From Paragordius varius (lineage: Eukaryota > Animalia > Nematomorpha): DNA of 64,000 bases. A program made the translations under genes and the position numbers. The stretch's first letter is position 1. Each line of letters begins with the position of its first letter. Shown piece after piece: positions 1-64,000 of the stretch. The notes under the pieces are model-generated. The model ran no database searches. It was not told the DNA's origin and saw only the letters and a program-made list of their open reading frames with translations. The stretch is taken from assembly GCA_964247055.1 (NCBI GenBank), contig OZ176059.1:310001-374000 (forward strand). The letters are read 5' to 3'.

Positions 1-1047
1 ATCTCTAAATGGAATTAACCAGGTGGCTTTGCAACGTTCATTCCTAACCATGTTGCAAAGCTTGCAAGCTTCAGGAAACGTTAGTATATCATCTGGCCTC
101 TATTCTGACAACACATTTTACCTTACAGATAAATTTGTTAAGGCTGTTAGCTCATATTATATGAGTGAAGCTAAATCGCTTGATTTTCATGCTGCGCCCG
201 ATAATGCACGAAATAGCATTAATGAGGATGTGGCCCGTGCTACTAAAGGCTTGATTGAGGACCTATTGGCCCCAGGATCTATTACCGAGGATACGAAAAT
301 GGTGTTGACTAGTACGATTCAGTTTGAAGATCATTGGAGGCAATCTTTTAATGATAAACTTTCGGCTGATCGAGACTTTTTGCGCGATGACGGGGAAACA
401 GTTTCGCTAAAGATGATGCATGGTAGACAAAAACGTCCCTACTTTGAAGAACCGATGGAAGGCAAGGAAAGCGAAAACCTTAAAGTTTTGAAATTGCCTT
501 ACCTATCTGCGAGATTTGCCTTGTATGTCATTATGCCACCTGCTCAAACCATGTCTACTTTGATTAAGACTCTAACGGTTGATAAGCTAAAACGGTATAT
601 TAAGAGCGTGGATGCGGTTGACATTGAAATTGCTATGCCAATATTCCAAACACTTTCTGACCTTAATTTGATTGAGGCATTGGAGAATATGGGAGTACAC
701 AAGATTTTTAGGTAAACATTGTTTATTTATTTTATAACTTTTTAACACAGGAAAAGAACTTAAAAATATTATGTATTTTTACTATTATATAATAATTTAG
801 GGCGGATGGCGATTTTACAGGAATAACCAAGGACCCTAGATCGGATTTGCATGTTTCAACTTTGGTTCATAAAGCCTTTCTTAAAGTGCATGAAAATGGG
901 ACTGTGGCGGCTGCTGCGACAGCTGCTGGAGCATCGGTTACATCAGCTACCCCTTATGAATTTATGGCTACGCATCCTTTTATGTACATTTTGTATGATC
1001 ATGAAACCAAACACATTTTATTTATTGGCGCTTATACTGGACATTAA
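1..1047 (+). CDS. Serpin (serine/cysteine protease inhibitor), 5'-partial; exons <2-711 and 801-1047
   Basis: Frame is open from base 2. The 89-bp intron 712-800 (GTAAAC..TTTAG, phase 2) joins to ...KIFR/ADGDFTGI...LHVSTLVHKAFLKVHENGTVAAAATAAGASVTSATPYEFMATHPFMYILYD...FIG, which has the serpin hinge (E-x-G-T-x-AAAAT) and the F-x-A-x-H-P-F signature. AATAAA at ~1062. Confidence 0.95.
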
Positions 1048-1263
1048 ATTGTTGTATAAAAAATAAAATAAATTGAATTAGTACATATATAATTTTTATT
1101 GTTAACGAATGTTGGTGTTTGCTCGCCTATCGTAATTATCACAAAACTTACCAAAACAATTAAGTAGGTGTTGCCTGTGGTCTGTATATCAACTATTTGC
1201 AAATGTTGTCTATTGTAAGATTAAAATATTTGAATAAATTAACATCTGAGCTCTGTCGGAAAG

Positions 1264-1270
1264 TATAAAA
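1264..1270 (+). promoter_or_regulatory. Candidate TATA box (TATAAAA) of the SOUL-family gene
   Basis: TATAAAA lies 70 nt upstream of the ATG at 1334, in the short serpin-SOUL intergenic space. Confidence 0.5.
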
Positions 1271-1333
1271 ACCACGCTACAAACGGACTAAAATTATTTC
1301 CATCTTTTGATTTTCAAAATTCGTTCTTTTATA

Positions 1334-2601
1334 ATGTCACACTTTTCCTTTATTATTCCGTTAACACTATTGTGTTCCCTGTTGTATATGGCTCAAATAT
1401 CGGAGCAAGCTACACGGGAAAAACGTCAAGATGAAGACTCACCTCCTCGTTACAAGGTTAAAACTAGGAGAACAACGCAAGCCATTCAACCGATTAGCAC
1501 CCGACGAGTCCGTGCCACGCCATATAACCCACCTCCAACTCCACCGGGCGAACCCAGGTATGTGGCCCCCTCCCTTCGTTTCTTTGATCAATATGAGGTG
1601 CGAAGAGTACCATTTGTTGGAGCCTTGTACAAGGATTTGTTTGACAACTTTAACGATGTATCCATATATGATTGGTTACCAGGGTATGTAACTTTGGTTT
1701 CGCTAACAAAGTTATCTATATAAAATTTAATGTACATTTTGTAATAGACATATTCCATCATTTTGTGGTCAACGCTGGTGTCCACCCTTCAAAGTTGTCT
1801 GCAAAAATGAATTTTATGAGGTACGTCAGTATGTCAACATTACTTTGGTTTCAGCAATAATTGACGCACAAGATTATAAAAGTCAAGGGCTTGGAGCGGG
1901 TTATGATACGATATACGCCTACTTTAAGGGAGACAACAAGGAATGTAAGTGAAAATTAATTATTCACAAAAGCAAAATTTGTAATATATGTATTTACATT
2001 ATCAATTATATTTTAGATATCAAGTTACCTCTGACCTTCCCTGTGGGTGTAAATGGGCCGTTACTACAATCCACAAGTGATGAAGATTTCCTTTACAATT
2101 TAATCAAGGGTGGACCTGTGCCAGGCGTGAGTCTGCCCATAGGACCTCCATATGACACTTATCCACCGGAACCCCTTTCTCCAAAAGTACTTATTTTAAC
2201 ACATATTTATGTAATTTTATACCATTTCTTTTTTTTTCCTTATTAGGTCAAAATTAGTTATATAGAAGGGCCTCTGGTATATGTCAGTATGTTTGGGGGT
2301 GAAGCCTTCTCTTCCATCATAGTATCAAAGGCTGAGACATTCTTGAAAGTTTTACGTCTCAATGGTCAAAAAACAACTGGTGAATTTGAATTTAAGCGAT
2401 ACTCTGAGTAAAACATACCTCTTTTATATCCACTTATATTGTGTGTTACATGAATAATTTTTTTTAATAATTTATAGCCAATATTCTGACAACGGAGATC
2501 TCCACAACGAAATTCATGTCCCCGTGATTGGAGTTGAAAAGCCAAAATATCCTGGTGGGGAATATGGGGAATATCATCACAAACCTCGATCTTATTGTTA
2601 G
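1334..2601 (+). CDS. Secreted SOUL/heme-binding-protein family member (HEBP2-like), 333 aa; exons 1334-1683, 1748-1944, 2017-2186, 2247-2407, 2478-2601
   Basis: Four GT-AG introns of 60-72 bp give one 1002-nt frame. SOUL motifs: PSFC...CPPFKVV..EFYEVRQY, IYAYFKGDN...KLPLTFPV, PPEPLSPKVKI..VYVSMFGG, HNEIH. Hydrophobic N-terminal signal peptide. Confidence 0.85.
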
Positions 2602-4048
2602 AATCCATCAACAGAGAAAATGCAATAACTTTCTATTTATATATGTATACTTAACATTTGTTTCATTTTGTGTGTTTCATCCATTTTCTTAGAGACGCAT
2701 TTATATATATTCTCTATTGTATTTATATATTTATAGTATTGATAAAGCATTTTTGTAAATTAGTTCAATAATAAATTCATCCTTAGTGATTTTGTTTTTA
2801 TGGATATGGGAATTAATGACCAAACTTTGTAGCAAATGATCCTTTTCGAAATGTTAATAAATAATTTTTAACCGTTTTTTGCCAAAAGCGTCATCAGTTT
2901 TGATAGTATATCCAAGATATTGGGTCAGTTTAGAAATAAGCTTTAGATGATCTTTGGCTTATACAAATGAAATGAAAAAATTGTGAATATAATTTTTATC
3001 ATCAAATGTTTTTTTTCGCTATTTTTCAATTTGGTAAAGATGTATCAGAGCTCTCATAATCCTTTGGCTATTTCCCAAGCTTTTCTTAAATTATAATTTG
3101 TTTGCGCTCTTAATTGCTGTAGACGCTTGTGTATATTTTTACAAAATATTCTTGTTAATATATTTTTTTCCATACATATTCTCAAAATATTGGTTAAATA
3201 AATAATTTAGTGAATTTAATTATAAATTATTATACATATTAAGGGGAATATCAAAACTATTAACCGACGGGAGAGAGTTCTCTATCAAAATTGATTGCGC
3301 CCTTCTTTTGCTTTACTATGGGTCATATTTACCAGTATGTCACTAGAAATTAAAATTACACAAAGCGTAACAAATTCACTTTTAAACAGCCATATTTTCT
3401 AAGCCCTAAAATTTGAATATAACTGAGCATTTTGAGTAGCAAAAAAGTCAACTCTATATTTAAGTCTATTTATATATATGTAGGATATAATAAGATTCGG
3501 GAAGTATGTTGACTCAAAAAAATATTTGTGTTTTAGTTTCAACATTTTTCATTTTTGATTACTGTATTTTTAGATTTCTAACAAAAAACTACTGCTTGCC
3601 TAAAGCGCATTTAATGCCATATTCACTGGGTTAAATTTTGGAAAAATATCCTGATAAAATATATATTAGGAAAGTGTGTTAAAAAAATGTGTTAGGATTA
3701 TCTTGCTTTTTGGCCCTTACGAATATAACTAAAATATTTACAGTTATGTGTTGCTTCAAAAAAAATTTGGACACAATAATTTTTTGAAATGCTTTATTCC
3801 AAAAATATCTCTAAAATATATGATAATATTAAGTTAAATATTTTTAAAATACTATTTATTAGTTGTAGGCTCCAAATTCCAAATTTTATGACTTAAATTG
3901 TACTAGTTTCTAAAAATAAACGTAATGCCGAGATTGTAAGTTTTCTTTGAGAAATTTGGATATTTTTTGACAAATTAATTAATATTTGGTGGAGCGAGTT
4001 TTATGGTATTTCGAGGCATGCTAGAAACGGTATAAAAAGAGTTTAAAA

Positions 4049-5521
4049 TATACCATTTTCATGCAAAAACATCATTTTTTCAACCAAACAACATTTTTCA
4101 ACCAAACTCAACATTTTTTCAAGCAAACGCAACATTTTTTCAAGCAAAGACAACATTTTTTCCAGCAAACCAACATTTTTTCAAGCAAAGACAGCATCTT
4201 TTCATCCAAAAACATTTTTTCAACCAAAGACAACATTTTTTTAAGCAAAAACAACAATTTTTTAAAAAAATAAAAACCCTTTTTTTTATTTTAAGACATA
4301 TGAAATTGAAAGTTAGTTTAAATTTTAGCGTATTATGATTTTTATTGTTTTATCATCAATATTTGATGGTATGATTGATTTTCAAACATTTTAATTTAGC
4401 CCAAAAATGGCATTATTTGTTTATATTAATTATTTTTTTCTTTTAGAACTTAAGTTTCACCCAATCAATCTATACTGCACTTCAAAATTGTTCTTTTAAA
4501 TTTAAACTTAGTCCTAGAACACTTCAAGTTGATCCTTCAATATTTTAATTTTGATTCTAACGTTCATTAATGAGGCAATAAAATATTCATTATTCAATCA
4601 TTTAAACCTATTTTTTTATTTAACCTAAACCTTTATTAAGTGAATACATTTATTTCATAAGAACCGTATATCCTTATTATTTTCTATAAATTAATATTAA
4701 AAAATATCTACGTTTTGTGGGTTATTGATGGTAATATTTAGTTTAAAACAATAATAAATATATTTTATTGATAAATTAAAAAAAATTTTCAAACAAATTT
4801 GTTTTACTATGAAAATATTTATTTTCATTTAAAAACAAATATATAAAGATTTTACTTTAAATTTAAAAAATAGATAATTACACACAAAAATAAGGGTTGT
4901 ATGGAAGTTGCAGGAATTTTAAGCGAAGGATAACTTTAAATTTTCAAAGAGAGTCTTAAAGCGCAAATTGTATGATTGATAAAAAAAACATTTATAAATA
5001 AATAATGCAATTTATGGGCTAAATTAAAAGTTTTGAAAATCAATCATACCATCTATTGATGATAAAACAAAAATCATAATTCTAGTCTAAAATAAATTTA
5101 CATTAACTTGAAATTTATGTCTTAAAATAAAAAAAATGGTTTTTTATTCTAAAAAAATTGTTGTTTTTGCTTGAAAATATGTTGTCGTTGCTGGAAAAAA
5201 TGTTGCGTTTGGATGAAAAAATGTTGTCCTTGGTTGAAAAAATGTTGTCTTTGGTTGCGTTTGCTTGAAAAAATGTTGTCTTTGCTTGAAAATATGTTGT
5301 CGTTGCTTGAAAAAATGTTGCGTTTGGATGAAAAAATGTTGTCCTTGGTTGAAAAAATGTTGTCTTTGGTTGCGTTTGCTTGAAAAAATGTTGTCCTTGC
5401 TTGAAAATATGTTGTCTTTGGTTGAAAAAATGTTGCATTTGCTTGAAAAAATGTTGAGTTTGGTTGAAAAAAATGTTGCATTTGGTTGAAAAAATGATGT
5501 TTTTGCATGCAAAATGGTATA
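4049..5521. mobile_element. Foldback element with ~400-500-bp inverted arms carrying 21-bp tandem repeats
   Basis: Termini TATACCATTTT (4049) and AAAATGGTATA (5511-5521). Arms ~4049-4420 and ~5000-5521 are reverse complements. Unit about CAACATTTTTTCAAGCAAAGA. Confidence 0.8.
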
Positions 5522-6825
5522 TTATATACTTCTCTTTCTAAATGATGACTAATATTTTATCACCATGGAATAATTTTATGTTTTCGAATTTGGATAAAGT
5601 TTTGCAATGAATACTATCAAAATCCGAGGTGAGAAAAATATTTAGTATCATTAAATTACATAACATAATTGATTTTGTAATAACCTAAAGAGTTTTAATA
5701 CCGTTTCCATCATGCCTCAAAATAGTGCCCTTTAACAAAATTTTGTTATTAATAAAATATATAAGCAAAAAGTATTCATATTTTCGGGAAAACCTTTTTT
5801 TGCGCCTAAATCAAGCATATGCACAATCTAGGCATTATTACTTTGATAATAGCCAATAGAAGGGCAAAAAAGTCGGGACTTACAGAGCCTACATCTAAAA
5901 ATTAAAATATATTTCATTGCTAATTTATATAGGTAATTTTGTATTTGAGTGATTTTTGGAATGAAGCATTGAACTTTCACCACAAAAATTTATTTAAGAA
6001 CATGTGGGCAAATTTTGCCATTTTTCAAATAACGCAGTTACAACAAAGTGTAAACAACTTTATTATTTCTCATAAGGATCAAAACTAAAATCACCATGAG
6101 AATCCTCATAACTTTTCCTATCAGAACGTGTATATTTTATCAGGATAATTTTTTGTGGACACTGTATATATATTATAAATCCAAATTATTTTCTCTATAG
6201 TTGATTTAACCACTTTTCCGCGTAAGCAAATTGAAGATTAACTCCACAAACTAATTTTCAGCAGATTTTTATGGTAAAAAATATTTATGTCTTATTAATA
6301 AAGCCATGTTGGTTATGAACAATTATAATTAATCAAATAATATAATAAGCTTTCAATCAAACTTTACAATTTTAATTAAACTTCAAGCATTAACACAATC
6401 TTCAATTTAATGATACTTTGATTATCAAAATGCAGATCATTGCTAAAAAGTGATTTTAATCAGATATTATCGCAGAAGCAAATTTATACTACTCTGTTTT
6501 TGCACTCTCACATTTCTAATATAAGGTCTCCTATTTAAGTTATATCGGTTTTAAGCCAAATATGATTTTTTAACATTATCGGATCATTATGGAGGGTGAA
6601 ACTCTACATATTCCAAATGAATTTTCTTGAGAAAATTTACTATGATACATAAGAAATCAATAATAATAATAATTTCGACGCAGTCTAACGCAGTCTTTAT
6701 TAAAACGTATAATTTTGCTGTACTCATCATTTTTTTAAAAAAATAAAGAAATATTATGGAATATTAAACATACTGGGTGGTTTATTTTGGGACGAATAAT
6801 TTCCTCCATTTGAATAGATGTATTT

Positions 6826-7308
6826 AACTCGATTCAAATGGGGTTATCTAAATACCCCAGACTATATTTAAGTTGATTTTTTAAAAAAACTACCAAAAGA
6901 AACTGTTCCAATTTAAATGTATGCTTCTATCCTAATCAATATAATAAGCCGAAATATCTAAATAAAATTTAGTTTTAAAGTTTCATATCAAACTTCTCTG
7001 AAGCCATTTTTATTTTATTTTTGCAAAATAGGTTTATTAATTTTTTATCAAAATCATATCTAACATTGGTAGAAACAGCAAAAGTGGTTAATTTTGTATT
7101 ATATTTAAATTTAGCTAAAGCACACAATAAGTAATAAAGTATTTTTAAATGAACTTTTTTTATATTTTATCAATGTTAAACAAGCACAAACTTTTGCCAT
7201 GGTTTCAATTCCTTTCATATTATTTGAGGTATATTTTAAACAGACCTGGGGCATCCAACTATCCAATTTTGAATATAAGGACTGAAATCAATGTGTTGTA
7301 TCCAAGTT
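6826..7308 (-). mobile_element. piggyBac-like non-autonomous element, degenerate copy
   Basis: Shares GATTCAAAT-GGGG-TATCTAAATACCCCAG and GTTGTATCCAAG ends with the copies at 29038, 37690, 38331 and 63004. Confidence 0.55.
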
Positions 7309-9900
7309 AAGACTTTTTTGTGCGTTCTCATGTACATTAAAAAAATGTTTTACTTTATATATAAATAAGAGCGACAAAAAAGGCATATTTTAATCATTCC
7401 CTTTCTTGAAATTGGCACTTTTAATCTAGAACTGGGTGACCAACGCAATTCAGGGGCTTTTTCGAATATGATAAAATTTATTGTTTTACCTATGCCTAAA
7501 TACTAGGTAGAATTTATATCTGTGTCCCAAATTCTGACACCTTATGTTCATAACTCGTGATATAAGATGCAATGTGTATCTGCTGAATTCCGGTCTCCCT
7601 CATATAATATTTATAAAACGGTCAAAATATTCAACCGAGTAATTAAAAACACTGGACCTAAGTATTAAATGATAAACAACTAAAATATTTTTAATAAGAA
7701 CTAATAATTATAAATATCATAAAGTTAATGCTTTATGTAATTAACCAATTTACTTCAAATAACTAATTATCTAAAATTGCAATTATTTATGGTTGTTTAA
7801 ATATAAAAATCATTATATAATATTGAGCCCAAAACCAGGTGCGCATAGTGTGGGATTAAAAATATGCGGCATTATCGAATCGAATTATAAACGAAAAAAG
7901 TAGTGTCGGACACCATTTGATAAAAGCATTTTAACGTGTATTATCACATAGAAGCTTTTATAACCATAAAAGCGTTAAACATGGTACAATAATTACTAAG
8001 ATTTGAACAACACTAAAACGAGATGTTGATAATTACATAATTTCATTTGTAACGCATTTTTTTATGTTTTATGTCCTTATAGAATGGAGATGTCTGGTTT
8101 GTCTGCAATTTATAATTCATCCTTCCAACGAAAAAAAAATATGATTCTATATATAATTTTGAATACTTTAGTCGTACCAGGCAAAGGTTGTTAACCCTAA
8201 AGAAACCAGGAATTATTTGAGGCCCTTAAGCTCTTAAAATTCATGTCTGAATTATTTTATTATATATAGGTATTTTTCAAATAAGAGAGAAAAAATAATT
8301 TTTTAAAGTGATAATTAAATGAAAATTATATTACAATATAATTGACTAAAATAAAAAATATATGTATATATATGTCTGATATAATTACACATGTAAATTC
8401 GTATTAATAACCGTCCTTAACTAACTAAAAAATACTTGTTAAACCCTATTTACCATTTTTAAATATTAGCTTAGGGCATGCATGTCAAAACATAATTAGA
8501 TTAATAAGAGAAATTTTTTGTTTTCAATTGTTAATTGTACAGTAAATTTTTTGCAGTACATGTAAGGTATAAACAAAGTTAACAACGCCATAAATCATTT
8601 TTAATTAGAGAGCTAATTATTTATCATTGGGTATTACATTGGGTTTTATAGTATATTGTGATAATCATTAACTGTAAATATGTAAATAATTATGAAGTTT
8701 ACATAAACTCTTGTAATTATAATGCAACAAAAATTATAAACTAACAAACACTTCAGTACCTTTGAAATTTTTATATGAATTTACACTTTGGGGGTGATTT
8801 TTTTTAAACACAAAATATTAAATAACGGATAATACAAAATATTGTATTTGCTAAAACAGTGTGATAAAATATTCATACAAAAAATATCGCTTTTTAATAT
8901 AATTTTTATTTTAATCTCTTGTATTCATTTGGAACAAACTGCTAATTTAAAACATAACGAAAATTTAACATAAATTAAATATTAAATTATATAACATTAT
9001 GTAAGTATTATCTGGTTAAAAATGAAAAATTTTGAAGGCGAGTTTAAAATGGTTTTTTTATTTTTTGTTTGTTTATATAAAAGCGCTTAAAAGGACATAA
9101 ATTTGGCCCGCCGTAATTTATAATTTTAATATTTATATTAGACGCTTTACCAAAAATATGGATATTATATAAAATTAATCCTTAATAGAGTAAATATTTG
9201 TTATATTTTATATTTCTAGGTTAAACCATAAAATAAATAAATCATGTCTTTTTCTGAAAAAAGCTTAATTTAAATAACAACATTTTGCGCTCCTAAAAAA
9301 CCTGGCTAACAAAAGGAACATGTTGCCTGATAACTTCTAACTTATCCATCAAATAAAAATCGAATATTATTGCAATTTAAACAAGCACGTGAATTCTTGG
9401 AAATATATCATCTCTATATATCTAATTCATTTATTCTACTTAAATGGATAAATGAGATTTCCAAAAAGTTTTGAAAAAATTATGAACTAAATTAAGATCG
9501 CTTAAAAAGACATAACCAGCCAGAATTTTTCAAAGCCTTTATATAAAATATAAATCATCGCATAAAATTTAAATTTGTGTTATGATCGTTAACGACGGTA
9601 TTATAAGCGGAACCCGACAAAAACCTTACTTTGTAAATATATATAAAAATATAGTTTTAAATTTTTACTTGAATTGCTTAAGTTTTAACTATCAATAAAT
9701 CGCATATAACCGAAGAATATTTTTGTAAAATCAAACGATGTATCCTTAAACATGTGTGACCCTTGTTTAAAAACATAATATATGGCAAATTTACCACAAA
9801 AAGGATTTTTTTATTACTAACTGCATATACTCTAATTTGTCATAGATAAAGAAAAAACATGTAATATTATTTTTATAAGAAAAATTGGTTTTTGGTCACC

Positions 9901-9903
<3 letters not shown>

Positions 9904-9938
<35 letters not shown>
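9904..9938. repeat. (TA)n microsatellite
   Basis: Direct reading. Similar tracts at 17433-17493 and near 21080, 34786, 43230, 56625 and 57642. Confidence 0.95.
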
Positions 9939-9942
<4 letters not shown>

Positions 9943-10771
9943 ACTCATAATTAAAATAATGAAAGGGTTAAGGTTATATCATAAAAGCTCGATGATATAT
10001 TACGTTTCGTGTGAATTCAGTTACGAAATAAAAAAAACTATTTGAAATATATATATAGAAGAATAAGCATATTTATTTTGAAAGCATATATTGACCTATG
10101 ATGATGATATGTTGAAAATATTTCATACATATAACGAATCATAAACTAATTTATATATTTTAGAATTGTTTTTATGTTATAACAGTCATCTCTATTTTTA
10201 ATACGTCATCTCCCTTAACAATTTTTTAAAAATAAGTATATGTGGACATTTCCAGAAATTATAAAAAAATGTCAAATTTCTATTACTCATATAATATAAT
10301 TGGTTGGGCAGGCAGTTTTTTTTGTAGGCTTACATATAATTATAAAATTTTACAAGTTTTTGATTTTTGAAATCTATGAAAGTGTCAACAAGACATACCA
10401 AATATATTTTTCTGTAATCCCAGCATATTATTTCATACAAATAAAGCTCTCAATAGTGTCGTGAATTTTGTTAGTTTTTTTAAAATTACGCATTTTCAAT
10501 TACTTGGTCAGGTTTTATTGTGTCCGTATATATATATTTAGGTATAAATATTTTTATATCTGTAATTTTTTCACATTATATACATATATATACAAAATTG
10601 AATTCATTCGATAGTATTGCGACAACTTTTTTTACAAATTAAATTTTTGTCATTGTTCTCATATTTAATAATTTTTTCTTCGCTCCTCGATATTTTATTA
10701 AATATATATTGAGATTCCAATCTTTTTTTCCACAAATTTTCGTTTACCTTTTGCGGTGCCATATAAAACCA

Positions 10772-25479
<14,708 letters not shown>

Positions 25480-26352
25480 TTTAAAATATAATTATCATAA
25501 CTTTTTTGTTTTATGGTATGGTGGAAAATTGGAAAATCCTTTATAAAATATATGTGTAATGTGAAACACATCATCAACCAACATAAAGCATTTGAAAAGC
25601 ATTTTTACCTAGTCCTTAGTTATTTATTTGCGCTAGTGATATACTATAATTGAATAGCCAATTTTTTAACAAATCCGATCGATTATAAATTTAGGACATG
25701 TTATAAGTTATTCCTTTCTATTATACAAACTACATAACGAACGCATAATAAAAAGTTTTAAAATATATTATATATTTTTTATTTTTCTTATTATTTAAGG
25801 AAGTTGCTCATATATTTTTATTTATATATACTATATATTATTTATTAATTTCTATAAAACTATTTATATTCTCGTCTTGTGAATAAAACCATTTTTTTCG
25901 ATAATTAGCCCTAGAATTGATTGTTTTAGAGATATAAATATCATTATATTTATACTACATAACGTTGTTAAAGTTTTCAATTTAAATATAATTTGTGAGC
26001 ATAATTTTGAATATATTCTTTTAATCGATTGTAATATTAGTTGCATCTATCACATACGTTACTATATTTATAACTTTCCCACATACTTCATATAATATTG
26101 ATAAATAAATTATTAAATTTTAAAAACAACTAAATTTTAAAACTTTTTAACCGTCAAATTTACAAAGTTACTAACATGATATTTTATCAAAATTGAGCGA
26201 TTCACGTCATATTACTTTGTTCCATTACATTCTCTCTGTTCCCAGTCGTATTTTGGGTCATCTTTGGTAGAATTTTTATCCGTTTCACAGAATATTAACA
26301 TTGAAAATTATCTAGCTTATAGATTCCTTTAATATTTGATTTTGGCTTAAGA

Positions 26353-26861
26353 CAGTGATATTCAAACCACGGGCGCGGGGCGCATACGGCCCTAAGAGTG
26401 CTTTAAAATTGCCCTAAGAGTTTTGGCAAGATATGCCAAATACATATGAAAATATAAAAAAATGTGCTCAAGTTACCTAACTTTTTTCCCTCACTTACAA
26501 GTGTGAGACGGCATATTCAAAATGAAGTATATCAAGAATACATACAAAAATCGCTTAAACTATGATCATATGGACGACGTATTAAAATTACCCTGTCATG
26601 AAGCGAAACCATATCTGTCAAAAATTATTGGTTAATATCAAAATAAATGTTGTTATCTAAATAATTTAATTTTTTAATTAAATGGTGCAAAACGAATTTT
26701 TAGCCGGATTTACATGCGATCCGCAAAAAATTCATTGTGCTGATTTAGAGTATAAATATTGCATATGTGCAAATAGCTATGGAATATTACCATTATAAGA
26801 TTCATGGCCCTCGAAAAAAATATGTATTTGGCCTGTCAAATTTTTTTGGTGGGTACCTCTG
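26353..26861 (+). mobile_element. hAT (Charlie/Buster/SPIN-like) deletion derivative with a frameshifted transposase dimerisation-domain remnant
   Basis: CAGTGATATTCAAACC start and GC-rich GGCCC subterminal motifs. 26493-26595 reads TYKCETAYSK/MKYIKNTYKNRLNYDHMDDVL with one frameshift. Confidence 0.7.
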
Positions 26862-27479
26862 CTCTGACAGCTTATACAAATGGCGGGCTAGGGTATAAAT
26901 TATCGCTTTTATTCATGTAAATTAGTGATCATAATCTACGACACACAGTTAAATTATTATGCTGACATAGTTAGGGCACAAAAGCGGTGTTTATACATAT
27001 AAGAAATTTCTTTATGAAATATCATTCTTCTGATCCTAAATAAATGAAGAGTCTGATGATTTATTTATGATTTTTGGGCTTAGGCGTCATTTAGGAAAGT
27101 CATCAAGAATTGTGATAACTCTCCATATAAAAACGTGGCAGTTACAATGATTTGTTTTGACAATCTAAATAAAAAGGCTTAGAATCAAATTTTGTCAACA
27201 AAAATTAAAAAATATATTTAAAAACAAAGCGATATACATGTACCCTTTTTTATATGTTAACTCTGAAATAATCTCCAACTTTTGGAATCTAAATGGCTAT
27301 TCTTTAAATAAACATACACAAAGGTGCTGGAATGAGTGAGAATCAGTATATTCCAGTTATGACACCGTAATAAAATATTACTTAATAAAAGTATGTTTTA
27401 ATGTAAATAATATTGGCCATATTTTGTTTTTCCAAGATGGATAATATCTAATAGGATTTCTAAGTTACCAAGTAGCTTT

Positions 27480-27760
27480 GAAAAATAGTGGTTATTATTT
27501 TTAGATATCCAATGGAAGAGAATGATAGATCTTGAAATTGTTTCGAAACTTCACAATATCCGAATTAGTAGAAATATTACAAGGGAGAAACCAAAATAAT
27601 CAACTGTCGCAAAGGTTAAAAGCCTTGCCTAACCAAGATTGGAATATACCAGGACAGGTAGTATTTGGGTATGGGCAAAGAAAAGCACACCAATACGGTT
27701 ATTAATTTTAAATGACCGAAATACACGCTGCAAAGTTTAGCAAAGAGTGTGAAATAAGAT
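27480..27760 (+). pseudogene. Decayed non-LTR retrotransposon reverse-transcriptase C-terminal fragment
   Basis: Reads LDIQWKRMID..ISRNI...KSLA*PRLEY...IW, resembling the LINE L.W..HI...KSLVRP.LEY...VW motif, with stops. Confidence 0.45.
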
Positions 27761-29037
27761 ATTTGCCAATGCATAGGTAATAAATTGAAATTGTTGCCCC
27801 CTAAGATGTATTTCTATGTTGTTTGTTTAAAATTGATAGAGCATGACATTATTAATTTGAGAGAAATGCTGGATTTGGACCTAATAGAATCTTGATTGTA
27901 ACAAAGTTGCGTACTTAAAGAACACAGACACTGCACTCTTCAACGTTGAGTTTTATGAAAATTAAACATTCATGCGCCGTACCAATCTAATAGCAAGATT
28001 TTGGTAGAGATGTTAGTATTTAATCACACCTACGAAACAGTGATAGGAATAAAACCAGTACCATTGCCACCAGGCGCTTTCATACTTGCCTCTGGGCCTA
28101 TCAAAACGATACATTCCCAGCAGGATACACAATTTTAACTGATGTATAAGAACGTACCACAGTCACACTTTTGACTCTAGAAATACCAAGACAATTCTTA
28201 TAGGCCCCAAATTTCGGTCGAAAATTTACGATAAACGGCTTAGGATAGCCATCTATTAAAATGAACTGGGCATTTATCTTACAACACGATGAGACTTAAC
28301 GAGATAGAGTTATGAGAAAACACATCAATCAATTAAGCTTTATCTGCTACAAAAAAGGCAAACATCATACAATAATAATTATAATAGTAATAGTATGAGG
28401 AGAATAATGAATATGATACAATACCGGAAGGGGTTAACCCTAAGCACTACATCAAGACGTTTTTTGCTTAAAGGGGAGAGGTGGGTTATAATGTTTTAAG
28501 GGTTTTCTCTGTTTTACTATTAAACCATATTAAATACAAAAGTTTTATCACACATATTCATCGTTATTGTATTTTAAATAGGTAAGAACCAAAAATAGGG
28601 CAATTTATTTTAAGACATAGAAAGCAAAACATCTGTCTTATGTATTAGCAGTATAGCGAACTGTAATTCATATACTCTGCAATAAAGCAAAGAAAACCCT
28701 ACCAAAATTTATTCAAAAAACAGAAAAAGTTTATTAGCACCAATCATATGCTATTTGACGCTATTCCATGGGGTTTCATAGTCTCACCACTAATTTCCAT
28801 TGTCATTTTGTATATATATATATTATATATATCAATATAGCTAATTTTTCTCCGCCCTCTACTAGAAACAATGTAAAAATTTGAAATTTTGATTGCCTTA
28901 TAAAGATTTTCATTCGGTTACGACTTCAAATTTGTTCTGCGAATTTAAGCCTTGATTTTTATTTGATTAAAAGAGTAACAACTAGAATATGAGATTACTG
29001 AAGCAAGTCTCATATAATATATTGGGAGATTATTTAA

Positions 29038-29576
29038 CCAACTCGATGCAAAACATTCATTTCAGTCTTCAAATTCTAACTTGGGGTATACAGGTCTGTT
29101 TGATAAAATACTAAATATATGGAATAAATTGAAGCCACTGCAAAAGTTTGCACTTATATAACATTAAGGCACCGAAACATTGTAAAAGATTCATTTAAAA
29201 AACTTGATATTACTTAATATATGGATAAACTGCAAGGTAAAAATTTAATCCACATGACATGTGTTAATTAACTATTTATAAAAAATAATGCAAAATAAAC
29301 CAAGTTTCCTGTTTATATAAATGTTAGATGTGATTTAAATAAAAAATAGCTATAATTTTAGCGTTAGAACCAAATAAATACGATAATCTGCAAAAATATC
29401 TCAAAATATAAATGGCGCTGAAGTAGTTTGATATGGAACTTTTTTCCACCTACATTTTATTTAGATACTTTGGCGTTTATATAATTTTTATTAAGATAGA
29501 AACAAACTTAAAATACCGTTTTTTAGCTCTACAAATAAATATCGGGTCACTAGATACTTCAATTTGAATCCACGTG
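29038..29576 (+). mobile_element. piggyBac-like non-autonomous element
   Basis: Right end TTGAATCCACGTG|TTAA. Internal sequence matches the copies at 38331 and 63004. Confidence 0.65.
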
Positions 29577-30689
29577 TTAAAATTGGAAACAATATTAAAA
29601 CAATATATAGGAATAAGAAATTATATTCTAGTATAAATTGATTACATACAGACAAAACATAAATTAATTATATAACTATTTTAAAACAAAGATAACCAAC
29701 CATCTTTTTTAAATCTTGTATTATAATTCATTCTTTTAAATTAAAGTATATAGATGATTGATAACATTTGGAAAAAGTTTGTTGATTGTACATTCAAACA
29801 ACTATTTATGTTTTTACATTTCGTTTGCATATTTTTAATTTTAACTGTATCTCATTAAGGCAAATAAGTTGAGAATAAAATCCGATCGATTCTTTATAAA
29901 AAGTGCAAAATAATTCATAAACTCAAAGAGGGTTAGTTTTAATAAATCAACTAAAATATCTTTTAGCTTTCAATTTAATCAATTTAAACAAATTTTAATA
30001 AGGAAATATTATCTTAAATTAAATTTAATATTATAATTGAGCCATCACTATAATTTTATGCTGAATGTATTGAAAATATAATACCGGATATACTAATATT
30101 TATTTAAAGTTTAATTTTATTTTTAGTGAAATGACTCATTTAAAATTATTTTAAAAGTCGTACAGAAGCACTGTATGAATGGGACATATGTTTTAAAAAA
30201 GACCCTAAAACCTTTTATACACTATTCTATATTTAGTTAAGTATACAAAGTATCTTAGATATTGCTAAAAGCTTTATTTTAAAGTCAATGTGTTGTTAAA
30301 TTTGCCTTTTAATACATCTTATCTACTATAAAAAAAACTTCCGTCATTTAACATTAGCTAAATTTATCGTTTAAAATTCCCAGAAATTTGATTTTCATCT
30401 CAGTAAAATTTAATATTTTTATTTAAAAATTAATGATATGCGTATGAAATAAATAGCCCTATGAGATGTCACAACAGATATATAAGGTCAATTTTTTTTA
30501 AAAATTCACAATTCTTTTTTAAATTTTAAATTCAAATTTACTAAAGAAAACCCTATTTTCGACCGTATATTCTTTTTCAGTAATTATCTCTTTTAAAATT
30601 TTCATTGTTTTTGAACTTTTTTTATTAGAAACAATTTTATATTTCATCATTTTACCAAATTAGAAATTAATTACGAACAAAAAACCATC

Positions 30690-31110
30690 ATGCAAACCTG
30701 CAATTTTAGAATTTGTTTTTTCGCTATTTTTGTCACTATGGCACCACATGCATTGATTAACGCCTTGCCCTTTACCGTTTCTGGGTCAAATCTAACCAAC
30801 ACTTCATTGAACACTTCAATAACGGAAAATATTACGAGACCAACAATTATGAATAATAATAATATATATAATACTAATCAAACCTATGTTCCTGTCGAAA
30901 ATATAAACGGCTCGACAAATGTCACCAACCAAACTGAGCCAGCTAAAGGATTGAAAAACAATGAGATTACCACAATCATTTCCAGTAGTGACATAACTTC
31001 AACAATAATTGCGACAAATAAAAATGTTAGAGTTGTAAGGGAAATTAAAACAAATGTAACAACACCAATTCCTGTCTCCTACGGTCAAGATGGAATAACC
31101 CACAATAGTA
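30690..31110 (+). CDS. First coding exon of an orphan secreted Asn/Thr-rich glycoprotein; 3' exons uncertain (candidates 32011-32020 and 32133-~32172)
   Basis: ATG followed by a signal-peptide-like MQTCNFRICFFAIFVTMAPHALINALP. About 10 N-x-S/T sequons in ~140 aa. Strong donor A|GTATGT at 31111. Confidence 0.65.
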
Positions 31111-31465
31111 GTATGTTTTTAATTTTTGATGTATTATATTATATGAGGCGTGTCCAATATAAATGGCTTCGGGGGCCGCATTCAATATATATAGGTGGGC
31201 AATCTATTGCTTGATAGAAAGTACTATAACTTCTAATTACAAAGGTAGGCATAGAAAAATAATCTCCACAAAATGTTTAATAATTACTATAAAGATGGCG
31301 TTTTCAGGCAAAAATTAGAGAATATACTAATCATAAATAAGTTATTAAATTCCAAAAGAAACATAAGACTGTTTTAGCTGCAATCCGCACTGTTTTTGTC
31401 TCATTATGAGGACAAAATATTGATAAACTTCTATGTTTGTGGGGAAGTAAACTTAACTTTAAACC

Positions 31466-31798
31466 ATGGGTGTCTAGTACAAATGGCTTTTCGGCCCGCA
31501 TTTTTGACTTGAAAATCCGACGGGCTGCATCCGCGAAATATATGGGCATTAATAAATATTATGGATAAATTTTAAACTTAAAGCTGTTAATAAATTTACC
31601 AACCCAATATAAATGCTATTTATTATGACAGTTTCTCCTAGCTCATTTCCAAAATTCGGAAGTACTTATTAATAAACTGAATTTTACCTGGATTTTATAA
31701 AGATTTTTTTAATTACAGATTTTTTTATTTATTTGGCATGTTTCAAATTTCTCGCGGGCTGCAGAAATATTATGCAGGGTCGCGTATTGGCTACCCTA
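31466..31798. mobile_element. hAT/Charlie-like non-autonomous element
   Basis: GGGTGTC-type terminus with CGGCCCGCA/GCGGGCTGCA subterminal motifs. Relatives at ~12640-12707, ~21945-22010, 35435-35659, ~49270-49441, 62559 onward (preceded by GTCTAGAT, the NTCTAGAN-type target) and 63947-64000. Confidence 0.55.
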
Positions 31799-32498
31799 GC
31801 TTCAAATAGTTATAACTATAATCTAAGACTTCTATTTTAAAATAGGGAACGAATCACTTTTTAAAAGATGCCTGTTAAAAAATATTCATTGTGAAAGGGG
31901 TTTGAGGGGGGGGGGGTCAATGTATACATTTTGGTTAAATACACATTTAAACCACGATTTATTTCATTTATCTTACATATATATATAATTTATTTTTTTA
32001 CATTTTTTAGCGCTGGAAAAGTATGTGTGATATTTTATTACCTATTATGTTAATTAGATTTATTTAATAATATATGCCAATTTAAATTCGAAGGATTATA
32101 TGTGGCATATGCTTATTTTTTTGACTTTATAGAGAAGCTGAAACCCTACCTCCCCATATCACTGTGAATTAAACCAGGAATCGAAATAGGCACAATTTAA
32201 CAATACAAAATTATATTTTTTAAGCATTTTTTGTTGTTACCATCTTCTACATGTAATGTGTTATTGATTAATAAATATACCATATTTTTTGATATTAAAA
32301 AATTAAAATTTTAGTTTATATGAGTTTTTTTATGGTTAAAAAATAGCCATTGTACATTACGTATGATAGATTAACAGGATGATGAGATATGTGTAATTTA
32401 AGGAATGCCGAATGTGCAGGTTAAATATCAACAGTTAAGATAAAAAAATATAAATATAAAAACGAGAATCTTGTTGCATTTAAAAATATATACATAAT

Positions 32499-32751
32499 AA
32501 TACCATTTACGATTCGAATTCACCCCTTGAACAATTCTTAAATTCACCCTAAAAATATATTATGTGTTTTGGGATTTAAAATATATCTTAATGGCATAGT
32601 TTATTTTTTTCTGTAATATTTTGATATTACACAATATTTCATTTTTAAAAAATATTTAAAATATGAGTAATTTTAAATCTTAAAAAACACTTAATTCATT
32701 TTAAGGGGGATTTGAATTGTTCAAGGGTGAATTTGAACTGTAAATGGTATA
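32499..32751. mobile_element. Foldback MITE with TACCATTT termini and the TTCACCCTCGAACAATTCAAA 21-bp repeat
   Basis: Inverted ends. Further copies at ~17495-17763, ~39410-39674 and 55483-55783. Confidence 0.75.
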
Positions 32752-33130
32752 ATATTTTATTATGAAAATTATTATTGACCATTTTTGCATTTGATTTGGT
32801 TAAAATATAATTTAATTTCACTTGATTAATTAAATCTTCCTCTTTTTAGCCAATTAAAATACCGTAATGGCCAATAATAGATATATATATATATATATAT
32901 ATATTGACTTAGAAATGTTAATGATTAGATCATACAAATAAATACTATATATGAAAATAAAAATCTTTTCAACAATAACAATACATTATATATTTATGTG
33001 TGTATATACATATTTGGTTTATATTATGCGGGTGGGTTAAAATTTAAAATTATAATATATAATAATGTATAAAATTTGCGTCAAATATATAATGTAACAT
33101 TGTGAGATTTTGAGATTACTTTTAATGTCT

Positions 33131-34782
33131 TTAATAAAAAACATTATACCATTTCCTAGGATTACAGGTGAGATAATAATCCTCAACATATTGGCATAAA
33201 CAAAAGTTACCTATAAGATCCATATAACAAAAATATTTTTTTCCCATATAAAATACGACAGTATAGTATAATTTTTAGTGGGTTCGTATATATATATAGG
33301 TTTAAAAATTAAAATTATACGGACAAAACGTAAGAATATGGTTGTTTTTTTATAAAATCAACCATATTTTTTAAACCATAATTCGCATATAATTTAATTT
33401 ACTATTTGAAATTATATAAATGATTGTTCTATTTATAACTTTGCAATTTTAAACAATGAATCTTGAAAACAATTAAAATTTAAAAAGTAGTAAATGGTTA
33501 CTATTTGTCTGTATAATTTATTTTTACTATATATCAATGTAAAACTAAAAAAATAAATTAATTTTACAAAAACATTGTGATTTTATATGAAATTTTGAAT
33601 AAGAAAAAAAATGTGTAATATAGATGTGTTTTTTTAAACCACACTCAATTATGTTATTTTCAATCGTAACTATTTAGCTTATATGGAAAAATTAAAATTT
33701 AATTTGTCCATATTTATACGTTTTGTCCATATTTTAATTTTCACTGTAATAATACCTTTAACGTGTCTTATAGTTTTGGATTGAGGTAATTCAGGATGAG
33801 GTATTGTTAGCCTACCTCTCATCATATTTTTAACGTAACCTTGTGAATTTCGTAGCAATAATTTTTCTGCATAATTCTATGAAATACAGTATAAATTGAT
33901 AAATTATAACGGACAAATAAACAAAAAAATATATAAAAACTTTTTTTAAAAACGACAACCAAATTTTTTAAAACCATAACTTATCCCCATATAAAACATT
34001 TAATTACTAACGTAAAATACATTATTGGTTGTATTACCAATATACATCTCTATTCAATATTTTACAGTTTTAACCAATAATTGATATTAAAGAAAATCAG
34101 GAATTAAAAAAGTATAGTTTTTTTCCCTACAAAAAAAATTGTCTTTATATTTTTAAGTTTTGTCCGTAAAATTTCTTTTACTGTATTAGTTGGTAATTTA
34201 TAATACATTAACACGCAATATACTATATTATATTAATATCAGTGTGCCCAAAATAAAACCAATGGTACGCACCCATTTCAAGATATTTTAAGGAAGCCAA
34301 AAATAAAATTATTTTTAGCAGTCAAAATTGATATACTACATACGGGTTCTCAGAACAAATGGCTTTAAGGGGTCGTACTATTGGCCCTAAAAAAATGGGC
34401 TGATGGCATTTAAGCACAAAAGTAATTGTAAATATTTTATTAGTTTTTATTTTAATGTTTTATGATAACATAATAATTATCAATATATACAGTATAAATT
34501 AATGAAATTATACGTACAATACGCGTAAAAAATATAAAGACAAACATTTTTTCCTAAAAGACAACCCTACTTTTTTAAACCTTAAATTTTTTTACATACT
34601 TTACTTTTTTAATGATATAATTAAGTTTATTGACAATTTACATATCAAATTCCTATTTTGCAACCCAAAAAAACAATAAGTAATATTTGAATAAATGGAA
34701 TTTGAAAAAATATGGTGTTGTCTTCAAAAAATATATTTGTCTTTATATTTTTGCGTTTTGTCCGTATAATTTTTAATTTTTA

Positions 34783-34818
<36 letters not shown>

Positions 34819-37800
34819 CAACAACTATTGCTAATTACTCGTTGCTAATGTTGAAACTTACAATAAATATGGTAAAAAGTTTCTTACCATCTAAAATTAT
34901 TTCTAAAACTTTACAGATAATAATATTTCTGAGTAAGGAACCGTAAATACTCAAAAATGCTATTTTGAAATAAAAGCTATGTTGATTTCGTATATAATTG
35001 GATATTGATTATTGATTCTAGGATCATAAAGTTTTTATTTTAAACAGTAAAAATCCAAATTATACGGACAAAATGTAAAAATAAAATGACAATTTTTAAA
35101 AGACAAAACTTTTTAAATCTTGTTTTTTTGTAAGCCACTGTTTAAAATTGTAAAGATTGTAATAGAGGCATATTAATAACGCAATCAATTATATATTTTT
35201 CAATTATAATAAATTATAAGAGGAGAATTAAGGTTCAAAAAAGCAGGGATATCCTTTGGAAAAAATTGTTGTTATATTTTTACGTTTGGCCCGTATAATT
35301 TGAATTTTTTACTGTAGTTGGAGGCTTTAAACCAGACCTTACATTCATGTAAAATATTATTTTGTTCTAGTTTAATTAAGCAAAGAATTACAATAACTTC
35401 TACAGATTAACTTTTTTTCTTCTAAGATTAATGAAAGCGGTGTCCAACATTAATTATTTCGCAGGCCGCATTTTTGACTCAAAAAACCAAATATTAAAGT
35501 AGATTTTAAACATAATATTGTAAGAGGCACACCCGAAAACAATTTCTTGATAAGTGCCAATTGGATAGACTTATTCAGAATTTTTAAAGATATCTAACTA
35601 AACTTTATTATTATGTGGGCGCAAATTTTGTGAGGGCATGTTATTGGACACCACCCCTGATTTATAGGTTCACAAATGTTTAACAAAAAATTATTTATAC
35701 ACGATAAAATTGGAGTCGGTAATTTGTCATGGAGTCTACATCGTTGGACGAATTCATGAATCCATTGCTTTTGGGAACCTCGTTGGGGACAACAGAAACC
35801 GACATGATTTGTTCAATATCATCGTTGACATTTTGCAAAGGGCTACTCGTTTCCAAAAATTTTAGGTGTTTCGTATGCTTGAAATCTATTAGCTTCTATG
35901 TTATGATAAAAAAAGAAACTCTGTATATATTAAGTCCGTATATTAGAGAAAAAATATAAAAATACAGTAAAAATTGAAAAAACAAATATTTTTTTCTGAA
36001 AGACAACCATACTTATTCAAACTTTAATTTATAAAGTATAACTCATTGTTAAAATATAATTCATTGTTTAAATTTGAAAAGTGTGATATAGAGATAAATA
36101 TTACTAAAACAATCCATTATATATATATATATATATATATACAATTGTTATTAAACAGCTTATTTATAAAAGTATGGTTATCTTTGTGGAAAAAAATATA
36201 TGCCTTTATATTTCTATGTTTTGTCCGTATAATTTACTGTATATTTAGCGTAGTCACACAAGTACATTAAATTTTTTTTTGGTGACCTTAAGAATCTCGC
36301 ATAAAAATCACGCACATATCCAAATTATAATAATCGTTTTTTTCATTTCAAAATTTTGTAATGGTTCACGTATAAAAAATATTTAATTTGATGTAATGAG
36401 GATACAAACCTTTTCCTTTAACCTTCGTTCTTGGACACATTTGCTAAGATATTCTGAGCACGGATTTAGATCGTAGTATATGACATGGATGTACACATGG
36501 CAAAATAGAGATATTTTATCATCAAATATTGGATTGATGATAAATTGAAATTTAGAGTTAAGAAAAAAATTATAATTGTCTGCTTTACAGTATGCATTTT
36601 AATGATTGATTGATATTTTACGCTATAGTTGGTCAATTTGCAACACAGTAGTATATGGACAACAAAATGTTGAATAAAATATACAAAGTGATGTAAGAAA
36701 GGAAAAAAGTGTTTATTTAACATTTCGTTGTTTTTTTTCATACACTAATGTGTTACAAATTGACCAACTCTAGCGTTGTGAAATAATCAACCATTAAAAT
36801 GCATACTGTAATAAAATTTTGCAAAACAAAAAATAATTTCTACATTTTTCCCATCTTTACTTATTAACTTGATCTGTTTATGGTAATGGTGTTTTTTAAT
36901 TAGGGAAGATTTTATTTATTAATCAAAAAATACAGAGTAAAAATTGAAATTATACAGACAAAACGTTAAAATAAAAAGATAACCATACTTTTTCACTCTA
37001 TAATTTATCCTATTGAAATCATTCAATAACAATCGTAAAATATGTAAATTGTGTTACCAATATACATATCTATACTTTAGCGCCTAAGCAATAATTTATA
37101 TTTTAATAAACTAAATTTTTAAACATAAAAAAATATTGTCTTTATATTTTTACGTTTTATCCGTAGTATAATTTCGATTTTTACAGTAGTTTGGGTAAAG
37201 TATACAACCATTTTATTTCAAATAATGCTAAGTGCATAATTAAAAGTATAGGGGTTAATTGAATTACTTGAAATTTTTTATCGTTTTTATAGCAAAAAAA
37301 CCGTTTAATTATAATATAAAACCTAACTTTATAGTTTGCAATATAAAATAAGTATTTTGCTTGCGGTTTCAGCATATCCTAGATATTAAATAATAACTGC
37401 CCCGAGATATTTTTTACAAACAAAGTTTCATATATAAAGATAAAAAATTGAGTTATATAAAGAACGAAAAAAAGGATATCAAAATTTTATGACAAGATAG
37501 CTTTCCCCAATCTTCCATACCCATCAGTATGTTCTTTTTGTACAATATACGATTTATACTGGACACAGCATCATCCAAATTATTGTTCATCTGATAAAAC
37601 ACGTTAAATAAAAGTTGTAAATTATTATATATAAAAAATCATCTCAGATACAGACAGTAACGAAAGCTTATAATTGGTTTCGATATGAACACTTTGATTC
37701 AAATTGGGGTATCTAGGGACCACAGACTATATTTATTGAAACAAATAAATACTTATTAGAAACGGTTACAGTTTGAATTTATGCTCATAACCAATAAAAA

Positions 37801-40800
37801 CTATATAAATATGTCAAAATATCTAAATAAAATTTAGTTTGAAAAAAAAGTTACATATCAAACTCCTTTGACGTCATTTTTATTTTACAGCATTTTTGCA
37901 AAATATCGTGTTTATTTGATTTAACGCTAAAATTAAAGCTATTTTTTTAATTTAAATCACAACATTTAAATAAACAGAAAAAATGGTTGATATTACATTA
38001 TTTTTATATTTTGCTTCTCATGACAACTAAATTTTTACCTTTAGGTTTATCCATTAAATAAGTAATAAATTCAATTTTATATAAGTGCAAACTATTACCA
38101 TGGTTTCATTTTATTCCAAACTTTTTTAATATTTGATTTTAAACAAGCCTAAACCCCCTAAAGACCCCAATTTGAATTGGAGGACTGAACATATATTGTT
38201 GTATCCAAGTGTTAATATCAGCTGAAAGGTTATTAATATACATGTGAATTATTTTTTTCATATCTGATAGGAAAGAAAAAGTACAATAGAGCCCGTTCCT
38301 AAAGAAATATTATCTTAGCATTTATTTTAACACTTGGATACAACATTCATAGCAATTCGATTCGAATTGGGGTACTTGAATACCCCAGGACTGTTTAAAA
38401 TTAATATTTCAAAAAATATGGAATAAATTGAAACCATGGCAAAAATTTGCACTCATATAAACAAAAATATTTAAAAAAGTTTATTCAGAAAAACTTGATA
38501 TTACTTATTTTAAGGCAAAACCACAAGGTAAAAATTTAGTCTACATGACATGTGTGCTTTTGCTAAATTAAAAAATATTACAAAATACACCACTTTTTCT
38601 GTATATATTACTGTTAGATGTGATTTAGATAAAAAATTAGCTTTAATTTTTTTTAAAAATAAATAAACATTTCGCAAAAATGTCGTAAAAAAATGGTGTC
38701 GATGTAGTTTGATATGGAACTTATTTTTCAAAACTAAATTTTATTTAAATATTTAGGCTTATTTATATAATTTTTATTGAGATGGAAGCATAAGTTTAAA
38801 TTAAGACTGTTTCTTTCAGTAATTTTTAAAAACATATACTTAAATATAGTCTGGCGTATTTAGATACCCCAATTTGTATCAAAAAGTTAAGTTAATTAAA
38901 GAATAAAAATAAAAAATATAAACCTTTTACCAGCAGAAATCTAAATAAAATTCTTTTTTACCCAATTCAAAAACCAAAATAACCAAGTTACTGTAATATA
39001 AAGTGAATAATCCACACAAATGTGAATAAAATTATGCTAGAGTATTTAATACTAATTACTTGATAGTATATAAAATAAAGAGCAATTCACAAATTTTAAA
39101 GTATTTAAAATACAATTATTAGATGTGTTAAGCCTCCACCTCCTATGCTTTTGATTTTTAAAAGATGGCCCCAATTTTTATATTCGTTCAAAGAGATGTT
39201 ATTTTAATGATTTTATTGTTATCATTTCTTTTATCGTATCGTATACTCTATTTAATAATTAGACATTATTCAAAAAATAAGAAATTCAGTGAATTTTAAT
39301 TAGAAAAATTATTTTAATATATTTCAAAAACAGGTCATGATGTGGGTAGAAAGACATATATTTCTCTCCCACAATCAAATACTTGAGTGATGAATCTTTA
39401 CTCTAAATATATACTTTACTCAAAATCACCCTCGAATAAATTCAAATCAACCTTAAAATAAATTGTTTGGAATAATAAAAATTACCTATATTTTTCTATT
39501 CTAAAAAAGGAAATTGCGCTCTATATTAACATATTAATTGAAAGAAATAATAGACTATAGCAAAAAGAAATTCATATTAATGATAAGTTAGCCGCCCGAA
39601 AACACATAATTTATATTAGCCACCCAAAATGAATTTGAATTGTTCAAGGATAATTTTGAAGTGTAAATGGTATACTTACCATTTTTTTGAACACGAGGCA
39701 AACAAGCAGTCCTATGGTATTAACAAATAACCAAAGCAGTCCCATGGCAAAAAGGACGACACCACCCAACCCTGAAAACAAAATACCCAAAAGAATGGCA
39801 AATCCAAACAAGAGCCATGTGGACAGGATTCGCTTGTAACACATAGTATACGTGGTGAATCTTGCATCGTTACTTAATAATTCGATGGCTAGGCTGTAAT
39901 CATCGGCTGTAATCTATCATTTTTATTTAATTTTTATTGTGAATGTAATAATTGATAAAAAATGATATGTACAGTAAAAATTGAAATTATACTAAAGGAT
40001 AAAACGTAAAAATATAAAGACAAATTTCATTTTTTTTCAAACGATAACACATCATACATTTAAAATATTAATTTTTTTATATATCTCATTGTGTTACACT
40101 GCAAAGTGTGAAATTGAGATGTATATTGGTAACACAATCAATTACATGTTTAAATGTTATTAAATAATTATGATAGTAAAAGATTTAAAAAAATATGATT
40201 GTCTTATGATAAAATTGACATATTTTTACGCTTTGTCCGTATAATTTCAATTTTGCTATATATATATATATATATCAATTATGTAATCATAACATAATTG
40301 AATAAATTAAGCCACATTAGTTGAATTTAACATTTGAATGTGGTAAAAATTGTTTATCACTAAAACCTATGACAAAAAAATAAATATAAACGGTTTCAAA
40401 ACGATAAATTTTAAAAGCGCACTGTAAAACCATATTGGTTGGTATTTTATTTAAACTGACTTCGTACAGTCAAACCATTTTTGATCAGACTAAACTGCCA
40501 TTTTTTTATTTTTATCGTTTTCATAATGTTGTTTCAATGTTAAAATATTTAATTTTATGATGTGGATGATAAACCAATTTTTTAAAAAAATTAAGCGAAT
40601 TAAACTACCTAATTCTATATGTTCAATAATCAGTATCTAGTATAACTGAATAAAATGTTAATCAATTGATTTTTATTTTTTGTTTATTAACTTTTTTAAC
40701 ACAAGAAGATTAAAACCAAAACAGTGCGTTACATGGACTATATGTATTAATTGAAAAAAAACCATAATATTTACTTTGAGTTTAGGATCTAGGATTTCTG

Positions 40801-43800
40801 GAGGTACATGGGTAGAATTAAATTTAGCTGGGGTCAACCATACGCATGAATGTTTTTCTGGATGTACTGAAACGATCAAATCGCCTGACACTATTATTTC
40901 ACAATATTATTATATATAGAAAATTTCTTTTTAACATTATAATGATGTCGAACTCGTTCACAATTTATTGATACGAAACTGCTTTGAGCTCAATGGTTTA
41001 AACTGATGGTTTATTTATTAGGTACCTTTAATCTTAAATTAAAAAAAAGGAATTAAAACTGTTTATTTTTGTTCTTGTGGTGTAGACATAAACACAAAAC
41101 GTAAAAAGTAAAAACACATTTTTTTCTCAAGAAAACAATATTTTTCTTTCTGTTTTAATAGGGAACTTAAATGTTTACAATGTAAAATTATAAAAATCGG
41201 TGTGCATATGTATCAGATATGGTTTTTTTACGATAAAGTAAAGGTACATATTATTACTTAGAAAAAAAAACGTATTTATCTGATAAAAATTAAGAATTTA
41301 TTAATTTTCGAGAATTATTGTTCAATCTTTGTCAAATAAAAAAAATATAATTTAAAATTAATGAATCACATTAAATACAAAGATCCAATCTCACGTAAAT
41401 GATTACCATGTACATACCAAGCCACGTGTTCATGTGACTAAAAAATATATTGGAGAAATTGGAAAAGGAAATGCTATAAATTGTGAAAATTAATATTAAT
41501 TAATTTAATCGAAACTACAGAATAATAGCTATCACCAATAAATCATCCAAACTTCTTCTCAAGATAAACACAATTCATCCCCTATTGATGAAATTTCTGA
41601 CGTTCAGGCTGACTTTAGATCAAAGCGAAACACTACTAATCACACAGTCCGTATTAATATTATAATTCATATATAGGGCCTGCTGAATAAAAACAAGCAC
41701 CTACTGGGTAGTAGGTGCTTGATAGTATGTACCATTTTTTGAAAAAACATTGAATAAAAATAGGTACTTACTGTCATGTACGTACTTAAGTTTTTAGTAT
41801 GTGTAAAATGTTTATTTTCATTTTGTTTTTTTGTTTGTTTTCGATTTCATTCATAAAATGCGTTTGAAAAATTTATAATGTAAATTAGAAAGTCTAACCT
41901 TTGGAAAATAAATATCGATTATCAACCCATTATTATTTAAAAAATGCAATTATTAATACACATTTATTTATAAATACACAAAAAATAAATTAAAATAATG
42001 TTTGAACAATTAAATCTCGTTTCATTTTGCCAGCCTTGAGTATTTGGGTTAGATCAATATTTGTTTCACAATCCTCCACATATTCAATATCAAAATATGA
42101 ATTACTTTCGAAATCTGTTAAGGGTTCGTTAAGATATTTGGATACATTATGTAATATGGAACATGTTAATATAAGTTTTGGGATTCGTTCTAGACTTAAA
42201 CGAATTTCGTTACCAAGTATAGGAAATCGGGTCTTCATCTGACCGAAAACCCCCGCTTGATAATGCTTTTTTCAGAACAATGTAATTTATGGAATTTTTT
42301 CTCGTTATCGATCATCATATTTTTGAAGGGGGTTAGGAGCCAGGGTGATAGTGGACATCCATTATCACCTAACAAACAGAATAAATCATTTTGTTTGCAC
42401 ATATATGACTGAACAATCGTGTTTCGCCATATCCTTGAATCATGGCCATTGTGCATCCACAGATGTAATTTCTTGATTGGCATTACATGTGAATTGTACA
42501 TTGAGGGTACATCGATCGACCCTTTCGATTTATATAGGCCTCAACATTTTTAGGTCTTAATATTTCAAAGTGTGAACAATCAATGCAACCAATAGCAGTT
42601 GACATTTTATATTTGGATAGCCATAATTTATTCGCCATATTAAGCTCTTCAAATGACTTGGGAATTTTTACCCAATGAGATTTTGATACTATTTCGTCCA
42701 TAACTTTAGGTATAGTTTTGCATATGGAACTATGAACATTAAAATCATGTCCTATACCCGCTTGATATCCCGGATCTCCAAGAAATCTTAACGCAAAATC
42801 TAGATTTATGATATTTTAAATACCTCCATTCGCATCCTGGGAGTTAGTTTCCTTAAAGATATATTTAATTTTTAACCAAAATATGAAAAGGTCATTTTAT
42901 CTTAGCCATAACTCAAATTTGAATAAATCTGTGATTTTTTATATAGAAAATAGCTTCATTCAAAAATATTCACTCAAATATATAAAATTTAAATGTTTAT
43001 AAAATAAAATTAAGGTCATTATAAAGTATATAAACTCAAATATTTTACACAAAAATGAAATAATCGAAGAAAATGATATGTTGTGGACATTCTTGAAAAA
43101 AAACCAATATTTTTTAACAAAAGTAATAATCTCTTCTAATTGAACTTACAAAGCTTAAAATAGAGAAGGAAAAAAATTATTATTAATAATAAAACAAATA
43201 ATATTTAATTAATATATTAATAAGTTTATATATATATATATATATATATATGAATCATGTAATTTAAAAAAACATTTATCTTAGAAATTTTATAATAATA
43301 TAACCGATATTATTTTAAGTGAAAAAATAATAGTTTAAAATGTTGCCATTTACCAGCTTAAAAAAAACCAGTAAGTACTAGGTAAAATTTGTAAAAAGAC
43401 AATTTTTATTCAATGATATTTGTCAGTAAATACTGGTAAACATAGTACGTACTGGATAGTAAAAGCAATATATTTTTTTATTCAATACATAGATAGCATA
43501 TACTGGAAAAAACCTAGTTTTTAGCATATACTAGCTTTTATTCAGCAGGCCCATAATGAATTCGGTAAAAGTTTGTACTGCTGTTTTGGACTTCAGTATG
43601 GCATGTGACACAGTCAACCACGATTGTATCTGGAAGATTTTACAATCTTCCGGAGTTTTCTCCAACATAATACTTATGTTACAATCGTTATATAGACAAA
43701 CAGCGGCTACGATCAAAACACAATACGGTTCCACCGACTGGTTCCCCATCCTCAGAGGTGTCAGACAAGGATGTGTCCTTTCTTTCTCCCCTCGTTGTTT

Positions 43801-45951
43801 AATTTATACAATGAAACATTAATTCGCAATTGTGAATTTCCTAAATATATTAGAGCGCGCATTGGTGGTAACTATAAGAAATCTCCGATACGCTGATGAT
43901 ACAGTTCTCTTGATGGAATCCCATTCGGACATGATTTCAATATTAAATAGATTTACAGTCGGAGCAAGTTTGATGGGTCTGAAGCAAAACCCATATCGAA
44001 ATCTATATTCATGATCCTCAAGGCCCCCAAATACCATTATCACTCACTACTGCTCTATCGACTTAACCGATCTTTGTAGGTATTTAGGTTCAATAATTGC
44101 ATCTGACGACACTTCAGATCCCGATATACGAACACGGCTTTTAGGACGTGCTACCCTGGGCAAGCTTTTCAGAATTTGGAACTCGGTAATAAGAGTTCAA
44201 CCAAAGTAGCCATCCTAAAAGCGATGGTAACCCTGTTGCTACCTACGGATCTAGGTCATGGTTTTGTAAATCCACTGACAAAGCCAGAATCAACTCATTT
44301 CAAATGTGGTATTTCCGGTAAATTTTTGGTATTTCCTGGAACCACATCTCTAATTCATATATACTTAAATTCCTCAAACCAGATTCTTACTTTATGATCT
44401 AGTGATCTACAAGCAAATAAAATGTCTGGGCCACATCACACCTTCCGATTTGATTCCTTGAAAAAAAACGTTTTCCTTGGGTCGGTCGATGGGACTCGCA
44501 AAAGAGGCCTCCCTAAAAAGCGGTTTCTAGATATCATCAAATGAGTTACTCACCTTACATCTCTCAAATGATTCGAAAGTCACGATGAAAACACTGATTT
44601 ATGAGAAAGCTAAGAGTCGCTACGCGTCTAGCTTTTAAGAAAAAATATTAATTAATTTAAAACAAATCCAGATAACATCTAAAATTTTGCATTAAAATAC
44701 CTTAAATATCATCCCATCAGGATTTATTTTAATTTATTTGTAATTTTCTATTTACTTGAACACAAGACTCAAAGAGCACAACTCATACATTCGCAGTAAT
44801 ATAAATAACTGTCAGGCTTGTCATAACACATATACACGGTAACAAAAACACAAGCTTTAAAACGGATGTCATCACTAATATCGTAAAACCCCATTAAACG
44901 ACAAATACGCGAAGCAATTATCAAAAAATGCAAAGGTAAATTCAAAAGAGACGATGGTTTATTGTTGTCGTCAATCTGGGACGGACTGCGCATTTGCCTA
45001 ATTGCCAGATTTATTAATTTATACACTATATCACAAAGTTAATGTAAGGATAATTACAGATTTTTTTCATAGATTACCTTTCCCCACCTATATAAGTGTA
45101 AGAAATTTACCACTTCATCCTGCTTTTTATGCGAAAAGTAGTGAACAATATTACTCGAAAAATGATCCTTTTAAATTCAAAAAACGCATTTAGTCTTTAT
45201 TATTCAATAATAAAATAGTAATTTTTACTTTTAACATGTTGTCTTTATTTTTAACTTTAAAGAACTTTTACTGCTTAAACAGGCAATTATGAATTAACTA
45301 ACCATAATTGTTTAGGGTTGATGAATTGCCACCAGCTGTAGAATTTGGGTCATTTAACATTACGATGGATGGATTGATGTTAGCGGAACGGTTAGAGCGG
45401 GAAAAATATCCTGGGCCTCCTACGCCCCCCTTTACCACATGGTTAGGAGGCAAATTAAAGTGTGGATATGGATTGAATGGTGCATTAGTTATAACTGGGC
45501 CCAAATCTTGTTTATCAAACATGCGTTTAGATTTGACTTTGGTGTTAATTTGAAGGGTCTCATTACTATTCAAGACCCGTGGGTCAGTATTCGATAAAGG
45601 TAGCGTTGTCATGTTAGTAAAACCATTGGTGGAAACAGCATTCAAACTTTGAAGAGAATTAAATCCGGAATCTAGATTTGTTTTGATATTGGTATTGGTA
45701 TTGTCATTACTTTTTTGTTTATCCTTTTGTTTTTGTTTTTGCTTTTTAAATTTATGATATCGATCGTCATTATTTTCAATACTTTCATTATTTTTATCAT
45801 TAGAGTTACCTACAAAATTGGATTCCATTGTTTTATTAGGCTTGCTAACTTCTTCTGTGCTGTCATTCGAAGTACCACTGATATTTTTGACATTCGTGTC
45901 ATCAATGGGCACACTGACAAATGAATCATCAAATTGTTCTTTTCCTTCCAT
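33131..45951 (-). CDS. TMEM268: Transmembrane protein 268-like, 607 aa; exons 45951-45303, 45025-44789, 40890-40775, 39913-39680, 37590-37480, 36490-36410, 35895-35701, 33876-33756, 33210-33131
   Basis: The spliced frame (1824 nt) reads ...WLTPAKFN..VPPE...DDY.LAIELLSND.RF..Y.MCYKRIL..W (two TM helices)...LMGMEDWGKLSCHKIL/IHVIYYD..PC...AEKLLLRNSQ...RH..GNFCLCQYVED, matching invertebrate TMEM268 as I recall it. Seven introns are GT-AG and one is AT-AC. Confidence 0.85.
36491..37479 (-). other. U12-type (minor spliceosome) AT-AC intron, 989 bp, phase 0
   Basis: 5' site TTG|ATATCCTTTT matches the U12 consensus and the 3' site is GTGTAC|ATC. This is the only junction found that keeps the conserved CHKxxxxxIYYD motif in frame. 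Confidence 0.85.
36588..36808. mobile_element. Foldback MITE (TA|CAGTATGCATTTTAATG...CATTAAAATGCATACTG|TA)
   Basis: Perfect 17-bp TIR with TA on both sides and internal pairing. A second right end is near 53975. Confidence 0.8.
37690..38211 (-). mobile_element. piggyBac-like non-autonomous element (inverted partner of 38331-38890)
   Basis: Ends GTTGTATCCAAGTG|TTAA at 38198-38215. Confidence 0.7.
38331..38890 (+). mobile_element. piggyBac-like non-autonomous element
   Basis: Starts TTAA|CACTTGGATACAAC. Colinear with the copies at 29038 and 63004. Confidence 0.7.
41676..43552 (-). mobile_element. PIF/Harbinger DNA transposon, TIR-bounded (1877 bp)
   Basis: Perfect 17-bp TIRs GGGCCTGCTGAATAAAA / TTTTATTCAGCAGGCCC with a 3-bp ATA direct repeat on both sides. 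Confidence 0.9.
41990..42850 (-). pseudogene. Harbinger (HARBI1-like, DDE_Tnp_4) transposase pseudogene
   Basis: Fragments LRFLGDPGYQ..., AIGCIDCSHFEI.RP...YINRKG, GHDSRIW, LLGDNGCPLSPWLLTPF, RFPIL...LILTCSILHN lie in different frames. Confidence 0.9.
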
Positions 45952-48900
45952 TTCTTACTTGAGTTATATGTTATATTTTGTCTCTAAATAATACTATCTA
46001 ATGATTTTTGACTAAAATTCAATTATCGGAGGCATAACTTGTAGTATTGAGTGTTACAATTGTGATCTAAAACAGGAAAAATTATAGAGATAATATAAAA
46101 AATGGCAATACATTTAAAAATATTGCGCCAAATTTTGGGGCAAAAAAAGTTTTTTTTGACATATTACAAACCCAGTACACGAAAAAAATTGGCTTTGCCT
46201 TTTGAGGCGACATTAGCATTCAGTCGTTCATATCTTTTTGTTAAGTATCAACTTTAGATTTAATTAATTGAAAATACAGTAAAAATTTAAATTATACAGA
46301 CAAAACGTGAAAATATAAAGATATTTATTTTTTGAAAAGACCGCTGTATTTGAAATTGTTTATTAATACAAATCATTGTTTTAATTGTAAAGTATGAAAT
46401 AGAGATGTGTATTGACACAATTAGATACGTATTTTAGAATAATTATATGATTTGCGCTAAGGTTTAAAAGTAGGGTTGTTGTCTTTGGAAAAATATATTT
46501 TTTCTATATTTTTACATTTTGTCCATATAAGTTCTATTTTTACTGTAATTAAATGATAGAAAATAAACATAATTTATACCGAGATTTAAAACGATGATTT
46601 ATTAATGGCAATGAAACCACGTTTTTTCAGGACCGTTTTGTGGTCCAAAAAAAATTAAATAGTAGCACAGCTTAAATATTTTATAAATTTTTAATTATAT
46701 TCGTATAATTAATACGTCGACTTTACATAAACTTTTATATTTTTTTGAATAAAATAAAAGTATAATTTCTTAAAATATCTGTAAGTTGCCGCAGTACATT
46801 TGCGTGCTACTTTTTTGAATAGCTTTAAATTAAATTAGGACCAAAATTAGAACAATGAAAAATCAAATAAAACTGTAAGCTTTTTCGCATAAGAATCTAT
46901 AAAACCATAACTGTTGAAAAATTTTCTTATGTGAGCCTATACCTGGATCTGGAGAATATTATATACCGAATACAATACAAATGCGGTTTCAATTTCTATC
47001 CCCAAATTACACGAAGATTTTTAATTTTTTATATTTCAGCAAGGCATTTAGAATGAAATCGTGTAAAGTAAAAAAAAAATTCATTAAAATGGGTTTATCA
47101 GTAATTTACATCATATGGGATATTTATCGAATCGAAGGTTTAAACTTGTAAAAACTATTATATATTCCTAAAATATAATCATCCATCCTTTTAACTATTT
47201 TCCTAGATAGAAGAAATGACTTTAGGTTTTAAAATAAAGTTAGCACTCAAAACCGCTTTAAGCACACAGCTGATTTTAACAATGAATAAGTAAGGAATAT
47301 TAGTTGCCAAAATGTAATTAAATGCATGATCATAATATATTGTTACATTCGATTTTTAATGAATTAAATTATCCAAAAATATATAGTTGGCAAATATATT
47401 TAAAAACGTTATTCCACATATATGATTTAAAATATTATTTTTTAATAGGCCATAGAATGCATATATTTTAATTTAACCCAATAACACCGATATCTTTTTA
47501 AAATTACTCTGATTTGCTTAAATCTAAAAATTGATGACATGCTGCATGTATATTTTTGTTTTGATTTACTCCATTTCCAAGGGAGTTTAAACACTGGAAG
47601 TCTAAATTTTTTTCAAGATATTGATTTTAAATTTAATGTTAAAATATTATTATCAAATGAAAATTTACACTTTAAACCGGTTTAATAATCGTTTGACATT
47701 ATGCAGGCATTCAAGTTTATTATTTATCATAAATATTGAATGAATGCAACTAAATAAACAACACTAACAAAAATTTGATAGCAATTTCAAACTTCAGACA
47801 TTAAACTTCAAAATTAGGTTAAGAAAATAGTCAAAACTATAGAGCGAACTATTGAAAAAAAGACAGCTTAAAACCAATTATTATCAAATATTTGTTGTAA
47901 AAATATGATCAAACGAACGTATAATTAAAAAAATTTTATTTTCTAACTAAATAAATATTTATCCAAGTTTTTTAGCGTCTATTAGTGAGTTTCATAAAAA
48001 TTTGCGTCTTAAAGTCTACGATGAAATTTTTTACGACATTATAAATTTTAAATATCTAATGTGACTAAAAGGTAATGGATTGCTTTCAATATTTACAATT
48101 GCACAGATGCATTTTAAATCATTCGATTTTGAAATCGACCGAGGGTAACAAGCTGCCCTAAAAGGTAGGGATGTGTCATTAAGCGCAATAAAATCATATG
48201 ATTAAAACATGTGATTCACACATATTCAAATTTTATAAGCCGTCGCAGTAACGATATATAAAGGTCCTCCCCAACCCTTTTGTTCTCAAAAAAATTGTTA
48301 TACAATATCAAACAAATTTAAGACTTAGTAATCATTAAGTTTCATTTAAATAACGGTCGAATTTCGATATTTAATTATAATACATGTAATTTTTAATTAA
48401 TTACTGATAACAAAACTATATACTATGGAATAATTATATTATTGTAGCCTAAATAATAATAATATCCTAGCTACAAGAAGAGAAAAATTTTGCATCCCAT
48501 TGAAAAGCAAAAGTGAAGCAGGCTTTTCACATGTGAATTTAAATAAAATTATAGGCCATAATAGTTTCTGCTTTATGCGTCGGAGGTTGGCGATGAAAGC
48601 TACTAATATGTTGTTTAAAAAGTGGTGGTGGCGCAAACCATAAAATTAAATAAAAATACCAATAAGAGAAACATGATTAATTTAGAAAAATTTAGCATAT
48701 ATAAATTAGCCACAGGCAATACCAAGCATTCACTAAAAGAGCTGGATAAACGGGATTCGAATTGTTTAAATTAGCGATCGGAGCTAGAACCAGTTAATTC
48801 GAGGTCAATTTTTTTTTCTGGTTTCGAGATTATTCTACCACTCTTATTAGAAAAAACGGTTTTTAATTAAGAAATTTTGGTATTCTGTTGCCGAAATTAG

Positions 48901-51900
48901 AGTCGGGATGATCCGGTTCCTATGCTTTTGAGTCCAATGATTGTTTCTAAATTCGGTTTTCATTTTCTTTAAATTAGGGATAGCCAGCCTGTACTTTGAT
49001 GGAATATGAATAAAATATCACATATAAATATGAGGAGCATTTTAAGACGGTTCTACGGCTCATTCACTGCCCTAAAGTATGAAATGAGGTCTTAGGTATT
49101 TGAATGTGCCCCTTAGACGCAAACTCTTATTTTAAAACGCGTCACCAATAAGAATCCGAGAAACAATACAAGTAATAAGAAAACACCACCTATGCAAAAT
49201 TTAGTGTATAATACCTTACGCGAATACCTTAGGAAGGCATCAGTTCACGTTACTTTTAAACCAAGATTGTTCAACCCTAGTTCTCCGGTCCGGGAAAAAA
49301 TTTTACGAAATTTATGAAAATAATATTTTCTAAAATCAAGGAACTAGCAAAAAATGATAAAATTAATAGTTGTTTATTATTGTCTAGGTCTAAAACCTAA
49401 AATTTGTCAAATGCGGCCAGGCATTTGAGTTGGACACCCCTCTTCTGAACTTATTAAACGCGAAATATTTAGAGATAGTCAAAAGGGAGGGTATTTGGAT
49501 TTTAGCTTTCATTGATTACTACGTCTTTGAAATAAAAACATAAAAAAACCTTAAAGCGCATGTATAATAGAGTGCGTGGGGCCTGCATGAAGTGAGCTGT
49601 AATTTGTTTTTAGGGTTTAAATAAATCAATTAAAGGCGTTTTATTAAGTATAATGTAATTATATAATTATATATATCAAATTGGAGTTGAAGTTCAATTT
49701 TTTAATAAGTAAAAAGATTGGCAATAGTAGTATGGTAAAATATCCCCTATTATAGTAAATTAAATATATTAATGTGGAATTACCTGTTTTTAGGTGATAA
49801 TAAATATTTTATAATTCCGATAGGTTAGGGACTATCATACAATAAGCGAATATACAATAGTATTAAAATATTATTTAGCAAATTTCCCAGAATTAATATA
49901 TTACAAAATAATTAAAAGGTATAAAAAAACTCATCATTAATAAAAATATCTTCAAATAAAACTATGGATGTAGTGTGACTAAAAAAATAAATTTTGTCCA
50001 AAACACAATAAAAACAAAAACGAAAAAATAATGACAATATATTTTTTATTATATATATAAAAGTATGAGGTTTCAAATGTTATGTTACAATAGTTTTACC
50101 TTAAGCTCTCTCTCACACACATATAGAACTGATTATATATAAATATATATAATTGTTATATAAAAAAGCAACTGAACACAACAAAAAACGTAAAACAATA
50201 CAAAAATAATGACTGTATATAAATTTACCACACGTACGCACGTAACTATGGATATAGATATACACAGGTGAAAGTACAGGTAACTAACAAACTACAGTTA
50301 ATACCTTGTTTGCTAAATTTATTTCATATTTTTTTGGTTTTTTAAAGATTTTGCCTTTTGAAATCATGTTTATATATATATATAATTAAAAAAATATTAT
50401 TCGTATAATACCATTTTTCTATCTTTCCACAAAAAAAATAAAGGTAATAAGAATAGTTTGGTGTAGTTTAAAATAAAAATCAAGGTGAGAGACATACATT
50501 ACAATACATTATAAAATAATCAATATACATATATATATATGTATATGTAAATTCAAAAATTGTATTATATATATATTAGGAAGTGATGATTGACAAAATT
50601 TACCACACATATATTCAAATAATTTTATGCAAAAATATGGTGCTCCTTTCTACAATAATGATGAAGGCATTGAAATATACATACATATAAATTTATTGAT
50701 TTTTAGGTCGTAATTGCAATACATGCATAGGTATAAAACAAAAATAATATTTCCTTTTTTAGTTTTAATCGACTAAAAAAGAATATATATACACTAAAAA
50801 TTTATACGGACAAAATTTAAAAATAAGACAAAAATTGTTTTTCAAAAGACAACCATACTTTTTACAACCTTAATTTTTACTATTTAAAATATTTAATTAC
50901 AATCGTAAACTACATAATGGATTGTGCTACCAATTATTTCTATTTTATATTTTGCAGTTTAAAACAATCAGAAAAGATCAAGATTCAAAAAATATGGTTG
51001 TCTTTTAGAAAAAAAATACTTTACGTTTTGTCCGTATAATTTTAATTTTTACTGTATTTATATATTTAACATGTATATTTTGTTGTTTGTAAATTTTAAA
51101 TATCATCATGCGATAGGTATAATGGTTAACACAATGATAAATGCGGTTATAACACTATAGAAAAAAAAGTTATTTTAATTTTTCCAGCTATTAGCCCAAG
51201 AGAAAATTGCAACTTCTAGCACATTAGCTCGAATAAAATTAATATAATTTGACCGTTAGCCAATTTTTAATTAGGAGTATCAGGATTGTCATGGTGCTTT
51301 TGGATTTTAACAGTGATATTATAATGAAGGTATCTCACTTTTGTAGTAATTTTTATAAAAATCACAAAACATCATATTAAATTTAGTTTTTAAGGAAAGC
51401 TAAAGGCTATACAACTAATAAATGTTAATACATATGTTATAAAACAGATTTCAATTTGTGATGTGGACTGAAACTTTTTTAATTTGGCAGGAGGCTTATT
51501 CTAAAATAAATGCAAAATGCTGAAATTTATTTAATAATTTGCTTGCTTTCAGACTTAGGTATTGTTTGAAAATAAATGAATCAAATTTAAAAAACGAAAA
51601 ATCTTTTAATCAAAACTATTTACAGTAAAAAATGAAAATATACGGACAAAACGTAAAATATACAGACCAATATTTTTTTTCAAAAGACAACTCTACTTTT
51701 TAAATATTGATTATTTTTAATACTCATTATTTAATGATGAATGTATCAAATACAGATAAATAGGAAACCCCATCAAATATTTAACAGTGGTTGGTAGGTA
51801 TATATTTTGGATAAGTAATTTTAAGGTTTAAAAAAGTATGGTTGCCTTTTGAAAAAATATTTGTCTTCATTTTTAGTCCGTATAATTTCAATTTTAATAA

Positions 51901-52137
51901 AAACGTTGATCCAATTATTTCAAGCGCTTTTATATTTTATGTTTTTGAAAACAAATTTTAATTTATAGATAATTTATTAATGATTTTTATTAAAATAAAA
52001 AATATTTTGGATCTTACTGATCCTTTATCAATTATAAATCTATTAAAAATAGATATAAAATAAATATAAATAAAACAATATGGTTATAAATTAAAACAGT
52101 TTGGTCTTTTTTATCCCGTAAAAGCTGTAGGTGATTG

Positions 52138-52765
52138 TTTACGTTCCAGCAGGGTTGTGTAGTGGTTTACTTTTTATAAAAATTTATGTAATAGTGTTTA
52201 TTTGGGGTAAGTATTCTCTTTTGTGGATAAGGTCATTTGTGTTATGTGAGTGGATGTACAGTGTCTCAGGCTAAAGATTTTAAGAAAAAAATTTTGCTTG
52301 GCGAGTTTATGAATCTGTATGTTTTGTATTTTGTTTATGTTGATATATCGCTGACTTTTTATGTTTGAGGTGCTCATTAGCTCGTGTTTGTATTGGTTTC
52401 CTTTTGTTTCACCTATATATTTTGTAGCATCCATACAGGGGATTCCATATATGACATTTTCGTCAACACTTTTGGGATGTTTGGTAGTTAAGAGGGTTAT
52501 TTGATTGGTGCATGGTTTGTATACTACTACCTACCTTTAGTTGTTAACTGTATTTCGATTGTCGAAAATTTTTTTGTGTTGTAGGAAGATTTTTTTTACG
52601 TGTTTGTTTTTCGTTTTTGAAAAGAAACTATAGAAGAGACGCTGTACATTCGTTTACACATAACACAAATTACCTTCCCAACATAAGAGAGGAGTCCCAA
52701 ATAAATCCCATTACAAAAAATTTCCGAAAAAGGAAACCACTACACATAACTGGTGGTTCGTAGAC
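52138..52765 (-). mobile_element. 5'-truncated Penelope-like retroelement: GIY-YIG endonuclease remnant with an inverted pseudo-LTR
   Basis: NVIYGIPCMDATKYIGETK (~52470-52400). 52138-52267 recurs inverted at ~52636-52765. Confidence 0.75.
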
Positions 52766-53379
52766 ATTATCTTACAGCAATTATGTGATAAAAAAGAGCA
52801 AAGTGTTTGATTTAAAAAATTATTGTTTTATTTATTTTTGTCTCATATATATTTTTAATATTTTATATAATTGATGATCAGAAGCTCCGAAATATTTTAT
52901 TATTTAAAAAATTTATTTATTTTAACCACTTTAATATTGCTTTCACCATGATTCAATGTGCAATAATTATAACATGGAGAAACAAAAACACCTCTCTAGT
53001 TCTTAAAAGAATGAAACTCATAATGGCTTTAACCGGTCAATGTCTCAAATTTATTAAGTTGACATATTTTGGGATAACTATAAAGATGGATAAATTAAAA
53101 TAAAATATAATGACAATAGTAAAAGGAAAAATAAAGCGCACCATTTTAAAATGTACTAGACCTTAAAATCTAACTGAAAACAAACTTTTCTTCATAAATA
53201 ACGTTCCTTATTGCAACATATGAAATTCATATTCACCTTGAGAAACTGGAGGTCAACAATCTGTTTCATATATTTATAAAGATTTTATTAGGATATTATT
53301 TTATATCCACGATTACTGTGTAATCCTAACGAAAAATGTGATATTTCACCGTTATCTATTTTTTTAATAGTTGTTGTTA

Positions 53380-53690
53380 TATTATATCATAGATATCCCC
53401 AAATAAGTGAATTGCTTAATTAACCCGTATCCCCTATATAAACTCCAATTAAACATCTCAAAGTCTTGTTAAGAAACTATACTATTTTTGAAAGTTAATA
53501 AATCTTAAAACGAGATCGTATCGTTTTGAAAAAATGCTATTATGCTTGATATATTATATAACAAATACATAATTTATTAAATTGAAATATATATAATTGA
53601 AGAATTCTAGAGCCCATATATTAACCAGCTACAGGTCTTGTTCCATTACGTGGTCTCCTTGGCATAATTACTCGGCATAAATTAAACAAA
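53380..53690 (-). pseudogene. Possible highly decayed LINE RT fragment
   Basis: Only short motifs CQGD and KQFTYLGI, in the expected order. Confidence 0.3.
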
Positions 53691-56618
53691 GTTGCTAATA
53701 CATAATAATGCTATAAATATTTACATACTACAGTAACAATAAATAGTAAACACATAACATAAAAAGTATGTGTATACTTAAACATTTTAATGATTGCTTA
53801 AGACAATATACTTGGGCAATTCGCAATGATGTATGGAAAAAAACAACAAAATATTGAATAAAACAAAGTAATTTAAGAAAGAAAGATATTGTTTCCACAT
53901 TTAGTTGCTTTTCCCATACACTGCTGTGTTAATTGACCAACTATAGCGTAAAATAAGCAACCATATTATGCATACTGTAAATATCGTTTGGCATAAGCAA
54001 AGTAAATCGAGCTAAAAATTATTGGTAATGGTATTCATTCATAGGTTTATAAAAAACCAAGGATCTAAAAATTTGTTTTCTTTTTCACAATATTAGGTTT
54101 TTATCGTTATATAATTATATTGGAATTTTGTATTTCAATCAGGCATTTTTGCTTTTATATACAGTAAAAATTAAAATTTTACGGACAAATAAAAATATAA
54201 AGACAATTATTTTTTTCAAAAAGACACCCATGCTTTTTGCTCTTTATTTTTTTTAAAATAACCATTGTTTAAAATGGCAAGTGATATATATATATATATA
54301 TATATGTTACTAACATAATTAAATCTATACATTACAATTGTAATTAAATAGCTTATATAGATATATTAAGGTTTGAAAAAGTATAGTTGTCTTTTGCAAA
54401 AAAATATTTGTCCTTGTATTTTTACCTTTTGTCCGTATATCAATTTAATGTAATTTACCGTTTGATGATAAATTGAAGCTTCGTATAATGAAGGGTGGAA
54501 GCGTAAAATTCGCAAGTATGCTGGCTATATAATTAAAATATTTTAGAGTCAACTTTTATATGATAAAAAATTGTATGTAAATTAATATTATCTTTTGAGA
54601 CATTTTTCCCCTTACATAAAAAAAATGTAAAACATAAAATAATAAATTACCATTTATGGAAGCATTAAATTGTGACCTGATGGGTGGGGGAAAAAATGGG
54701 TACAATGTTATTAAACATATAAGTATAGTTGCTATTCTTTTTTGCATTGTTCAAGGGGTAATAAATCCAATTTTATGATAATATGAACAAAAATTAATAT
54801 TAAATCAGTAAAAATGTTTAAATTTTTATATTTTATAGGTTTTTTGAGAGAAACTATTATTTGAATATATTACATATATATTATATAATTTATTTTAACA
54901 CTATCGTCCTTCGGTTAATTGACTAATTTGAATTAAATATTTAAAAATATAAATCATCTAATAATATTTATCTACACTCACCTGGTAGGCTATGTTTATA
55001 GACACCATTTTTGAATAATTTTGACCAATTTTTTTAGAAGTGTAATAAGCCTTGTGAAAACTAAAAAGTATGATTTTGTATCAATTATATATTATTCGAT
55101 AGCTAAAATTTTTATTACTGTGTAAACTAATGAATGGGTATAAATCAGGGCTTGGAAGCCAATAATGAATAGATAATACAATATAATATAATCCACAAAC
55201 AATTGGATAAGTGTAGATTAAGTGTTTATATATATTAATTTATTAGTATTTCTACAAGGTATTATATAATAATAATAATAATATCGTATCTAATATATTG
55301 TTGTTCAATTTTAAAAAGGGCTTTACTGAATTAAAACAATATTGATATTTAAAATACTTGGGGTGCCAATATTCCCATAATCATTTTGGCATGGTTATAC
55401 GATTCGAAATTTTTTTAAATCTTCTTGTAATTCCAATGTGTGGAGGTAAGTACAAATGAAGTTTTATCAAACTCAAATATTATATACCATTTACAATTCA
55501 ATGAACAATTCAAATTCACCCTCGAACAATTTAAATTCACCCTCAAACAATTCAACACCCTCTAATAAAATATATGTTTTTTAAGATTGAAAATTACCTA
55601 TAATTTTATATGTTTTTAAATAATAAAAATTTTGTTTTAATTTAAGATAATACTAAAAAAATAATAAACTATGCCAAAAAGATATATTTCATAATAATGA
55701 GCTGTATTTGTTCGAAAACACATAATTTATTTTTAGGGTGAATTTGAATTGTTCAAGGGTGAATTTGAACTGTAAATGGTGTAATATTCTTTATAACTTT
55801 GTTTTGTTATTGTGTGAGTCTTCTTAAATACAATTCAAAATTATCGCCCACTTTCATTGAGTTTACATTAACATAACACGGAAATGAAGAGCCAATAGGT
55901 TTCATGCAATGCATTTTCCTCGTATGAAAGTTTCCCCTGTTAAACAGGCATCCAAATACACTGCAGAGAAAAGCATTGGATTTTTAAGATATTGTTGTAC
56001 TCTCTATTGGGCTAACATTTCATTATACAACTATTTTTCAACTGATCTAGTTCAAACAATATCATTTCTCAGATACCAAAAAATCTGATAGAGTAATTTG
56101 CTCGATGTATTTATTTTGAATAATTACATAAGAGTGTAACAACACTTAAAGCTTTCTAAAAAAAATTTAGAAACCTGGTATCTAATACAAAACCGGTTTT
56201 AAAACGGTCCTTAAAAATTTAACTGTGGTCCCGGTTGCTGTTTCATTATTTTTTTCGGCACAACCTGTTTTCGAAAATTTTAATTGGTTCAAAAACGTGA
56301 TTCTACTTAACACTGTTCTGGAAAATATTTTATTTTTTTTGTCATTAGTAAGGATTGAAATTTTAGCATTTTTTAAGGTACATAAATTAGTTCAATATAA
56401 TTAGAGAAAATGTTTCAACTAAATTTAGTTATGTATGTACAAATCCCAAATTATTTATATAATTTTACATTTTTTTATTGTTTAAAAAAAATTATTAAAA
56501 ATTAATTTACAGTAAAAATTGAAATTATACGGGCAAACTGTAAAAATATAAGGAAGACAATTATTTTTTCAAAAGACAACCATAGTTTTCAAATCTTTTT
56601 TGAATATTTAATGTTTCC

Positions 56619-56658
<40 letters not shown>

Positions 56659-56954
56659 CTAACACAATCAAATCTATGTTTTGCAATTGTAATTAATTAG
56701 CTTCTATAAAATCAGGGTTAGAAAAAGTATGGTTGTCTTTTAAAAAAAATGTCTTTTTATTTTTACGTTTTGTCCGTAAAATTTCAATTATTACTTATAT
56801 ATATGTATATATATATAAAGTTTGCCCATTTAAACACGTTTAATTAATTATTTCAGATAAAAAAAGCTTTTTGGCAAATCGCATCATAACGGAAGTATCT
56901 TATTAATAATTTTTAATATAGGGGCTTGGTGGTAACGGTAAAAAACCCTTTTAT

Positions 56955-57634
56955 TATACCATTTGCACTTCAAGAGTGTCCTTGAACACTTCAAGTTGGT
57001 CCTTAAACAATTTAGGTTGGTTCACAGTTCAAGTTGGTCCTTGAACGGTTCAAGTTGGTTCTTGAACAGTTCAAGTTGGTCCTTGAACAATTCAAGTTGG
57101 TCCTTGAACAATTCAAGTTGGTCCTTGAACAGTTCAAGTTGGTCCTTGAACAGTTCAAGTTGGTCCTTGAACATTTCAAGTTGGTCCTTTGACTTTTTTG
57201 TTTTGTTTTTAACTTTTATCAATCAAATCGAAAATAATTCATCTATTTTATTGTTTTAAACCTATTTTCTATTATTTAACATAAATTTTAAATCGATATC
57301 AACTTTTAATCTTTGAGAAACCGTATATCTTTATTAATTTCTTAAAATAATTTTGGATATTTATAAGATTTTAACACAAAATGAAAAAATGTATAAGTTT
57401 TCTGTGTTATTAATTAAAATTTTATATTAAAAACATTTAAAAGTCAATAATTTTGTTCAATTGAAAAAAATAGTTTGAAACAAAAAAGTTGTATTTCAAT
57501 AAAAAATTTTATTTTTAAAAGAATAAATATATAGTAAATGAAGAAAATTAGATTAATAAGTAATAAAATTAAAAAATAAATGAATAAATTATGGTTAAAT
57601 TAATAGTATTAATTTTAAGGACCAAAATGGTATA
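56955..57634. mobile_element. Foldback-type element with TATACCATTT / AAATGGTATA termini and about 10 copies of 21-bp TTCAAGTTGGTCCTTGAACAG
   Basis: Termini at 56955-56964 and 57624-57634. Array ~56968-57190. Confidence 0.75.
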
Positions 57635-57638
57635 TTTG

Positions 57639-57678
<40 letters not shown>

Positions 57679-58049
57679 AAAATGGAACGGCTTTGATATC
57701 TGTTTCAGGAAAACCGATAGACCCATTCAAATCCAAATGTCGAAAAAATATAATCATTAATGAATGCCCCGACAATAGCTTAGCCTTTTTTTAAAATAGG
57801 CCCCCAGTTTGAGCCCACCCCGTGTAAAAAAGGGTTTTTTAAGACACAAGTCCACAAAAATCGTGTCTTTGAGTTTCCAGAAAACTTGGCCCATTCAATT
57901 TCATATATATTTTTTTTTTATTTTTTTTCGATTGCGCCAAACATGGTCGGTTCGTTTTTTTAATTTAGACCCTCATTTTACCCGCTCTCCACGTAAAATG
58001 CCATATTTTTCAAAAAATACGTCCACAAAAATAATTTTTTGAATCTATT

Positions 58050-59330
58050 TTCGCCCAAGGTATGAGTCCTATACCTCAAAAGGCAAATCTTTAAGTCCTG
58101 CGCTTTTTTAATATTGGCTGCTGATAAGGAGATAACCGCTAAAAACTGACCCGTAATATCGAAATAGCGTGGTTTTGGGGCTAAATTTCAGAAACCTGTC
58201 ACGTCATATGAGTTCAATAGGTGCTTAAAATATTACCCGTAACAAGGCAAATATATAGGTCTTACGGTTTCTTAAAATTAGCCGTTAATTAGGTCCTCGC
58301 CCTAATAACGCGCCACCATAATTTTTTAGTTTTGAGGCAATTTTTCCAAAAACTAATGAGAGCTTATGGAATCAATCATGATTCCTGGTATTCTCTATAA
58401 AAAGGCAAAATTTTAATCAAGCACTTTTTTTATCAGCCTCTGGCTAGAGAGCTACCCGCATAATACTGCGCCACCATATCGAAATTGCGTTGTAAAGGAA
58501 TTAATAGAAAACTCATCAGGCCATATAAGTTAAATAAGGGCCTGAAATATTACCTGTAAAAAGATAAATTAAGTCGAGCGGTTTTTTTAAATAAACTGTT
58601 TATTAAACCCTTTACGCCCTAAAAGCGCTATAAAAACTTATATTTTTTTTAAGCTATTCCAAAAACTATAAAGAACATATGGAATAAATGATAATTCCAG
58701 GTATTGCCCTAAACCAAATATTTTTCTCGAACGTCTTTTTTATATTGGCTTCTGGGTAGGGGGCTACCCGCCAACAACTGCGCCACCATTTCGATACAGC
58801 ATGCCTTCGGAGCCAAATTTCAAAAAACCTATAAATCTGATACGAACAGGAATCCATGATAAAATATTCCCCATATAAAAGCTAAATTTTTGCTCAGCGC
58901 TTTTTTATACCTGCCCCTGTAGGAGCTCCCGAACTGAGCCACTATATAAAAATTGCGTTGTTTTGGAGCTATTTACAGAAAATTTATAAAGCCATATGAG
59001 CTTATTAAAACCCTGAAATATTACCCGTAACTAGGTAAAAATTCATGCGTTTTTTAATTAGCCGTTAATTTGGGGCCTTTATGCCCTAAAAATACGCCAT
59101 CATATAACGATTATCGTGTTAAGGTATTTTTCCAATAACCCATGAGACGATGGTATCCAAGATGATTCCAAATATTTGCCCTATAAAGGCAAAGAATTTA
59201 ACTCAGCGCTTTTTCCATATAGGTCTATCAATAGGGATCTACCGGTTTACAACTGAGATGCCATACAAGCGTGGTTTTGGAACTAATTTTCAAAAAACTT
59301 AAGAAGCAATACGAGTTCAGTTAAACACAT
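58050..59330. repeat. Diverged tandem array of ~155-165-bp monomers (two subtypes, ~315-bp higher-order period)
   Basis: Recurring GCGCCACCAT-like motifs (~58310, 58469, 58780, 59094), AATATTACC (~58229, 58546, 59017) and AAAGGCAAA-like motifs (~58078, 58400, 58878, 59186). Confidence 0.6.
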
Positions 59331-60501
59331 TTCTCGGGAATTTGTATAATATCATTTTTTCCTTAAAAGGGACCACAAATGATTTACTTTTTATATTCCT
59401 TGATTCCAGTTGTGTGACCACAATTTCAAAATAAAACTTTTAACCAAGATTTCGTAAAACGATAATCTTAAAATAATTCTAATGATATTTGAATTTCAAC
59501 CTTAATAAGAAAAAGTTTAAATATGATCAATTTCGAGTAAACAATATTTGAACCTATACAATAACCTGTAAAAGAATAATCAAAGACATTATTTGAATTA
59601 AATATGTTTTATTTATCTTCTTAGCTCTATTTTTTGCAAATTATTAAGAATTATCGGTAAAACTGCATCACAGCGAAGCGTGATAGGGCAAGCTTGTACA
59701 ATATAAATTAAAATTTTACGAACAAAACGTAAAAATCTAAAGACAATTTTTTTTTCAAAAGACAACCATATTTTTAATTGATTTTTTGAAATATAAACTC
59801 CTGTTTAGAATTGCCAAGTATGAATAAGATATTTATATTGGTACCACATTCAATTATTTCTTTTATAATTGTAATTAAATAATTTATTTGGGAAAATTAA
59901 GGTTTAAAAAAGAATGGTTGTCCTTAAAAAAATATTTTTCCTATATATTTTAACGTGTTGTCCGTATATTCCCATTTTTGCTATTTTAATTTTACCTTTT
60001 TTTCAATCCAATAATTTTGTCGCTTTTAAGCTCGACCTAGTCATGAGACAATTTTTTATCTTACAAAATTTTCCCTTATTATTTTATAATATACCAATGT
60101 GTGGAATTTTTAATATTTTTTTTTATAAAAAAAGTACCGTAAAAATATTACCGCCTAATATTTTTTAAAGTGATAATTTGTTGTTTAAGGAAATAAATAT
60201 TACTTAAAACCGCCACCAAAATCCACAAGTCTATTTTTCCCTTTTTATTAGTATTCATAATTCTAACTAAAATATATTTTATCAAATTAACACCAGTAAA
60301 AAAAGTATTAAAATACACTTTATTGACAACAAAGATTAAATGCTGGTTAAAAATAAATTAAGTGTCATTAAAAAATATATGTAAATGTATTTGAATTTGC
60401 ACTATATGGATGGATTATCATCTCTATGCCCCATAGAATATTATTAGTATAACATAAATGATTCCATCACTTGACATACCTTAACTAGTTTATAGCTAAA
60501 A

Positions 60502-62151
60502 CTAAAAGAGATGCTTTGATATTAGGGGACCCTTTTCACGGGATGTTAGGGTCCATTTCCTTAACCCATAACAAACTATGGTAATCATTATTATGGTTGA
60601 ACCTGTCCAGCTATTCCACATTGGAATGATGTGTAAAAAAACGATTTGAAGAAATTGTGAACATATGATAGATGTGGCATTAAGGGCCGAAACTATCCCC
60701 GCTTTTTCGTATTGCAGCCCGAGGTAAAGGAAAACTTGACTAAGGGCCCCACATATGGATGCACCTAACAAAAACCAGCGATCCCTATAACACGGTATTA
60801 GGGTAAACAGTTTTAACGGGACTCCGACCACCACGGTCAATAAAATGCCCCACACCGAAAAATAAAACATATTTACGGCTAATGGGGTATGACTACACCG
60901 TTTAATAAACACCATAGATATGGAAAATGTAATGGCCGAAGATAGGGCAAATGCAACACCTTTAAGCGCTGAATGTTTTTGTCCAGCCTTAAGAAACTTT
61001 GGCACGTTTGTTGGTTGAGGATATCGCTGGGCTGATATATTTTGACTGAATCTGGGCATGTGACTTTGAGCTTGTAAATTGTTATACAATGATGATACTG
61101 GTATACTAACAACGCTATTAAAATTGGTATGGCCGCTATCATTTCTAATAGATAAATTATTATAAATATGGATATGTTGTGGTGGTGAACGCAATTCTTG
61201 TGGTACAAATGATTGATGACTTGGAATTGGTCCAAATATAGCTTCAGGTCTGGTTATAAAAACAACGCCCGTTATGGTAAATAGTATGACGCCAAAATCA
61301 AATGGTTTCAAACTACGCTCCTCCGGCAAAAATAGCAAGCCCAATATAATGACAAATAGGGGTGAAGTACGACACAAAGCATTAGCATCAGAGATTGGTA
61401 TGAAATGGTAGGAATAAATCATTGCTGTAACACCTATGGTACTTGTTATGCTACGGAAGGCCAACGACCAAAATTCGATCCACGTTGACGGGTTCAGTGA
61501 TTGTTTGTAATATATTAGCATGGGGAAACACAGAAAGAGTTGAAAAATTAACCGAATCATCGTTATTTCTAACGGTGAAACAGTTTGAACATAGGAAATA
61601 AGTAATCCGGCTAAAGCCGTGCACATACTTTGAATGAGTGTAAATTGAATACCCAACGTTAAATGTATGTATGCCCAAACAATTTTATAGAAGCGTTGAA
61701 ACAAATTAATTTTTCTTGTTGGTAGTTTTTTCCCCATTAACTCTCCGTCCTGGGCTAATAGCGAGGATTTGCTCATTGTAATTTTTTTATCCAACGTAAT
61801 ACATTTCAATTTATTGAAATTCGTTAAGGCTTTACATGACTTCATAGCATCAGGGTCCCCTATATGTATAAAGTATGGAGGTTTTGAAGGGGTTCCCTGC
61901 TCACCCACATTTATCAGGTGGGTGGGTACATTTAATGAATCACATCGAATATATTTAAAGGAATTTGGATGCCTGGCATCATTAGTAGGCTGAGATATAT
62001 TGTTAATAATATCTAGAGAGCCATGCGAATTAGGTATAGTTTTAGATTCCAGGTTATAAGTGGCATTGTGTTGACACAATAACGAATGATTAAAATGTGT
62101 TAAAAAATGTGATCTCCGCACAATCGTTTCATCATTTTCTGTCGTCGACAT
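60502..62151 (-). CDS. SLC35G1: Solute carrier family 35 member G-like (two EamA/DMT domains), intronless, 549 aa from the ATG at 62151
   Basis: Uninterrupted 1650-nt frame with about 10 TM helices. Motifs SPLEITMIRLIFQ, YHFIPISDANAL..TSPLFVIILGLLFL.E, GVVFITRPEAIFG, LGLQYEKAGIVS. Confidence 0.85.
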   Translation of the reverse strand: MSTTENDETIVRRSHFLTHFNHSLLCQHNATYNLESKTIPNSHGSLDIINNISQPTNDARHPNSFKYIRCDSLNVPTHLINVGEQGTPSKPPYFIHIGDPDAMKSCKALTNFNKLKCITLDKKITMSKSSLLAQDGELMGKKLPTRKINLFQRFYKIVWAYIHLTLGIQFTLIQSMCTALAGLLISYVQTVSPLEITMIRLIFQLFLCFPMLIYYKQSLNPSTWIEFWSLAFRSITSTIGVTAMIYSYHFIPISDANALCRTSPLFVIILGLLFLPEERSLKPFDFGVILFTITGVVFITRPEAIFGPIPSHQSFVPQELRSPPQHIHIYNNLSIRNDSGHTNFNSVVSIPVSSLYNNLQAQSHMPRFSQNISAQRYPQPTNVPKFLKAGQKHSALKGVAFALSSAITFSISMVFIKRCSHTPLAVNMFYFSVWGILLTVVVGVPLKLFTLIPCYRDRWFLLGASICGALSQVFLYLGLQYEKAGIVSALNATSIICSQFLQIVFLHIIPMWNSWTGSTIIMITIVCYGLRKWTLTSREKGPLISKHLF

Positions 62152-63003
62152 CACAATTACCCTCGTTTATATCGTATGAATATTAAATTAAAATAGAGCT
62201 TCTATCCTGATATTATGTGCAACATAAAATATTTTGTTAACATAGATATATTAAAAAAATGTGAATTATTATTATGTTTAAATATTTTTTATTTCAGGTG
62301 TATTACAAACAAATGTAATAATAAATGGTAATTGTTGATTTTTAATACACTTTCCATCCATGGTGTTTGAAACATTTGTGTTGTTTTAGCAATCAAAGAG
62401 CAACAACACTCTTTGGTCAATAAAAAATTTCATACTCAAATACCAACCGTGGACTAATAATAGCACATGCGATTCAAATTTTTTTGGAAATGCCTACGTA
62501 AAGTTGAATGAATTTTCATAAATCCATTCTAATAATCCTAAAACTTTTTTGTCTAGATCAGTGGTGACTAATATGCGACCTTCTGAGACTATGCGGCCCG
62601 CGATAATTTTAGATGTCCCTAATTCACAACACGTTCATAAAATCATAGTATAAGCGATATTTGTTTAATAAATTACTAAATCTATTTAATTGGGACAAAC
62701 TAGAGAATTTTACATTGTGCTTGCATTTTACTGTCTTATGTTTGAAATGTAATAAATTAGTTATGAATGTCCATATATATATTTCATATGCGGCTCATTA
62801 AGGTTTTTAGGGTAAAATATGCTGTGCACGAAGCCATTTGTGTGGATTATATACCCCTGTTGTAAATTACAGGGTGTCCAAAAATATTTTTCATTATTAT
62901 TATTTTTAATAAAAAATGTAAATGAAATCTGGTATTACGCATGTAAGAAATATGTGAATTAAATTTATTAAACCGTTTCCATAATTTTTTTTACCTATTT
63001 TAA

Positions 63004-63330
63004 CACTTGGATACAACGCATTCATTTCAGTCCTTTGATTCTAATTGGGGTAGTTAGATACCCCAGGCTTGCTTAAAATTAATTATTTTGAAAAATATGG
63101 AATAAATTGAAACCATTGCAAAAGTTTGCACTTATATCACATTACTGAACCAAATATAAAAAAATTTATTCAAAAATAATTGATGAAACTTATTCAGGTG
63201 CAAACCTCAAAGGTGAAATTTTAGCCAACATGACATATGTGCCTAAGCTAAATGTGAAAATAATGTAAAATATACCACTTTTTCTGTTTGTATCAATGTT
63301 AAATGTGATTTTACTAAAAAAGTAAAGTTC
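63004..63330 (+). mobile_element. piggyBac-like non-autonomous element, truncated or interrupted
   Basis: TTAA|CACTTGGATACAAC start. Similarity to 38331 ends just before the 21-bp array. Confidence 0.7.
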
Positions 63331-63374
63331 TTTTTGGGTTTAGAATCAAATAAACGCGATAATTTGCAAATATG

Positions 63375-63610
63375 TATACCATTTCCCAGTCTAAATAAAC
63401 GTTTTCCCAGTCAATCGAAACATTTTCCCAGTCAATCGAAACGTTTTCCCAGTCAATCGAAACGTTTTCCCAGTCAATCGAAACATTTTCCCAATCAATC
63501 GAAACGTTTTCCCAATCAATCGAAACGATTTCCCAGTCAATCGAAACATTTTCCCAGTCAATAAAAACATTTTCCCAATCAATAAAAACTTTTTCCCAGT
63601 CAATAAAAAC
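63375..63610 (+). repeat. 21-bp tandem array (TTTTCCCAGTCAATCGAAACA, about 11 units) starting at a TATACCATTT terminus
   Basis: Direct reading; no spacers between units. Confidence 0.9.
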
Positions 63611-64000
63611 GGTTTTATTTTTGATGATAAATATCAAAACAAGACATAAAATTAACTTTTAACCATTATCAGCGTAATATTAGGATATTATTTTTCATGA
63701 AAAAACAATTATTGAATGACAATTTTCCAAGTATATTCCAATGGACAATCATTACTTATTCTTTAAAAGTTATATTTTTTGTAATTTGAGATGTTTATAA
63801 GATAATATTTTTTATTTTATTGATGGTTCGCATTAATATTTGCCCAACGCTTCAACACAATTTTAAAAAGTCAGGTTTTTCCATAAAAATACTGTCGGAA
63901 AAAATATCTAATTTAAAAAATATTTAATAAGATATTTGACTACTAGAGGGGTGTCCTACCAAAAGACTTCGCGGGCCGCATTACTCAAAAAGCACGGTGT

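Follow-up and report, generated by a model that had tools for sequence, protein, structure and literature searches.

AT-AC introns of the minor (U12-type) class in animals, such as that of PHB2, combine a /ATATCCTT donor with a TCCTTAAC-like branch site and a YAC/ acceptor (slashes mark splice boundaries throughout), and all three features are shared by the intron described here. Major (U2-type) introns can have distal branch points accompanied by an AG-exclusion zone, in which case the first acceptor after the depleted tract is used. For U12-type introns only the 5′ splice site and the branch site have been named as defining features, and the optimal distance from the branch site to the 3′ splice site is 11–13 nt (PMC3584512). 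The minor-intron lists for human and mouse include PHB2, SUDS3, and TMEM41B, while TMEM268 (C9orf91) is absent from them in the parts of the supplements of PMC6717393 available to us, so that, as far as these parts go, it does not count among the recognised minor-intron genes of mammals. A literature search returned no paper linking Nematomorpha with U12 introns or the minor spliceosome. A first-pass annotation of a window of the Paragordius varius genome (the whole stretch of DNA analysed, 64,000 nt) placed an AT-AC intron of this class inside TMEM268, and we consider it highly probable, judging from the sequence, that the interval 36491–37479 is a genuine U12-type AT-AC intron that is spliced as proposed. 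Apart from the distance of its branch site, this intron is an ordinary member of the known class.

The exon map was obtained by aligning the 420-aa model P0125 of Gordionus sp. m RMFG-2023 (LOC135931739; XP_065325088.1 / CAK9291390.1) to the window and then reading the boundaries in the sequence (Table 1). This horsehair worm is the closest relative compared and its gene is the orthologue, with exons 58–90% identical to those of P. varius, while its assembly is much larger (one contig of 93.7 Mb vs. 110 Mb in total for P. varius). Together the eight coding exons comprise 1587 nt (529 codons), their phases are consistent, and every other intron of the gene is of the GT-AG type. Similarity to the Gordionus N-terminus is weak in coding exon 1, and in coding exon 6 the motif …NDDIEQI…TNYRLQFYR parallels NDDFEEI…TNYKLNNYQ of Gordionus. 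According to this map the donor, initially ascribed to exon 5, belongs to coding exon 4, which makes the AT-AC intron the fourth coding intron and not the fifth.

Table 1. Positions of the exons, splice signals, and repeats (window coordinates) and of the snRNA loci (genome coordinates)
Feature	Position	Strand	Remarks
Coding exon 1	45303..45951	minus	ATG at 45951; ends ...AATTATG/GTTAGT, phase 1; 217-aa ORF
Coding exon 2 (GDLIVSVHPEKHSCVWLTPAKF...)	40775..40890	minus	GT-AG flanks; 74% identity, P0125 residues 140-177
Coding exon 3, transmembrane block	39680..39913	minus	58% identity, P0125 residues 177-256
Coding exon 4, MNNNLDD...GKLSCHKIL	37480..37590	minus	phase 0 at both ends; within 61-aa ORF piece
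AT-AC intron	36491..37479	minus	989 nt; boundaries read in sequence
U12-type 5′ splice site ATATCCTTT, further T behind	37471..37479	minus	U11 and U6atac complementarity
In-frame TAA	37453..37455	minus	reached 8 codons into the retained intron
MITE-like dispersed repeat, terminal inverted repeats	36936..37188		19-nt arms, 95% complementary
Second MITE-like dispersed repeat, long hairpin	36584..36814		81-nt arms
Best branch-site candidate TTTCTTAACTC	36555..36565	minus	branch A 36558; U12 duplex
AC/AG-free tract	36493..36556	minus	64 nt, between branch motif and terminal AC
3′ splice site TAC/	36491..36493	minus	boundary reading, protein block
Coding exon 5, IHVIYYDLNPCSEYLSKCVQERRLKEK	36410..36490	minus	followed by GTTTGT donor; exon 6 of the first-pass annotation
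Coding exon 6	35701..35895	minus	GT-AG flanks; motif parallel in Gordionus
Coding exon 7 (NYAEKLLLRNSQGYV...RHVKG)	33756..33876	minus	90% identity, P0125 residues 355-395
Coding exon 8 and stop (NFCLCQYVEDYY...WYNVFY*)	33131..33210	minus	80% identity, P0125 residues 395-419
U6atac	C2:4857045-4857187		66.3 bits, Rfam cut-off 33
U11	C5:11395495-11395742		62.7 bits, Rfam cut-off 39
U4atac candidate	C4:4407422-4407525		50.7 bits, Rfam cut-off 53
U12 candidate	L007:1377-1527	minus	34 bits, Rfam cut-off 53

The similarity evidence supports the identification of the gene, the single one of its kind in our reading, as a nematomorph TMEM268 (DUF4481 family), the name under which it was first annotated. 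The Gordionus orthologue P0125 reaches 45.3 bits on DUF4481 (PF14800; cut-off 25) in a single stretch across the junction, and mammalian TMEM268 (C9orf91) belongs to the same family. In P. varius, the upstream exon piece translates to MNNNLDDAVSSINRILYKKNILMGMEDWGKLSCHKIL and the downstream piece to IHVIYYDLNPCSEYLSKCVQERRLKEK. Their single-exon matches to the profile stay below the gathering cut-off of 25 (14.8 bits for the downstream exon and 12.5 bits), and the profile coverage of the two pieces abuts, running from 121 to 158 upstream (121–164 for the 61-aa ORF piece) and from 159 to 183 downstream. A phmmer search with exon 3 as query (39680–39913, minus strand) retrieved 122 homologues, the best at 95 bits, and the relatives carrying names included a Varroa 'transmembrane protein 268-like', a Haemonchus 'C9orf91 homolog', and many insect proteins called 'Transmembrane protein 268'. 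The homologue search with the 61-aa exon piece gave no candidates. Six-frame genome searches with PF14800 and PF08598 gave no matches, known exons included, and are uninformative because the method has little sensitivity for short exons.

Read on the minus strand, the upstream exon closes with …CATAAAATTTTG; ATATCCTTT comes next, the intron beginning at base 37479 (donor junction …tcataaaattttg/atatccttttttt); in codons, the donor side reads GGA AAG CTA TCT TGT CAT AAA ATT TTG, after which the intron starts with ATATCCTTTTTTT. The intron tail, …TTTTGCCATGTGTAC, has its last base at 36491 (…ccatgtgtac/atccatgtcatatactacgat), and after GTGTAC the downstream exon opens with ATCCATGTC, i.e., ATC CAT GTC ATA TAC TAC GAT. 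Ends, length, and strand are those given in the first-pass annotation. The 5′ splice site agrees with the consensus at 9/9 bases and stands at the codon where homology stops. As the 64-kb window contains three occurrences of RTATCCTTT, against a chance mean of 3.0 (~2e-5 per position), the motif becomes meaningful only through sitting exactly at the end of homology. With regard to the features by which the class is recognised, ATATCCTTT (37479–37471) corresponds to /ATATCCTT, and TAC/ at 36491 supplies an AC 3′ end together with a junction that restores both frame and protein.

Joining 37480 to 36490 yields SCHKIL/IHVIYYD, that is, SCHK, the six residues IL/IHVI, and YYD. The strict pattern (SCHK, six residues, [YW][FY][DN], no indels) is found in 163 of the 176 SCHK-bearing homologues; among the other 13, eight keep the same spacing with one substitution and five are model artefacts located at exactly the junction position. 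A GT-AG junction was rejected, as no GT-AG pair keeps the SCHK-x6-YYD spacing, a point made at first annotation that was borne out here: no AG is present in the 65 nt ahead of the downstream exon, the earliest AG within that exon falls past YYDLNPCS, and the sole nearby GT donors either truncate SCHK within its Cys codon or bring in 20 extra nt. This supports the view that the indel-free SCHK-x6-Y[FY][DN] block is restored by the AT-AC junction and by no other. Translation of the retained intron gives ISFFSFFI and then stops at the TAA (37455–37453), in accordance with the read-through stop that had been expected after about eight codons near 37454.

Intron position, the comparison of which among orthologues had been proposed along with the annotation, is the same in Gordionus, where model P0125 is spliced at this very codon (SCHKIS/LHFVYYD). 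In the 300-aa Gordionus isoform P0001, SCHKIS is followed by ISFFFITDN and a stop, which corresponds to a retained intron; its I-S-F-F matches the translation of ATATCCTTT (ATA TCC TTT TT.), so that Gordionus very probably carries this donor motif too. Both worms thus very probably have the intron and its 5′ motif in common, the ends of the Gordionus intron being deduced from protein isoforms and not from DNA. Two further Gordionus models, P0123 and P0124, begin inside the following exon and so cover only the C-terminal part. The warning that GT-AG-only annotation would break this gene already applies to these records (P0001, P0123, and P0124): gene finders restricted to GT-AG introns will split or truncate it, and both outcomes are seen in Gordionus.

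The annotated intron-retaining isoform of Gordionus would also suit a scenario in which the AT-AC intron is removed by the major spliceosome, or in which the gene is decaying and yields a product cut off by the read-through stop. The donors of major-class AT-AC introns are U2-like, whereas ATATCCTTT is the U12 consensus; decay is at odds with eight exons that are all intact and in phase, the last two being 80–90% identical to those of Gordionus. We therefore regard this scenario as extremely unlikely and retain the reading as a genuine U12-type intron.

The assumption that this lineage keeps a minor spliceosome is supported by the snRNA genes predicted in the P. varius genome, where U11 and U6atac score above the Rfam cut-offs (Table 1). 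The candidates for U4atac (just below) and U12 do not reach their gathering scores, yet in both the functional 5′ region is conserved and an Sm site is present. The AAAGGAGAGA box of U6atac is intact and the 5′ end of U11 is AAAAAGGGCUU. The U12 candidate, found at one locus when the genome was searched for the conserved 5′-end pattern, begins with GUGCCUAAAUCUAAUGAGUAAGGAAAAUAA, which leaves its branch-site-binding region intact, and its Sm site is present; a whole-genome Rfam search for U12 came back blank with 42 of 10263 first-look candidates scored, a blank that reflects how few were scored. The intron donor ATATCCTTT is complementary to the 5′ end of U11 (AAAAAGGG) as well as to the U6atac AAAGGAGAGA box, with the intron CCUUUUU and UCCUUUUU stretches being complementary to the U11 and U6atac boxes. 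From these signals we infer removal by the minor spliceosome, the branch point used, and a tolerance of the 67-nt spacing: U11 and U6atac would recognise ATATCCTTT, U12 would most likely pair with TTTCTTAACTC leaving A36558 bulged, and the second step would take the first AC downstream (TAC/ at 36491), joining …SCHKIL to IHVIYYD….

The remark in the first-pass annotation that nothing resembling a good branch site lies near the AC proved correct, the best site being distal, 67 nt before the intron end. It consists of the motif TTCTTAAC at 36564–36557, with the putative branch A at 36558 and 67 nt to the last intron base, a distance well beyond the 11–13 nt optimum of the class. The predicted duplex between TTTCTTAACTC and GAGUAAGGAAA of the U12 candidate has −9.1 kcal/mol, the best value in the last 120 nt, and its geometry is canonical, with A36558 bulged and one G-U replacing a G-C; in this respect TTTCTTAACTC qualifies as a TCCTTAAC-like, U12-complementary branch site. 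Duplexes equal to it are formed by 0.25% of background 12-mers, hence by chance in ~10–20% of 100-nt stretches.

With such a chance frequency, the same U12 intron could possibly use a degenerate branch point near its 3′ end, with the A of TCTCTAT (15 nt upstream) or the A of TTTGAT (31 nt upstream) as candidates and the distal TTTCTTAAC present by coincidence. Distances of 15–31 nt suit the range of the other U12 introns of this genome and the published constraint (PMC3584512), and TTTCTTAAC-like motifs are not rare in AT-rich intron sequence. However, no duplex better than −5.0 kcal/mol was obtained in the last ~45 nt of the intron, a value reached by 8% of background 12-mers, and the distal motif marks the exact end of the AC/AG-free run. 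A run of this length starts at 0.5–0.9% of window positions, a statistic noticed post hoc; its upstream bound is the AC of TTAAC itself and the next AC/AG is the splice-site AC. Because no AC or AG intervenes between TTTCTTAAC and the 3′ AC, we favour the distal motif over a degenerate proximal site, which we rate as a doubtful alternative. The AC/AG-free tract fits the use of the first AC after the putative distal branch site.

The distal TTTCTTAAC could also be coupled to a non-canonical 3′ site, CAA/ at 36545, as the main or an alternative product. This site is ~13 nt further on, i.e., at a textbook distance from the branch site, and it is in phase 0; non-canonical U12 termini are known (PMC3584512), and the reading frame of the downstream exon stays open over the 36 codons preceding it, although an open run of this length amounts to weak evidence given its ~4% chance in this composition. 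The resulting 18 additional in-frame residues (FIINPIFDDKISLFCHVY) have no significant similarity to anything and would be inserted into a block that is indel-free in ~170 homologues, Gordionus included, which makes use of CAA/ highly unlikely next to the TAC/ acceptor at 36491.

Both of the MITEs that had been reported inside the intron were recovered, each as an inverted-repeat element with at least 40 dispersed copies, and both have the properties of MITEs in being short, having inverted termini, and occurring in many copies dispersed over contigs. For the repeat at 36936–37188 (~253 nt), at least 40 near-full-length copies with 70–78% identity were found (2061 first-look candidates), and for that at 36584–36814 (~231 nt) at least 40 full-length copies with 76–83% identity (1140 first-look candidates). 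Without them the intron would measure ~505 nt, and their insertion seems to have left the splice signals untouched. Displacement of the branch site by a repeat insertion was considered and rejected: the 114 nt surrounding branch site and acceptor occur once in the genome (self match only), and the motif comes after both MITEs, so a recent insertion does not account for the spacing. A resemblance between the codons closing the intron (DDKISLFCH-VY) and the upstream exon end EDWGKLSCHKIL was likewise dismissed as chance, the DNA local alignment score of 8 being equalled by 23% of random 45-nt windows.

Among the few U12 introns compared in the P. varius genome, the TMEM268 spacing of 67 nt is the longest, the others ranging from 9 to 35 nt. 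The PHB2 intron (L038, 660 nt) has ATATCCTTT, CCTTAAC, and TAC/ with a spacing of 25 nt and uses the first AC, while in ZNHIT1 (L035:676-935) TTTCCTTAAC is located 35 nt before the only acceptor preserving the zinc-finger frame. Two earlier ACs are bypassed in ZNHIT1, and the first AC is consequently not always the one used. Searching for short introns by pattern produced 18 matches vs. 10 in a reversed control, the ORF-compatible ones being spaced at 9–29 nt; as in PHB2 and ZNHIT1, the exon calls here rest on open frames or reading, not on RNA. Taken at face value, the distribution of spacings in P. varius looks broader than the vertebrate one, with TMEM268 at its extreme.

The arrangement resembles the AG-exclusion zone of U2-type introns in its far-upstream branch site and in the first acceptor dinucleotide after a depleted tract, and differs from it in that the intron is minor, the acceptor is AC, and the likeness is drawn from sequence only. 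We tentatively suggest that the minor spliceosome of horsehair worms may have lost the tight rule for branch-to-acceptor spacing. If so, branching at A36558 followed by use of the first AC after the 64-nt tract would be the minor-class counterpart of the AG-exclusion zone, and the spacings of PHB2 (25 nt) and ZNHIT1 (35 nt) would represent milder cases of the same relaxation. If real, the 67-nt spacing would be a natural experiment on the precision with which the minor spliceosome gauges the distance from branch point to acceptor. Whatever its spacing, the intron adds a gene from outside the mammalian lists to the minor introns of Nematomorpha.

Outside Nematomorpha, a profile built from homologues of the fragments retrieved mostly insects, in which no model boundary coincides with the junction codon. 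Artefacts at this same codon were found in four other proteins: that of Ixodes pacificus (P0026) continues with V-S-L-L, in Rhipicephalus microplus (P0032) the following exons are skipped, in Angiostrongylus costaricensis (P0105) an exon is skipped, and a protein from a Logan contig (P0027) continues with V-I-T. The model boundaries in ticks and a strongylid nematode suggest that the intron position is old in Ecdysozoa, and the intron may have switched class from one lineage to another, V-S-L being compatible with both GTATCCTT and GTRAGT.

The AT-AC intron of ZNHIT1 has ATATCCTTT followed by TTTCCTTAAC, the latter lying 35 nt upstream of the acceptor AAAC|G, which is the only acceptor that preserves the HIT zinc-finger frame. 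Two earlier AC dinucleotides (at 23 and 29 nt) would lead to immediate stops and must be skipped. In the PHB2 intron the elements run in the order GKL|ATATCCTTT, CCTTAAC and TATAC|IGEAVSKNPAYLKLRK, with the acceptor 25 nt from the branch site and the intervening stretch devoid of both AC and AG. The four short candidate introns carry ATATCCTT together with CCTTAAC, are flanked by open frames, and have an acceptor spacing of 9-19 nt; one of them (L040) looks like an SRSF10-type intron.

At 248 nt, the U11 snRNA gene exceeds the 134 positions of the Rfam model; its stem-loops carry two large insertions, and it retains both the 5' AAAAAGGGCUU and the Sm site. Divergence of the middle stem-loops keeps the score of the U12 snRNA candidate at 34 bits, below the Rfam cut-off of 53. 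The candidate is close to consensus over its first 30 nt and at its Sm site, and the Rfam screen of the whole genome failed to pick it up.

Coordinates of introns, snRNA genes and repeats (L, loci taken from the P. varius genome G000; C, its contigs)
Feature	Locus or window position	Genome position	Strand
ZNHIT1 AT-AC intron	L035:676-935	G000:C10:382175-382434	
PHB2 U12 intron (660 nt)	L038, minus-strand start 2417		minus
Short candidate U12 introns (~60-80 nt)	L040, L045, L048, L056	G000 C1, C3, C5, C9	
U11 snRNA gene	L004:1501-1748	G000:C5:11395495-11395742	
U12 snRNA candidate	L007:1377-1527	G000:C5	minus
TMEM268 intron 1	window 45302-40891		
DDE_Tnp_4/RVT_1 remnants, intron 1	window 41990-42701; 43556-44014		minus; plus
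taccccaattYgaatc copies (two), intron 3	window 37690-37725; 38355-38395		minus
Open frame in TMEM268 AT-AC intron	window 36491-36598		minus

Within the AT-AC intron of TMEM268, the frame of coding exon 5 continues without a stop over 36 codons, roughly as long as the upstream exon, but nothing significantly similar to this stretch was found that would support a coding role. Intron 1 contains Harbinger-type transposase remnants (DDE_Tnp_4), broken and scattered across several frames, as well as reverse-transcriptase (RVT_1) fragments on the opposite strand. The two taccccaattYgaatc copies of intron 3 sit in opposite contexts and probably represent a third MITE family.
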